Of a DNA stretch of 64,000 nucleotides, positions 1 to 64,000 are shown in pieces. The notes beneath the pieces were generated by a model. That model saw only the letters and a list, made by a program, of their open reading frames with translations. It made no database searches and was not told where the DNA came from. Source of the DNA: an uncultured Actinomycetes bacterium (GTDB lineage Bacteria > Actinomycetota > Thermoleophilia > UBA2241); assembly GCA_963725665.1 (NCBI GenBank), contig CAVRZA010000011.1, positions 96,001 through 160,000 of the forward strand, written 5' to 3'. Made by a program: the position numbers and the translations under genes. Positions within the stretch are counted from its first letter, which is position 1. Each line of letters opens with the position of its first letter.

Positions 1-1059
1 CATCGGACGGCCTCCCGGTCTGCTTGCGAAGGCCGCACTCTCGACGTAACGGCGTATGCGCTCTCCGACCAGCCTGGCGACATCGGCGCCCCGGGCCGTG
101 GCGTCCCGCGGAGCGGCGGGGGTCTCCCGCGCGCCGGCCGGCGAGGCTTCTCGAGAGGGTCCGTCACCGGGGTCGATCCCGTGGCGAGTGACGACCTTGC
201 GCGCGCGACGGCCGCCGCCGGCCGGCGCGCAGACCGTGGGCGTATTGGGAAGCAGGATGGCGAACTCCTCACCGCCGTAGCGGGCGGCGAGGTCCACGTC
301 GCGGCGGACCTCCTGCAGGAGGACCCGGCTGATCTCGCACAGCACCTCATCTCCGATGGGGCGGCCGTGGCGGTCGTTCAGCAGCTTGAAGTCGTCGAGG
401 TCGAGCATGAGGAGCGAGAGGGGGATGCGGTAGCGCACGGAGCGTCTGAACTCCTGGCGCAGGCGCTCGTAGAAGTAGCGGCAGTTGTAGAGTCCGGTGA
501 GGTCGTCGGTGATGGCCTGGCGCTCGATCCTCTCATGAAGGCGAGCGTTCTCGAGAGCCACCGCCGCCTGGGTCGCCAGGATCCACACCAGCTCGATCTC
601 GTCGGCGCCCAGCTCGGCGCCGTCGCGGCAGCGGATGTCGATGAAACCGCCCGACTCGCTCTCGCGCGCGATAGGTGCGACTACGCGCGCCGATCGCCCG
701 CGGCGGCGCTGCACTGGGAGGCGGGCCGAGGTCGCCTCGCGCGCCAGCGCGTCGGCCTCGGCCCGCCTCCCCGACCGTCGCGTGCGGCGCCCCGTGGCGC
801 GGACGACGCTGAAGCCGCCCTCACCGTCGGGTATCCACACCTCGACGCTGCTCGCGCGGCCGCACAGGAGGCCCCTGGCCTCGACCGCCACGCGCGCGGC
901 CACGTCACCGACCTCGATCTCCGCGGCGATGCCTCGGCTCGCGGCGAGCAGGGAATCCAAACGTTGCCCGACAGCGGCGCCGACCTCCTCGACGGCGAGT
1001 GTCGAGGCGGCCGCGGCGGCGGTCTCCCGGAGGTTGTCCCGATCGGTTGTCTTCGCCAT
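1..1059 (-). CDS. GAF-GGDEF diguanylate cyclase (3' end runs off the window)
   Basis: Manual minus-strand translation from ATG 1059 (MAKTTDRDNL...) gives QAAVALENARLHERIERQAITDDLTGLYNCRYFYERL...MLDLDDFKLLND...RRDVDLAARYGGEEFAILLP. Not in the ORF track because it is open at the window edge. Confidence 0.9.
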   Translation of the reverse strand, partial: MAKTTDRDNLRETAAAAASTLAVEEVGAAVGQRLDSLLAASRGIAAEIEVGDVAARVAVEARGLLCGRASSVEVWIPDGEGGFSVVRATGRRTRRSGRRAEADALAREATSARLPVQRRRGRSARVVAPIARESESGGFIDIRCRDGAELGADEIELVWILATQAAVALENARLHERIERQAITDDLTGLYNCRYFYERLRQEFRRSVRYRIPLSLLMLDLDDFKLLNDRHGRPIGDEVLCEISRVLLQEVRRDVDLAARYGGEEFAILLPNTPTVCAPAGGGRRARKVVTRHGIDPGDGPSREASPAGARETPAAPRDATARGADVARLVGERIRRYVESAAFASRPGGRPM

Positions 1060-1134
1060 TGGCGGGCCCCGCGGTCGTGAAGCGGGTCTCTCCGGGTCCG
1101 TATCGGCTGCCCGGAGGCGCTGCTGTAGCCTTTC

Positions 1135-1320
1135 CAGGGGACGCAACGGGCGTTCCGGCGCCGGCGGAGCTAAAGTCGGGCGCCGTCGGCGCCGATAACC
1201 GACCTGGTACCCCCTTTGGGGGCGAGGCTCGCCGGGCCGCCTGACAAGGCGTCTCGGCGAGCCTCGCCCCTTTCCTGCATCCACTTATTCGTAGCTCCGC
1301 TTGTCAACGCCGCGCGCTGG
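1135..1320. ncRNA. Putative structured intergenic RNA (rod with central bubble, 6S-like) or terminator-containing element
   Basis: Nested complementarity: 1149-1154/1306-1311, 1164-1172/1292-1300 and a 16-bp stem 1219-1234/1255-1270 followed by TTT. Confidence 0.3.
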
Positions 1321-1382
1321 CGGGCCTTCCCGGCTTCTGCTACATTCGTCGTTGTGATGGGGAGGGGGCTCTAGGAGGGTTC

Positions 1383-1577
1383 ATGATCTACTCGGTGGTT
1401 CCTCAGGAGCTCGGCGACGACGTCTACGAGCGCCTCGTCGAGCACTACAAGGACAACCCGAACGTGATGGTCATCCGGGAGCGGCGCCAAGGGGAGCGCC
1501 GCAAGGGTCCCAGCACGGGCGGCGAACGCCGGCAGCGCGACCGCCGGCGGCAGCGGCCGGGCACCTTCGATCTGTGA
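1383..1577 (+). CDS. Small hypothetical protein with ERR/DRR repeats
   Basis: GGAGGG RBS, TGcTACATT -10 upstream, typical codon usage, overlaps the next start (GTGA). Confidence 0.75.
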   Translation: MIYSVVPQELGDDVYERLVEHYKDNPNVMVIRERRQGERRKGPSTGGERRQRDRRRQRPGTFDL

Positions 1578-2062
1578 CGCCAAGCGATCCTGAGGCGCGC
1601 CGACCCGCAGATACGCGCGTCGCGCTCTCGCAACTCATGCAGCCCGCCGACGCTAACTTCATGGGCGTGATCCACGGCGGCATCGTGATGAAGCTCATCG
1701 ACGAGGCGGCCGGCACCTGCGCCTACCGCTTCGCGCGCACGCGCGTCGTCACGGCGGCCATCGACCGCATCGACTTCCACTACCCGGTGCACATCGGCAA
1801 TCTCGTCACGCTCAAGGCGACCGTGAACCACGCCGGACGCACCTCGATGGAGGTCGGTGTGCGCGTCGAGGCGGAGGACCTCGACAGCGGCCGCGTCACG
1901 CACACCAACAGCGCCTACCTGGTCTTCGTGGCCCTCGACGAGGACGGACACCCCACCCCGGTGTCGCGCCTCGTCCCCGAGACCGACGAGGAAAGGCGCC
2001 GCTGGGCCGAGGCCGAGGCGCGTCGCGACGCTCGGCAGCGGCTGCGCGAGCCGGCCGACTAG
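1574..2062 (+). CDS. Acyl-CoA thioesterase (hotdog fold, YciA-like)
   Basis: DANFMGVIHGGIVMKLIDEAA; GRTSMEVGVRV; FVALDEDGHPTPV. Confidence 0.92.
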   Translation: MTPSDPEARRPADTRVALSQLMQPADANFMGVIHGGIVMKLIDEAAGTCAYRFARTRVVTAAIDRIDFHYPVHIGNLVTLKATVNHAGRTSMEVGVRVEAEDLDSGRVTHTNSAYLVFVALDEDGHPTPVSRLVPETDEERRRWAEAEARRDARQRLREPAD

Positions 2063-2126
2063 GCCGGGCGATCGCCCGCCGCTCGGGTGGACCTTCGCCT
2101 TGCGGGCATCGTCGCCGGGACGGCCG

Positions 2127-2963
2127 TCACGCCGTCAGCGGTGCAGGCCCGACCCCGGCGGACGCCTGCGGAGCGACGCCTTCGAGACGCAGCAGCTCGG
2201 CGAGCGCCGCCTGCGCCACGTCGAGTTGCTCGGGACTCGGGTCGCGCGTCGTGAAGAGCTTCTGGACCTGGACGCCGGGCGTGCGCAGAAGGCCGGCCAG
2301 CGGGTGCCCCTGGTGGCGGGCCATCCAGGCGAAGACCTCGACGGCCGAGCCGATGCTCACCAGCCCAGCGACGAGCACCGCCAGGGGATTCTTCTCTTTG
2401 CCGAGGCGCGCGAGGACCATGTTGCCCAGCGTGCTTGTCACGAGCAGCGGGCCGACCAGGTTGGAGCCGCAGCGCGCGTGCTCCTTGCTCGCCTCGTCGG
2501 CGGCGATGCCGGCCTCGTAGCCGCCCACGCTCATGTGCTCGGCGCCGTGCATGCGCGACAACTCGGAGTCGCGGATGGCGAGCAGCGCCGGCCCCAGGGT
2601 GAGGGCGGCGACGGCCAGCTCGCGCAGGAGCGGCGAACCCTTGCCGCTCCTGCGCAAGAGCAGCGTCGCCGCCGCGCTGCCCGCCGTCGCCGCGAGCAGC
2701 CGGGGATCCTCCTGGGGGAGCACCGGGAGCCCCATCTCGCGGCGCAGACTCGGCAAGACGGCGGCGGCTTCGCCCAGGCGCATCACCCCGCGGGCGACGG
2801 GCACGTGTGCCAGCATCCTGCTCCCGGGAGGGTGGTTCCTGAGCCCCGAACGAACGCGCAGCGTCCCGTCGGGCAGGCGTACCGCCGCCGCCCAGTGACG
2901 CTCGCTCTGCAGAAGGACGCCGTCTCGCAGCGCCATGCCGCCCAGGACGAGATCAGCCTGCAT
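2127..2963 (-). CDS. DUF1385 family protein
   Basis: LGGMALRDGV, PVARG, MHGAEH, HARCGSNL and QKLFTTRDP motifs; start placed at MQADLV behind a GGAGGA RBS. Confidence 0.8.
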   Translation of the reverse strand: MQADLVLGGMALRDGVLLQSERHWAAAVRLPDGTLRVRSGLRNHPPGSRMLAHVPVARGVMRLGEAAAVLPSLRREMGLPVLPQEDPRLLAATAGSAAATLLLRRSGKGSPLLRELAVAALTLGPALLAIRDSELSRMHGAEHMSVGGYEAGIAADEASKEHARCGSNLVGPLLVTSTLGNMVLARLGKEKNPLAVLVAGLVSIGSAVEVFAWMARHQGHPLAGLLRTPGVQVQKLFTTRDPSPEQLDVAQAALAELLRLEGVAPQASAGVGPAPLTA

Positions 2964-3115
2964 GCCGTCCTCTTCTTCTTTCAACGTCTCGTCTCCTCGT
3001 GTTGACGGGCCTTCGCGCCTTGGCCCATTATGCCCGCAAAGTAGTCGATCACCGCGGCCGGCGCGCAACTCCCGCCCAGCGCTGCGGCGGACGCGCTCTG
3101 CGAAAGGGGCTCGAC

Positions 3116-3334
3116 GTGTGCAGCTTTCCCCATATCGCCGAACGGGCGCAGCACTTGAGCGCCCTCACGGCACCGCTGGCGGCCGAGGAGGCGGTCGAGC
3201 TCCTTTGCAGCGACTGCCCCTTCTACCATCCCGACCGCGAAGAGCAGCTCGAATGCGGCAGCTTTCTCATCCTCAAGCGGCTGCTCGAGCGCGGGGCGCT
3301 CACGCCGGCGCAGATCGTCGCCGCGTGCCGCTGA
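3116..3334 (+). CDS. Small Cys-containing protein (CxxCPFY...ECG), accessory gene of the radical SAM cluster
   Basis: GTG at 3116 after AAAGGGG; LCSDCPFYHPDREEQLECGSFLILKRLLERG. Confidence 0.7.
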   Translation: MCSFPHIAERAQHLSALTAPLAAEEAVELLCSDCPFYHPDREEQLECGSFLILKRLLERGALTPAQIVAACR

Positions 3335-3365
3335 CGCGCCCGGGTACCCCGCCGCGCTCAACGAC

Positions 3366-4571
3366 GTGGACTCCAGCGCGACCATCCCACCGGCGCCCGA
3401 TCCGACCGTCTACCTCTCTCCCGACGCGTCGCTGAAGCGGCTCGAGGCGCCGTACCTCTACCACCGCGGCAAGGACGACCTCTACGAGCTGACTGCAGAG
3501 GCGTTCGCGTTCATCGAGCGCCATCGCGGCCGCCTCCCCTCACGAGAGACCGAGCCGGAGTTCCTCGCGACCTGCCTCGACGAGGATCTCCTTACGTGGC
3601 GCGAGCCGTCCTCCGGGCCGGAGCTTCGGGTGGCATCGGGAGAGCGACCGTCGCTGCGCTACCTGCTGGTGCACCTCACGGGTCGCTGCAACCTGCGCTG
3701 CGCGCACTGCTACGCCTCGGAAGCTGGGGAGGACGACCTGCCCTTCGATGCCGTATGGCACGCGTTCGCGGAGTTCGAGGAGGGCGGCGGCCTGCGGCTC
3801 CTGCTCTCCGGAGGGGAACCTCTGCTCCATCCGGACTTCTCGCGCATCGACGAGTTGCTGCCCGGCCTGAACGTGCGCACCGTGCTGCTTACCAACGGCA
3901 CCCTCCTCACCTCAGCCCGCGCGCGGCGCCTGCACGTGCATGAGGTGCAGGTCAGCCTCGACGGCATGGAGGAGAGCCACGACGCGCTGCGTGGTCCCGG
4001 GTCCTTCGCCCGCGCACGACGGGGCCTCGAGGCGGCCCGCGAGGCCGGTCTGCAGATCAGCGTCGCCTCGACGGTGAACGCTCTCAACCTGCGCGACTTC
4101 GACCGTCTCGCGGCTCTCGTCGAGGCCCTCGACGTCTGGCAGTGGACGATCGATGTGCCGTGTTCGGCCGGACGCATGGCGCAGCGGCCGCGACTCGAGG
4201 CGCCACCGGCCGAAGCGGCCAAGGTCCTCGAGCGCGGCTTCGCCTCGGGCACGCACGGAGACACGTTCGACTACCTCTGCGGCGCCCACCTCGCCGCGAT
4301 CATGCCCGACGGTAGGGTCGGCAAGTGCGGGCTTCTTCCCGATGAAGGAGGCGGACGCCTCGACGACGGCCTCGCGGTCGCGTGGCGACGCATACCCCAC
4401 CGCACGACCGGCTCGCTCGGGGAGATCTGTCGCTCGTGCCGCATCCTCGAGGACTGCCACGGCGGCTGCCGCTTCAGGGCTGGAGGCGCCCAATCACTTG
4501 CACCCGACGTCATACAGTGCTATCGGTATGGAGTCCTGGAAGCAACCGGGAGGAGGTGGTGCCGTTCATGA
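3366..4571 (+). CDS. Radical SAM/SPASM peptide maturase with N-terminal RRE/PqqD-like region
   Basis: CNLRCAHC, SGGEPLL, SPASM Cys pattern (CGAH...GRVGKC...CRSC...CHGGCR...C); about 90-aa N-terminal extension. Confidence 0.88.
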   Translation: MDSSATIPPAPDPTVYLSPDASLKRLEAPYLYHRGKDDLYELTAEAFAFIERHRGRLPSRETEPEFLATCLDEDLLTWREPSSGPELRVASGERPSLRYLLVHLTGRCNLRCAHCYASEAGEDDLPFDAVWHAFAEFEEGGGLRLLLSGGEPLLHPDFSRIDELLPGLNVRTVLLTNGTLLTSARARRLHVHEVQVSLDGMEESHDALRGPGSFARARRGLEAAREAGLQISVASTVNALNLRDFDRLAALVEALDVWQWTIDVPCSAGRMAQRPRLEAPPAEAAKVLERGFASGTHGDTFDYLCGAHLAAIMPDGRVGKCGLLPDEGGGRLDDGLAVAWRRIPHRTTGSLGEICRSCRILEDCHGGCRFRAGGAQSLAPDVIQCYRYGVLEATGRRWCRS

Positions 4572-4633
4572 AGATCAAGAAGGTGGCCCGAGGAAAGGCG
4601 GCGCTGCACTGCAAGTGCAGCTCGAGCTGCTGA
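4568..4633 (+). CDS. Putative RiPP precursor peptide MKIKKVARGKAALHCKCSSSC (21 aa)
   Basis: Strong GGAGGAGGT RBS, ATGA overlap with the radical SAM stop, Lys-rich leader plus Cys/Ser core, terminator directly downstream. Confidence 0.75.
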   Translation: MKIKKVARGKAALHCKCSSSC

Positions 4634-4675
4634 ACCAGCTCTGAACGGAAGCCGCTTCCTCACAGGCGACTTTCG

Positions 4676-4715
4676 AGGGGCGGGGGTGTGCGGACAAGGC
4701 ACCCCCGCCCCTTTT
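4676..4715 (+). terminator. Rho-independent terminator closing the radical SAM-peptide operon
   Basis: AGGGGCGGGGGTG...CACCCCCGCCCCT stem followed by T-tract. Confidence 0.85.
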
Positions 4716-4898
4716 GTCTCGTGTCGAGCGCCCACTGCTGGTGTCGCTGGTTCGGCAAGGCGCCGGATTGCGAACCGCGCGCGTCTCGGCGCGGCCGGCG
4801 CGCTGCCGAGGCGTCGGCCCGCGCCGACACGCGCGCCGACGCATGAGGCGCCGAGTGGCGATAGGATGACCGCGACGATCAACGAGAAGGGGGAGACG

Positions 4899-5195
4899 AT
4901 GGGCACGTTCGACAAGTACCTCGACAAGGCCGGCAGCATGGCCAGCGGGCTCGCCGGTCAGGCCGAGAAGACCGGCCGTGTGGCTCAGGCGCAAATCAAG
5001 CTGCGCTCGCTGCAGGGTGAGGCCAAGGACGCCAACGCCGAGCTTGGCGCGCTCGTGGCCGGACTCGTCGAGCGTGGCGAGCTCTCGCACCCGGAGCTAG
5101 AGTCGGCGCTCGACAAGGCCCGGGCCGCCGCAGCGGTCGTGCGCGAGAAGGAGGAGGAGATCGCGCGCCTCAAGGCGGAAGGTAAGTCGGACTAG
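4899..5195 (+). CDS. Hypothetical coiled-coil protein
   Basis: GGGGAG RBS; MGTFDKYLDKAGSMASGLAGQAEKTGRVAQAQIKLRSLQ..., helical heptad pattern. Confidence 0.7.
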   Translation: MGTFDKYLDKAGSMASGLAGQAEKTGRVAQAQIKLRSLQGEAKDANAELGALVAGLVERGELSHPELESALDKARAAAAVVREKEEEIARLKAEGKSD

Positions 5196-5254
5196 CACAC
5201 ACGCCGTTTGGCGTCCGACGCGTCTGCTACGCTGGCGGCGAGCAAAGGAGACCC

Positions 5255-6385
5255 GTGCATCCCACCGAGCAGGCGCTCACCAAGGCGCCGTCAGACTACG
5301 CCGCGAAGCTCGCCGAGAACGAGCCGTTCGACTCCTACTTCGTGTGCCTGCAGCCCGAGCGCGGCGCCAAGAGATCCGGCGAGCCCTTCCTGCGCATGGG
5401 CCTGCGCGACGCCTCCGGCGACGTCAAGGCGATCTGGTGGCAGCCGACCACCGAGGCGCTCGAGGGCCTGCGCCACGGCGATGTCGTCAAGGTGCGCGCC
5501 GCCTTCAGCGCAACTGGCCAGTACGGGCCGCAGGTCAAGATCGAGCGCCTGCGCGTGCTCGAACCCGGCGAGTACGATCCCGCCTGCCTGATCCCCGTCT
5601 CGCCGATCGACCCCGACGAGCTCAGCGACCGACTGCGGTCTCTCGTCGAGTCGGTCGCCGATCACAGCCTGCGAGCACTGCTCGAGCGTGCGCTCGACCC
5701 CGAGCGCGAGCCCGGGGCCACCTTCGTCGTCGCTCCGGCGGCGGTGCGCAACCACCACGCCTACCGCCACGGTCTGCTCGAGCACTCCGTCGTCGTAGCC
5801 GAGGTCGCGGCCACGGTGACGGCCAGCTTCCCCGGCATCGACCGCGACCTCGTCGTCGCCGGCGCCCTGCTGCACGACATCGGCAAGACGCTCACCTACT
5901 CCTGCGATCCCCTGGCGCCGGGCTTCACCGACGTCGGGCGCCTGCACGGCGAGATCGTCATCGGGCATGACCTCGTGCGCGATCTCATCGCCGAGATCCC
6001 CGCGTTCAAGCCCGAGCTCTCGGCGCGGCTGCGCCACGTGATCGTGTCCCATCACGGCGAACGCGAGAAGGGCAGCCCCGTAGTCCCCATGACTCGCGAG
6101 GCGATCATCGTCCACTTCTGCGACGACATGACGGCCCGCATCTCCGCCTGCGACGACGCCGAGCGCGCCAGCACGCGTGACGCCCGCTGGTCCGGCTTCA
6201 ACAAGATGCTCGACGCCTTCGTCTACATCGGCGAACGTAACGGCGAGTCCACAGACGACGAGGTCGATGGCGAGGCTACCGATCCGTCGTCCAACGGCGG
6301 CGCGGCGGGCGGCGGGTTCACCAGCGACCGGGCGGCGACAGAGCGAGAGCGTGCCGAGTCCGACGACGGACCCGAACTGTTGTGA
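5255..6385 (+). CDS. yhaM: OB-fold + HD-domain 3'-5' exoribonuclease (YhaM/Cbf1 family)
   Basis: APAAVRNHHAYRHGLLEHS, LLHDIGK, SHHGEREKGSP; N-terminal OB fold. Confidence 0.88.
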   Translation: MHPTEQALTKAPSDYAAKLAENEPFDSYFVCLQPERGAKRSGEPFLRMGLRDASGDVKAIWWQPTTEALEGLRHGDVVKVRAAFSATGQYGPQVKIERLRVLEPGEYDPACLIPVSPIDPDELSDRLRSLVESVADHSLRALLERALDPEREPGATFVVAPAAVRNHHAYRHGLLEHSVVVAEVAATVTASFPGIDRDLVVAGALLHDIGKTLTYSCDPLAPGFTDVGRLHGEIVIGHDLVRDLIAEIPAFKPELSARLRHVIVSHHGEREKGSPVVPMTREAIIVHFCDDMTARISACDDAERASTRDARWSGFNKMLDAFVYIGERNGESTDDEVDGEATDPSSNGGAAGGGFTSDRAATERERAESDDGPELL

Positions 6386-6493
6386 TCCTCAAGTTCGTCT
6401 TAGCCGTCGTGTTCATCCTGCTCGCGTGGCGCCTCTGGCGCTCCTACACGCGCATGCAGCCGCCGCGCCGCTGATACGGCAAGCAGCCGGCTG

Positions 6494-6937
6494 TCACCCC
6501 CAGATCGCCCGCGCGTCCGCAAGCACGCGCGCCGCGTGTCCCTTCGCCTTGACTTTGTCGTAGACCTTGCGCACGGTGCCGTCGGCGTCGATCAAGAAGG
6601 TCGAGCGCTTCGCGCTGCCCACCAGACCGCCGACCTCGAAGGCCCGCGTGACCTCGCGATCGGGGTCACTTACGAGCGGAAAGCCCAAGCCGTACTTGCC
6701 GGCGAAGCGCTCGTTGGCGGCCGGCTTGTCGACGCTGGCTCCCACCACCTGCAAGCCCAACGCCGCGAACTCGCCCAGGAGGCCGTTGAACTCAACGGCT
6801 TCCGTCGTTCACCCCGGGGTGGAGGCCTTGGGGTAGAAGTAGAGCACCGTCGGCTTGCCGGGCGCCCCCAGGTCGATGATCGTGCCGTCGTAGGCGGCTG
6901 CCCTCACCGAAGGCGCCTTGTCCCCAGCCTGTATCAC
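6494..6937 (-). CDS. bcp: Selenocysteine-containing peroxiredoxin (Bcp/PrxQ family), copy 2; Sec at codon 43 (TGA 6809-6811)
   Basis: One frame from GTG 6937 (GGAGGAGG RBS): VLYFYPKASTPG-TGA-TTEAVEFNG...GASVD...FPLVSDPD...RSTFLID. TGA sits exactly at the peroxidatic Cys position. Confidence 0.9.
6778..6803 (-). promoter_or_regulatory. Bacterial SECIS-like hairpin
   Basis: GGAAGCCGTTG-AGTT-CAACGGCCTCC; apical loop starts 16 nt after the UGA and contains GU. Confidence 0.8.
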
Positions 6938-7058
6938 GGTCGCCTCCTCCAGACCCGCTGATCGCCCACGCGGCCGCCACCACCGCACCGGCCCGCCTCC
7001 TGATGTGAAGTCGGGGTGCGCGGCGCGCCCCGCGCCCGTCGGCACGCCAATCCTACCG

Positions 7059-7532
7059 CTAGAAGCCGGTCTCCTCGTTGGGGACCGGCCACTCCCAGAT
7101 CTCGCGCACCGTCTCGAGCACGGCCGACGCGTGACCGCCCGGGTCGACGTCGGTCCAGACGTGCTGAACGACACCCTCGCCCAGCAAGAAGGTCGTCCGT
7201 CTCGCCTTTCCCCCCGGCTCCTTCAGGACTCCGAAGACCTCGCTCAGGCGCCGCTCGGAGTCGCAGACGAGGGTCATGTTGAGGCCGTACAGCTTCGCGA
7301 AGGCGCGGTTGACCGCGGGGGTGTCCACGCTCGCGCCGATGACCGCCACGTCGAGCGCCGCGTACTGGTCGAGGAGGCCGTTGAACTCAACGGCTTCCTT
7401 CGTTCAGCCGGACGTGGAGGCCTCGGGATAGAAGAAGAGGACCGCCTTGCGGGCGAAGGAGCCGAGGTCGAGCACCCCTCCGTCGCAGGTCGAAGCCCGC
7501 ACCGCCGGGATCCTGTCACCCGCCTCGATCAC
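7059..7532 (-). CDS. bcp: Selenocysteine-containing peroxiredoxin (Bcp/PrxQ family), copy 1; Sec at codon 43 (TGA 7404-7406)
   Basis: GTG 7532 (GAGGAGG RBS): VLFFYPEASTSG-TGA-TKEAVEFNGLLDQY...GASVD...RRTTFLL, in frame with ORF 7059..7349. Confidence 0.9.
7373..7398 (-). promoter_or_regulatory. Bacterial SECIS-like hairpin (identical to the one at 6778-6803)
   Basis: Same 26-nt GGAAGCCGTTGAGTTCAACGGCCTCC at the same distance from the UGA. Confidence 0.8.
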
Positions 7533-7552
7533 GTCGACCTCCTCTCACGGGG

Positions 7553-7900
7553 TCAGGCAGGGCGCGGCACGCCGGGGTCGCGCGGTTCGCCGAGAGCATC
7601 GTCGCGAAACGAGCCGCAAGCGCACTGACCGGACACCAGTCGCGGACCCCTCACGCTGAAGGCGCCACGCGCGTCGTCGTAGTCGAACTCGGCGTCACCG
7701 AAAAGCTCGGCGCTCGCCTCGTCGACGACCACCAAGGTGCCCTCACTCTCGCTCACAATGTCCCCGGGCTGCGTCGTGTCGACGAACTCAAGCACGTAGC
7801 GCAGCCCGGCGCAGCACGACGACACGCGCAGCATCTCGCCGTCGGCGTCGCTCCTCATCTCACGCAGCCGGCCGGCGGCGCGCTGCGTCAACGAGATCAT
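7553..7900 (-). CDS. HesB/IscA-like Fe-S carrier family protein
   Basis: MISLTQRAAGRL...CCAGLRYVLEF...GDIV...VVVDEASAELFGDAEFDY...CACGS; GGAGGAG RBS. Confidence 0.8.
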   Translation of the reverse strand: MISLTQRAAGRLREMRSDADGEMLRVSSCCAGLRYVLEFVDTTQPGDIVSESEGTLVVVDEASAELFGDAEFDYDDARGAFSVRGPRLVSGQCACGSFRDDALGEPRDPGVPRPA

Positions 7901-8067
7901 CGCTCTCCTCCGTCGCAGATGACGACCCCGGTCACCGCGCCGGCGTCGCGACCGGGCGCGCGGGCCGTCTGCCGTGCCTATTGCCAGGGCGGCGCCGATC
8001 GAAACGGCCGCCCCGAGAACCGAGAGTAGACTGACAGTCGGCGTCCGGCCCGACAGAGGAGCGACCC

Positions 8068-8268
8068 ATGCGAGTGCGTATCGACTACGACCGTTGCACG
8101 GGCGTGGCGGCCTGCGAGCAGGTCTGTCCGGAGGTGTTCCAGATCCGCGACGACGGCTTGGCCGAGGTCGTCGATGCCGAGCCCCACGAGACACTCTGGG
8201 AGTGCGTGCACCGCGCTCAGGAGGCCTGCCCCGAAGAGGCCATCCTCATCGAGGAAGACGGGGCGTAA
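8068..8268 (+). CDS. Ferredoxin, probably [3Fe-4S]
   Basis: CTGVAACEQVCPEVF...ACPEEAI; second cluster Cys replaced by Val. Confidence 0.88.
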   Translation: MRVRIDYDRCTGVAACEQVCPEVFQIRDDGLAEVVDAEPHETLWECVHRAQEACPEEAILIEEDGA

Positions 8269-8288
8269 GCTCGGGCGGCTGCGAGCGC

Positions 8289-8633
8289 CTACACCATCTC
8301 ACCGTCACCCGGCACCGGAGGCGCGGAGACGACGACGAAGGTGACCGGTCCGGCGCCGACGTTGGAGAGCTGACGCACGGCCCCTGCCGGCACGGCGAAC
8401 GCATCGCGCTCGCCCAGCTTGTGGATGGCGCCATCGACCTCGATCTCGGCGTCCCCCGCCAGCACGAGGTAGAGCTCCTCCTGTTCGCGGTGGCGGTGGC
8501 GCCGCATCTGGGCTCCTTCGGCGAGCGACCACACGTTGGCGCGCAGGTTGCGCGCTCCGAGCTCCTCGGTGAGGCGCTTCACGTGCACCTGTTCGGACAC
8601 GGTGTCGACGGGCACGGCGCGAACGGCCTTCAT
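8289..8633 (-). CDS. Cupin domain protein
   Basis: HRHREQEELYLVLAG...VPAGAVRQLSN. Confidence 0.85.
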   Translation of the reverse strand: MKAVRAVPVDTVSEQVHVKRLTEELGARNLRANVWSLAEGAQMRRHRHREQEELYLVLAGDAEIEVDGAIHKLGERDAFAVPAGAVRQLSNVGAGPVTFVVVSAPPVPGDGEMV

Positions 8634-8674
8634 GGGACTCCTTTGCCGAAAGGGACGGGACCCGACGCAGCGCT

Positions 8675-9310
8675 CTAGCGGGCGCTCTTCTCGAGGATCT
8701 CGACCGGCAGCGAGCAGCGCTCCTTGAAGCGCCTCGCATCAGCAGCCGAACCGACGATGTCGCCGTAGTGCATCGGGATCACGAGCTTGGCCTTGACCCT
8801 GTCGCACGCCTGCGCCGCCTCGTCCGCCGTCATCACGTAGGTGCCGCTCACGGGAAGCAACGCGACGTCCACCTCGATGTCGCTCATCTCGGGGATCACA
8901 TCGGTATCGCCGGCGTGGTAGACGCGCCTGCCGTCGAGCTCCACGATGTAGCCGACCTTGCCGTCGGCCTTGGGGTGGAACACCTGGCCCGGCCCGCGGA
9001 ACTTGTCAGTGTTGTAGGCCGGCACGGCGTGCACCGTCACGCCGCCGACCTCGATCGTCTGCCCGGGTGCGATCGTGCGCGTCTCACCGGCTACCTGCGA
9101 GGTCACCTCTTGGGGTCCCACGACGACGGTGTCCGGCTTGCGCAGCCGCCCGATGTCGTCGTTGCTCAAGTGGTCGAAGTGGTCGTGGGTCACGAGGATG
9201 ACATCCGCCGGCAGCGCGCCGGCAGCGAGCTTCCAGGGGTCGACGTACACGGTCTGCGAGCCTTCGAGGCGGAAGGAGTCGTGCCCCAACCAGGCGATGT
9301 TCTCGACCAT
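8675..9310 (-). CDS. MBL-fold metallo-hydrolase
   Basis: WLGHDSF, THDHFDH, YHAGDTD, IPMHYG. Confidence 0.9.
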   Translation of the reverse strand: MVENIAWLGHDSFRLEGSQTVYVDPWKLAAGALPADVILVTHDHFDHLSNDDIGRLRKPDTVVVGPQEVTSQVAGETRTIAPGQTIEVGGVTVHAVPAYNTDKFRGPGQVFHPKADGKVGYIVELDGRRVYHAGDTDVIPEMSDIEVDVALLPVSGTYVMTADEAAQACDRVKAKLVIPMHYGDIVGSAADARRFKERCSLPVEILEKSAR

Positions 9311-9403
9311 CTGGCCTCCGTTTCACGGGTGCGGCAAGAAGAGGCGCCGCGGCCTCGCGGCGCTCATGCGCCGCCGGGCCGCGGCGCCCGTTGCCCCGCC
9401 GCT

Positions 9404-9601
9404 CTAGACCGGCTTTACTTCGACGGCCTGCGGGCCCTTGCGGCCCTGGCCGATCTCGAACTCGACGCGCTCGGCGTCATGCAGGCTGGTCACACCCTCG
9501 GCTAGCCCGGTGACGTGGACGAAGATGTCCTCGCCCTCGTCCTGCTTGATGAAGCCGTAGCCCTTCTCCGTCGAGAACCACTTGACTGTTCCTTGAGGCA
9601 C
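9404..9601 (-). CDS. csp: Cold-shock protein
   Basis: GTVKWFSTEKGYGFI...DIFVH...KGPQA; GTG at 9601 with GGAGGAG RBS. Confidence 0.95.
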   Translation of the reverse strand: MPQGTVKWFSTEKGYGFIKQDEGEDIFVHVTGLAEGVTSLHDAERVEFEIGQGRKGPQAVEVKPV

Positions 9602-9832
9602 CGCTCCTCCTCGCTGCCTGAAGTGCCTTGACCGACGTTGTTGGGCGACGGTGTGCACTTCGCCCCCGCCACCCGGGGGCGCTTTGTCGTGAAGCGCGCC
9701 GTACTGCGGCACGTGCGACATACTCTACCCGTAAGCGCGGCGACCGCGAACCTTCGCCGATGGCGCCGCCCGCACGGCGATGCCTCGCGACGAGACGGAC
9801 ACGAACGGTGACGTCGGACCGCGGGGGGACCG

Positions 9833-10441
9833 CTACGAAGCGGTCGCGCCGCGCGTCACGGCGAAGATGGCGATGCGCGCCATGAGGTTGGGCAGGTGCT
9901 GGCTCGGCGCCGTGCGCTCGAACGAGCGCAAGAAGATCTCGCGCTCGACTTGCAGCCCCTCGTCGTGGCAGAGGGCGCGGAAGTCACGCACGGTGCAGAG
10001 GTGGATGTTCGGGGTGTCGTGCCACTGGTAGGGGAGCTCCCTGCTGACCGGCATCCTGCCACTGAGCAGGAGCTGCCCGCGCAGAGACCAGTGCGCGAAG
10101 TTGGGCATGCTCACCACCGCCAGCCGGCCCGCGCGGGCCATCTCGCGCACCACGAACCGCGGCCGGCGTAGCTGCTGCACGCTGAAGCTGAGGATGACCA
10201 CGTCGAACGAGCCGTCCTCGTAGTCGGCAAGCCCCTCGTCGAGGTCGCCGTGAAAGACCGAAAGTCCGCGCGCCACACAGGCACGCACAGCCTCCTGCGA
10301 GATGTCGACGCCGGAGCCGCGCACGTGCTTCTCGTGGATCAGCTTGTCGAGCAGCTCCCCGTCGCCGCAGCCCAGGTCGAGCACCGTCGTGCCGTCGGGC
10401 ACGAGGTCCTCGATGATCTGGTAGTCGACGCGCTGCGCCAC
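9833..10441 (-). CDS. metW: Methionine biosynthesis protein MetW
   Basis: VLDLGCGDG, PNFAHW, LPYQWHDTPNIH; directly after metX. Confidence 0.93.
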   Translation of the reverse strand: MAQRVDYQIIEDLVPDGTTVLDLGCGDGELLDKLIHEKHVRGSGVDISQEAVRACVARGLSVFHGDLDEGLADYEDGSFDVVILSFSVQQLRRPRFVVREMARAGRLAVVSMPNFAHWSLRGQLLLSGRMPVSRELPYQWHDTPNIHLCTVRDFRALCHDEGLQVEREIFLRSFERTAPSQHLPNLMARIAIFAVTRGATAS

Positions 10442-11691
10442 TACGACTCGCCGCCCGGAGCAGCCGGCCCGGTCTCGACGCCGGCACGCGGCTGCACGCG
10501 CATCGAGCGCGACCCGCTGTCGAGGAAGGCGGCGATGATGCCCTCCATCTTCTCGCGCTCGAGCAAGAAGGCGTCGTGGCCGTAGTGCGACTCGACCTCG
10601 TAGTAGCTCACGTGCTTGTGCGTCGCGCGCAGGGCGCTGACGATCTCCTTGAGCTGATACGGCGGATGCAGCCAGTCGCTCGAGAAGGCCATCACCAGGA
10701 AGCGCGCGGTCGCGTCGCGGAAGACGTCGACCAGGCTACGTTGGCCGTTGGTCAGGTCGAAGTAGTCGATGGCCCTGGTGATGTAGAGGTAGGCGTTGGC
10801 GTCGAAGCGTCCCGTGAACGAGACGCCCTGGTGACGCAGGTAGCTCTCGACCTCGAAGTCGGCCGAGAAGCTGAAGGAGTAGTCCTCGATGTCACGCAGA
10901 CGGCGGCCGAACTTCTCGCGCATCGCCTCGTCGGAGAGATAGGTGATGTGCCCCAGCATGCGCGCCACGGCCAGCCCCTTGGCCGGCGACTTCTTGCCGT
11001 AGTAGTGGCCGCCACGCCAGTTGGGATCGGCCATGATCGCTTGCCGGCCGACCTCGTTGAAGGCGATGGCCTGCGTGGACTGGCGCGCCGCGCACGCCAC
11101 GGGGATGGCGAGGTGCACGCGGCTGGGGTGGGCGACCGCCAACTGCAATACTTGCATGCCGCCCATGGAGCCGCCGACGGCGGCCAGTAGCTTGCCGATG
11201 CCCAGGTGGTCGAGTAGCAGCACCTGCGCGTCCATCATATCGGCGATCGTGATCATCGGGAAGCCCGTGCCGTACGGCCGCCCGGTCTGCGGGTCGATCG
11301 ACGCCGGACCCGTAGAACCGCTGCAGCCGCCGAGGACGTTCGCGCAGACGACGAAGTACTTCTCGGTGTCGAGCGCCTTGCCGGGACCGATGAGCATGTC
11401 CCACCATCCGGCGCGCTTGTCGTTGGCGCTGTGGCGGCCGGCGACGTGGGCGTCACCCGAGAGCGCGTGACAGACCAGGACGGCGTTGTCGCGCGCCTCA
11501 CTCAGCGTGCCGTACGTCTCATAGGCGAGCGTGAAGGGGCCGAGCCGCCGGCCGCTCTCGAGCAGCAGGGGCGCGGCCGGCGGCTCGGCCAGCGTCACCT
11601 TGCGCGTGCGCGTGACGCCGGCGGAGCCGGTATCGCTGTCCGTGCCGATGGGCACGTCACCGATCTGCTTGTCGATGGCCTTGCCGTCCAT
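10441..11691 (-). CDS. metX: Homoserine O-acetyltransferase
   Basis: CHALSGDAH, GGCSGSTGP, GGSMGG nucleophile motif, GHDAFL. Confidence 0.95.
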   Translation of the reverse strand: MDGKAIDKQIGDVPIGTDSDTGSAGVTRTRKVTLAEPPAAPLLLESGRRLGPFTLAYETYGTLSEARDNAVLVCHALSGDAHVAGRHSANDKRAGWWDMLIGPGKALDTEKYFVVCANVLGGCSGSTGPASIDPQTGRPYGTGFPMITIADMMDAQVLLLDHLGIGKLLAAVGGSMGGMQVLQLAVAHPSRVHLAIPVACAARQSTQAIAFNEVGRQAIMADPNWRGGHYYGKKSPAKGLAVARMLGHITYLSDEAMREKFGRRLRDIEDYSFSFSADFEVESYLRHQGVSFTGRFDANAYLYITRAIDYFDLTNGQRSLVDVFRDATARFLVMAFSSDWLHPPYQLKEIVSALRATHKHVSYYEVESHYGHDAFLLEREKMEGIIAAFLDSGSRSMRVQPRAGVETGPAAPGGES

Positions 11692-11847
11692 GATGCCTCT
11701 CGGACCGCCCCTGTCGCGCTCCCCTCGCGCGGCCGCGCAGGTCACGAGTCACCGTTGAGCCTTGCGCAGACCGAGCAGATTGTACTCGCAACGACCGCGG
11801 CGGCGGTATCGACGATGCGGCGGCCTCGCCGTGTGAGGCCGCCGCCT

Positions 11848-13164
<1,317 letters not shown>

Positions 13165-13178
13165 CTAGTGAGCGGACG

Positions 13179-13580
13179 TCAGATGTAGTACATGGGCGAG
13201 GCCGCGGCGCGCGCCGCGGCCTCGCCCACGGACATGGTACATAGGACGTCCCAGGCCTCGCGGCGGACTCGGTCCCAGGCCGGCTGGATGATCCTGTCGG
13301 CCTCGACCCCGTTCCTCCCGAAGCCGCCGTTGAACGGCCCCTCGACGGCCTCGACGACGTCGGCGAACGTGATGTCGCCGGGGTCGCGGGTCAGCTCGTA
13401 GCCCCCCGTCCTGCCGCGCCGGCTCGTGACGATGCCCGCCTGGCGCAGGTCGTGCATGACCTGCTCCACGAACTTGCGCGGGATGTCGCCGAAGTCGGCG
13501 ATCTCGTGCGCGTGCACCGGCCTCGCACCGGATGCCAGCGCAAGACGCACGACCGCCTTGATGGCGTACTGCGTGCGCAA
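13179..13580 (-). CDS. Rrf2 family regulator, CymR-like
   Basis: SRRGRTGGYELTRDPGDITFADVVEAVEG; C-terminal MYYI; no three-Cys IscR motif. Confidence 0.88.
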   Translation of the reverse strand: MRTQYAIKAVVRLALASGARPVHAHEIADFGDIPRKFVEQVMHDLRQAGIVTSRRGRTGGYELTRDPGDITFADVVEAVEGPFNGGFGRNGVEADRIIQPAWDRVRREAWDVLCTMSVGEAAARAAASPMYYI

Positions 13581-13817
13581 CGAGGGGTCGAAGCTGCCCG
13601 TTTTGTCCCCTTTCCTCTAGGAATGAGGTAACTTAGTTCCCCGAGGGGTCGCACGTCAAGCGGGTGCCGATGGTTTCGTGCCTGCCGCCGAGGCGGTCGT
13701 CAGGCGGCCTTGGCGGCGGATCAACGACGCCTCGCGCGAGACTGCGACGGTGTTGCGCGCGGTAGTATCGCGAAAGCGACGGCGAAGACGCCGTGTGAAC
13801 GATGACGAGGAGGCGGA

Positions 13818-14056
13818 ATGAGCCCGCTGCCGACGTCGGTGACGATTCCTTTCGTGTTCGGGAAGCCCGTCAACATCTGGCTGGGCATGGTCCTCGCCGT
13901 GCTGGCCGTGCTGGCCGTGCTGCAGGTGCTGCTCGGCACGCGTGTACTCAAGCTGCCCTTCGCGCTGCATAGGGTCAACGGGTTCGTGATCCTGCCATCG
14001 TGAGCGTGCACGGATTCATCGGCTACATGGTCTGGTTCCACGGCTGGGTCTATTGA
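13818..14056 (+). CDS. Small membrane protein with His pair (frameshift near 13994)
   Basis: GGAGG RBS; hydrophobic ORF that continues in another frame as AIVSVHGFIGYMVWFHGWVY* and stops 2 nt before murB. Confidence 0.6.
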
Positions 14057-14058
14057 CG

Positions 14059-14964
14059 ATGCTCTTGGAGGAGATCAGGGCAGCTCTGCAGCGCGAGCTG
14101 CCGGGGTTGCAGGACGACGAGCCTCTGGCTCAGTACTGCGCCTACGCCGTGGGCGGACCGGCGGAGCTGCTCTACAGGGCGACGACGACGGCGCGGCTGC
14201 GCCGCGCCGTCGTCGTCGCCCACGAACTCGCCGCGCCCCTCACGGTGCTCGGCCTGGGCACCAACGTGCTGATCAGCGAGCACGGCATCGGGGGCCTCGT
14301 CGTCCTCGCCCGTAACGGCGAGGCGGACCTCGACGGCGAGTTGCTGCACGTCGGCGCCGGCGCCTCCACCGTCGCCGTCATCACCGACCTCGCCGAACGG
14401 GGGCTGGCCGGCCTGGAGTTCGCCGGCAACATACCGGGGTCATTCGGGGGCGCCGTCGTCGGCAACGCCGGCGCCTACGGCCGCTCCGTCGCCGACGTTC
14501 TGGTGGAGTGCAGTTTGATCGAGGAGGGCCGCGAGAGTCGGGCGACCGCCGCGGATCTCGGCTTCGACTACCGAACGAGCGCTCTGAAGCGAGGGCGCCG
14601 GGCGATCGTGCTCGACGCTACCTTCGCCGTACGACAGGGGGAGCCCGGCGGCCTGCTCGCCGAGATAGCCCGTGACGCCGAGCTGCGGCGCGCCAAGCAC
14701 CCCCTCGAGTGGGCCTCCTGCGGCAGCTACTTCAAGAACCCCTCGCGCGAGGTGCCGGCCGCGCGGCTGATCGAGGAGGCCGGTCTCAAGGGCTTCACCG
14801 TCGGCCGGGCGCAGGTGAGCGAGAAGCACGCCAACTTCCTCGTCGCACTGCCCGGCGCCGTGGCGGGCGACATCCGCACGCTCGGCGAGGCCGTGAAGCA
14901 GCGCGTGTTCGAGCACTGCGGCGTCAACCTGGTCGAAGAGGTGACGCTGCTGGGGTTCGACTGA
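14059..14964 (+). CDS. murB: UDP-N-acetylenolpyruvoylglucosamine reductase
   Basis: VGGPA, GLGTNVLI, IPGSFGGAVVGNAGAYG, SCGSYFKNP, SEKHANF. Confidence 0.95.
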   Translation: MLLEEIRAALQRELPGLQDDEPLAQYCAYAVGGPAELLYRATTTARLRRAVVVAHELAAPLTVLGLGTNVLISEHGIGGLVVLARNGEADLDGELLHVGAGASTVAVITDLAERGLAGLEFAGNIPGSFGGAVVGNAGAYGRSVADVLVECSLIEEGRESRATAADLGFDYRTSALKRGRRAIVLDATFAVRQGEPGGLLAEIARDAELRRAKHPLEWASCGSYFKNPSREVPAARLIEEAGLKGFTVGRAQVSEKHANFLVALPGAVAGDIRTLGEAVKQRVFEHCGVNLVEEVTLLGFD

Positions 14965-15034
14965 GCCGGGCTATACTGACCCCCGGCGGCGCCGTGCCTC
15001 GCCATCGCCCGTTGTCGCTCATCTGGGGACGCGG

Positions 15035-15061
15035 CGAACCCCGGCGCCCCGGCCTGCGTCT
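15035..15061 (+). promoter_or_regulatory. Putative ECF-sigma (autoregulatory) promoter
   Basis: GAAC (15036-15039), 17 nt, then CGTC (15057-15060), directly upstream of the ECF gene RBS. Confidence 0.55.
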
Positions 15062-15079
15062 CCCACCTCGGAGGACGAG

Positions 15080-15619
15080 ATAGAGGAACTGCCCCCCGGC
15101 CTGCTGGAAAGGGTGCGCAAGGGCCAGCCCGAAGCGCGGGCAGAGCTCTTTCGCCGCTACGCGCCGCAGGCGCGCGAGATCCTCTTCCTCCAGGGCATGT
15201 GTGACGATCTGGACGACGCGGTGCAGGAGGTGTTCCTCAAGGTGTTCCGCGCGACGCTGCCGGTCGAAGAGCGGTTCTTGAGCTGGCTCTACACCGTCAT
15301 CCTCAACACGGGGCGCGACCTCGGGCGGCGGCGCAAGACCCGCCAGGGCCTCTTGCGCCGCCTCGAAGAGGTCGCGCCCGAGTCGGTCGCGACGCCGGCT
15401 TTCGAACCCACGCTCGGTGATCCCGCCATCAAGCAGGCACTGCGCGAGCTGCCGACGGAGTTCCGCGAGGCCGTCGCGCTGCGCTTCTACGCCGACCTGC
15501 CGCTCGAAGAGATCGCACGTTGCCAGGGCGTGCCGTTGGGTACAGTGAAGTCACGGTTGCACAGCGCGCTGTCGCGCTTGCGTACAGCGTTGCTCGAGAC
15601 AGGGGCGAGAAGTGGTTGA
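15080..15619 (+). CDS. ECF RNA polymerase sigma factor (start either ATA 15080 or GTG 15113)
   Basis: DDAVQEVFLKVF, FLSWLYTV, EEIARCQGVPLGTVKSRLHSA. Confidence 0.9.
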   Translation: MEELPPGLLERVRKGQPEARAELFRRYAPQAREILFLQGMCDDLDDAVQEVFLKVFRATLPVEERFLSWLYTVILNTGRDLGRRRKTRQGLLRRLEEVAPESVATPAFEPTLGDPAIKQALRELPTEFREAVALRFYADLPLEEIARCQGVPLGTVKSRLHSALSRLRTALLETGARSG

Positions 15620-16443
15620 GATCTCCGACGAACGCCTCATAGACCACGCTCTCGGGCTCGAGGACGATCCCGAGCTGGAGCAGGAGCTGGCGCGCTCTGG
15701 GGAGCTGCGCGAGCGGCTGCAGCTCCTCGAGGCCGACCTGCGCCAGATCGACACCGAGCTGCACGGCGTGCTGCCGGCCGTCGAAGAAGGCTGGGCGGAC
15801 CTCTCGCATGAGCGGTGGCGCCGACTCCAGCCCTTCCTCGAGCCGCCGGCGGCACGGCGGAGCCGCTCGCTGCGTTCGCGGCTCCTCGTGCCGGCCCTCG
15901 CGCTGCTCGTCGTGGCCGCGCTGCTCGTGGGCGTCTTTAACCTGCGCGACGTCGGCACGCAGAGCAGCCGCACGTCGGCCGGACGACAGTGCCGCCGCCC
16001 CCGAGGCGGCGGGCATCCCCTCGGCGTTGCAGAAGGCGGTCGGCGGGCTGGCGACCGGCTACCACCAGGTGGTCGTCGCGCAGGCCGGCGCTGTGCAGGA
16101 CGGCCGCCAGCCCTACGAGGTCGTGCGCGTCCTCAAAGGGCCGGCGCTGACGAGCTTGACGGTCGACCTCGGGAGCGCCACGGGGGTACCCGAGGGGAGC
16201 CTGCAGGTGGTGTACCTCGATCCACTGAGCTCACCGCCCGCGAAGGCCCAAGACGGACAGGCGACCCTGGGCACTGGCGGGGCGACCGGCGCGACCCCAG
16301 CCCCTTCCGGCCAGAACGGGGACTTCGGCGCGGGCGGCCAGCCGACGGTCGCGAGCCCTCAGGCCGCGACCGTCGACGGCAAGCCCGCCCTCGTGCAGCC
16401 CCTGCCCTCGGGAGTCGATCCCAACACGTTGAGTCTGCCCTAG
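15612..16443 (+). CDS. Putative membrane anti-sigma factor (frameshift near 15975-15990)
   Basis: Overlaps the sigma stop; short N-terminal domain, one TM helix, then an extracytoplasmic part continuing in ORF 15808..16443. Confidence 0.65.
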
Positions 16444-16446
16444 CAG

Positions 16447-17082
16447 ATGACGTCGGCCGGCTACTTCAGCGACACAAAGCCAGTCCTCCTTGAGCTCGTC
16501 GATCCCGCCGGCATGCGTGTGCTCGATGCCGGCTGCGGCGCCGGCGGCAACGGCGCCCTGATGAAGGGCGCCGGCGCCGCCGAGGTAGTCGGCATCGAGC
16601 TGCACCCGACCGCTGCGCAGCGGGCACGCGCCGTCTGCGATCGCGTGCTCGAGGGCGACCTGGCCGATCTCGATCTCGAGGCGCTCGGCCCGGCGTCCTT
16701 CGACCTCGTCCTGGCCATCGACGTCCTCGAGCATCTCCCGGCGCCTCAGGAAGTCCTTCAGCGACTCGTCGGCCTCCTCAGACCCGGCGGCCTCCTCGTC
16801 GCCTGCATCCCCAACGTGGCTCACGTCTGGGTGTTTGCCAACCTCCTCGCGCAGACTTGGCCGCAGAAGGACAGCGGCATCTTCGACCGCACGCACCTGC
16901 GTTTCTTCGCTCGCCGCGACATGGTCGCCCTGCTAGAAGGCGCCGGCCTCGAGGTCACCGCCGTGCGCCCCTACTTCACGCGCTACCGCTCCCTGGAGCT
17001 CCTTTCACTGATCGCCTCCCTGTACGTGTTCCGCAGCTTCTGGGCGCGGCAGTTCCTCCTCGTCGGGCGCAAGCCGGCGTAG
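16447..17082 (+). CDS. Class I SAM-dependent methyltransferase
   Basis: VLDAGCGAG, DVLEHLPAP, GIFDRTHLRFF. Confidence 0.88.
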   Translation: MTSAGYFSDTKPVLLELVDPAGMRVLDAGCGAGGNGALMKGAGAAEVVGIELHPTAAQRARAVCDRVLEGDLADLDLEALGPASFDLVLAIDVLEHLPAPQEVLQRLVGLLRPGGLLVACIPNVAHVWVFANLLAQTWPQKDSGIFDRTHLRFFARRDMVALLEGAGLEVTAVRPYFTRYRSLELLSLIASLYVFRSFWARQFLLVGRKPA

Positions 17083-17257
17083 GTCTCACCGGGCCGCGAG
17101 ACCACGCCGCTCAGGCGAAGCCGGATCGGCGCCGGACCCAGCCGACGTCGGCGCCGGACCGCGGTCCGTCTTCGACGCAGCGGGGTATACTACCGCCGCC
17201 GTACCTCCCGGCGCGGCAGTCATCGCCCGACCGTCAGGTCGCGAAGGGGGTCACCGA

Positions 17258-18022
17258 GTGGGACTGCTCGACGGGCGCAATGTGCTGATCATGGGCGTCG
17301 CGAACCAGCGCAGCATCGCCTGGGCGGTGGCCAAGGCGGTCCACCGAGAAGGCGGCAGGGTGGCGCTCACCTATCAGGCTGAGCGGCTCAAGCGCCGCCT
17401 TGCGGAGCTGGCGCAGGAGCTCGCCGACGTCCCCCTCATCGAATGCGACGTGCGCGCGGACAAGGCGATCCGCAGGGCGGTCGAGGAGCTGGCTGAAGCG
17501 ATGCCTGTGCTCGACGGCATCGTGCACAGCGTCGCCTACGCGCCCGCCGAAGACCTGCAGGGCAACTTCGTGGAGACGACTCGTCTGGGATTCGCCCAGG
17601 CCAACGACATCAGCGCCTACAGTCTCATCGCCGTGGCTCGCGAGGCGCACCGGCTTATGAGCCGCGGCGGTTCCGTCGTGACGATGACCTACCAGGGCTC
17701 CCGGCGGGTGATCCCCAACTACAACGTGATGGGACCGGCCAAGGCCTCGCTCGAGGCGAGCGTGCGCTACCTGGCCGCCGACCTGGGGCGGGTGGGCATC
17801 CGCGTGAACGCCGTCTCGGCGGGCCCGATCCACACCGTGGCGGCACGCAGCATCAAGGACTTCGGCACGATGCTCGACATGATGGAGAAGCACACGCCCT
17901 TGCGCCGCAACGTGACCGCCGACGAGGTCGCCGACGCCGCTGTCTTCCTGCTCAGCGACCTCTCACGCGCCGTGACCGGCGAGATCCTGCACGTCGACGC
18001 CGGGGCGCACGCGGTCACGTAG
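17258..18022 (+). CDS. fabI: Enoyl-ACP reductase (NADH)
   Basis: MGVANQRSIAW, YNVMGPAKASLE, VNAVSAGPI. Confidence 0.95.
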   Translation: MGLLDGRNVLIMGVANQRSIAWAVAKAVHREGGRVALTYQAERLKRRLAELAQELADVPLIECDVRADKAIRRAVEELAEAMPVLDGIVHSVAYAPAEDLQGNFVETTRLGFAQANDISAYSLIAVAREAHRLMSRGGSVVTMTYQGSRRVIPNYNVMGPAKASLEASVRYLAADLGRVGIRVNAVSAGPIHTVAARSIKDFGTMLDMMEKHTPLRRNVTADEVADAAVFLLSDLSRAVTGEILHVDAGAHAVT

Positions 18023-18104
18023 TCCGGTCGCTCGCCCTCCCGCGCCCGACGCAGCGCCGAGTGCGCCGAAGTGGTGCGACGCCGGCGCGTCGCAGTGTGC
18101 GCGC

Positions 18105-18449
18105 CTACTGCTGCACTGGCGGCGCCGGGGCGTCCCCGGGCGAACCCTCCCCGGGCGCCGCCGGAGCCTGCTCCGCTCGAGCAGCCGCCTGCTCCTCTTC
18201 GTAGATCTCCTGCGACTCGCGGATCATGCGGCGCATGCGCGGCGTAGCCTCATTGAGCCGCAGCGCCCACCACTCGTCGAGGGGCACCGACTTGAGCTCC
18301 TTGTACTTGAAGTAGAGGAGCACGACGATCACCGCCAGAACGATCTCAACGACAATCAGCGCGATGAGGCGCGTGCCCAGCGGCGGCGAGAGCGGTATCT
18401 GGCCGACGAGCGCCCACACAAGGGCGACGGACACGGCGAAGCCGCTCAT
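18105..18449 (-). CDS. Small membrane protein, last gene of the Rieske/cytochrome b operon
   Basis: ATG overlaps the cytochrome c stop; TM segment LIALIVVEIVLAVIVVLLYFKYK. Confidence 0.7.
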   Translation of the reverse strand: MSGFAVSVALVWALVGQIPLSPPLGTRLIALIVVEIVLAVIVVLLYFKYKELKSVPLDEWWALRLNEATPRMRRMIRESQEIYEEEQAAARAEQAPAAPGEGSPGDAPAPPVQQ

Positions 18450-19369
18450 CACGGGCTCCCCGAGGTCTCGGGCGACGGCGACGCGCCGGAGCTCGACGAC
18501 GAGCCGCCGACGAGCGGCAGGGTCGGCGCCGCCGGTGGCGCCGGCAGCTTCGCACCCTTGGGCCCGTCCTGGATGTAGGGCAGGATCCGCTTGACCTGCT
18601 GCGTGGAGAGGATCTGCCCCCAGGCCGGCATGAGCAGCTCGCCCTTGGCGCCGGGCTCCGTCACCGACCCGTTCATGATGAAGTCCACGAACTCCGCCAG
18701 CGTCGCGGTGTCGTCGGGGTTGCGCAAGAAGGGAACCTCCTTGTCGGCGCTGGCCGGGTTGGGCGCCGGGGGTGGGGTGGCGTTCGGCCCCACCTGACCG
18801 TGGCACCAGATGCAGGCGTAGGCGACGTAGATGTCCGATGCCTTCGCCACGTTCTGATCGACCTCGACACCGGTGTGCGGGAAGCCGGCCAGGATGTAGG
18901 CCGCGATGGCGTTCATCTGCGCGTCGTTGATGACTCCCTTCCACGACGGCATGTTGATGACGCCGGGCTTCTTCGAGACGACGCCGCCTTCCTGCAGCAC
19001 AGTCGTGATCTGCGCCGCGTTGGTGAACTTCTCATCCGCCTCGCGGTAGACGTTGTTGAGCGGCGGGATGGTGTCGTCGCCGCCCTTGTTCAGCCGGTTG
19101 GGGATACCGCCGACGCCATCGGGCGCGTGGCAGCGCACGCAGGCGAAGTCGATGTAGAGCTGGGCGCCGTCCTTGACCTGCTGGCTCACGGCGACAGTCC
19201 CTCCACCCGAGGCGCCGGGCGTCGGGCTCCCGCTGCCCGGCGCCTCGGGCGTAGCGAGGCTGGCGCAGCCGGCCACTCCCAGGGCGGCGACGGCGAGCGC
19301 GGCGACGAGCACGACTGCTCCCAGCAGCGACGGCGGTCTCATGCGGGTCCTCCTTGTCTCGCCGCTCAT
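18449..19369 (-). CDS. Diheme c-type cytochrome lipoprotein
   Basis: CVRCH and CIWCH, distal MPSW/MPAW, lipobox LGVAGC. Confidence 0.88.
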   Translation of the reverse strand: MSGETRRTRMRPPSLLGAVVLVAALAVAALGVAGCASLATPEAPGSGSPTPGASGGGTVAVSQQVKDGAQLYIDFACVRCHAPDGVGGIPNRLNKGGDDTIPPLNNVYREADEKFTNAAQITTVLQEGGVVSKKPGVINMPSWKGVINDAQMNAIAAYILAGFPHTGVEVDQNVAKASDIYVAYACIWCHGQVGPNATPPPAPNPASADKEVPFLRNPDDTATLAEFVDFIMNGSVTEPGAKGELLMPAWGQILSTQQVKRILPYIQDGPKGAKLPAPPAAPTLPLVGGSSSSSGASPSPETSGSP

Positions 19370-19812
19370 GACGCCACCCACCCCCAGATCGTGAGCGCCA
19401 CCGTGGCGATGATCAGCACCAGGGCGATCGTGGTCGTGACCGGCTTGTGCAGGGGATTGCGCTCCCGGCTGCGGTCGACGAACGGCAACAGGATCATGGC
19501 GATCACGATCACCGCCGGCACGATGATGCCGACCTCTTCGGGCACGACTCTCAGGACTTGATAGAGGCTCAGGTAGTACCACTCGGGCTTTGTACTGGCC
19601 GGTGTCTCGAGGGGATTGGCAGGCGAGCCGAGCGCACTGGGCCATAGCAGCGCAAGGCCGCCCATGATGCCCAGGAAGAGAAACAGGATCATCACCTGCG
19701 AGGTGAACTCCTGCCAGAAGTACGGGATGAACTTCTCTCCCGGCTCGTGCTCGCGCTCCCAGTAGTAGCGGGAAGTGTGCTGCTGGCGGGGGCGACCGAC
19801 GATATCGGGCAT
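19366..19812 (-). CDS. petD: Cytochrome b C-terminal subunit (subunit IV/PetD-like)
   Basis: PANPLETPASTKPEWYYL; LLPFVDRS. Confidence 0.88.
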   Translation of the reverse strand: MPDIVGRPRQQHTSRYYWEREHEPGEKFIPYFWQEFTSQVMILFLFLGIMGGLALLWPSALGSPANPLETPASTKPEWYYLSLYQVLRVVPEEVGIIVPAVIVIAMILLPFVDRSRERNPLHKPVTTTIALVLIIATVALTIWGWVAS

Positions 19813-20480
19813 CACAGCCTCCCCGAGATGCCGTGCCGGCGGATCATCCAGAAGTGCGCCCCGAGGAAGACGGCGATGAGGACCGGCAAGGCGAGCACGT
19901 GTAGCGTGTAGAAGCGGCCCAGGGTGGCGCCGCTGATGGTCTCACCGCCGCGCAGGGTGACAAGCAGGAAGTGCCCGATCAGCGGTGTCGAGCCGGCGAT
20001 GTCGGTGCCGACCCGCGTCGCCCAGTAGGAGCGTTGGTCCCAGGGCAGAAGGTATCCGGTGAAGCCGAAGCTCAGCGTGACGAGCAGCAGCACGACGCCG
20101 GCCACCCAGTTGAGCTCGCGGGGCCGCTTGTACGCCCCCGTGAAAAAGACTCGGAGCATGTGCACAAAGACGAGCAGCACCATGCCGCTGGCGGCCCACT
20201 TGTGGATCGACCGTATCCACCAGCCGAACTGCACCGTGGTGGAGATGTCGACCACGCTCTGGTAGGCGCCCGCCGGGGTCGGCTGGTAGTAAACGGCCAG
20301 CAGGATACCGGTCACGAGCAGGATCAGGAACAGGATGAAGGCGATCCCGCCGAAGCAGTAGATGTAGTTGGTAGCGTGGATGGGGACGATGCGGTTGTAC
20401 TGGTCCTCCATCAACTCCTCAGTGCCGACGCGGTTGTTCACCCAGTCGACGACCGATGACGCTCTACTAGCCATCCTCAC
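19812..20480 (-). CDS. petB: Cytochrome b6-like N-terminal subunit
   Basis: YCFGG, IRSIHKWAAS, HMLRVFFTGAYKRPRELNW, TGYLLPWDQ, HGISG. Confidence 0.92.
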   Translation of the reverse strand: MRMASRASSVVDWVNNRVGTEELMEDQYNRIVPIHATNYIYCFGGIAFILFLILLVTGILLAVYYQPTPAGAYQSVVDISTTVQFGWWIRSIHKWAASGMVLLVFVHMLRVFFTGAYKRPRELNWVAGVVLLLVTLSFGFTGYLLPWDQRSYWATRVGTDIAGSTPLIGHFLLVTLRGGETISGATLGRFYTLHVLALPVLIAVFLGAHFWMIRRHGISGRL

Positions 20481-20532
20481 CTCCTCCTAGTGGGGATCGT
20501 GGAGCAACGGCGTGGCGCGGAGGACAGGCCGA

Positions 20533-20997
20533 TCACAGGAACTGCCCCTTGTACCAGGCTGGGTAGGCTGCTTTCGTGAGGTCGACCCGCCCGACGATCA
20601 CCGACCCACCCTGCACGTTCGCCGGGTAGGGCGGCAGGGGGAGCGTCGCCGGCCCGTGCAGCACGGCGCCGGTGTCGGAGAAGACGCTCCCGTGGCAGGG
20701 GCAGTCGAGCTTCTGGCCGGTAGGGTGCACGACACAGCCCAGGTGCGGGCAGATGGCCGAATGGACAGCGACGGTGCCTCCCTGGTTGATCACCCACACC
20801 GGCCTGCCTTCGGCCTCGGCCATCGTGATCTGGCCCGCCGGGAACTGCGAGAGCGGGCCGATGTCCACCGCTTGTCCGATGGCCGCCGACACGGCCGGGG
20901 GCGGCTTGAGGAAGCGGATGATGGGATAGATGATGCCTCCCACCGCCACGGCTCCGACGATGCCGATCGCCCATGAGAGGAAGTTGCGTCTCGTCAC
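20533..20997 (-). CDS. petC: Rieske [2Fe-2S] protein
   Basis: TRRNFL Tat motif, CPHLGC, CPCHGS; GTG 20997 with GGAGGT RBS. Confidence 0.92.
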   Translation of the reverse strand: MTRRNFLSWAIGIVGAVAVGGIIYPIIRFLKPPPAVSAAIGQAVDIGPLSQFPAGQITMAEAEGRPVWVINQGGTVAVHSAICPHLGCVVHPTGQKLDCPCHGSVFSDTGAVLHGPATLPLPPYPANVQGGSVIVGRVDLTKAAYPAWYKGQFL

Positions 20998-21182
20998 CCA
21001 GTACCTCCCCCTGCTCACGTCCCGAGCTCCGCGCGCAACTCCGCGCACCACTCGGTTTCGCGCATTACGATGGTGAAAAGGGGTGAGTGTCAACTGTTGC
21101 GGGTTTCGAGCGCGCCGTGGGGCGGCGAGACGCGAGTCTCGCCGCCCCGCGGCGCGCTGCAGCCCGGTGCTATCATCGCCGC

Positions 21183-21909
21183 GTGCTCGGGTACTACGCG
21201 AAGAACCTTGTGTCTGGCCTCACGCTGGCGGCGAACGAGCGCGTCGTCGTGCCCTCCTGGAGCACCATCAAGGTCCTGCTGGCCCTCGCCTTCTGGCGCG
21301 CGGTCGAAGAGGAGCGGCTCAGCGCCGGCTACCCCTACGCGTTCCAGCCCTGGCAGAGCGTCCGGCGGCAGCGGCGTCCTGCGTGGCTTCAGGCACGCGG
21401 CACGCATCACGCTCGCCGACCTCGCCCACCTTTCGCTGGTCGTGAGCGACAACGACGCCGCGAACATCCTGCTGGCCTTCGTCGGCCTCGAGCCGGTCAA
21501 CGACCTCGCCGCCGAGCTTGGGCTCCAGGACACGGCCGTGCGGCGGCGGATGATGGACGCGGCGGCCCGGGCGGAGGGACGCGACAACGTGACCAGTGCC
21601 CGCGACCTCGGCCTGCTGTTCGAGGAGCTCGAGCGTGGATCGGTCCTCAGCGAGCGCGTGCGGGCGCAGGTGAAGGCGTCACTCGCGGCGCAGGAGCACC
21701 GTGACGGCATCGCGCGCTACCTGCCTGCGGAGGCGACGTACCTGGGGAAGGTCGGCGACGACGCGCCGGAGGGACGCTGCGCGCACGACGCCGCGCTCGT
21801 TCTGACTCCCGAAGCGCGGCTGGTGATCGTCGTCATGGGCGACGGCATCGGCGGGTACGAGCCGGTCTCGCGGCTAGGTTCGACCTTGTACGGGGCGCTG
21901 CTGACCTGA
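21183..21909 (+). CDS. Serine hydrolase of class A beta-lactamase-like fold (frameshift near 21362)
   Basis: STIK (SxxK), GGSGVL, SDN and KVG motifs spread across two frames. Confidence 0.8.
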
Positions 21910-21930
21910 CTTGCGGCCTGACCCGGCCTC

Positions 21931-22950
21931 TCACAAGACCGCCGGCTCGACCCCGAGCCCCGGCGCCTCAGAGGCGCGCAGCACGTCGGCGTCGACCTCG
22001 ATGCCCTTGAACGGGTCGCGGGCCAGCAACAGCGCGCCGTCGAGGTCGACGTAGTCGGCGAGACCGGCGAGCTGCAGGCCGGCGGCGACGCCGAGGCTCG
22101 ACGAGACCATGCAGCCGAGGAGCACCTGGAGCCCGCGACCCCGCAGGGCCGAGATCAGGCCGAACGCCGAGGCGATGCCGCCGGCTTTGTCGAGCTTCAC
22201 CACGCCGCCGTCGTAAAGCTCGTAGATCTCATCGAGCTGCTCGAGGCCGAGCAGCGCTTCATCGGCGAAGATCGGTACTGAGGAACGGTCTCGCAGCCAG
22301 TCCTGGCCCTCGACGTCGGTGACTGGCAGCGGCTGCTCGACGAGCTCCGCGCCGAGGGCGGCCAGGGCCTCGAGAGTCCTGGCCGCCCGCTCGCGGTCCC
22401 AGCCCTCGTTGACGTCGTAGCGGAAGCGCTTCTCGGGGAGCGCTTCGGCCAGCCGTCGCGCCAGCTCGAAGTCGCCGTCAAAGCCCAACTTCACCTTGAG
22501 GACCTCGAACGGCATCGCCGCGCGCGCGTGAGCGATCATCGCTGCGGGCTCGTCGATGGCGATCGTGTACGACGTCGGCGCCTCGGGACGCTGCAGGCCG
22601 AGCAGCTCCCACACAGGCCGGCCGGCCTGCTTGCCCGCCAGGTCCCAGGCGGCGGCGGAGAGGGCGGCGCGCAGCGCCGGCAGCGCCGCCGCCTGCTCGG
22701 CGGCGAAGTCCTCGACGGCCGCGGGACCCTGCAGGCGCGCGACGACGCCGCCCACCTCTTTGAGGCGGGCGGCGTCGTCGCGCCGCGTCTCGCCGTAGCG
22801 CAGGTTCGGCGCGCCCTCGCCGCGACCCACGTTCCCCAGGTCGTCGAGAAGCTCTAGATAGAAGTTGCGGAAGAGCGTGTTCGTCCAGCGCGAGATGCCG
22901 AAGGGGGCGGCGGTCTCGAGATCGAGCAGCTTGTAGCGCAGCTTCGCCAA
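21931..22950 (-). CDS. Dipeptide epimerase (L-Ala-D/L-Glu epimerase, enolase superfamily)
   Basis: PFGISR, KVKLG, DVNEGW, EQP, ADE, KLDKAGG, GCM, DLDG. Confidence 0.9.
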
Positions 22951-23042
22951 GTCACCTCGGGGTTCGGGCAGAGCAGCGGACGCCTTCCCAATCCGCCCAG
23001 CGGTTTCGCGCATCCTAGCAGGCAGTACGCACTACACTTGCC

Positions 23043-24137
23043 ATGCCGATGAGCGTATGTCTTATATACAGCGTCAACCATCCCAGAGCCTTGGGGGGAA
23101 GCACGGCACAGCTCCTCACCGTCACCGACCTCTCGGTCGAGTTCGCCAGCCAGGAGGGGACCGTCCACGCGGTCGACCACGTGAGCTTCGCCTTGGACCA
23201 GGGCGAGCTCGTCGGTCTCGTGGGCGAGTCGGGCTGCGGCAAGAGCATCACCGCCCTCTCGATCCTCGGCCTCGTACGCATGATGAAGAACTCCACCACG
23301 ACCGGGGTGATCGACTTCGAGGGCAAGGACCTTGTCTCCCTCCCCGAGAGCGAGGTGCGCAAGGTGCGCGGCCGCGACATCTCGATGATCTTCCAGGACC
23401 CGGTGACGAGCCTCAACCCGGTGCTCTCCATCGAGCGCCAGATGACGGAGGGCATCGAGACCCACCTCGGCGTGAGCCACGGCGAGGCCGTCAAACGCTC
23501 GATCGAGATGCTCAAGCTGGTGGGCATTCCCAAGGCCGAGGAACGCATCCGCGACTACCCGCACCAGTTCTCGGGCGGCATGCGCCAGCGGGTGATGATC
23601 GCCATCGCCCTCTCCTGCAACCCCAAGCTCCTGCTCGCCGACGAGCCCACAACGGCCCTCGACGTGACCATCCAGGCGCAGATTCTCAGGCTGATGAAGC
23701 GCCTCTCGCGCGAGTACAACGCCGCCATCATCGTGATCACGCACGATCTCGGCGTCGTCGCCGGCATGTGCAAACGCATCCTGGTGATGTATGCGGGGCG
23801 CATCGTCGAAGAAGGTCCGGCCAAGCCGCTCTTCCATCACCCCTTCCACCCCTACACCGTGGGCCTCTTGCGCTCCGTGCCGCGACTCGACGAACCGCGC
23901 AGCGTGAAGCTGCAGTCGATCGAGGGCCTGCCGCCCGACCTCGCCCACCTGCCGCCCGGCTGCGCCTTCGCGCCGCGCTGCAGCTTCGCAACACGCGAGT
24001 GCTGGCAGGACGTGCCCGAGCTCTTCCCCGCCATGAACGACCGCCGCTCGGCCTGCTTCCACTTCGAGAAGCTCATGCAAGCCGAGCCCGCGCGTCGGGG
24101 CGCAGCTCTGGCGGCGGGAGAGGCGGAGACGGCGTGA
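23043..24137 (+). CDS. oppD: Oligopeptide ABC transporter ATP-binding protein (start uncertain, possibly 23091 or 23103)
   Basis: [34 protein letters not shown]. Confidence 0.93.
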
Positions 24138-25252
24138 GCGCGATGCAGAGCCCCACCGCCACGCCGGCGAGCGCGCCGGCCGGCAACGGCGACCTGGTCA
24201 CCGTCAAGGACCTGAAGGTCCACTTCCCCATCACCAGCGGCATCGTCTTCCAGCGCAAGGTGGGTGCCGTGCACGCGGTCGACGGCATCAGCCTGACCAT
24301 CAAGACGGGCGAGACGCTGGGCCTCGTTGGTGAGTCGGGCTGCGGCAAGTCGACCACCGGCAGGGCCATCCTGCGGCTCGAGCCGCTGACGGGCGGCCAC
24401 GTGCTCTACGAGGGCGCCGACCTGGCCGTGCTGCGCGGCGGCGCGCTGCGTCGCCAGCGCCGCCGCATGCAGATGATCTTCCAGGATCCCTACGCCTCGT
24501 TGAACTCGCGCATGACGGTGGGCGACATCGTCAGCGAGCCGCTGCTCGTGCACAAGCTCTGCCCACGCGGCGAGCGCGAGAAGCGCACCCGCGAGCTCCT
24601 CGAGCTGGTGGGCATCAACCCCAACACCTTAAACCGCTATCCGCACGAGTTCTCCGGCGGCCAGCGGCAACGCATCGGCATCGCCCGCGCCCTCGCCGTG
24701 GAGCCCAACTTCATCGTCTGCGACGAGCCCATCAGCGCCCTCGACGTCTCCATCCGAGCGCAGATCATCAACCTGCTGCAGCGTCTCCAGGGGGAGTTCG
24801 GGCTGACCTACCTGTTCATCGCCCACGATCTCTCCGTCGTGCGCCACATCTCCGACCGCGTGGCCGTCATGTACCTGGGACGCATCGTCGAGCTGGCCGA
24901 GAACTCGGTGCTCTACGAGACGCCCATGCACCCCTACACGCAGGCGCTCCTGAGCGCGGTGCCCATCCCCGACCCGGCGGCGGAGGAGATGCGCCGGCCA
25001 GTCGTGCTCAAGGGCGACGTGCCCAGCCCCGTGGACCCGCCCAAGGGCTGCCACTTCCACACCCGCTGCCCCGCCGTGCAGGAGGGGCTCTGCGACACCG
25101 AAGACCCGCCGCTCGTCGAGGTGCGGCCCGATCACTGGGCCGCCTGTCACCTGATCACCCCCGGCTACTTCCCTAACATCCGCACGGCCGAGAACATCGA
25201 ACCCGAGTTCGCCGGGCCGCCGACCGAGAACACCGAGGGAGGTGACGTCTGA
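24134..25252 (+). CDS. oppF: Oligopeptide ABC transporter ATP-binding protein
   Basis: [30 protein letters not shown]. Confidence 0.93.
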
Positions 25253-26289
25253 TGGCGGACGAGCTCTACGTCGACCCCAGCGAGGCTCGGGCGGCGGCGG
25301 CCGACTACGTCGTTGAAGACGTCCGCCCCCCCGCCGAGCTCGAGGACCTGGCCCAAGGCTGGTCGCCCGACGCGGCCATCATCGAACACCGCGGGACCTG
25401 GGAAGAGGTCTGGATCCGCTTCCGCCAGGACAAGTTCGCCGTCGCCGGCCTCGTGGTGATCGGCATCCTTGTGTTCGTCGCCATAACGGCGCCCTGGATC
25501 GCCCCGCACAACCCCACGACTCAGTACGACGAGGGCCTCACCATGAAAGGCATGCCGGTGGGCTCGTCGGCCAAGTTCTGGCTGGGCACCGACACACTCG
25601 GCCGCGACCTGCTCAGTCGCCTCATGTACGGCGCCCGCGTGTCGCTCGTCATCGGCATCATGGCCAACGGGCTCGCCCTCATCCTCGGCGTCATCTTCGG
25701 GCTGACGGCCGGCTTCTTCCGCGGCGCGACGGAGACGGCGATCATGCGCGCCACCGACGTGATGATGGCCTTCCCCATCTACCTGTTGGCGGTGGCGCTC
25801 GTCTCGGTCCTGAAACCGAGTCTCTGGATCCTCATCTTCGTCATCGGCTTCGTCTACTGGACGCCGATGACGCGCGTCATCCACGGCGAGGTCCTGTCCA
25901 TCAGGGAGAAGGAGTTCGTGGCGGCGGCGCGCCTGACCGGGTGCACCAACGTGCGCATCCTCTACCGTCACATCCTGCCGCACCTCGTGGCGCCGATCAT
26001 CGTCTACACGAGCCTCGGCATCGCGACGACGGTGCTCTTCGAGGCGACACTGAGCTACATCGGGCTCGGCGTGCAGCCGCCCACGCCGTCGTGGGGACAG
26101 ATGATCTCCGACGGCCAGAACTACTACCTCTCGGCACCCCACCTGGTCATCTATCCGGGTCTCTGCATCATGATCACCGTGCTCGCGTTCAACCTCGTGG
26201 GCGACGGGCTCCGGGACGCCTTCGACCCGCAGCAGAGGCGACAGGTAGGCGCGGCATGGCGGGGTGCACGTCGAGATGGGGTCACATGA
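25252..26289 (+). CDS. oppC: Oligopeptide ABC transporter permease
   Basis: LGTDTLGRDLLSRLMYGARVSL; EATLSYIGLGVQPPTPSWG. Confidence 0.93.
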   Translation: MADELYVDPSEARAAAADYVVEDVRPPAELEDLAQGWSPDAAIIEHRGTWEEVWIRFRQDKFAVAGLVVIGILVFVAITAPWIAPHNPTTQYDEGLTMKGMPVGSSAKFWLGTDTLGRDLLSRLMYGARVSLVIGIMANGLALILGVIFGLTAGFFRGATETAIMRATDVMMAFPIYLLAVALVSVLKPSLWILIFVIGFVYWTPMTRVIHGEVLSIREKEFVAAARLTGCTNVRILYRHILPHLVAPIIVYTSLGIATTVLFEATLSYIGLGVQPPTPSWGQMISDGQNYYLSAPHLVIYPGLCIMITVLAFNLVGDGLRDAFDPQQRRQVGAAWRGARRDGVT

Positions 26290-26305
26290 AAAGGGGAGGG
26301 ACTCG

Positions 26306-27969
26306 ATGACGAGCAGGAGACTTCTCTGGCTGAGCGTGGCGCTGGTCGTGATCGCCGCGCTGGCGCTGGTGGCCGCCGGCTGCGGCACGACCAGCACCAG
26401 CACCGGCGGCGCGAGCCCGAGTGCCGCCGGCGGCGGCAGCCCCAAACAGGGCGGCACGCTGACCATCGGCTACCAGGGCGAGCCCACCGGGCTCGACCCG
26501 GCGATCGCCTACGAGAACGAGGCGTGGACCATCGAGAACATGATCTACAACGGCCTTGTCAAGTACGCCAGCGGCTCGGGCGAGGCGGGCACCAAGATCG
26601 TGCCCGACCTCGCCGAGGCCATGCCGACCATCTCGGCCGACGGCAAGACCTTCACCTTCAAGCTGCGGCAGGGCGTGAAGTTCCAGGCACCTGTGAGCCG
26701 CGAGGTGACGGCCGACGACTTCAAGTGGTCCTTCTATGCGCATGATGAGGCTCCCCAAGGCGCCCGCGACCTTCTTCTACGAGGGCATCGTGGGGGCGAA
26801 GGCCTACGAGAACCGCAAGGCCAGCGATGTGGCAGGCGTCAAGGTCCTCGACAACTACACGCTCGAGTTCGACCTCACGCAGCCCGATGCCACGTTCCTG
26901 AACAAGCTCGCGATGCCGTTCATGTACGTGCTCCCGAAGGAGTGGGTTGCGAAATGGGGTGACCACTTCAACCGCCACCCGCTGGGGACCGGCCAGTACA
27001 TCATGCAGAGCTGGTCGACCAGCAAGATGGTGCTTCCCAAGAATCCGGACTTCTTCGATCCCAGCATGCAGTACGCCGACCAGTGGGTCTGGGACTTCAC
27101 GCCGACGCCCACACGACAGGTACTCATGATCCAGCGTGGCTTGATCGACATCATGGGCAACCGCGTGGCGCCCGCCGATCTCGTGCGCGTCTCCAACGAC
27201 CCGCAGCTGAAGAACAACCTCGCCAGCGCACCCTACATCGCCCTCTACTACACCTTCTACAACGTGAAGTACAAGCCGTTCGACAACAAGCTTGTGCGAC
27301 AGGCCATCAACTACGCCATCAACCGCGAGAAGCTCGTGAAACTGCAGAGCGGGGCGGCCAGCGTCCTGAATCAGGTCTATCCCGAGGGCATGCCGGGTTA
27401 CGAGCCCAATGCGGACTACTACCCGTACGACCCGACCAAGGCCAAGGAGCTGCTCGCCCAAGCCGGCTTCCCCAACGGCTTCAAGACGACCTACTGGTGC
27501 CTCAACACCGACCCGGCGCCGAAGATCGCCCAGTCGATCACCAATGACCTGCAGGCCGTCGGCATCAAGGCGAACCTCAAGCTGATGGAGGAATCGGCCT
27601 ACTGGACCGCGACGGCGGCGCCGTCGACCGGCATCGCCATCGGCTACTCCGACTGGTACATGGACTTCCCCGACCCGTCGGACTGGATCGAACCCCTGTT
27701 CGCGAAGGCTTCCACGGAGCCCGGTGGGATGGATGCCGGCAACTGGTGGGATCCGCAGGTCGAGGCGCTGTCCAAGCAGGCGGCCGACGATGCCCGCCGG
27801 CACGCAGCGCACCCAGCTCTACACCCAGATGCAGCAGATCATCATGGAGCAGGCGGCCGTCGACCCGATGTACCAGCCGGTGGAGAACTACATGTTCTCG
27901 GACAACGTGGGCGGCTACTACATCCACCCGGTGTGGATCAACAACTATCTCGACTACTGGAGGAAGTAG
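26306..27969 (+). CDS. oppA: Oligopeptide ABC transporter substrate-binding lipoprotein (frameshifts near 26735 and 27785)
   Basis: Lipobox LVAAGC; family 5 SBP motifs (PDLAE, TFKLRQGVKF, PLGTG, VRQAINYAINRE) across three ORFs. Confidence 0.85.
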
Positions 27970-27977
27970 CGGCGTCG

Positions 27978-28010
27978 GGCGGGGCGGCGGCGGGACGCCG
28001 CCGCCCCGCC
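27978..28010. repeat. GC-only palindromic hairpin between oppA and oppB
   Basis: 15-bp arms GGCGGGGCGGCGGCG / CGCCGCCGCCCCGCC with 3-nt loop. Confidence 0.8.
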
Positions 28011-28139
28011 AAAGCAGCCTCACGGCGCGCGACCGAGTGATGAGAACAGGCGAGGGACAGATGACAGGCAGCGGGCGGGCCGCCACACGCCGGCCCGCGG
28101 CGAGCGGAGCGCCGGCCGCGGGCCGGCCCGGGAGGCAGC

Positions 28140-29069
28140 ATGGGTAAGTACCTCGTCCGCCGGTTGCTCTGGATGGTGGTCGTGCTCTTCTTCGTCAGCC
28201 TGCTGACCTTCCTGCTTGCCTACGCCGTGCCGGCCGACCCGGCTAAGGCCGTCGCCGGCACGCATGCCACGCCCGAGGTGCTGGCGCGCATCCGACACGA
28301 CCTCGGTCTCGACAAGCCGATCTACACGCAGTACGGGCTCTACCTCTGGCACCTCGTGCACGGCAACTTCGGCTACTCCTTCCAGACCCAGCTGCCGGTC
28401 ATGTCGGCCATCCTGCAGCGGTTCCCGGCGACAGTCATGATCGCCCTCTTCGGCATCTTCTTCGAGCTGATCATTGGGATCCCCATCGGGATGGTCTCGG
28501 CCCTGAAGCAGTACAGCGTCCAGGACCGCACCTTCACCGTGGTGAGCCTCCTCGGCATCGCCGCGCCGGCGTTCTGGCTGGGCCTCATCATGCTGTACAT
28601 CTTCGCCTTCAAGATCCCCATCTTCCCGCTAGGTGGCTACGACGGCTGGCTGCACCCCATCTACGGCGTCCTGCCCGGCCTCGCCCTGGGCATCGGCGGC
28701 GCCGCCTGGTACTCGCGCATGCTGCGCTCGAGCATGCTCGACATCCTGAACGCCGACTACGTGCGCGCCGCGCGCGCCAAGGGCCTGCCCGAGCGCACCG
28801 TCGTGTGGCGCCACATCATGCGCAACGCCTGGTCGCCGATCGTCACCCTGCTGGGCATGGACTTCGGCTGGTTCCTCGGCGGTGTGCTCGTCATCGAGGT
28901 CGTCTTCGGCGTGCCCGGCATCGGCTGGCAGGCCTGGAACGCCATCCAGACGAGCGACATCCCGATGATCATGGGCACCGTGGTCTTCGCGGCCCTGCTG
29001 GTCGTGGTCTCGAACCTGGTCGTCGACATCGCCTACACCTGGCTCGACCCGCGTGTGAAGTACAGTTGA
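28140..29069 (+). CDS. oppB: Oligopeptide ABC transporter permease
   Basis: LGLDKPIYTQY, DYVRAARAKGL, LDPRVK. Confidence 0.93.
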   Translation: MGKYLVRRLLWMVVVLFFVSLLTFLLAYAVPADPAKAVAGTHATPEVLARIRHDLGLDKPIYTQYGLYLWHLVHGNFGYSFQTQLPVMSAILQRFPATVMIALFGIFFELIIGIPIGMVSALKQYSVQDRTFTVVSLLGIAAPAFWLGLIMLYIFAFKIPIFPLGGYDGWLHPIYGVLPGLALGIGGAAWYSRMLRSSMLDILNADYVRAARAKGLPERTVVWRHIMRNAWSPIVTLLGMDFGWFLGGVLVIEVVFGVPGIGWQAWNAIQTSDIPMIMGTVVFAALLVVVSNLVVDIAYTWLDPRVKYS

Positions 29070-29169
29070 GACGCGCCTGCCCGAGCCGCAGCCGGCGCGC
29101 CGCGTGGACATCGAGCCGAGGCCCGGCCGTCACGCGCGAGCGGATCGTCGCGCACTCCGTCTCGTAGAC

Positions 29170-29219
29170 GGGGGCGGGGGCGGTTAGGCCATTCTGGCCT
29201 AACCGCCCCCGCCCCCTTT
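29170..29219 (+). terminator. Terminator after the opp operon
   Basis: 22-bp perfect stem followed by TTT. Confidence 0.85.
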
Positions 29220-29586
29220 GCACGCGACTCGTACCACACGTACACTTACTGATCGTGGACTGCGGCACGGGGTACCCCGGCCCGCGTTGAGACCGGCTCG
29301 CCCGGCGACGCGGCTCCGAAGTGCTCCCGTCGCCGTCGAGACACCCCGATCCGCGAGCGCGACGCGCTCCTTTACACTGGGAGGTGGTACGCACACGTCG
29401 TCCCGCGGCCTCACAGAGGCCACGAGAGGCGACCGTGGTTGAGAGACGTGACGCAGAATGCACTACGATGTGCCTGCTCATGCCGCTTTCTCGCGCCCAG
29501 CGACCTCGTCTTCTGAAGTCGCGTGAGCGACGAGAAGCGGCCCGATCACGAGTTCGAAAGGAGACCCCCGCGCGGGGAGTGACATC

Positions 29587-31092
29587 ATGGCAGAGGTGAC
29601 CCAGACCAAGCAGTTCAACCTTCTCAAACCGCTCAAGGAAGACTACGGCACCATCAAGAACTACGTCGACGGCGAGTGGGTCGAGCCCAAGACCGACCGC
29701 TACCTCGACCTCCACAACCCGGCCGACGGCAAGGTCATCGGCAAGGTGCCGTTGAGCACTAAGGCCGAGACCGACAAGGCCATCAAGGCCGCCCACGACG
29801 CCTACTGGGACTGGCGCTCGACGCCGCCCATCGTGCGCGCGCGCTACATGTTCAAGATCAAGGGACTTCTCGACAAGTACCACGAGGAGATCGCCCGCAT
29901 CACCACGCAGGAGCACGGCAAGGCCATCGACGAGGCGCGCGGCGAGACGCTGCGGTCCATCGAGAACGTCGAGACGGCGGCCGGCATCACCAGTCTCATG
30001 ATGGGCTACAACCTCGAAGATGGCGCGGCCAAGAACATCGACGAGACGGTCGTGCGCCAGCCGCTGGGCGTGTTCGCCTGCGTGAGCCCCTTCAACTTCC
30101 CCGGCATGGTGCCGTTCTGGTTCTGGCCCTACGCGGTGGCCTCGGGCAACACGTTCGTCATCAAGGTCTCCGAGCAAACGCCGCTCACGCTCACGCGCAC
30201 CTTCGAGATCCTGCAGGACGCCGACCTGCCCGACGGCGTCCTCAACCTGGTGCACGGCGACAAGGAAGCCGTCGACGCCATCCTCGACAGCCCACTCGTC
30301 AAGGGCGTCACCTTCGTCGGCTCGACGCCCGTGGGCAAGTACATCTACGCCCGCTGCGGCGAGACCGGCAAGCGCTGCATCGCCCAGGCCGGCGCCAAGA
30401 ACTTCCTCACCGTGATGCCCGACGCCGAGATCGACCGCTCGACCGGCAACATGATGGCCAGCTTCTTCGGCTGCACCGGCCAGCGCTGCCTCGCCGGTGC
30501 CAACCTCATGGCCGTGGGCGACGTCTACGAGGAGCTCACGGCGAAGTTCGTCGCCGCGGCGGCTGCGCTGAAGGTCGGCCCCGGCCTTGACGAGTCGGTC
30601 AACATGGGTCCGATCATCTCGAAGAAGAGCCTCGAGCGCGTGCACAACTACATCGACATGGCCGTCAAGCAGGGCGCCGAGGTGCTCCTCGACGGGCGCG
30701 ACATCGTCGTGCCGGGCTTTGAGGGCGGCTACTACATCGGCCCGACGGTGCTCGACAAGGTGACGCCGGACATGACCCACGCCCAGGAGGAGATCTTCGG
30801 GCCGGTGGCGTCGATCATCCGCGTCAAGGACCTGGAGGAGTCAATCAAGATCACCAACGCCTCCCCCTTCGGCAACGCCGCCTCGATCTACACCACCAGC
30901 GGCCGTAGCGCGCGGCAGTTCTGGTACAAGGTGCAGACGGGCAACATCGGCGTGAACCTGGGCATCGCCGCCGCCATGGCCTACTTCCCGTTCGCCGGGC
31001 AGAAGGACTCTTTCTTCGGCACGATGCACGGCCAGGGCCAGGACGCGGTGAAGTTCTTCACCGACAGCAAGGTCGTCATCACGCGCTGGTAG
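29587..31092 (+). CDS. mmsA: CoA-acylating (methyl)malonate-semialdehyde dehydrogenase
   Basis: PFNFPGMVP, FVGSTPV, GAKNF, GQRCLA, EEIFGPV, KDSFFG. Confidence 0.88.
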   Translation: MAEVTQTKQFNLLKPLKEDYGTIKNYVDGEWVEPKTDRYLDLHNPADGKVIGKVPLSTKAETDKAIKAAHDAYWDWRSTPPIVRARYMFKIKGLLDKYHEEIARITTQEHGKAIDEARGETLRSIENVETAAGITSLMMGYNLEDGAAKNIDETVVRQPLGVFACVSPFNFPGMVPFWFWPYAVASGNTFVIKVSEQTPLTLTRTFEILQDADLPDGVLNLVHGDKEAVDAILDSPLVKGVTFVGSTPVGKYIYARCGETGKRCIAQAGAKNFLTVMPDAEIDRSTGNMMASFFGCTGQRCLAGANLMAVGDVYEELTAKFVAAAAALKVGPGLDESVNMGPIISKKSLERVHNYIDMAVKQGAEVLLDGRDIVVPGFEGGYYIGPTVLDKVTPDMTHAQEEIFGPVASIIRVKDLEESIKITNASPFGNAASIYTTSGRSARQFWYKVQTGNIGVNLGIAAAMAYFPFAGQKDSFFGTMHGQGQDAVKFFTDSKVVITRW

Positions 31093-31126
31093 CGGCTCGG
31101 GCGACTGAAGAGACAAAGGAGACGAC

Positions 31127-31573
31127 GTGGCTCGCCAGTTCCCCGAGATCGTGGCCTACGGGTCCGCCTTTCGCTTCGCGCTCGAGGCCGAGTCGGCGTG
31201 CGCCGACTTCGCGGCCGCGGCCGGAGTGGTCGCGCCCGACGAGGCGTGGCGGGAGCGGCTCGAGATGCTCGTGTGTACCCACGACGATCGGGTGCAGAAG
31301 CTGACCGTCATCCGGCAAGAGGTCAACGAGATGATCCTCGAGCCGATCCACTCCCTAGACGGCGGCGACTACCTCGGGACGCTCGACGCCGAGGCGGCCA
31401 CGGGCTGGCCGGAGGTCGTCGAGCAGCTCATCCAGGCGGAGGAGGACACAGCCCGCTACCACGAGGATTTCGTGGCGGCGGCCGAAGACGTGCTGGCGGC
31501 CAGCGCGCGGGCCTTCAAGAAGGCCGCCAAGCAGGACCGCCAGGCGGCCGAGGAGTTGCGCGCGGCCCTCTAG
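31127..31573 (+). CDS. Ferritin-like fold hypothetical protein
   Basis: AAGGAG RBS; helical pattern FALEAE...H...EMILEPI...QAEE...YHED. Confidence 0.65.
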   Translation: MARQFPEIVAYGSAFRFALEAESACADFAAAAGVVAPDEAWRERLEMLVCTHDDRVQKLTVIRQEVNEMILEPIHSLDGGDYLGTLDAEAATGWPEVVEQLIQAEEDTARYHEDFVAAAEDVLAASARAFKKAAKQDRQAAEELRAAL

Positions 31574-31791
31574 ACCGAGCGCACTCGTAGGCCGCCTTGC
31601 GACGGGCGGCGCCGGGCGCTGAGGCGCCCGGCGCCGCCCGTCGCCACGGCAGCAGACAGAAGGGCGGCGCTCGGAGGCGCCGAACTCTCACAGGGAGACC
31701 GCTGCGGCCGATACCTTGAGTTGGCCGGCGTACTCGATATCGAGTAGGCTCACGGCGGCAGCAGGCGTCACGCTCCAGTGAGGTGAGGACC

Positions 31792-32741
31792 ATGGACCCC
31801 AAGGACCTGTCCCGGCGAGACTTCCTCAAGCTGATCGGAGCGGCCTCCGCGGGCGCGGTCATCCTCGGCGGCGCCGGCCTCGACCTCGACGAGGCCGACG
31901 CCGCCTACCCCTACTACCTGACGGTCGCCAAGGGCGGCAACAGCGACGCCGCGGCCTGCACGCGCGCGGCGATCAAGGGCCTGGGCGGCATGGGCCGCTT
32001 CGTCAAGAGCGGCCAGACCGTCATCATCAAGCCCAACATCTGCACGCAGTACCGAACCGCAGCCTACGCGGCCACGACCAACCCCGTCGTCGTCGGCCAC
32101 CCTCGTCAAGCTCTGCAAGGGCGCACGGGGCGAAGAGCGTGCGCGTCATGGACATGCCCATCGGCGCGGCGAACGTGACCGTGCAGAAGGCGGCCTGGTC
32201 CAAGAGCGGCATCAAGGCCGCCGTCGAGGCCGCCGGGGGAACGATGGCCGCCATGACCCCCCAGCGCTTCCTCAAGTACAACATCCCGTCGCACGCCAAC
32301 CGCGCCATCTCCTCCTGGAACGTCTACCGCGACATCATGGAGTGCGACGTGCTCATCAACGTGCCCATCGCCAAGGTGCACGGGACCACCAAGCTGACGC
32401 TGGGCGCGAAGAACCTGCTCGGCGTGGTCACGAGCCCGGCGTCGCTGCACTCCGGCATCGGCCAGAAGGTAGCCGACCTGGCGAGCCTCATCAGACCGAA
32501 CCTCACGGTGGTCGACGCCATGCGCATCCTGGTGAGCAACGGGCCGACCGGAGGCAGCCTCTCGTACGTGCGACGCAAGAACACGGTGATCGCGAGCAAG
32601 GACTTCGTCGCCGCCGACTCGCGCGCCACGCACCTCTTCGGCATGCACGGCTCCGACATCGGCTACATCAAGGCCATGGCCGCCATCGGGCTGGGCAAGA
32701 TGAACCTCACCGGGCTCAACGTGCACACCTACTACGTCTGA
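31792..32741 (+). CDS. Tat-exported DUF362 family protein (frameshifts near 32094 and 32125)
   Basis: SRRDFLK; VIIKPNI...TTNP; INVPIAKVHGTTKLTLGAKNLLG. Confidence 0.85.
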
Positions 32742-32769
32742 GGGATCCCAGCACGTCCCCTGAGGAGTC

Positions 32770-34438
32770 TTGAGCACTTCCGAGCGGCCTCCAAGCCGCC
32801 CCGCCTCGACCGGCGGCGGTGAGGAGGCGGCCGTCCCGTCGCGCGCGCGTACGTCCAACCCGCTGAGCTGGCGCGACGCGCGCCGGCTGCGGCGCGTGGT
32901 GCAGGCCGGCGTGTTCGTTGCCTTCGTCGTCGTCCTCGTGCTGGCCGGGCAGCGCACCGCGCCTCCGTCCAAGGCCGACATCTTCTTCCGTTTCGACCCC
33001 TTGGCCGCTCTCTCGGCGATGCTCTCGCAGCGCGCCTGGCTGCCGCGCTTCGAGCTCGTGCTCGTCACGATGGCGCTCACGCTCGTACTGGGCAGGGTCT
33101 GGTGCGGCTGGATCTGCCCGCTGGGCACGCTCCTCGAATGGTTCACCTTCAGGAGGGCGCGGCGGCGGGCGCACGCCCTGCCACCGCGCCTCAAGCAGAT
33201 CAAGTACGTCCTGCTGCTGGTCATGGTGGTGATGGCCGCCCTCGGTAGCCTGACGCTGCTCGTCCTTGATCCGCTGGCGCTGCTCACGCGCACGATGGCG
33301 GTCTCCGTTCTGCCTGCCCTCAACGTCGGCGTGACGCGCCTCGAAGAGGTGCTCTATCACGTGGGCGCCCTGCAGCCGCGCATCGACTGGTTCGAGGCGC
33401 ACGCGCGCGGCGTCGTCGTGCCGGCCACGCAGCAGCTCTTCGCCGGCGGCCTGCTGGTCGCCCTGATACTCGTCGCCATCGTCGCGCTCAACGCGCTCGA
33501 CCGACCGCTTCTGGTGCCGCGCGCTCTGCCCGTTGGGAGCGCTGCTCGGGCTGCTGGCGAAGATCGCCGTCTTGCGGCCCGTCGTGGGCGCGCCGTGCGC
33601 GTCGTGCGCGCGCTGCGCGCACGCCTGCCGGCTCGACGCCATCGAGGTCGAGACGACGGCGGGCGCCGCCGGCGGGGCGGCCGCCCCGCCGGCGGCGCCC
33701 GCCGTCGTCACCTCCGAGTGCACCATGTGCCTCGACTGCCTCGTCGCCTGCCCCGAGTCGATGACCATCGGAGTCTCGTTGCGGCCCACGCCCTGGCAGG
33801 CATACGACCCGGGCCGCCGCGAGTTCCTCGCGGCGACCGCCGCCGGGGTCGGCGCCGTGTTGCTCCTGGGCACCGGCGTCTGGACGAAGGTGCCGGCGCC
33901 GGGCCTGATCCGCCCGCCCGGCGCCGACGATGAGGAGGCATTCCTGGCCGCCTGCGTACGTTGCGGCGAGTGTCAGCAGGTGTGCCCGACCTCCGGGTTG
34001 CAGCCAGCGCTGACCGAGGCTGGCTGGACCGGCTTCTGGTCGCCGGTGCTGCGGCCGCGACTGGGCTACTGCTCCTACGACTGCATCGCTTGCAGCAAGG
34101 TCTGCCCCTCGGGGGCGATCCCGCGACTCACGCTCGACGAGAAGCACAAGGCGGTGATCGGCAAGGCCGTCATCGACCGCAATCGCTGCCTGCCCTGGTC
34201 CCAAGACAAGACCTGCATCGTCTGCCAGGAGGTCTGCCCGCTGCCCAAGAAGGCGGTCGTCCTCAAGCAACGCGCTCTGCGCAAGAACGCCGCCGGCTTC
34301 ACCGACTACCTCCAGCTCCCCAAAGTCGTGGTCGACCGCTGCACCGGCTGCGGGTTGTGCGAGTACGAGTGCCCTGTCTCGGGCCGGGCGGCCATCACGG
34401 TCGAGCACTGGTCCCCGGCCGCCACGCCGTCCGGCTGA
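32770..34438 (+). CDS. Membrane 4Fe-4S protein (NapH/FixG-like fused to NapG/MauM-like polyferredoxin; frameshift near 33500)
   Basis: GRVWCGWICPLG, RFWCRALCPLG, several CxxCxxCxxxCP motifs, IRPPGA. Confidence 0.85.
33652..33709. repeat. Perfect 58-bp palindrome inside coding sequence
   Basis: GACGACGGCGGGCGCCGCCGGCGGGGCGG|CCGCCCCGCCGGCGGCGCCCGCCGTCGTC. Confidence 0.95.
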
Positions 34439-34552
34439 CCTGCGGTCGCCCGTCTCCATGGGCGGCGTTCGAGAGCGGCGCCATTTACGAACGACCTCGT
34501 GGTGTGATGGGATTGACTGCCGGGACAGGCCCGCGACCGTCAGGGAGAAGCC

Positions 34553-35062
34553 ATGCTGCAGAAGAAGATGCTTGCCGCGCTCAACGAGCAGATCAACTGG
34601 GAGTTCTACTCCGCCTACCTCTACCTCGCCATGTCGGCCCGCTTCCACGCCCTCAACATGCCGGGGGGAGCGAACTGGATGAACGTGCAGTTCCAGGAGG
34701 AGCTCTCGCACGCGCTGAGGTTCTTCGACTACGTGACCGGCCGCGGCGGCGAGGTCAAGCTGGGCGCCATCGACGAGCCGCCGCGTGACTGGCAGAACGG
34801 GGTCGAGATGTTCGAGGTCGCCCTCAACCACGAGCAGATTGTCACCAAGCGCATCGACAACCTCGCCGACCTGGCGCTGCAGCTCAAGGACCACGCCACG
34901 CACCAGATGCTGCAGTGGTTCATCGCCGAGCAGGTCGAGGAGGAAGCCTCCGCCGAGCTCCTCTTGGGCAAGTTCCGCCTCGGGCAGGAGTTCCCGGGCG
35001 CGCTCTTCCAGATCGACAGCGAGATGGCGGCCCGCGTCTATACGCCGCCACCGGCCGCGTAG
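34553..35062 (+). CDS. ftn: Ferritin
   Basis: NEQINWEFYSAYLYLAM, QFQEELSHA, HEQIVT, WFIAEQVEEE. Confidence 0.95.
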   Translation: MLQKKMLAALNEQINWEFYSAYLYLAMSARFHALNMPGGANWMNVQFQEELSHALRFFDYVTGRGGEVKLGAIDEPPRDWQNGVEMFEVALNHEQIVTKRIDNLADLALQLKDHATHQMLQWFIAEQVEEEASAELLLGKFRLGQEFPGALFQIDSEMAARVYTPPPAA

Positions 35063-35067
35063 GAGTA

Positions 35068-35119
35068 GCGGCGGCGGGCGGCGCGGCGGGCCATGGCCCG
35101 CCGCGCCGCCCGCCGCCGC
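35068..35119. repeat. Perfect 52-bp palindrome after the ferritin gene
   Basis: GCGGCGGCGGGCGGCGCGGCGGGCCA|TGGCCCGCCGCGCCGCCCGCCGCCGC. Confidence 0.92.
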
Positions 35120-35147
35120 GCCGTTCCCTTCCTGCTAGACTCCAAGC

Positions 35148-35831
35148 GTGATCCAGGAAGACCTCAAGCGCTCTCCCCTCTTCGCGTCACTGCCGCCGGA
35201 TGAGCTCGCCGAGCTCGCCGCGCTCGCCCGGCCGGTGCGTCTGCCGGCGCATCACGTCGTCTTCTCGCAGGGCGACCAAGCCGATGCCTTCCACCTCGTG
35301 TCGCACGGACGCGTGCGCGTGTTCAAGGTGCTGCGCGACGGCCGCGCGGTCACCCTGCGCCACGTCGGCGCCGGCGAGACCTTCGGTGAGGCCGCGCTCT
35401 TCGCCGCCGCGTACCCCGCGTTCGCCCAGACCATGGATGAGACGCAGCTCTACCGCATACGGATCGAGCCCTTCCGCAGGCTGCTCGCCGAACGTCCGGA
35501 TCTGGCGCTCAACCTCCTCGCCGCCCAGGCCCATCTCATGGTGCTCCTCTCCCAACGCGTCGAGGAGCTGCTGCTCCCCGTGCCGGCCCGCCTGGCGCGC
35601 TACCTGCTCGAGCTCTCCACGCAGCAGGGAACGGCCGATCTGCGCCTGCCGGTCTCCAAGCACGAGCTCGCCAACCGTCTGGGCACCGTCCCCGAGACGC
35701 TCAGCCGCGCCCTCACGCAACTCGCCCGGTCGCGGCTCATCAAGCGGCGGGGCGAGACGATCGAGATCCTCGATCCCGAGGGCCTCGATCGTCTCGCCCA
35801 GCTCCCTCCCAGCGCCAAAGGGCCGACATAG
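35148..35831 (+). CDS. Crp/Fnr family regulator (Cys-free, Dnr/HcpR-like)
   Basis: GETFGEAALF; HTH GTVPETLSRAL. Confidence 0.9.
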   Translation: MIQEDLKRSPLFASLPPDELAELAALARPVRLPAHHVVFSQGDQADAFHLVSHGRVRVFKVLRDGRAVTLRHVGAGETFGEAALFAAAYPAFAQTMDETQLYRIRIEPFRRLLAERPDLALNLLAAQAHLMVLLSQRVEELLLPVPARLARYLLELSTQQGTADLRLPVSKHELANRLGTVPETLSRALTQLARSRLIKRRGETIEILDPEGLDRLAQLPPSAKGPT

Positions 35832-35975
35832 GGTCCGCTCGCCGCCGGCCACGAGCCTTTCGCGCGCGATCAGCGCCGCACCGGTCTCTTCTCGCGTCCT
35901 CCCGGTCACCGCAGCGGCCTTTGCCGACCACAGCCTCGAGATGCCTGCACAACCCCGCGTCTCCGCAGAACTGGC

Positions 35976-35990
35976 ATAAGGGATTCTTAT
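35976..35990. promoter_or_regulatory. Putative LysR-type operator upstream of cysH
   Basis: ATAAG-N5-CTTAT inverted repeat (T-N11-A) in an AT-rich island. Confidence 0.45.
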
Positions 35991-36067
35991 TTGCTTCATG
36001 AGTGAAACGCATCTATAGTCTCGCACCATCGCCATAGTGCAAACCGCATGGACCGGGAGGTTCACGA

Positions 36068-36785
36068 GTGAGAGCAGCAGCGACCCCTGAGGAGATCCAC
36101 GACCTCGTCAACGGTCTGAACTTCAAGGAGAAGGTGGAGCGCTCGCTCGACCTCATCAACGACGCCTACAAGGAGTTCGGCGACGGTCTCGTCGTCGCCA
36201 ACAGCCTGGGCAAGGACTCGGTGGTCGTCTGGGACTTGGCCAAGCGCGTCAGCGCCGACATCCGCGGCTTCATCGTCACCACGCGCTACAAGCCAGCCGA
36301 GACGAAGCAGTTCATGCTCGACCTCGTGGCCAGGTACCCGGAGACGCGCGTCTTCGCAAACGACGTCGAGATCCCTGACGAGCTCTACAAGACCGATCCC
36401 GACCGCTGCTGCGATCTTCTCAAGGTGCAACCCGTGCGCTGGGCGATCGAGGAGATGGGCGTGAGCTGCTGGGTCACCGGCCTGCGCTGCACCGAAGGGC
36501 GCACGCGCACCGACTATCTCGAGATCGAGGAGCGCGACGAGGGCCTCTTGAAGCTCAACCCGATCCTCCTCTGGCACGAGCGCGAGATCTGGCAGTACAT
36601 CGCCATCTACCAGGTGCCGGTCAACCCGTCTGTACGCCGAGGGCTACCGTTCGCTCGGCTGCGCGCCCTGCACGCACATCACCACGGGGATCAACGAGCG
36701 CGACGGCCGTTGGATCGGCACCAGCAAGTGCGGCGGCGAGTGCGGCATCCACACCCGGCCGCTGAAGGTCGGAACCCCCGTCTGA
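36068..36785 (+). CDS. cysH: APS/PAPS reductase, [4Fe-4S] APS-reductase type (frameshift near 36628)
   Basis: SLGKDS, RCCDLLKVQP, then in the shifted frame GYRSLGCAPCT...ERDGRW...ECGIH. Confidence 0.88.
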
Positions 36786-36834
36786 AGTCGGCCGGGACTC
36801 TGGCCTCGGCGCCGCTCTGCGGCGTGGCACAGCG

Positions 36835-37797
36835 ATGACACCCCACCCGATCGACGAGGGCACGGCCCCGGTCCAGACCGCGGCGCTGCCGGGACTCCCG
36901 GCGCCGACCGCGGCTGCCAGCGTCCTCGACCTCTCCAGGCGACACGTCTGGTGGCTTGCCGCCGCTGTGGCTTGGGGGGTGATCCTGACGTTCGCGTACG
37001 CCACCGTCGGCGATCGGCTGAACCCCTATCTCACGGTCACCGGACTGCTGATCGGGTTCCTCGTCGGCCTCACCGGCATGGGCGGCGGCGCTCTCATGAC
37101 GCCCATCCTCATCTTCGTCTTCGGCTTCAAACCGACCCTGGCCATCGGCACCGACATCACCTACGGCGCCATCACGAAGTGGTTCGGCGCCTGGCGGCAC
37201 TGGCGCCAAGGCTCGGTGGACCTGCCGCTCACGTTCTACCTCGCGCTCGGGAGCGTGCCGGCCACGATCTTCGGCGTAGGCCTGATCCATCTGCTCAAGA
37301 ACGCCTACGGGGACCGGCTCGACAGCCTCCTCTACCGGCTGATCGGAGCGGCTCTCGTCGCGGTCGGCGTCACCCTGGTGCTGCGCTCGGTGGTGCGCGC
37401 GGACAAGGTCTACCGGCGCGAGAACATCGCCCTCCCTCTGAAGAGGAAGATCCTGACGATCGGCCTGGGGGCGGCGACGGGGTTCATCGTCGGCCTCACC
37501 TCGGTCGGCAGCGGCACCTTCTTGGGGATGTTCCTGCTGCTGGCCTATCCGCTCGCCACGAGCAGGGTAGTGGGGACCGACGTCTTCCACGCCGCCATCC
37601 TCCTCGGAGCGGCAGCGATCGCGCAGGCGAGCATCGGCAACGTCGACCCCTGGATGGTGCTCGCGCTGCTGCTCGGGTCGATCCCCGGCGTCGTCGCTGG
37701 GTCTGGCCTCACCATCCGCACGCCCAACCGCCTGCTGCGCATCTGCCTGGCGATGGTGCTCTTCTTGAGCGGCATCGCGCTGTTCGGCAAGGCCTGA
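36835..37797 (+). CDS. TauE/SafE family sulfite/sulfur-compound transporter
   Basis: GLTGMGGGALMTP, AIGTD, TSVGSG, VGTD. Confidence 0.9.
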   Translation: MTPHPIDEGTAPVQTAALPGLPAPTAAASVLDLSRRHVWWLAAAVAWGVILTFAYATVGDRLNPYLTVTGLLIGFLVGLTGMGGGALMTPILIFVFGFKPTLAIGTDITYGAITKWFGAWRHWRQGSVDLPLTFYLALGSVPATIFGVGLIHLLKNAYGDRLDSLLYRLIGAALVAVGVTLVLRSVVRADKVYRRENIALPLKRKILTIGLGAATGFIVGLTSVGSGTFLGMFLLLAYPLATSRVVGTDVFHAAILLGAAAIAQASIGNVDPWMVLALLLGSIPGVVAGSGLTIRTPNRLLRICLAMVLFLSGIALFGKA

Positions 37798-37878
37798 CGG
37801 CGGGCGGCGGGGCGGCCCGCGGCCGCCCCGCCGCCCACCCGATACCCGAACCCGCCGCGATGCCACCATGACCCTCGA

Positions 37879-37954
37879 GCCGGTGTCGTCGCCGATGCGC
37901 CGGACTTGGCCCACGGGCCGGTGTCGTCGCCGATCCGCCAGGCTTGACCTAAGT
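37879..37954 (+). repeat. Two imperfect 38-bp tandem direct repeats
   Basis: GCCGGTGTCGTCGCCGAT... at 37879 and 37917. Confidence 0.85.
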
Positions 37955-37957
37955 CAA
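37944..37957. promoter_or_regulatory. Fnr/Dnr-type binding box
   Basis: TTGAC-CTAA-GTCAA dyad upstream of a 4Fe-4S protein gene. Confidence 0.7.
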
Positions 37958-38070
37958 GGGCGCGGACTGCGCTCGACCGGGTAGAGTTGTTCCTGTCAAC
38001 GTAGTGATTACTCGGCGGCGCCCCCGGTGAGCCGGCGCGCGCGGCTAGAAGAGGCGAAAGCGAGGAGCCG

Positions 38071-38457
38071 ATGACCGCGACGACAGTCCGCAAGATCGTC
38101 AAGATCGATGAGGAGAAGTGCACCGGCTGCGGCCTGTGCGTCATCCCCTGCGCCGAGGGCGCCATCGAGATCATCGACGGCAAGGCGAAGGTGATGAAGG
38201 AGGAGCTCTGCGACGGCGCCGGCTTCTGCCTGGCCGTGTGTCCCGAGGGCGCCCTCACGGTCGAGGAGCGCGAAGCCCCGGCCTTCGACGAGGCCTCAGC
38301 CGAGGAGCACACGCTCGCCAAGGCCGATGAGCGCATCACTCAGCACTGCTTCCGCTGCGGCAACTCCGAGGACGACGCCGTCCTCTTCCCCGCGCGCTAC
38401 CAGGGCCAGAGCCTCTGGGCGTGCGTCAGATGCCTGCCGGCACTGATACACGGCTGA
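38071..38457 (+). CDS. 4Fe-4S dicluster protein with C-terminal CxxC...CxxC
   Basis: CTGCGLCVIPC, CDGAGFCLAVCP, CFRC, CVRC. Confidence 0.88.
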   Translation: MTATTVRKIVKIDEEKCTGCGLCVIPCAEGAIEIIDGKAKVMKEELCDGAGFCLAVCPEGALTVEEREAPAFDEASAEEHTLAKADERITQHCFRCGNSEDDAVLFPARYQGQSLWACVRCLPALIHG

Positions 38458-38495
38458 CGGCAGCTCTGGCTGAGATTCCCTCCCAGCGGTAGAAC

Positions 38496-38530
38496 GGGGC
38501 GGGCGCCGAGAGGCGCCCGCCCCTTCTGTT
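38496..38530 (+). terminator. Terminator
   Basis: 12-bp GC stem, GAGA loop, TTCTGTT tail. Confidence 0.75.
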
Positions 38531-38626
38531 GCCGTGACCCGGCACGCGGAACAGCGTAGGCTGTCGAAGTCCGCTGTGTCCTGCAAGTCACTGCCGGAGG
38601 GGTAGCGGGCGCGGAGGGGAGCCCCG

Positions 38627-39085
38627 ACGTTCTGTCCCAGATGTGGAGCCGAGTACCGACCAGGGTTCACCCGATGCGCCGACTGTCTCGTCCCGCTGGT
38701 CGATCACCTGCCGCACGATGAGACCCCGCCAAAGCACGCCCGCAACGGCGCACCCCCTCGACGGGAAGGGCCGGCCAGGCGGGACTTCACCCGTGAGACG
38801 CCTCGCCCCGACCTCAGACTCGTCACGGTGTTCGCGACAGGCGACCCAGCCCTCGTCGCGCTTGCCAAGTCCGTCCTTCAATCGGCGTCTATCGAGTTCA
38901 TGACCCGTGGCGAGGGGATCCAGAACCTGTTCGGGATCGGCGGTTTGAGCGTGAGCGGCTTCAATCCGATCACCGGGCCGGTAGAGTTCCTGGTCGCCGC
39001 CGAGGAAGAGGACGACGCCAGGCGGCTGCTCGAGGACCTCACGGCCGGCCACGCCGGCGGCGAAAGCGGCCCTGCCAATCGCTAG
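38627..39085 (+). CDS. Zn-ribbon + DUF2007-like (putative signal-transducing) protein; apparent ACG start
   Basis: ACG-TTC-TGT-CCC = (M)FCPRCGAEYRPGFTRCADC, in frame with ORF 38828..39085; GGAGGGGAG RBS. Confidence 0.7.
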   Translation, partial: TFCPRCGAEYRPGFTRCADCLVPLVDHLPHDETPPKHARNGAPPRREGPARRDFTRETPRPDLRLVTVFATGDPALVALAKSVLQSASIEFMTRGEGIQNLFGIGGLSVSGFNPITGPVEFLVAAEEEDDARRLLEDLTAGHAGGESGPANR

Positions 39086-39110
39086 CGCGAGATGTTCCGC
39101 CAGCATCAAC

Positions 39111-39146
39111 GGGGCGGGGGAGCGCCATTCGGCGCTCCCCCGCCCC
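39111..39146. terminator. Hairpin between convergent genes
   Basis: 16-bp stem with ATTC loop. Confidence 0.65.
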
Positions 39147-39180
39147 CTCACCTGCTGTCAGTCAGCCCCGTCGGGACTCG

Positions 39181-40224
39181 TCAGGGCACGTTCCACACCT
39201 GCGTGCCCAACGGACAGCGGGCGTACAGCCACAGGATGTTGGCGTTGGCGAGCCGTGTGCACCCGTGTGAGTAGCCGCGCGGAAAGCGGCTCAGTAGCCA
39301 GGGCTCGTTGGTGCCGTGGATGGCGAACAGGCCGAGGTAGCGCATGCGCCGAGGGCCGTAGGCGCCGCTCATGGAGGGATCCTTGGCGTAGATCCTGAAG
39401 TGGCCGAGCGGTGTCGGCGTCGACGGCTTGCCGAGCACGCAGTTGAAGGCGCGCACGATGTGCCCGTGCTCGTGGTAGTACAGCCGGTACTGTGACTTGT
39501 CGGCGACGATGAAGTGCGCCGGTCGCACCGGGATGTCGTAGGGGTTGCCGTCCTTCACCTTCACGATCACCCTCGTCCCCAGCCCGTCGGCGTGGTCGGC
39601 ATCGGCTGCCATCGCGAGGCGGAACGCAGAGGATCCGACGGCCTTCGGCCGCCAGCGATATGTCGCTCTCGACTGCTGATCGAGCGTGAGCGTCTGCCAG
39701 GCGGTCCAGACCCCGTCGACGCGGCGCTGGAGCACGACAGTGGCTCCGGGATGCACCGGCACCACGCGCGCAGCGAACTTGACGGTGGCGCCGCTGTACG
39801 CCCACGTGGGCGCAGTGAGCGTCAGACGCGGCCGGACCGAGACCATGGTCTCGGCCGCGGCCGCGTCCCACACGGCATCGCCGACGTACTCGACCCTGTA
39901 GGTGGTGTTCCAGAGCGGTGAAGGCGTCAATGAGGCCGTCCCGGCGACGTCCGCCGTGATGCTGCGCACGACCGTGAACGAATCCTCACCGGCGCGCATG
40001 CGGCTCACGGTCAGCGTGGCTCCCGGCACATCGATGGTGCTGCTGAGGGTCACGGCCTGCCCGGCCGTGCAAACGGCGGGCGAGGCGGTGAGAGACAGCG
40101 TCGGCGCGGCCGCCTGCGCGGCGAGCGCGGCGACCGGCAGCGCGGTCGCGGCCAGGGCGATCACGGCCAATGACACGATCGGTCGAGCCCACGTCGCTCC
40201 CATGAAGTCACCGGTGCGATGCAT
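39181..40224 (-). CDS. Secreted L,D-transpeptidase (YkuD domain) with Ig-like domains
   Basis: Signal peptide; TPTPLG, FAIHGT, SHGCTRL. Confidence 0.9.
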   Translation of the reverse strand: MHRTGDFMGATWARPIVSLAVIALAATALPVAALAAQAAAPTLSLTASPAVCTAGQAVTLSSTIDVPGATLTVSRMRAGEDSFTVVRSITADVAGTASLTPSPLWNTTYRVEYVGDAVWDAAAAETMVSVRPRLTLTAPTWAYSGATVKFAARVVPVHPGATVVLQRRVDGVWTAWQTLTLDQQSRATYRWRPKAVGSSAFRLAMAADADHADGLGTRVIVKVKDGNPYDIPVRPAHFIVADKSQYRLYYHEHGHIVRAFNCVLGKPSTPTPLGHFRIYAKDPSMSGAYGPRRMRYLGLFAIHGTNEPWLLSRFPRGYSHGCTRLANANILWLYARCPLGTQVWNVP

Positions 40225-40392
40225 CTGCTCGTGCTCCTCCCCTGTGGACCTTGGTCGTCAGCGGGCCAAGCGCGGCGGCCGGCGCCATTCCCGATCGGCG
40301 CGTCGTGGAGAGGCTCGGGCCACGCCCGCGGAATGCAAGGAGCAAGTACGACGGCGCCCGGCCGCTTCCTCTGACGTGAAGGTGCTGCGGCC

Positions 40393-40710
40393 CTACTGCA
40401 GCAAGGCCGAGATCACGGGCCCCACGAAGAAGACAGCGATCGAGAACAACAACAGGCAGAGACCGCGACGCGGGCTCACGAGGGAGCCGGCGTCGCCGCC
40501 GACGTTGCGGATCGACTCTGGCAACCCGAGGTTGAATCCCGTCAGGAGCGAGAGAGCAAAGGCGGCCCCGATCAGGCCGACCGCCCAGTCGACGGTCACG
40601 CTGACCTCCGCGGCGCCCAGCGCACGGCACACAGCCCAGGCCGCGACGTCGAAGACAAGACCTGCTCCGAACCACACGACGAAGACACCGCTGCCCAGAC
40701 GCCTGCTCAT
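40393..40710 (-). CDS. Hypothetical membrane protein
   Basis: Three hydrophobic segments; GGAGGGG RBS. Confidence 0.55.
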   Translation of the reverse strand: MSRRLGSGVFVVWFGAGLVFDVAAWAVCRALGAAEVSVTVDWAVGLIGAAFALSLLTGFNLGLPESIRNVGGDAGSLVSPRRGLCLLLFSIAVFFVGPVISALLQ

Positions 40711-40828
40711 CCCCTCCGTCCCGACCTTCGCGAGCCGCCGCCCCCGCTGACGCGAGACGCCGTCGTCTCCCGAAGGTCAATCGGTCGGGCAAGCCGACGG
40801 GTTTAGGCCCAGGAACACTACTGCGACA

Positions 40829-41467
40829 GTGGAGACTCCACCCTTGGGGGTACGCTCGTTGACTACCAGTCGACTCGAGGCCTTCAGCGACGCCGTCATC
40901 GCCATCCTCATCACGATCATGGTGCTCAGTCTCAGGGTGCCGAAAGGCACCGCCCTGAGTGACCTGCGCCCGGTCGTACCGGTGTTCCTCACCTACGTGC
41001 TGAGCTTCGTCTACCTTGCCATCTACTGGAACAACCACCACCACATGCTGCACGTGACGGAGCGCGTCACCGGGGCCGTCCTCTGGGCCAACATGCATCT
41101 GCTGTTCTGGCTGTCTCTCGTCCCCTTCGTCACCGGCTGGATGGGGGAGAACCATTTCGCCTCCACGCCGGCCGCGCTCTACGGCGTCGTGCTGCTCCTG
41201 GCGGCGATCGCTTACTACATCCTGGTGCGCGCCATCATCGCCGGCCAGGGCGAGGGTTCGTTGCTGGCCCAGGCCATCGGCGGCGACCTGAAGGGCAAGA
41301 TCTCCATTGTCCTCTACGCCGTTGCGATACCAGCGGCGTTCTTGCAGGCGTGGATCGCCTACGGCGTCTACGTCGCCGTCGCGCTGGTCTGGCTCGTTCC
41401 CGACAAACGCATCGAGCGCGTCATGGCGGCGGAGCAAGAGCGGCGGGTGGCGAACGCCCCGCGATGA
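40829..41467 (+). CDS. TMEM175 family (DUF1211) potassium channel
   Basis: RLEAFSDAVIAILITIMVL, YWNNHHH. Confidence 0.92.
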   Translation: METPPLGVRSLTTSRLEAFSDAVIAILITIMVLSLRVPKGTALSDLRPVVPVFLTYVLSFVYLAIYWNNHHHMLHVTERVTGAVLWANMHLLFWLSLVPFVTGWMGENHFASTPAALYGVVLLLAAIAYYILVRAIIAGQGEGSLLAQAIGGDLKGKISIVLYAVAIPAAFLQAWIAYGVYVAVALVWLVPDKRIERVMAAEQERRVANAPR

Positions 41468-41483
41468 CGACGGAAGGAGCGGC

Positions 41484-42038
41484 ATGACCGAGGAAGCTCG
41501 TCTAGCGGAGACCCCCGCAGGTCTCGTCCCCGCATCGGAAGGCTGGTTTGTCGTGAACCTCCACGATGCGATCTGGTACGACGACGACACGTTCGGGTCG
41601 GTCTGCCACTTCGAGGGGACCGACCTCGAGTTCGAGCAGCTCGGCATCAACGTCCGGGTCCTTGAGCCGGGGCAACCTAACGGGCGCTACCACGCCGAGT
41701 CCAACCAGGAGGACTTCCTCGTGCTCGCCGGCGAGTGCCTACTGCTCGTCGAGGGCCAGGAGAGACGGCTCAAGGCGTGGGACTTCGTGCACAGCGCGCC
41801 GGGTACCGAACACATCTTCGTCGGCGCCGGCGAGGGCCCGTGCATCATCCTCATGGCCGGCAGGCGGACAACGGACAGGACCATCGTCTACCCCGTGTCG
41901 GAGCTGGCCCTGAAGCACAAGGCGGGCGTCGCCAAGGAGACGACGTCGCCGGCGGAGGCCTACGCGGAGTTCGAGTTCCCGGGACCGGGACGGCCCAGAA
42001 GCTGGGACGAGCTTCCCTGGAGCCGCGCGAGAGACTAG
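41484..42038 (+). CDS. Cupin domain protein
   Basis: YHAESNQEDFLVLAGEC...PGTEHIFVGAG; GGAAGGAG RBS. Confidence 0.85.
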   Translation: MTEEARLAETPAGLVPASEGWFVVNLHDAIWYDDDTFGSVCHFEGTDLEFEQLGINVRVLEPGQPNGRYHAESNQEDFLVLAGECLLLVEGQERRLKAWDFVHSAPGTEHIFVGAGEGPCIILMAGRRTTDRTIVYPVSELALKHKAGVAKETTSPAEAYAEFEFPGPGRPRSWDELPWSRARD

Positions 42039-42303
42039 GCCGTCCGGCGGCTCACTCCCACCTAGTCGGGCCTGCGCTCGGATGCAGACGCGCCCGGAAC
42101 GACGCGTAGGATCCCGATCATGACCAGCAGCGCCCACACCTAGCACGTAACGCCCCGCCGCGCCTCTCATCGTGTGCCACCCACGGTCATGTTGGTATCT
42201 TGTAGGAGGAGCGGCGCCGACGGCGACACGGACGCCGGTCGCATCGACGCCCAAAACGCGGCGAGACGCGACGCTCGCACGCCCCGTCGCCATGAGGAGG
42301 CAA

Positions 42304-43095
42304 GTGGCAGACCAGCTCACCTACTTCGGGCACGCCACCGTCCTGCTCGAGCTCGACGGCGCCCGCGTGTTGACCGACCCAGTCCTGCGCCGTCACGTCG
42401 GCCCTCTCGTGCGGCGCTCGCCACGGCCGCACGCTGCGCTGTTGACGAACCTCGACGCGATCCTCATCTCGCACCTGCACCTCGACCACTACGACCCGCC
42501 CTCGCTGCGGCGGCTCGATCGCGCGACGCCGATCGTGGGGCCCAGGGGCGGCGCCCGGCCGCTCGCGCGACTTGGTTTCACCGACGTGCACGAGCTGTCG
42601 CCGGGTGAAGAGACCGAGGTCGGTGCGCTGCGAGTGGTGGCGACTGCGGCCGTGCACGAGAAGAGCCGCCACCCCCTGAGCCGCGCGGCCGATTGTGTCG
42701 GGTTCGTCGTCGCCGGCAGTCTCTCGGCGTACTTCGCCGGCGACACGGCGCTGTTTCCGGAGATGGAAGGTCTCTGGGCCGGTCTCGACGTCGCACTGCT
42801 GCCCATCGCGGGCTGGGGGCTCACGCTCCCCGAAGGGGAGCACATGGGCCCCCTCCAGGCCGCCCGCGCGTTGCGGCTCCTGCGGCCGCGGCTCGCAGTG
42901 CCCGTCCACTGGGGGACGTTCGGGCTTCCTGGGACAGGCCTGGGGCGCCGCGGCCGCGCAACGGCGGCCGCGGCGCCCGTCACTTTCCGCCGTCACGCAG
43001 CTCAGCTGGCGCCCGATGTCGCCGTCGCGCTCCTGCGCCCCGGCGAGACGCTGCAGCTGGCGGAGGCCCTCGGTCCGCGTAGCGACGTGACGTGA
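42304..43095 (+). CDS. MBL-fold metallo-hydrolase
   Basis: YFGHAT, SHLHLDH, YFAGDT, PVHWGT. Confidence 0.88.
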   Translation: MADQLTYFGHATVLLELDGARVLTDPVLRRHVGPLVRRSPRPHAALLTNLDAILISHLHLDHYDPPSLRRLDRATPIVGPRGGARPLARLGFTDVHELSPGEETEVGALRVVATAAVHEKSRHPLSRAADCVGFVVAGSLSAYFAGDTALFPEMEGLWAGLDVALLPIAGWGLTLPEGEHMGPLQAARALRLLRPRLAVPVHWGTFGLPGTGLGRRGRATAAAAPVTFRRHAAQLAPDVAVALLRPGETLQLAEALGPRSDVT

Positions 43096-43112
43096 CGGGG
43101 GGTGCGGGGCGG

Positions 43113-44816
43113 CTACGCCGCCTCGCGCATCCTCAGGTCGGCCAGGTACTGGTGGCAGAAACGGACCGCGACCGCCCCCTCGCCGACGGCCGCCGCGACG
43201 CGTTTGACCGACCCGTGGCGCACGTCGCCGACGGCAAAGACACCCGGCATGCTCGTCTCGAGGGGGTAAGGTGCGCGGCCGGCCGCGAACAGCGGCCGGC
43301 CGCCCTCGGCCACTCCGGCCTCGAGCAGGTCCGATCCCGTGAGGATGAAGCCTTCTTCGTCGCGCAGGATGCTCTCCGACAGCCACTCGGTGTGCGGCTG
43401 GGCGCCGATCATGACGAAGAGGCCGGCGGCCGGGACGGTGCGCCGTTCGCCCGTGGTGAGGTTCTCGATCGTGAGCTGCTCCAGCCGGCCGTACCCCTCG
43501 CCGTCGACGATCTCACTGTGCGGCACGAGCGTCACGTTGGCCGCTCCCTCGAGGCGGGTCGTGAGGTAGCGCGACATGGTGTCTTCGAGACCCTCCTTGC
43601 GTACCACAAGGGTGACGCTGTGTGCGTACTTGGCCATGTGCAGCGCCGCCTGCCCGGCCGAGTTGCCCCCGCCCACGACGAACACGTCTGCACCTTCCAA
43701 CGTGCGCGCCTCAGTCGAGACGGCGCCGTAGTAGACCCCGGCCCCGGCGAGCTCGTCCAGCTTCGGGATACCGAGTCGCCGTAGTGGATGCCGCTGGCGA
43801 TCACCACCGTCTTGGGCGCAGAGCTCAGTCCCGTCGGCCAGCACGACCACGTGCCCGTCGCCCTCCGACGCGGATGTCCGTCGCCTCGTTGGCGAACAGG
43901 AAACGCGTGCCGAACGCCCACGCCTGCTGGTAGGCGCGTGCCGCCAGCTCGTCGCCGCTGATGCCACCCGGGAAGCCGAGGTAGTTCGCGATCAGGCTGC
44001 TCTGGCCCGCCTGACCGCCGATCGCATCACGCTCCAGAACGGTCGTGAAGAGTCCCTCAGAGGAGGCGTAGACGGCTGCGGCCAGGCCGGCCGGGCCGGC
44101 GCCGACGACGACAAGGTCGCATCCATCTCCCTCGGGCTGGCTCCTCACTCCGATGGCCTCGGCCAGCTCGCGGTTCGTAGGGGTCCTCGAGCACCTTGCC
44201 GCCGAAGACCACCGCCACAGGCAACGAGACGGCTCGGTCCAGACCGTTGTCCGCAAGAACCTCCTCGCCCTCCGACGAGTCGACCGGGTAGAAGCCGTAG
44301 GGCACGCCGTTGCGTTTCAGGACGTCGCGCAGCTCGTGGGCTCGCGCCGACCACCGCTCGGCCACGATCTTGACCGCCTCGAAGACCGGCTGATTCGCCC
44401 GGGACCACTGGTAGAGCTGGTCCGAGATCTCGTGATGGAAGCGCTCGTCGGTCCCCGAGTGCCACGGCTTGTTCATGAAGAACTCGATGAGGCCGTAGGC
44501 GCAGCTGTGATAGATCGTCTCAGGCGAACTCGAGTCGCCCCAGTTGACCAGCATCACGCGTCTGGCGAGCGGATCGATGAAACGCACGCGGCCGAGCAGG
44601 TCGTCGCCTCCCATCTCCGGCATCCACTGGTCGGCCAGCACCAGGGCGATGGGCTGGCCGGCCTCGTGTCGGCGCTCGAAGGTCCTCGAGTGCGGCCTTG
44701 GCCGACTGCTTGGTCACCACGCGGTAGGCGTGCTCGTAGCGGCTGCGCAGCTCGCGGTCGAGGATCGCCAAGCTCGTCAGGTCGTCGTCGACCGCCATGA
44801 TCACGGGCAGGTCCAC
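43113..44816 (-). CDS. Receiver-domain + thioredoxin-reductase-like FAD oxidoreductase (about 4 frameshifts)
   Basis: VIMAVDDD...LADQWMPEMGG; VVGAGPAGLAAAVYASSEGL; VVGGGNSAGQAA; GDVRHGSVKRVA in successive frames. Confidence 0.82.
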
Positions 44817-44965
44817 GGTGGTCCCCCTTGTTGCGGATACCCGGCACGTTCTGGTGACGGGATTGCCTGCGTTGCGAAAGAGGAAACCCGTTGCCGCCGC
44901 AGCCTTGCGCGACTCGGCCTATGGACGCGAAGGTCCGACCCCCATGGCCAGGGGCCCTCGGGGTT

Positions 44966-45409
44966 CTACGGCTCGAGCACCTCGAAACCCAGCTCGACGT
45001 CGTGGGCGCGTCGCGCCCCGCTGGCGACGAGCTCGATGACGATGGCCTCACCGACGACCCAGGTGACGACGCCGCGGCGGATGCAGCCGGCCACGGCCTG
45101 GTCGTCGCGGCCGAAGGCGGCGTGCAGGTGGAGCACGGGGCGGCCGGCGTCGTCGGGAAAGATCGTCCCGACGCCGGCCGCCTCGTGCACGTCGTGCAGC
45201 ACGCGCTCCAGAGGCACGACGGGAGCGGCAGCGCCATCCTCGGGGCCGACGACCAGCCGACTGCCCTTGCCGGCGCCGCCGAGGAGGATCACGGCGGCGC
45301 GCTCGATGCCCGCACTGCGAGCGGCTTCCTCGATGCTCTCATGGACGATGTCGCCGTCTTCAAGGCGCACGACGAGGACGCGTCCCAGCCTCGCCTCTGA
45401 GTACTTCAC
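44966..45409 (-). CDS. PPC/DUF296 domain protein
   Basis: VVRLEDGD, GVGTI, PVLHLHAAFGR. Confidence 0.85.
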   Translation of the reverse strand: MKYSEARLGRVLVVRLEDGDIVHESIEEAARSAGIERAAVILLGGAGKGSRLVVGPEDGAAAPVVPLERVLHDVHEAAGVGTIFPDDAGRPVLHLHAAFGRDDQAVAGCIRRGVVTWVVGEAIVIELVASGARRAHDVELGFEVLEP

Positions 45410-45519
45410 CGCCGATCTCCGTTCCCAGCCGTCCAGCCCGACGCCGACACGCGGCGGACGTCGATGGGGCATGGTACCGTCCGGGGTAGTCCGGTGTCAC
45501 TGTGCTACCGTTGCCTCCC

Positions 45520-47991
45520 ATGGACCCGGATGTCATGGACCCTGATGTCATGCTGCCCGATGCCCTGAGCTTCTTCGCCACCTGCCCCAAGGCGACCGAG
45601 GAACTGGTCGAGGCCGAGCTGCTGGCGCTGGGCGCGGGCGCAGCCCGCGCCCAGCGCGCGGGGGTCTCATTCCACGGGCCGCTCGCCCTGGCCTATCGCG
45701 CCTGCCTGTGGTCGCGGCTCGCGAGCCGCATCCTGTTGCCGCTGGCCAGCTTCGCGGCCGCTGATGAGCAGCAGCTCTACGACGCGGTGCGGGGCATCGA
45801 CTGGACGGCGCATCTCGAGCCGGCCGGCACCCTCGCGGTCGACGTCGCCGCCGCGCGCCCGCCAAAGGAGCTCGCCCACTCGCACTTCGTCGCGCAAAGG
45901 GTCAAGGATGCGGTCGTGGACCAGTTCCGCGAACGCTTCGGGCAGCGGCCGTCGGTCGACGTGCGCCGGCCCGACGTGCGCCTGAACCTGTACCAGAGGG
46001 GCGCTGCGGCGACGCTGAGTCTCGACCTCTCCGGGGAGAGCCTGCACCGGCGCGGATACCGTGAGGAGGGCGAGCAGATCGCGGCGCCGCTCAAGGAGAA
46101 CCTGGCGGCGGCGATCCTGGTGCGCGCCGGCTGGCCGGAGATGGTGAGCAGTGGGCGCTCCGACCTGTTGGAGGAGGGGACACCCGCGCTGGTCGATCCG
46201 CTCTGTGGCTCCGGCACACTCCTCATCGAGGGCGCCTTGATGGCGGCCGACATCGCGCCCGGACTCCTGCGCGCGACGGACGGCCGCTTCGGCTTCGTGC
46301 GCTGGAAGAGACACGACCCGGCGCTGTGGGATGACCTGGTGGCCGAGGCGCGCGAGCGGCGCGCAGCCGGGCTGGCCCGGCTGCGCGCCGCTCGCGCGCG
46401 AGCCGGTGGCCGGCAGCTCTTCGTCGGCTACGACAACGACTCGCGCGCCGTAAGGCTGGCGCAGGCAAACGTGAAGCGGGCCGGGCTCGGGGGCGTGGTG
46501 GATGTCGTGCAGCGGGAGCTGGCGGCGCTCGCGCCGCCAGCTCCCGCTGCAGCACCGACCGCCGCGCCTGGTAGCGCCGCAGGCTCCAGCGCGCCCCCCC
46601 AAGTCAGCTCACCTCCCGGCCTCGTCGTCACCAACCCGCCCTACGGCCAGCGCCTCGAGAGCACGACGGCCGAGATCGTCGGCCTCTACTCCACCCTGGG
46701 CGAGCGGCTGCGCGCCGGCTTCGCCGGTTGGCGCGCAGCCGTGCTCGTGGGCGACCGCTCGCTCGGCTACCAGCTCGGCATGCGCGCCGCCAAGCTCAAC
46801 ACGCTCTACAACGGCGCGCTCAAAGTGACGCTGCTGCGGTTCGAGATCCCCGGCAAGGACGCAGACGGGCGGGCTCCGGCCGGAGCGCGGCTCCTTGACG
46901 GGCGGAGCCGAACAGCGCCGTGAAGGATGCGCCGGCGGCACGGGTCGCGGGTCCTTCCGTCGTCGCCGCGCGGACATCGACGACTTCGCCAACCGCCTGC
47001 GCAAGAACGCGCGTCACTGGGGCCGCACCATGCGGCGTCAGAACGTCACCTGCTTTCGCGTGTACGACGCCGACCTGCCCGACTACGCTTTCGCCATCGA
47101 CCTGTACGAGGAGGCGAACGCCCGGGATACCGAGACGACGGAAGACGGCGCGCGGGCGCCGGCACGCACACGTTCAGGAGTACGCCGCACCGCCCGAGAT
47201 CGAACCGGCGAAGGCGCAGGCGCGCCTGCGAGCGGCGCTGCGCGTCATACCCGAGGTCCTCCAGCTCGAGCCGCGGAACGTCCACCTCAAGGTCCGCAGG
47301 CGACAGCGCGGCGCGGCGCAGTACGAGCGCCAATCGACAGTAGGCAGGTTCTTCGAGGTTCACGAAGGGGAGCTGCGCTTCTTCGTGAACCTCACCGACT
47401 TCCTCGACACGGGGCTCTTTCTCGACGGCCGCCTCACGCGCGCCCTCCTGAGAGACACGGCGAGAGGAGCGCACGTCCTCAACCTGTTCGCCTACACGGC
47501 GGCCGCGACTGTCGCTGCCGGCAAGGGCGGCGCCGCGAGCACGACCTCGGTCGATCTCTCGCGCACCTACCTCGACTGGGCGCGCCGCAACCTCGAGCTC
47601 AACAAGCTCAAACCGAGCCGCAACCGGCTCGTGCAGGCCGACGCGCTCGAGTGGATCGGTCGCCCGCACGACGGCTCGCCCGACGCGCCGCGGCGAGTAC
47701 GACCTCGTCTACCTCGACCCGCCCACCTTCTCGAACTCGAAGAGGATGGGACGGGCGACCTTCGATGTGGCGCGCGACCACGCGGATCTCATCCGCGTGG
47801 TCGCGCGCCGTCTGCTGCGTCCCGGGGGCACGCTGCTCTTCGCCGGCAACGCGCGGCGCTTGCGCATGGAGGTCGAGGCCTTGACTTCGTCCGGCCTCGA
47901 CCTCCACGACCTGAGCGCCGCCACGCTGCCGCCGGACTTCGCCCGCTCCGCACGCGCGCATCACCTGTGGCGGATCACGGCCAGGAGCTGA
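45520..47991 (+). CDS. rlmKL: Bifunctional 23S rRNA methyltransferase RlmKL (several frameshifts near 46900-46965, 47155, 47690)
   Basis: CLWSRLASR, SLHRRGYR, APLKENLAAA, TNPPYG; FANRLRKN, YDADLPDY, DTGLFLD, LNLFAYT, DPPTFSNSK. Confidence 0.88.
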
Positions 47992-48066
47992 GCGGCGCCG
48001 AGAGCTCCCAAAGGAGCGGGACCGCCGACCCGGCCAGCGTCCGTCAACCTTGGTAGACTCCTCCTC

Positions 48067-50190
48067 GTGTCTTCTCCTGGCCGAGTGCTCCCCGTCACAC
48101 CTGCGGCCGTCGTGCTCCGCGACGTCTTCGGCTTCCCCTCGTTCCGTCCACAGCAGGAGGAGATCATCGAGTACGTGATCGGCGGGGGAAGCTGCTTCAT
48201 CCTCATGCCGACCGGCGGCGGCAAGTCACTGTGCTATCAGATCCCGGCCATGGTGCGTCCCGGCGTCGGCATCGTGGTCTCGCCGCTCATCTCGCTGATG
48301 AAGGACCAGGTCGACGCGCTACGCGCCAACGGTGTGCGAGCCGAGTTCTACAACTCGTCGCTCGAATCGGCCCCGGCGCGCAAGGTGCTGGCGCGCCTGC
48401 ACGCCGGCGTGCTCGACTTGCTCTACGTGGCGCCCGAGCGGCTCATGACCGAGGGGTTCCTCCAGCGCCTGCGCGGGCGGGACGGCGGAGTCATTACCGA
48501 CGGCGGCAGCGGCCTCGAGACCGACCCTGGCATCCCCATCGCCCTCTTCGCCATCGACGAGGCGCACTGCGTCTCGCAGTGGGGACACGACTTCCGTCCC
48601 GAGTACATCGACCTCGGACGCCTGCGCGGCCTCTTCCCCGAGGTGCCGGTCGTGGCCTGCACCGCCACGGCCGATCCAGAGACGCGCGACGACGTGCGCC
48701 GCCGCCTCGGCCTGGCCGATGCGCCCCTCTACGTGGCCGGCTTCGACCGGCCCAACATCAGGTACACGGTCGTGGAGAAGAGTCACCCCTCGGAGCAGCT
48801 CCTCGCCTTCCTGAAGCAGCACGAGGGCGAAGCCGGCATCGTCTACTGCCTGAGCCGCAAGCGCACCGAGGAGGTGGCCGAGCGGCTGGCGGCGGCCGGC
48901 TTGCCGGCCGCCGCCTATCACGCCGGGCTCCCCGCAGCCGAGCGCGAGCGCGTGCAGGAGGCCTTCGTGCGCGACGAGATCCTCATCGTCGTCGCCACCG
49001 TGGCCTTCGGCATGGGCATCGACAAGCCCGACGTGCGCTTCGTCGTGCACTACGACCTGCCCAAGACCATCGAGAGCTACTACCAGGAGACGGGGCGGGC
49101 AGGCCGGGACGGCCTGCCCGCCGAAGCCCTCTTGCTCTTCGGCCTCGCCGACGTGGGCATCGCTCGCGGGCTCATCGAGATGGGCGACAACGCCGAGCGC
49201 ACCCGCATCGAGGCGCACAAGCTCAACGCCATGGTCGGCTTCGCCGAGGCCACCGCCTGCCGCCGCCGCGTGCTGCTGGGCTACTTCGGCGAGCGCCTCG
49301 GCGACGACTGCGGCAACTGCGACGTCTGCCTCGATCCGCCTGAGACCTACGACGCCACCGAAGATGCGCGTAAGGCGCTCTCGTGCGTCTACCGGCTGCG
49401 CCAGCGCTTCGGTATGGGCCAAGTGATCGACGTGCTGCGCGGCGCCGAGACCGATCGCGTACTGCAGCTCGGACACGACCGCCTCTCGACCTACGGCATC
49501 GGCGCCGACCAGAGCCACGATGCCTGGGCGGGCCTCATCCGCCAGCTCATCCACCACGGCTACCTCGCGCAGGACATCGCCGCCTACTCCGTGCTCAAGC
49601 TCACGCCGGTCGCGGCACCGCTGCTGCGTGGCGAAGAGACGCTGACCCTGGCCCGGCCGCGCACGCGAGTGGCCAGGTCGAAGACGAAGAGGCCGAAGCG
49701 GTCTGCGCCGGCGAAGGCCGCGACCGCGCGGCGGGCTGGGCGGACGGGCGCAGTGGCGGCATCTGCCGCTGCGGGCGCGGACGGGACTCTGGGCGAAGCG
49801 ACAGCCGGCGACACGACCAGCGGCGGCGGGCGGCTCGACCTCGTGCCCGACTGGTACACGGGCGGACGCCCGGCGCTCCTCGACGAGGAACAGGCGAGGG
49901 CTGCGGCCGGCGCGGAGGCGGGCGAAGAGCTCCTCGACTACGACGAGGAGCTCTTCGCCCGCCTCCGCGCCCTGCGCAAGCGCCTCGCCGACGCGCAGCA
50001 TGTGCCGGCGTACGTCGTCTTCAGCGACGTCACCCTGCTCGAGATGGCCGCCGGCAGGCCCACCAGCGACGAGGAGCTGCTCGAGATCACGGGCGTCGGG
50101 CGACACAAGCTCGCGCGCTACGGGCCGGCGTTCCTCGAGGCCATCGCGGGCGACGACCCTCAGCCCGGCGAGGCGGATCCCCCCCTATAA
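48067..50190 (+). CDS. recQ: DNA helicase RecQ
   Basis: MPTGGGKSLCYQ, DEAHCVSQWGHDFRP, QETGRAGRDG, CGNCDVC, HRDC domain. Confidence 0.96.
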   Translation: MSSPGRVLPVTPAAVVLRDVFGFPSFRPQQEEIIEYVIGGGSCFILMPTGGGKSLCYQIPAMVRPGVGIVVSPLISLMKDQVDALRANGVRAEFYNSSLESAPARKVLARLHAGVLDLLYVAPERLMTEGFLQRLRGRDGGVITDGGSGLETDPGIPIALFAIDEAHCVSQWGHDFRPEYIDLGRLRGLFPEVPVVACTATADPETRDDVRRRLGLADAPLYVAGFDRPNIRYTVVEKSHPSEQLLAFLKQHEGEAGIVYCLSRKRTEEVAERLAAAGLPAAAYHAGLPAAERERVQEAFVRDEILIVVATVAFGMGIDKPDVRFVVHYDLPKTIESYYQETGRAGRDGLPAEALLLFGLADVGIARGLIEMGDNAERTRIEAHKLNAMVGFAEATACRRRVLLGYFGERLGDDCGNCDVCLDPPETYDATEDARKALSCVYRLRQRFGMGQVIDVLRGAETDRVLQLGHDRLSTYGIGADQSHDAWAGLIRQLIHHGYLAQDIAAYSVLKLTPVAAPLLRGEETLTLARPRTRVARSKTKRPKRSAPAKAATARRAGRTGAVAASAAAGADGTLGEATAGDTTSGGGRLDLVPDWYTGGRPALLDEEQARAAAGAEAGEELLDYDEELFARLRALRKRLADAQHVPAYVVFSDVTLLEMAAGRPTSDEELLEITGVGRHKLARYGPAFLEAIAGDDPQPGEADPPL

Positions 50191-50198
50191 TGGCCGGC

Positions 50199-50987
50199 AT
50201 GAAGCGCCCCGACAGACGAGCGCTCATCGTCGCCTTGGCCGCCCTGCTGGGCGTGGCGGTGGTCGTCGCTCTCGCGCTCGTCGCGGGCTGGCCACGGGCC
50301 AGCACGGCGACGGGCTCCGCCTCGCCGGTCGCGAGTCTGTCACCGTCGCCGTCGTCGGCAGCGTTGGCCTCGGCGACGCCGACCCCAAGCCCATCGCCAT
50401 CCCCGTCGATCACCCGGCCGCCCATCGTGCGCGACTACATCCCCTACGGCAGCGCCCGCCGCCGCCAGATGGCCGCCTACTCCCTGCGCCACTACGGCGC
50501 GCGGACGTGGCGGCTCCGCCCCCGCGTCATCGTCCTCCACTACACGGCGGGCTCGACCTACGCGGGCGCGCGGGCGGTGTTCGCCGCGAACGCTCCCAAC
50601 CTCGGCGAGCTGCCCGGCGTCGCGGCGCACTTCGTCGTCGCCAAGGGCGGGACCATCTACCAGCTCGTTCCCTTGAACGTGCGCGTGCGGCACGCCATCG
50701 GCCTGAACCACCGCGCTCTGGCGATCGAGATGGTCCAGGAGGGAGGGTCCGGGCCGCGCTGGGCCGACGCCCAGATCCTTGCTCGCAAGCCGCAGATGCG
50801 CGCCGCGCTGCGCCTGGTGCGCTACCTCCAGGCGCGCTACGGGATCCGCATGCGCAACGTCATCGGGCATGCAATGGCCAACGACTCGCCCTACTTCCGC
50901 GACCGGCTCGGCTGGCGCAACGACCACACCGACTGGCTCGCCGCCGACGTGCGCGTCTTCAGGTCGAGGCTGAAGGCCCTCCGCTGA
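50199..50987 (+). CDS. N-acetylmuramoyl-L-alanine amidase (Amidase_2/PGRP-like), membrane-anchored
   Basis: TM helix, Ser/Pro linker, IVLHYT, AHFVV, RHAIGLN, IGH. Confidence 0.85.
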   Translation: MKRPDRRALIVALAALLGVAVVVALALVAGWPRASTATGSASPVASLSPSPSSAALASATPTPSPSPSPSITRPPIVRDYIPYGSARRRQMAAYSLRHYGARTWRLRPRVIVLHYTAGSTYAGARAVFAANAPNLGELPGVAAHFVVAKGGTIYQLVPLNVRVRHAIGLNHRALAIEMVQEGGSGPRWADAQILARKPQMRAALRLVRYLQARYGIRMRNVIGHAMANDSPYFRDRLGWRNDHTDWLAADVRVFRSRLKALR

Positions 50988-51074
50988 CGCGCGGCCCGCG
51001 ACCACGCCACCCCTTCACGCCGCACCACCACGTCACCACTAGTCAACGACCCTTCCCCAGCGCATACTGCCCCC

Positions 51075-52022
51075 ATGCCGATGCTCGACCTGACCGGGAT
51101 CCACTTCCTCGTCACCTACCGTTGCCTCTACCAGTGCGACCACTGCTTCGTGTGGGGCAGTCCCGACCAGGATGGGACCATGACGCTGGCACAACTGCGC
51201 GACGTGATCGACCAGGCCGTCGCGCTGGGCACCATCGACAATGTCTACTTCGAAGGCGGCGAGCCGACACTCGTCTACCCAATCGTCGTTAGCGCGGCGC
51301 GCCACGCCCGCGAGCGCGGCCTCGACTTCGGCCTCGTGACCAACTCCCAGTTCGCCGAGTCGGTCGAGGACGCCGCCGTGTGGCTCGCCCCCTTCGCCGA
51401 GCTCGGCATCGCCGACCTCTCGGTCTCGGCCTACCCATACTTCGGGGATGTGATCGAGCCACGCCTGATCCGCAACGCCGTGGAGGCCGCGCTCGGGCTA
51501 GGGCTGGGCGATGCGCTCGGCGTGCTCGAGGTCGGCGCGGCGGCAGACCTCGCCGACCTCGGCGTCGCCTGCGGCGACCCGGGCGAGATCATGTACAAGG
51601 GGCGGGCGGCTCGCGTGCTCGCTCCCGAGCACGCGAGCCGCCCGCCCGACACCCTCATCACCTGCCCGCACGAGGACTTCGTCGCGCCCGGACGCTGCCA
51701 CGTCGGCTGCGACGGGGAGCTGCAGCCCTGCCAGGGCCTCAGCGCCGGGAACATCTTCGCGAGCTCCCTGGCGCAGGTCGTGGCGGACTACGACCCGGAG
51801 CAGAGGCCGGTGGTGAGGGAGCTCATGCGCGGCGGTCCGTGGGAGCTGAGCCGGGCGACTGGCCTCGCCCCCGAGCGCGACCTCTACGCCGACGAGTGCC
51901 ACCTCTGCTACGAGCTGCGCTCACGCCTGCGCGACCGCTACCCTGAGGTGCTCGTGCCCGACCAGTGCTACGGGGTCGGGCTGCCGGAGCTGTCCGAGCC
52001 GGTTGGCTCGGGCGACGCCTGA
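51075..52022 (+). CDS. Radical SAM protein
   Basis: CLYQCDHC, EGGEP, C-terminal Cys cluster (CPH...C...ECHLCY). Confidence 0.88.
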   Translation: MPMLDLTGIHFLVTYRCLYQCDHCFVWGSPDQDGTMTLAQLRDVIDQAVALGTIDNVYFEGGEPTLVYPIVVSAARHARERGLDFGLVTNSQFAESVEDAAVWLAPFAELGIADLSVSAYPYFGDVIEPRLIRNAVEAALGLGLGDALGVLEVGAAADLADLGVACGDPGEIMYKGRAARVLAPEHASRPPDTLITCPHEDFVAPGRCHVGCDGELQPCQGLSAGNIFASSLAQVVADYDPEQRPVVRELMRGGPWELSRATGLAPERDLYADECHLCYELRSRLRDRYPEVLVPDQCYGVGLPELSEPVGSGDA

Positions 52023-52081
52023 CTCTAGAACGAGTCGTTCAACAGGGTGGCGACGATCCCGGCAGTCTTGCCCTCACCCCG

Positions 52082-52795
52082 TCAGAGGCAGCGCGCGAAG
52101 TTGCGCACGATGGTCGTGCAGAGCGGCACCGAACCGGCGACGATCTCGCTCCTCACCTCGCGCAGGTGCTTCCCGAAGGCGGGATCCTCGCGGTCGGCGT
52201 CGTCGAGCCAGTGCTCGAGCAGGTCATCGTCGACCTCGGGGTGGAACTGCACGCCCCAGGCACGTCGCCCCAGCCTGAACGCCTGCTGACCGCCGCCGCG
52301 CTCGGCGAAGAGCAGCGCCTCCGGCGGCGCCTCGAACGAGTCCACGTGCCACTGCAGTGTCGAGAAGCGCGGCGGCAACCCGTCGAAGAGCTCGTCGTCG
52401 CCGGTCACGTCGATCGACACCCAGCCCCGCTCGGGACGCTCGCGATGGTACACCCGGCCACCGGTCGCCGCGGCGAGCTGCTGCGCCCCCAGGCAGATGC
52501 CCAACACCGGCACGTCGTGATCCACCGCCTCGCGCAGTATCCGGCGCTCGCCCGCGAGCCACGGGTAGCGCTCATCTTCGTCGGTGTTCATGCCGCCGCC
52601 CAGGGGGATGATCGCCGCCAGCGACGACAGCTCGGTCGACGAGGGCACGGGGTCACCCGCCCACAGGTGCCGCACGGCGCACGCGATCCCCTCCGCCTCG
52701 AGCACAGCGCCGACGGTCCCCGATGGGCTCACGGCCTCGTGCTGAAGGATGACGACCGGCCCGTGAGGGGCGGTCTTCCTTTGGTCCGTCGTCAT
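52082..52795 (-). CDS. Type 1 glutamine amidotransferase
   Basis: LGICLGAQ, QWH, GVQFHPE. Confidence 0.9.
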   Translation of the reverse strand: MTTDQRKTAPHGPVVILQHEAVSPSGTVGAVLEAEGIACAVRHLWAGDPVPSSTELSSLAAIIPLGGGMNTDEDERYPWLAGERRILREAVDHDVPVLGICLGAQQLAAATGGRVYHRERPERGWVSIDVTGDDELFDGLPPRFSTLQWHVDSFEAPPEALLFAERGGGQQAFRLGRRAWGVQFHPEVDDDLLEHWLDDADREDPAFGKHLREVRSEIVAGSVPLCTTIVRNFARCL

Positions 52796-52914
52796 GCCTG
52801 GGATCCTCCGTGGGCCGGTCGTCGCCGTCACCGGGCGCGATTGGATCGGGCGCGGCTGGGGCGGGCGCCTCCGGCCGCCCCAGCCGCGCCTACTCTACCC
52901 CCCGCGCGCCGGCC

Positions 52915-53643
52915 CTACGCCTGCCCGAGCAGCGCCTTGAGCCGCATCGCGTCGTGCGCCGCGTAGCCGCGCTGGTCGTTGTCGAAATAGACCCGCACCT
53001 CGCGCCCCTCGTGCGCCCACGCGGCACACTTTCCTGCCCACTCGGCCAGGCTCGCGTCGTCGTAGCTGCCGCTGTAGCGCCCAGGACCGTGCAGGCGCAC
53101 GTACACGAGCGGCGCGGTGACGATCTCAGGGGTCGGCCTGCCGTGCAGGTCGGAGATGCAGAACGTCGCCGCGCGGCGCTCAAGCGCCGCGTACACAGAC
53201 GGATCGAACCACGTCGTCTCGCGAAACTCGAACGCGGCGGACGACCCCGTCGGGAGCAGCTCCAGAAAGGCCTTCAGGCGCTCCAGGCGCAGCGGGAACG
53301 AGGGTGGCAGCTGAAAGAGGAGCGGCCCGAGCGCTTCGCCCAGGCCGCTCGCGCGCTCGACGAACTGCGCCAGCGCCTCCTCGGCGCCCGCCAGTCGTCG
53401 GTAGTGGGTGATGAACCGCGTCGCCTTGACCGCGTAGCTGAAGCCGCGTGGAGCGAGGTCGCGCCAACGCCTCACGGTCGTGTCGGACGGCAAACGGTAG
53501 AACGAGTTGTTGATCTCGACCGTGGCGAAGCGCTGCGCGTAGTAGGGGAGGAAGTCGGCCGGTCGCACCTCGGGCGGGTAGAACGGCCCCCGCCAGTGCG
53601 GGTAGGACCAGCCGGACGTGCCTACGAGGACTCCTGCGACCAT
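52915..53643 (-). CDS. DUF72 family protein
   Basis: VGTSGWSYPHW, VEINNSFY, LFQLPPSF, YVRLHG, YFDND. Confidence 0.92.
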   Translation of the reverse strand: MVAGVLVGTSGWSYPHWRGPFYPPEVRPADFLPYYAQRFATVEINNSFYRLPSDTTVRRWRDLAPRGFSYAVKATRFITHYRRLAGAEEALAQFVERASGLGEALGPLLFQLPPSFPLRLERLKAFLELLPTGSSAAFEFRETTWFDPSVYAALERRAATFCISDLHGRPTPEIVTAPLVYVRLHGPGRYSGSYDDASLAEWAGKCAAWAHEGREVRVYFDNDQRGYAAHDAMRLKALLGQA

Positions 53644-53783
53644 GACCACCCCATTCTAGCCGTCGGGCATCGGAGCCGGGATCGCAGACGAGCCCGGCAT
53701 CCTCTTGTTTGGGGCGGGGAACAAGGAAGCTGCACCACAGGCGGCCGGAAGCGGCCGCCCCAGACCCGAGAGAGGATGATCAC

Positions 53784-54833
53784 GTGGCACGACCGATGAA
53801 GCTCGTCTCCACCAACGGATCGGCAATCGTGGGCACGGGCCCGATGGCCGGCGAGGCCTCCGACGCCGAGTTGCTCGACGCTTACTCCGAGGCGGTCATA
53901 GCCGCCGCCGAGCGCGTCAGCCCATCGGTCGTGAACATAGAGGTGACACACGCGCAACGCCGGCCGACCGGGCGCGGGCCGCGCCCGCTGCCGGGACGTC
54001 CCGACGAGCAACGAGGCACGGGCTCGGGCTTCGTGTTCACGCCCGACGGGTTCATCCTCACCAACAGCCACGTCGTGCACGATGCTTCCTCGACCATCGT
54101 CACGCTTTCGGATGGGCGGGAGGCGCCGGCGCAGCTCGTGGGCGACGACCCAGACACCGATCTGGCCGTCATCCGCATCGAGGGCCCGACCGTCCAAGCC
54201 GCCGAGATGGGCGATTCGCTAGCCCTGCGCGTGGGACAGCTCGTCGTGGCCATAGGCAACCCCTACGGCTTCCAGACCACCGTGACCGCAGGCGTGGTCA
54301 GCGCCCTTGGGCGCTCGTTGCGCTCTCAGAACGGGCGCCTCATCGACAACCTGATCCAGACCGACGCGGCCCTGAACCCCGGCAACTCGGGCGGTCCGCT
54401 CGTCACCTCGAGCGGGCGGGTCGTCGGCGTGAACACGGCCGTCATCCTTCCCGCCCAGGGGATCTGCTTCGCCATTGCGGTGAACACGGCCGTCTTCGTC
54501 GCCGGTAAGCTCATCAAGGACGGCCACATCACCCGCGGCTACCTCGGCATCGCCGGCCAGACTGTGCCCGTCCACAGGCGCCTCGTGCGCTTCTTCCACC
54601 TGCCCGTCGAGACGGCGGTGCTGGTGGTGGGCGTGGAGCCCGACAGTCCGGCGCAGCGCGCCGGTCTGCGCGAAGGTGACCTGTTGATCGCCTACAACGG
54701 CCGCGAACTGCCCGATGTCGATACACTGCACCGCATACTCACCGAGGACGAGGTCGGCGCGCGAGCGGAACTCGGGGTGATCAGGCGCACGCAGAAGCTG
54801 TCGCTCGATATCATCCCGGCACGGGCTGCCTGA
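53784..54833 (+). CDS. HtrA/DegP-like serine protease with PDZ domain (no obvious signal peptide)
   Basis: [32 protein letters not shown]. Confidence 0.92.
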
Positions 54834-54889
54834 CCGGGCGCCGGGGCGATCCCGCGCACAGCGCCCGCCGCAGGCGAAAGGAGAGAAGG

Positions 54890-55303
54890 ATGCCGGCTCA
54901 AGAAGGGAAGTGGCGCAAGTCGCCGCCCGAGCTCATCGACACGCTGCACGAGACCGTCGGCGCCGCGCTCCCCGATGACGCTGCCGTCGACTTCCGGCCG
55001 ATGTTCGGCTATCCGTGCTACTGGACCGGGGGCAACATGTTCTTCGCCACGCACCAGGACAACTTGATCCTGCGGCTGTCAGACGAGGACCGCGCCGCTT
55101 TTTCCGGCGTCCCCGACGCGCGGCTCTTCGAGCCGATGCCCGGTCGACCCATGAGAGAGTACGTGGTCGTCCCGCCCAAGCTCGTGGCCGATCGGGCGAC
55201 GCTGCAGGAATGGGTGGCGAAGGGCTATCGCTACGCGGCCTCGCTGCCGCCCAAGGAGAAGAAGGCCAATAAGCGGCCGGCGTCGACCGAAGCCAAGGGG
55301 TAG
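54890..55303 (+). CDS. TfoX/Sxy N-terminal domain protein
   Basis: RPMFGYPCY...GNMF...FEPMPGRPMREYVVVP. Confidence 0.8.
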   Translation: MPAQEGKWRKSPPELIDTLHETVGAALPDDAAVDFRPMFGYPCYWTGGNMFFATHQDNLILRLSDEDRAAFSGVPDARLFEPMPGRPMREYVVVPPKLVADRATLQEWVAKGYRYAASLPPKEKKANKRPASTEAKG

Positions 55304-55348
55304 CCGGCGGGGCGAGCCCGCGGTGAACAGAGTCAGGGGAGGACAGAC

Positions 55349-55801
55349 ATGAGTGGATCGGGAGCGAACGGCGGCGGTGCGCCGGGCAGCGCTGCAGAGG
55401 AGCCCGTGGGAGGCGTCGGCGAGGAACGCGCCTGGCGGGTACGCACCGAGCGCCTGCGTGTGACGGGCGGCGACCTCTACGGCAAGCTGCGGCAGCTCGT
55501 GCACGAAGGCAACGTGCGGCGCATCATCATCAGGGGCGGCGACGAGCGCGTCCTGATCGATATCCCCGTGACCGTCGGCGTCGTGGGCGCCGTGCTGGCG
55601 CCCTTCGCGGTGGCCATCGCCGCCCTGGCTGCCATAGCGACGCGTTGCACGATCGAGGTCGAGCGCGTCGAGGAAGAAGCGCCGGCGGGTAAGGCTGAGG
55701 CGGCAGCCGACGCCCAGGCCGCCGCAGGAGCCGAGACCACGGGCACCCAGACGGGGGCCGAAGCTCCCTCCGCGCAGAGGGCGAAGAAGACCAAGGGCTG
55801 A
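55349..55801 (+). CDS. DUF4342 family protein
   Basis: LVHEGNVRRIII...DIPVTVGVVG...CTIEVER. Confidence 0.85.
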   Translation: MSGSGANGGGAPGSAAEEPVGGVGEERAWRVRTERLRVTGGDLYGKLRQLVHEGNVRRIIIRGGDERVLIDIPVTVGVVGAVLAPFAVAIAALAAIATRCTIEVERVEEEAPAGKAEAAADAQAAAGAETTGTQTGAEAPSAQRAKKTKG

Positions 55802-55840
55802 AGCCGCCAGACGAGGCCGCCCCTCGGGGGGCCGGCGACC

Positions 55841-57388
55841 TCAGTCGATGAGACCGTCGACGCCCGGCACGTCGACCGGCTGTGGCGGCACCGGGTCCTC
55901 CGGCAACCCCTCGACGTGCTCGATGGCGCGCTGGGCGGCGGCGCGGCCCTCGCGGATGCAGTCGCCGATACCGATGCCGTGATAGGCGCCGCCGGCGATC
56001 TCGACGCCGGGCACACGCGCCACCTCATCTTCAATGCGGCGCACCAGGTCGGCGTGACCGACGCGGTACTGTGGCATGCCGAGAGGCCAACGGAAGACTC
56101 GCGAAAGCACGGGTGTCGCGCGGATGCCCAGGACGACGGCGAGCTCCTCGCGCACCAGCGCGAGGAGCTCGCCGTCGTCCAACGTGGCGTACTGCTCGAA
56201 CCCGGCCCGACCGACGAAGCTGCGCACAAGGACGTACCCCTCGGGGGCGCGCCCGCTGAACTTGGTCGAGCTCCAGGTCGTCGCCATGACGCCGCGTCCC
56301 TCCGCGCGCGGCGTCACGTAGCCGAAGCCGCGCAGCGGGTGCTGCACCTCGGCGCGGCGGAACGCCAGCGAGACGGTGGCCGACGTCACGTAGGGGATCG
56401 AGGTGAGCCCGGCTGCGGCCTGCGGCGCGATGCCCGCCAACAGCTCGCCGCTGGCGAAGGCCGGCGTCGCCAGGACGACGGCGTCGACGACCTCCGTCGT
56501 GCCGTCACTGAGCGTGAGGCGATAGCGGGCGGTGACGCCCGCCTCACCGCGCCCCGTCTCCGCAGCCGTTGGGTCCAGTCGCTCCACCGATATCCCGAGG
56601 CGCAGGCGGTCGGCCGGCAGCGCCGCCTGGACCGCGTCACTGAGGTCGCCGAGGCCGGTCGCGAACGAGAGAAAGTAGGAGCGCCGGCGCTCCGGCGGGC
56701 CCGCGCCCGCCGGCGCAGCGGCGGCGCGGGCGCGGGCCCGGCGGCGCTGCACCATCCCCACCGTGAGGCTGCGGTACTTGTTCTCCATCTCCAAGAACAT
56801 GGGGAAGGTCGAGCGCACGCTCATGAGCTCGGGGTTGCCGGCGTGGATGCCGGCGACGATCGGCTCGGCGATCTTGTCGAGCGCCTCGCGCCCCAGGCGG
56901 CGGCGCACGAAGTCGCCGAGGCTCTCGTCGCCGCCGCCGCGCGCCGCAGCGCCGCGGGGCAGCATGAGGTCGAGACCCATACGCGCCTTGCCCGGCCAGG
57001 AGATCAGGGAGCTGAGGGCGAAGGGCACGAGGCGCGTCGGGACCATCAGGATCAGCCCCTCGGGCAGCTCGTGCAGCCGCCCGCCGGAGTAGATGAAGCT
57101 CTTGCGGATGGCCTCGTTGGAGTCGAGCACACGCTCTTCGATGCCGAGCTCGCGGGCGAGCTGGATCGGCCAGGGTTTCTCGACCATGAAGGAGTCCGGT
57201 CCGCCCTCGACCACGAAGCCGTCGAGGCGCTCGGTGTGCACCTTGCCGCCCAGACGCCGGTCCTTCTCGAACAGCAGCCAGTCGACGGATCGGCCGCCGC
57301 GGCGCTGGCTCTCGAGCTCGTAGGCCACCCCCAACCCGGCCATGCCGCCGCCTATCACAGCGACGCGGCGCCGTTGCTCTTCGGGCAT
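55841..57388 (-). CDS. hemY: Copro/protoporphyrinogen oxidase (HemY/CgoX)
   Basis: VIGGGMAGL, EGGPDSF, GIHAG, MPQYRVGH, GIGIGDCI. Confidence 0.92.
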   Translation of the reverse strand: MPEEQRRRVAVIGGGMAGLGVAYELESQRRGGRSVDWLLFEKDRRLGGKVHTERLDGFVVEGGPDSFMVEKPWPIQLARELGIEERVLDSNEAIRKSFIYSGGRLHELPEGLILMVPTRLVPFALSSLISWPGKARMGLDLMLPRGAAARGGGDESLGDFVRRRLGREALDKIAEPIVAGIHAGNPELMSVRSTFPMFLEMENKYRSLTVGMVQRRRARARAAAAPAGAGPPERRRSYFLSFATGLGDLSDAVQAALPADRLRLGISVERLDPTAAETGRGEAGVTARYRLTLSDGTTEVVDAVVLATPAFASGELLAGIAPQAAAGLTSIPYVTSATVSLAFRRAEVQHPLRGFGYVTPRAEGRGVMATTWSSTKFSGRAPEGYVLVRSFVGRAGFEQYATLDDGELLALVREELAVVLGIRATPVLSRVFRWPLGMPQYRVGHADLVRRIEDEVARVPGVEIAGGAYHGIGIGDCIREGRAAAQRAIEHVEGLPEDPVPPQPVDVPGVDGLID

Positions 57389-57393
57389 GAGGC

Positions 57394-58347
57394 TCACCCC
57401 GCCGCGGGCGACGATAGATCGGGCAGGGGCCGCAGCGCGAGGTACCTGATCACGGCGTCGGCGAGCGCCGCGATGCAGCGCCGCGAGTCGTTGGCGGGCT
57501 CGCTGCGCAGGTAGTGCATGCCGGCCTCCTCGACCACCCGGCGCAGCACGACGTCCAGGTCGTACAGGGTCTCGACGTTGTCGCAAAGGAAGCCCACGGG
57601 CACGACGAGCAGCTTGCGCCAGCCCTGAGCGGCGAACTGCATGGCGACGTCCTCGACGTCGGGCTCGAGCCACCGTGCATCGCCCCGCCGGCCCTTGCTC
57701 TGCCACGCCAGGCGCCAGTCACCCGGCATGATCATGGGGAGGAGTTGCGCGATCGTGTGCTGGATCTCGTCCACGTAAGGATCGCCCCCGAGGATCGTCT
57801 CCTCGGGCACGTTGTGCGCCGTGAACAGCAACGCGTACTCGCTCGACTCGCGTCCGTCGAGGGCGCGCGCCACGTGCTCGCTGATCGCCTGCACGTACTG
57901 CGGGTCGGCCGACCAGCCCTCGATCAGCGGCACGTCGGCGCGCCTCGTCTCGGCGAGGGCCTTCTTGTACGTGTCGGTGGTCAGGCGCGACGTGTAGGGC
58001 GAGAGCGAGAGCGCCAGCACGTCGTGCGCGTCCAGCCCGGCCAGGGCCTCGGCGACGCTCGGCGGGGCGTGCAGATATCCGGGCCGCACGCGCACGACAA
58101 ACCCCAGCCGCTGGGCCAGCTCGGCCTCGAGAGCCTTGGCGATGCGCTCGCTGATCTCCATCAACGGTGAAGCGCCGCCCACGGCGGCGTACTTCTCCTC
58201 GACCGCGCGCAGCAGTTCGGGCGGGGCCTCGACGCCCGTCAGCCGCACCATGAACGCGGGGATCTCCTCGAGGTTGCGGGGACCGCCGAAGGAGAGCAGA
58301 GCGACGTCGAGGACGGAACCGCTCGCGCTCGAGCCCGTCGCCGCCAT
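57394..58347 (-). CDS. hemH: (Copro)porphyrin ferrochelatase
   Basis: LSFGGP, YAAVGGASPL, FTAH, WQS, WLEPD, ETLYDLD. Confidence 0.9.
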   Translation of the reverse strand: MAATGSSASGSVLDVALLSFGGPRNLEEIPAFMVRLTGVEAPPELLRAVEEKYAAVGGASPLMEISERIAKALEAELAQRLGFVVRVRPGYLHAPPSVAEALAGLDAHDVLALSLSPYTSRLTTDTYKKALAETRRADVPLIEGWSADPQYVQAISEHVARALDGRESSEYALLFTAHNVPEETILGGDPYVDEIQHTIAQLLPMIMPGDWRLAWQSKGRRGDARWLEPDVEDVAMQFAAQGWRKLLVVPVGFLCDNVETLYDLDVVLRRVVEEAGMHYLRSEPANDSRRCIAALADAVIRYLALRPLPDLSSPAAG

Positions 58348-58348
58348 C

Positions 58349-59380
58349 TCAATCGGCCGTTCGCGACGAGAGACGATGCACCGTGTCGACCAGGAAACGC
58401 ACATTGTCGGGCGGCGTCTGCGGCAGGATGCCGTGGCCCAGGTTGAAGACGTGTCCCGGGCGTCCCGCGGCGCGGCGCAGGATGTCGGCCGCGCGCTCCT
58501 CGATGCCGGCCTGCGGTCCGAGCAGCACCACGGGGTCGAGGTTGCCCTGGATGGCCACGTCGTGGCCGATCTCGTCCCAAGCTCGGTCGAGGTCGATGCG
58601 CCAGTCGACGCCGATCACATCGCCGCCCTGCGCGCGGACCAGCGGCAGCATGCCCTCGGCCCCGTTGACGAAATGGATCACCGGCGCGCCGTGCCCGCTC
58701 ACACGAGCGAGCACGGCGCGCGTGTAGGGCGCGACGTACTTCTCGTAGTCGTACGGCGCCAGCGCGCCGACCCAGGAATCGAAGAGCTGCAGACACTGCG
58801 CGCCCGCGTCGATCTGGGCCAGCAGATAGCGCGACACGGTCTCGGCGACAACCTCCATGAGGCGGCCCCAGGCGAGCTGGTCCGAGTACATGAGGCCCTT
58901 CACGAGGGCGTAGGAGCGCGAATGCCCCCCCTCGACGATGTAGCTCGCGAGCGTGAACGGCGCCCCGGCGAAGCCGATCAACGGCAGCCGGCCAGCGAGC
59001 TCAGCCCGCACCAGGCGGATGGCATCGAGCACGTAGGGCAGGTCCTCCCGCGGGTCGGCGGCGCGCACCTGGTCGAGGTCGGAGGCCTCCCGGACGGGGC
59101 GCTCGATGACGGGGCCCTCGTGGTCGGTGAAGTGGAAGCCGATGCCCATGCCCTCGAGCGGCAGCAAGATGTCGGCGAAGATGATGGCCGCATCGAGGTC
59201 GAAGGCGGCGACCGGCTGTAGCGTCACCTCCGCGGCGACATCAGGCCGGCGGCACATCTCCATGAACGAGAGCTTCTCCTTGATGGCCCGATACTCGGGC
59301 ATGTAGCGCCCGGCCTGGCGCATGAGCCAGACGGGCGTGGCGTCGACGGGGCGGCGGGCACAGGCTTCGAGGAAGCGCAC
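58349..59380 (-). CDS. hemE: Uroporphyrinogen decarboxylase
   Basis: PVWLMRQAGRYMPEYR, QLFDSW, QGNLDP, FNLGHGI. Confidence 0.96.
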   Translation of the reverse strand: MRFLEACARRPVDATPVWLMRQAGRYMPEYRAIKEKLSFMEMCRRPDVAAEVTLQPVAAFDLDAAIIFADILLPLEGMGIGFHFTDHEGPVIERPVREASDLDQVRAADPREDLPYVLDAIRLVRAELAGRLPLIGFAGAPFTLASYIVEGGHSRSYALVKGLMYSDQLAWGRLMEVVAETVSRYLLAQIDAGAQCLQLFDSWVGALAPYDYEKYVAPYTRAVLARVSGHGAPVIHFVNGAEGMLPLVRAQGGDVIGVDWRIDLDRAWDEIGHDVAIQGNLDPVVLLGPQAGIEERAADILRRAAGRPGHVFNLGHGILPQTPPDNVRFLVDTVHRLSSRTAD

Positions 59381-59498
59381 GGGCAGCTCTTCACGCGATC
59401 GCAGGGACGGGCCGGACGCTCATTGTAGCCTCTCGCACGCAGGCGCGCACGACGACGGCTCCCGCCGGCCACCCTGCCGGTGCGCTCTGACCACTGCG

Positions 59499-59744
59499 TC
59501 AGAGGGCGGGTCGGTATCCCTCGCCGAGCGCCGCCCTGTGGCAGGTGGAGCACACGGTGACGTGTTCGCCGCCGCGGATCGGCGACACTAGGGTGAAACG
59601 ACGCACGTCGCGGTCCAGGGGACGACCGCACAGCGAGCAGTGGATGAGATAGCTCTCCGGGGCCGGAACGACCTCGAGGTGTCTTTTGCGATCGTGCGAG
59701 CGAGGCCGATCACCGGGTGACGGAAGCGGGACGCCCTGCGCCAT
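59499..59744 (-). CDS. Small Zn-ribbon protein
   Basis: AAGGAGG RBS; CSLC...CSTC. Confidence 0.65.
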   Translation of the reverse strand: MAQGVPLPSPGDRPRSHDRKRHLEVVPAPESYLIHCSLCGRPLDRDVRRFTLVSPIRGGEHVTVCSTCHRAALGEGYRPAL

Positions 59745-60002
59745 CACTTCCTCCTTCTCGGGGCCGAAAGCAACGTCCGTCGGGTCTCCCCGTGACACGT
59801 TGAGCAGCCATATTCCCGGCGGGGTCCACACCGTAACGCCACCGTTGCCCATCCCCGGGGAGCGGCGCACGGGACGCGCCTAAAGAGCACGGGGCGATGG
59901 GCCGACATAAGAAGGAGGGCGGCTGAAGCGGGCTTGCGGCGCATGATCCGACCGACTGCGCCGCGAGCCGGAGGCGGATGTGTGGGCAGCGGGAGGTCGA
60001 CC

Positions 60003-61346
60003 ATGAAGTGCGCCATGGCGCTCGTGATCCTGGTGTTGAGCGGCGTTGTCGGAGCGACGTTCGCCGGCCCCGCGTTCGCCTCACACCAGCAGGCGCTCCT
60101 CCTCCCGAGGATCACGCACGCTGGCGACGAGAGCGGAGCCGTGGTCCCGCATGGGATCACTGCGCTTGCGGCGCAGGGCGGCGCCGGCGCCGTCAACGGC
60201 ACGGTGTACGCGTTCGACGGCAGTCGAATCGAGGCGGCACAAGTCTACGCCGGCTGGCGCGAGGGCGACTCCTCTACTTTCCTTGATCCGGTGTCGACCG
60301 ACGCCTCGGGGTTCTACTCGGTGACCGGCGTGCCGGCCACGAGCCTCGGCGTCGTCCAGGCTACGCTCGCGTCGGATGATTACTTCCTCAGGAAGGGCCT
60401 GACCTTCGCAGACCCCGGACCGAGCACCTTCGACCTGCGCCCAGGGACGATTGGCTTCACCACGACGCGCGTGACGAGCGGCTGGGGCACCTGGACCTCC
60501 CTGGCCGTCTACACGGCGGGCAGCGAGGGCGAGGCACGAACGATCTCGACCGCCGGCGTGAACGGCAGCGCCTGGGCCATGGCGCCTGACGTGAGCTACG
60601 CAGTCGCCTACTACTGGTCGAACGAAGCGGCGGAGTACCGCTTCCCCTCTGCCGCGTCGGTGACGCCCGGGGCCGACGCGGGGGTCACGGCCGCCTTCAA
60701 GGAAGGTTCCGCCTTCAGGATGTGGATCGCCAAGCCGTACTGGTGGTCGGGCAAGCCCGGCAGCTCGCTCGAGCTGCACTACTCGGGCTGGCCGGCAGGC
60801 ACGGCGGCGCGCTTCCTCGGTGCGCCGGGCTATCCGCCCAGTGCGACAGCCACCACCTTCGGTGGCAAGCACCTTACGTCGGCGGGGACTAAGGAGACCG
60901 TGACCAAGGTCACGGTGCCCAGCACGGTCAAGCCGGGATACGCCTACACGGTGGAGATGTACCGCCCCGAGAACCCGGTCTGGATCGACCTCTCGGTCCG
61001 CTTTCAGGTCTGCACCCTCAACCCCAGCCACACCTCGGTGCGCAGCGGCGCAGCGGTGAAGCTCAGCGGCGTGGTCCCCGTCTCAGGCCACGCAGGCACC
61101 CAGCCGGGCGCTCCCGTCACGGTGACCATCTACCGGCGCACGACTGCCGCCAGCAGCCCGCCCACGGCATGGGATGCGACGACGCGCGGCTGGCGCAAGG
61201 TCGGCTCCTTCGCGACGACTGGTCTCGGCGCCTTCCACACCGGCTATCTGCACCCCACGCGCACCACGTGGTACGTCGCGCGCTACACGGCGCGCCCGCC
61301 TTATCTGAGGGCCTACACCTCGGTACGCAAGGTGACCGTGTACTGA
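60003..61346 (+). CDS. Secreted beta-rich hypothetical protein (carboxypeptidase-regulatory/Ig-like domains)
   Basis: GGAGGT RBS, signal peptide ending AFA-S, VNGTVY...TDASGFYSVTGV; Thr/Tyr/Trp-rich. Confidence 0.75.
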   Translation: MKCAMALVILVLSGVVGATFAGPAFASHQQALLLPRITHAGDESGAVVPHGITALAAQGGAGAVNGTVYAFDGSRIEAAQVYAGWREGDSSTFLDPVSTDASGFYSVTGVPATSLGVVQATLASDDYFLRKGLTFADPGPSTFDLRPGTIGFTTTRVTSGWGTWTSLAVYTAGSEGEARTISTAGVNGSAWAMAPDVSYAVAYYWSNEAAEYRFPSAASVTPGADAGVTAAFKEGSAFRMWIAKPYWWSGKPGSSLELHYSGWPAGTAARFLGAPGYPPSATATTFGGKHLTSAGTKETVTKVTVPSTVKPGYAYTVEMYRPENPVWIDLSVRFQVCTLNPSHTSVRSGAAVKLSGVVPVSGHAGTQPGAPVTVTIYRRTTAASSPPTAWDATTRGWRKVGSFATTGLGAFHTGYLHPTRTTWYVARYTARPPYLRAYTSVRKVTVY

Positions 61347-61456
61347 GCCCTCTCGCGCCTCACGCTAGCTACTCCGTTGACGGCGCGCTGAGTCCTGTCT
61401 CGCGCGCCTCGCGGGTCTCTGCGGACCCGCGAGGCGCGCGCGTTCAGGCGACGCCC

Positions 61457-61501
61457 AAGGCGGGGGCGGCGCCGGCCCGCGGCCGGCGCCGCCCCCGCCT
61501 T
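61457..61501. terminator. 21-bp-arm GC hairpin upstream of the hdr promoter
   Basis: AAGGCGGGGGCGGCGCCGGCC-CGC-GGCCGGCGCCGCCCCCGCCTT. Confidence 0.7.
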
Positions 61502-61513
61502 ATGCCTTCCCGC

Positions 61514-61565
61514 CCTATCATAATAGGATTTTATTTGAGTTATAACTCCCGATTATCGATACTAC
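61514..61565. promoter_or_regulatory. AT-rich promoter/operator region of the hdr-like operon
   Basis: Dyads CCTAT-N4-ATAGG (61514-61527) and GAGTTATAACTC (61537-61548). Confidence 0.55.
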
Positions 61566-61599
61566 CCTCTTGGACAACGCCCGATGCAAGGGGAAGGCC

Positions 61600-62575
61600 A
61601 TGGCGACCACGACTCCCGACATCCCGCGCGTCACCGGCGGGGTGCTGCTCTTCAGAAGCTGTCTCATATCGGCCGAGTATCCCGGCGTCGAGGCGGCGAC
61701 GAAGTACCTCTTCGAGCGCTTCGACATCGAGTACACGGTGCACCCTGAGCAGACGTGCTGTACCGGGCTCGGCTACTACTCCGACCTGATGCCCTTCGCC
61801 ACCACGGCCGCCATGGCGGCCCGCAACGCCTGCGTCGCCGTCGAGGACGGGCACCCCGTGATGAGCTACCTGTGCTCGACCTGCTACGCCATCAACAAGA
61901 AGGCGCACAAGGTCCTCGAGGTCCCCAAGCACCGCGAGGCGACCAACCGCGTGCTGGCCGAGATCGACCGCGCCTACGACGACCGCGTCGCCGGCCGCCA
62001 TCGATCACCGCCACACCCTCGAGATCCTCTGGAGCGCGCACGAGTCGATGCCGCAGCTGATCCGGCGCCGGCTCGAAGGCGTCAAGGTCGCCACCCACCC
62101 CGCCTGCCACTACTGCAAGGTCTTCCCCGACGACGTGGTCGGCGACGCCGAGAACTTCATGATCCCCGAGGACCTGCTGGAGCCGGCCGGTGTCGTGTCG
62201 ACCGGCTACTACAACGAGAAGACGACCCACTGCGGCGCCGGCTTTCGCCAGCGCTTCGTCAACCCGCAGATCTCGGTCGCGGTGACGCAGCAGAAGCTGC
62301 GCCGGCTGACCGAGCTCGGCGTCGACGTGCTGGTGCACATGTGCCCCAACTGCGCCGTGCAGTTCGACCGCTTCCACGACATCATCAGCGAGGGCTCGGG
62401 CGAGGAGTACCCCTTCGTGCACCTGCACGTGCAGCAGCTCCTGGCACTGGCGCTGGGCGCCGACGCCGACGGCGTGTGCGGCGTCGCCTCTCACTCGCAG
62501 AACGTCGAGCCCTTCCTCGAGCGCATCGGGGCTCGCGAGAAGGTCGCGGTGGCGATGAGTGGGGGTCCGCGATGA
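61600..62575 (+). CDS. hdrB: Heterodisulfide reductase subunit B-like CCG protein (frameshift near 61995)
   Basis: SC..YPGVE, QTCCTG, CSTC; HPACH, HCGAG, CPNC, QFD. Confidence 0.82.
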
Positions 62576-64000
62576 GGTGCGGCGTCTTCCTCTGCGAGTG
62601 CGGCGGCAACATCTCGGGCGTGCTCGACCTCGAGGCGCTCAGCGAGACTGCAAAGGGCGGCGACGGCGTCGTCGCCGTCGCCGTCAAGCAGTTCATGTGC
62701 GGTACCGAGGGGCGGCGCGCCATCGAGGAGGCCGTCGAGGAACGCGGCCTCGACCACCTCGTCATCGGCTCCTGCTCGCGGCGCTTCCAGGGTCCCACCT
62801 TCGAGCGCGTCGCGCGCGAGCTGCGCCTGGGTGAGAACGCGGTCAGCTTCGCCAACCTGCGCGAAGGGTGTTCGTTCATCCACCGGGACGACCCCCCGGC
62901 GGCGCAGAAGAAGGCGGAGAAGATCCTCGCGGCGGCGGTCAACCGCGCCGCCTGTCAGAGCGACCTGCCGCGGCAACGCACCTTCCTGCACCGCTCGGCG
63001 CTGGTCGTCGGCGGCGGCATCGCCGGCATGAGCGCGGCAGAGGAGCTGGCCGAGGCCGGCATCGAGGTGCACCTGGTCGAGCGCCAGCAGAGCCTGGGTG
63101 GCTACATGGCCCGCCTCTCGAAGACCTTCCCGACCGAGGACTGCGCGATGTGCTCGCTGGCGCCACGGCTCACCAACGCCGCCACCGACTCGCGCATCCA
63201 CATCCACACGCTCTCCGAGGTCACGGGCATCAGCGGGCCTCCCGGTGAGTTCAGGGTCACGATCAAGACCAAGCCGAGCTACGTGACCGAGAAGTGCGTC
63301 GGCTGCGGCGAGTGCGTGCCGGTTTGCCCGGTCAAGGTGAAGAGCGAGTTCGACTTCGGCGTCGTCGAGCGCACGGCCATCTCGCGTCCGTTCGCCAACG
63401 CCGTGCCGGCCACGTTCGCCATCGACAAGAAGGGCTGGGCGCCCTGCAAGAGCGCCTGCCCCGTGCACACCTCCGCCCAGGGATACACGGCCCTCGTCGG
63501 CCGCCGGCCGCTTCGAGGAGGCCTTTCGCGTCGCCAGTGAGCCCAATCCCTTCCCGGGCGTCTGCGGGCGCATCTGCACCCACGTGTGCGAGACGCAGTG
63601 CACGCGCGGTCAGGTCGAGGCGCCGATCGCGATCGCCGGCATCAAGCGCTTCATCGCCGACAACGCGGCGCCGGGCGAGCTCCCGCAGCGGCTGCCGCCC
63701 GTCTACGACGAGAAGGTCGCCATCGTCGGCGCCGGTCCCGCCGGCCTGGCGGCGGCGCGCGAGCTGGCGCGCTTCGGCTACGCGGCGCGTGTGTTCGAGG
63801 CGCTACCTAGGCCAGGCGGCATGCTGCGCTACGGCATCCCCGAGTACCGCCTGCCCGAGGCCGTGCTCGATCGCGACATCGAGCGCATCCTCGCCCTCGG
63901 CGTCGAGCTCGAGACGGGCAGGCGCTGCGGCGAGGACTTCACGGTCGACTCGCTGTTCGCCGGCGGCTACAAGGCCGTCTTCCTGGGAGTGGGACTGCAC
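62572..64000 (+). CDS. hdrA: HdrA-like flavoprotein with inserted GltD/NfnB-like NAD(P)H module (HdrL-type); partial, frameshift near 63499
   Basis: GVFLCECGGNI, ANLREGCS, VGGGIAG, KTFPTEDCAMC, CVGCGECVPVCP, APCKSACP, CGRICTHVCETQC, GAGPAGL, GGMLRYGIPEYRL. Confidence 0.88.

Follow-up and report, generated by a model that had tools for sequence, protein, structure and literature searches.

The window, by which we mean the whole 64,000-nt stretch of DNA analysed here, contains at 3116-4633 a trio of co-oriented genes encoding a 72-aa protein, a 401-aa radical SAM/SPASM enzyme and a 21-aa peptide, all within a cassette of about 1.5 kb (Table 1). On re-reading of the sequence, the features described in an initial annotation of this DNA fall where it had put them, including the ribosome-binding site GGAGGAGGT of the last gene, whose ATG at 4568 shares the letters ATGA with the TGA stop of the enzyme gene. 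The promoter-like site in front of the cassette was found once, against a mean of 0.0 in shuffled sequences. The strong terminator that had been proposed behind the peptide gene holds in part: the stretch 4634-4720 has a folding energy of -46.3 kcal/mol (z = -3.35) and includes a 15-bp hairpin, but the T run is short (TTTTGT), the loop measures 9 nt, and a consensus terminator scanner called no terminator at 4675-4713. This hairpin is likely an intrinsic terminator that ends the operon. Of the read sets listed for 3000-4750, none was RNA, and the DNA sets had small shares of at most 0.16.

Table 1. Features of the three-gene cassette and its flanks (window coordinates).
Feature	Position	Strand	Basis
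Promoter-like site, TTGACG, 18 nt, CATTAT, 5' of the cassette (putative)	3002..3031	+	consensus match alone
Small helical accessory protein, 72 aa, GTG 3116, stop 3334	3116..3334	+	alignment, AF2 model
Radical SAM/SPASM peptide maturase (predicted), 401 aa; GTG start uncertain by a few codons	3366..4571	+	profile and fold matches
RRE-like N-terminal domain of the enzyme, residues ~14-92	3405..3641	+	SuiB superposition, hhalign PqqD
CxxxCxxC radical SAM cluster motif, C108, C112, C115 (CNLRCAHC, residues 108-115)	3687..3710	+	alignment
SPASM region, C305, C321, C355, C358, C364, C368, C385	4278..4520	+	alignment
Shine-Dalgarno GGAGGAGGT of the peptide gene	4549..4557	+	sequence
21-aa precursor-like peptide MKIKKVARGKAALHCKCSSSC, ATG 4568	4568..4633	+	ORF, conservation
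15-bp G+C-rich hairpin, then TTTTGT; likely intrinsic terminator	4675..4713	+	folding energy

The product of the central gene is predicted, from its sequence and its modelled fold, to be a peptide-modifying radical SAM/SPASM maturase. The radical SAM core begins near residue 95, and PF04055 (Radical_SAM) scores 67.7 bits on it against a cut-off of 29.5. Both the CxxxCxxC motif and the SPASM cysteine set that had been read from the letters are borne out by an alignment of 18 enzymes, in which C108, C112 and C115 are invariant, as are seven cysteines in the order C, 15 residues, C ... CxxC, 5 residues, C, 3 residues, C ... C. The latter pattern was assigned by eye against the SPASM motif; the Pfam SPASM model itself gave no match on the window enzyme. 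Among PDB sequences the top match is SkfB (2.6e-22), and the AF2 model of the enzyme also superimposes on SkfB with Z 26.0 (rmsd 4.6, 327 aligned, model residues 19-378), on SuiB with Z 24.1-24.4 (the match at Z 24.1 has rmsd 3.9 and 351 aligned), on anSME with Z 22.4 and on CteB with Z 22.3 (rmsd 3.3, 284 aligned). The alignments to anSME, CteB and SuiB run through the SPASM region. The likeness to these four enzymes is one of general SPASM fold, and their reactions differ.

None of five enzymes tested, the window enzyme and four relatives, reaches any curated NCBIfam cut-off, which agrees with the initial annotation, where no characterised family had been recognised: all equivalog scores of the enzyme lie under their cut-offs. 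It falls outside the heme enzymes AhbD (nominally the top match, 95.6 bits vs a cut-off of 500), AhbC (92.6 vs 650) and NirJ (86 vs 515), and the models for heme and heme d1 reach at most 108.1 bits vs 515 on the relatives. The model of MftC gives 75.7 bits on the window enzyme and at most 103.7 on the four relatives, vs a cut-off of 265. Further scores on the window enzyme are 59 vs 381 bits for PqqE, 81.3 vs 400 for GeoRSP, 81.6 vs 400 for ACGX, 94 vs 400 and 62.5 vs 400 for the SynChlorMet models ScmE and ScmF, 67 vs 350 for SbtM and 80.3 vs 625 for StsB, and other members of the family score about 60 vs 850 with AlbA, 58.9 vs 500 with CcpM and about 55 vs 600 with CefB. The SkfB model was reported for one of the five enzymes, at 57.2 bits vs 300, and the SCIFF maturase model is absent among the best 25 NCBIfam matches, all of which are far under their cut-offs. 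No curated family in Pfam or NCBIfam takes in any of the three genes.

Ahead of the radical SAM core, the enzyme carries the extension of about 90 residues for which an RRE-like nature had been proposed. Superposition with SuiB starts at model residue 14, on residue 1 of the SuiB chain, and the domain consists of strands at 14-41 and helices at 44-52 and 64-72. In hhalign, a profile of the N-terminus matches that of PqqD along the characteristic strand-helix motif, with a probability of 53% (E 1.3e-4, 30 columns). The fold comparison and the profile alignment thus speak for the proposal, but the Pfam PqqD model (PF05402) found no match in five N-terminal domains, and we regard the domain as RRE-like with moderate confidence, as judged from profile and model.

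The 21-codon ORF at the end of the cassette is, on the comparative evidence, a real gene. Enzyme loci were surveyed from the best 80 of at least 448 genome hits, and a conserved short peptide ORF, expected near homologous enzymes if the initial reading was right, adjoins the enzyme in 65 of 84 loci; this count combines a stricter pattern with a variant that ends in Ala. Where the enzyme locus has no adjacent copy, the peptide is encoded elsewhere in the genome in 12 of 14 cases. A looser search (C.C, 2-4 residues, C, stop), in which the leader was unconstrained, finds at 60 of 80 loci an enzyme-adjacent ORF that has the leader. Adjacent peptides take the form M-x-I-[KR]-K-x8-C-K-C-x3-C-stop, a 20-aa ORF preceded by GGAGG-type ribosome sites. 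Their length is exactly 20 aa in 63 of 66 cases and their last Cys is the very C-terminus in 65 of 66; the window peptide ends in CKCSSSC, and the consensus from 57 distinct peptides is MxIKKVxKKxSxTCKCKxSC. Among 41 related genomes, four possess both genes, one the enzyme alone, none the peptide alone and 36 neither, such that peptide profile matches are confined to enzyme-positive genomes (4 of 41) and are absent from all 36 enzyme-negative ones. In 62 distinct DNA versions, the invariant I, K and C residues are encoded by varying synonymous codons, and the stop codons are TAA in 25, TGA in 21 and TAG in 16. The ORF is therefore more than a chance occurrence, given that profile matches are restricted to enzyme-bearing relatives, that codons vary synonymously and that all three stops are used. 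A pattern search of genomes including that of the window returned the window copy as its sole peptide match. The peptide lies, as had been remarked, below the usual size for gene calling, and six peptide sequences of the system, searched for in a collection of 15 billion proteins, are all missing from it; Pfam and NCBIfam likewise have nothing close to any cut-off for the peptide. Two other readings of the short ORF were discarded: a lipoprotein signal peptide, since it has neither a hydrophobic stretch nor a lipobox, and selenocysteine read-through at its stop, which is ruled out by the use of all three stop codons.

The first gene of the cassette has a counterpart in 61 of the 84 enzyme loci (E<1e-3), these loci likewise deriving from the best 80 of at least 448 hits. 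An alignment of 28 sequences shows no variation at three of its cysteines, C31, C34 and C47 (a CxxC with a further C after 12 residues), and the AF2 model (pLDDT 83.5) consists of four helices. An identical 72-aa sequence is recorded in public collections as a 'hypothetical protein', which supports the GTG start at 3116. Nine variants run against Pfam and NCBIfam gave nothing close to any cut-off, a Foldseek fold search had a best E of 7.6, a wide VIA-align search over 48,161 chains a best Z of 4.0, and a protein atlas returned 'hypothetical protein' clusters alone; absence of a fold match does not mean that the fold is new. Prediction of a complex between enzyme and helper gave no answer (score 0.00 vs a mark of 0.32) and speaks neither for nor against binding. 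In five loci (L047, L053, L056, L063 and L065) the enzyme carries a tandem helper as an N-terminal fusion, and the peptide gene is still separate. The helper is for this reason more like a subunit than a product, and we infer that it is a dedicated subunit of the maturase, with a metal or an Fe-S cluster as its probable ligand.

Going by record titles, the carriers of the system belong to Actinomycetota, Thermodesulfobacteriota, Nitrospirota, Chloroflexota and Methanoperedens, which amounts to a spread over anaerobic bacteria of several phyla and archaea. Within about 3 kb on each side of the enzyme (four clusters of neighbours were run through Pfam, the others judged by reading), an ATP-grasp protein, present at 17 of 84 loci, is the commonest real neighbour besides the cassette genes. 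Neither a protease nor a transporter was recognised among the 15 most frequent neighbour clusters over this distance, and no peptidase, downstream tailoring gene or MftD-, MftE- or MftF-like gene recurs there. The remark that no dedicated protease or exporter accompanies the window cassette can be extended to the recurring neighbours at the 84 loci. For one subclade of enzymes, represented by G002/L002 and G043/L013 (57-58% identical), neither a peptide nor a helper was detected; the G002 genome is just 74% complete.

None of the findings that the initial annotation had named as refuting it was obtained, and its reading is supported. The gene trio, its conservation, the co-occurrence and the fusions were computed; for leader binding, chemistry, metal binding and cellular role we infer a scheme in which the three genes form a self-contained system, the enzyme crosslinks the cysteines of a leader-guided substrate and the product stays inside the cell. 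We assign this reading as a whole a probability of roughly 0.68. In the peptide, a short basic stretch (M-x-I-K/R-K-V...) would serve as the leader and the C-terminal C-K-C-x-x-S-C as the core. The RRE-like domain may bind the leader and thereby set the core, at a fixed distance of 8-9 residues downstream, at the active site, where a 5'-deoxyadenosyl radical, aided by two SPASM clusters, would modify the cysteines. The likeliest result is S-C thioether bonding within the peptide, of the sactionine or ranthionine type; the CxCxxxC core is probably crosslinked, and probably by thioethers. [quoted passage not shown] The three-Cys helical protein would serve the maturase as a subunit, probably with a bound metal or Fe-S cluster. 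The product would act within the cell as a conserved thiol/thioether or metal-binding peptide and not as a variable antibiotic. An intracellular role is to be expected because no protease or exporter travels along and because the whole peptide is conserved across phyla; conservation of the core over such distances agrees better with a cofactor-like function than with that of a bacteriocin, and a conserved intracellular peptide is the likely product.

Several of these observations could be read differently. The peptide might, as a precursor, give rise to a cofactor or to a molecule that binds metal, with the enzyme carrying out non-thioether chemistry on Cys-Lys-Cys...Cys (it could, for instance, decarboxylate the C-terminal Cys oxidatively, form a heterocycle or build a metal site) and the helper acting as a chaperone for peptide or metal. 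Such a role would suit the very small size of the precursor and its near-identity among bacterial phyla and in archaea, features that PqqA and MftA share. It would also suit the absence of a recurring protease or exporter near the enzyme, the unlinked and duplicated peptide genes, the Cys at the extreme C-terminus of 65 of 66 adjacent peptides, and the fact that CKC and CxCxxxC strings in the literature lead to metallothionein papers and to others that are unrelated. However, an A, T, V or I follows the last Cys in archaea, which makes it less likely that a free C-terminal Cys is strictly required; the MftC and PqqE models score 75.7 vs 265 and 59 vs 381 bits, and no peptidase or tailoring genes recur downstream. 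All in all, we consider a precursor of this kind possible but rather unlikely.

It is improbable that the enzyme acts on the small three-Cys protein and that the 20-aa peptide is, say, a metal carrier or regulator. The conservation of the helper beside the enzyme, with invariant cysteines, is compatible with a substrate, and in CrpA/CrpC a radical SAM enzyme is reported to crosslink a Cys-rich protein (PMC13692751). Against this stand the five fusions of the helper to the enzyme N-terminus with the peptide gene kept apart, the leader-plus-core layout of the peptide with its fixed leader-core spacing, and the strict co-occurrence of peptide and enzyme among 41 relatives. Hardly credible at all is a tetrapyrrole or small-molecule enzyme of the AhbD, AhbC or NirJ type that has a chance ORF behind it. 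AhbD is indeed the nominal top NCBIfam match, yet its 95.6 bits fall far short of the 500 required, similar scores come from many unrelated SPASM families, and the peptide ORF is conserved, its codons varying synonymously, and is missing from the 36 relatives without the enzyme; NCBIfam scores, adjacency, codon variation and co-occurrence already contradict this explanation.

The proposed leader-guided crosslinking of a short peptide has parallels among known systems. SCIFF cassettes are compact, lack a protease or exporter of their own and are widespread in anaerobes, and the SCIFF peptide has about 45 aa and 6 Cys. An intracellular action of the SCIFF product is suspected. The SCIFF maturase CteB (thermocellin, a ranthipeptide; PDB 5WGG/5WHY) resembles the window enzyme in uniting an RRE (in the window enzyme an RRE-like domain) with radical SAM and SPASM domains and in its pairing with a small conserved peptide that has a Cys-rich C-terminus. 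The present system differs in a peptide of 20-21 aa with 3 Cys, in its additional three-Cys helper protein and, according to record titles, in its taxa (Actinomycetota, Thermodesulfobacteriota, Nitrospirota, Chloroflexota and Methanoperedens). SkfB combines an N-terminal [2Fe-2S] domain with a SPASM domain that is only partial. As the sactisynthase of the sporulation killing factor (PDB 6EFN), it is a Cys-directed, thioether-forming maturase and the best PDB match by both sequence and fold, but identity is ~19-21% and its substrate is unrelated. The MftA/MftB/MftC system also couples a SPASM radical SAM enzyme and a small helper protein with a short conserved precursor that has its reactive residues at the very C-terminal end; mycofactocin, the product, is an intracellular cofactor. 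Here, in contrast, the putative recognition domain forms part of the enzyme, the helper is helical, Cys-bearing and not PqqD-like, and the core is CKCxxSC instead of the Val-Tyr end of MftA. CrpC of Methanococcus voltae, for which an RRE is predicted, is described as a radical SAM enzyme of the SPASM type that forms ranthionine links on the Cys-rich product of a neighbouring gene; its substrate is a Cys-rich protein and not a 20-aa peptide (PMC13692751).

Searches of the literature on SPASM and precursor peptides, Syntrophaceae, Methanoperedens RiPPs and C-terminal Cys brought up no description of the system, and supplementary tables may list the enzyme cluster as uncharacterised; searches with strings of the core motif returned metallothionein and unrelated papers only, and the text of PMC10288494 has none of six taxon and size terms looked for in it. 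The modified-peptide system is real and, going by the papers searched, apparently undescribed. Its kind, a radical SAM/SPASM enzyme paired with a small peptide, is known; the family itself has neither a curated model nor a name. Distinctive are the small three-Cys partner of no assigned fold, which is sometimes fused to the enzyme, and a 20-aa peptide that is nearly invariant along its whole length across bacterial phyla and archaea, which points to a physiological and not an antibiotic role. A speculative extension, which we hold to be doubtful, is that the CKCxxSC peptide, once matured by the radical SAM enzyme together with a metal-binding helper, serves anaerobes of several bacterial phyla and Methanoperedens as a conserved intracellular peptide cofactor or as a carrier of metal or sulfur. 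A peptide-derived cofactor or carrier would, if true, be a new cofactor on par with mycofactocin or PQQ, and it would have escaped notice because a gene of 63 nt is under gene-calling size. Three genes in about 1.5 kb are compact enough for heterologous reconstitution, which makes both the chemistry at the CKCxxSC core and the role of the helper readily testable. Lineages differ in detail: archaeal peptides extend by one residue (A, T, V or I) beyond the last Cys, and their genes, another distinctive trait, are unlinked from the enzyme gene and sometimes duplicated.

The cassette is a conserved trio whose members co-occur: a peptide with leader and core, a canonical SPASM maturase and a small three-Cys protein (the helper), which is sometimes fused to the maturase. 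The initial annotation had described three co-oriented genes, and a reading of positions 2700-5100 together with the ORF listing bears this out. A record identical to the 72-aa helper, named 'hypothetical protein', was retrieved from the protein collection and supports the start at 3116. The same annotation closed the group with a 'strong terminator'. The hairpin is there (folding of 4634-4720: -46.3 kcal/mol, z -3.35), but the T run is short and the consensus scanner made no terminator call at this site, so the term is right on the hairpin and generous on the T run. Upstream, a 4HBT thioesterase gene (+) and a DUF1385 gene (-) occupy 1574-3068 and give no clue to the function of the cassette; because a similar thioesterase-like ORF opens the extracted stretches L002 and L003, this flank appears syntenic among family members.

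Features of the cassette and of a neighbouring gene pair in the window
Feature	Position	Strand	Basis or remark
Promoter-like site	3002-3031		consensus scan
Small protein (helper), 72 aa	GTG 3116 to stop 3334	+	ORF listing of 2700-5100
Radical SAM/SPASM enzyme, 401 aa	3366-4571	+	ORF listing
GGAGGAGGT before peptide ORF	4549-4557	+	sequence reading
Peptide ORF, 21 codons	4568-4633	+	ATG overlaps enzyme TGA
15-bp G+C-rich hairpin, then TTTTGT	4675-4713		downstream of peptide ORF
Tandem Bcp/PrxQ-type peroxiredoxin genes	6494-7174 and 7059-7532	-	in-frame TGA each

The peptide ORF is a genuine gene and is conserved. Short ORFs were searched beside enzyme orthologs in related genomes and in 80 loci from species-representative genomes, the best of at least 448 confirmed relatives. 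A loose pattern (C.C, two to four residues, C, stop) that left the leader unconstrained found an enzyme-adjacent ORF in 60 of the 80 loci, and every one of these ORFs shares the start x-I-K/R-K. With a stricter pattern plus an Ala-ending variant, the short peptide predicted to lie beside homologous enzymes was adjacent in 65 of 84 loci, namely the window's own L001, L003-L005 and the 80; L002, where no peptide was found, is excluded from the count. The length is exactly 20 aa in 63 of 66 peptides and 21 aa in the window's peptide and that of its closest relative. The consensus of 57 distinct peptides is MxIKKVxKKxSxTCKCKxSC, in which the constancy of I3, K5 and the Cys positions is in part a product of the stricter pattern itself. 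The invariant Lys that separates the first two Cys is no such product, since Arg was permitted there. Among 62 distinct DNA versions the invariant residues are coded synonymously (TGC/TGT, AAG/AAA, ATC/ATT/ATA) and TAA, TGA and TAG all serve as stops. Ribosome sites of GGAGG type precede the ORFs, and none of six peptide sequences is present in a collection of 15 billion proteins.

The adjacent peptide is absent from 19 of the 84 loci, five of which (L023, L038, L039, L071, L091) stop within ~220 bp past the enzyme. A peptide profile search located a copy away from the enzyme in 12 of 14 genomes checked (G041, G042, G044-G053), a set that leaves out the genomes of L051 and of these five loci. 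In the window's family and class, four of 41 genomes match the same profile: the window's genome G000, with a single copy, G008, G029 and G034. Each of them also has an enzyme ortholog (E <= 5e-92, clearly set off from radical SAM paralogs at E >= 7e-26); the enzyme occurs without the peptide in one genome (G002, 74% complete), the peptide without the enzyme in none, and neither in 36. G002 and G043, the remaining two of the 14, yielded no peptide genome-wide. Their enzymes (L002, L013) form a subclade with 57-58% identity to that of the window, end ~20 residues early and lack an adjacent helper; they may be decaying or repurposed copies.

Record titles place the cassette in Actinomycetota/Thermoleophilia, Thermodesulfobacteriota/Syntrophaceae, Chloroflexota/Dehalococcoidia, Nitrospirota/Thermodesulfovibrionales, Nitrospinota and Methanoperedenaceae, with a patchy presence in the window's family (3 of 25 genomes, G000 counted). 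Core variants track the taxon labels. Deltaproteobacterial and Chloroflexota loci have CKCKASC, Nitrospirota loci CKCKSSC or related forms, and Actinomycetota CKCSSSC, CKCSSCC or CKCHSSC. In the Methanoperedens-labelled archaea the core is CKCHSSC followed by one more residue (A, T, V or I), and the peptide genes occur at sites unlinked to the enzyme, in some cases as duplicates. ORFs adjoining two of these unlinked genes (L116:1046-1465, +, in G044; L118:1589-1987, -, in G047) look rhodanese-like on reading their sequence. A 1354-bp Nanoarchaeota-labelled contig (L082) holds enzyme and peptide with the CKCKASC core of Syntrophaceae- and 'Deltaproteobacteria'-labelled loci, and may be misbinned.

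Judged by sequence similarity, a large family of full-length enzyme relatives exists: the best 120 database matches share 42-93% identity with the query over 92-100% of its length, one fragment excepted, and the few named members carry only 'radical SAM protein'. Pfam finds Radical_SAM only. The top NCBIfam match is AhbD (95.6 bits, cut-off 500), and ScmE, AhbC, NirJ, ACGX, GeoRSP, StsB, MftC, SbtM, PqqE and others also score far under their cut-offs, as do NCBIfam models on four further members from other phyla, which sets the enzyme apart from AhbC/AhbD/NirJ and the curated subfamilies. The CxxxCxxC motif and the SPASM set noted initially hold as well: the motif and seven SPASM-pattern Cys are invariant in an 18-sequence alignment, and an eighth Cys, C266, occurs in 13. 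By analogy with CteB, such a set would leave an iron site free to bind a substrate thiolate.

The folds nearest to the AF2 model of the enzyme (pLDDT 83.6) are peptide maturases: SkfB (Z 26.0, rmsd 4.6, 327 aligned residues), SuiB (Z 24.1-24.4, rmsd 3.7-4.0, 341-351), anSME (Z 22.4, rmsd 3.2, 285) and CteB (Z 22.3, rmsd 3.3, 284). The SuiB alignments start at model residue 14 and SuiB chain residue 1, and therefore include the N-terminal recognition domain of SuiB. A profile of 24 enzyme N-terminal domains aligned over a strand-helix motif with a PqqD profile made from PF05402 matches in related genomes (probability 53%, E 1.3e-4, 30 columns), but the Pfam PqqD model gave no match on five N-terminal domains; the proposed RRE-like character of the N-terminus is moderately supported.

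The helper was detected in 61 of the 84 loci (phmmer, E<1e-3), mostly directly 5' of the enzyme. In Nitrospirota-labelled loci it is a divergently encoded tandem duplication of the module. The tandem form makes up the N-terminal part of a fusion with the RRE-radical SAM protein in L047, L053, L056, L063 and L065 (ORFs of 500-546 aa), with the peptide remaining a separate ORF upstream; these fusions argue that the helper is a maturase subunit. Its Cys triad (CxxC, 12 residues, C) is invariant in 28 sequences, from which we infer that it may bind metal or Fe-S. Searched with a helper profile, 1.84 billion representatives yielded 266 proteins (E <= 1e-3); the 150 listed have one or two modules and 47-188 aa, bar one of 474 aa. 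The helper belongs to no Pfam or NCBIfam family, and its AF2 model, a four-helix unit (pLDDT 83.5), has no convincing match in the PDB.

All ORFs of >=70 aa within ~3 kb of the enzyme were clustered across the 84 loci. Enzyme and helper recur, an FAD oxidoreductase cluster occurs in 11 loci, and the remaining clusters in fewer than 11 each; recurrent antisense shadow ORFs near the enzyme were judged spurious. An ATP-grasp-like gene lies in 17 of the 84 loci, directly 3' of the peptide gene in all 17 (e.g. L015:4410-5324, 'Deltaproteobacteria'-labelled; PF02655, 28.5 bits; no NCBIfam family), and could encode an optional tailoring enzyme. Consistent with the initial annotation, no protease or transporter was recognised among the 15 most frequent clusters (four via Pfam).

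The peptide is very probably the substrate of the enzyme. Its basic leader would be bound by the RRE-like domain, the constant leader-core spacing would bring the CKCxxSC core into the active site, and the enzyme would crosslink Cys residues, most likely as thioethers; the helper would provide a metal or cluster site or hold the peptide, and the product would remain intracellular. We give this explanation as a whole a probability of roughly two in three, thioether formation itself being a tentative assignment, at somewhat under even odds. The main rival is a cofactor- or metal-carrier-type product arising through other chemistry; the extra C-terminal residue of the archaeal peptides counts against an obligatory reaction at a free C-terminal Cys. 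Among known systems, SCIFF/CteB is the most similar in working, with a conserved Cys-rich peptide and an RRE-SPASM enzyme without protease or exporter, and the layout of the trio resembles that of mycofactocin. The cassette belongs to neither, because all curated enzyme models tested score far under their cut-offs and peptide and helper match nothing. Topic and motif literature searches found no published description of this system, though the enzyme cluster may be listed somewhere as uncharacterised; it is a real and apparently undescribed variation on the theme of radical SAM/SPASM peptide modification, distinguished by a very short precursor conserved across domains and by a new helper protein.

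Elsewhere in the window, both peroxiredoxin genes carry the in-frame TGA exactly at the expected position of the peroxidatic Cys (…YPKASTPG-TGA-TTEA and …YPEASTSG-TGA-TKEA), and decoding it as selenocysteine yields one continuous protein per gene. SelB is encoded in the same genome (G000:C11:543952-545106; 315.2 bits, cut-off 242.25). Both are probably selenoprotein peroxiredoxins, cut in two by ordinary ORF calling. Outside the window, G000:C6:564158-566067 is a second, unrelated RiPP-like locus of the same genome, with a stand-alone PqqD-family gene (PF05402, 58.9 bits) that precedes another radical SAM match by ~1.2 kb.
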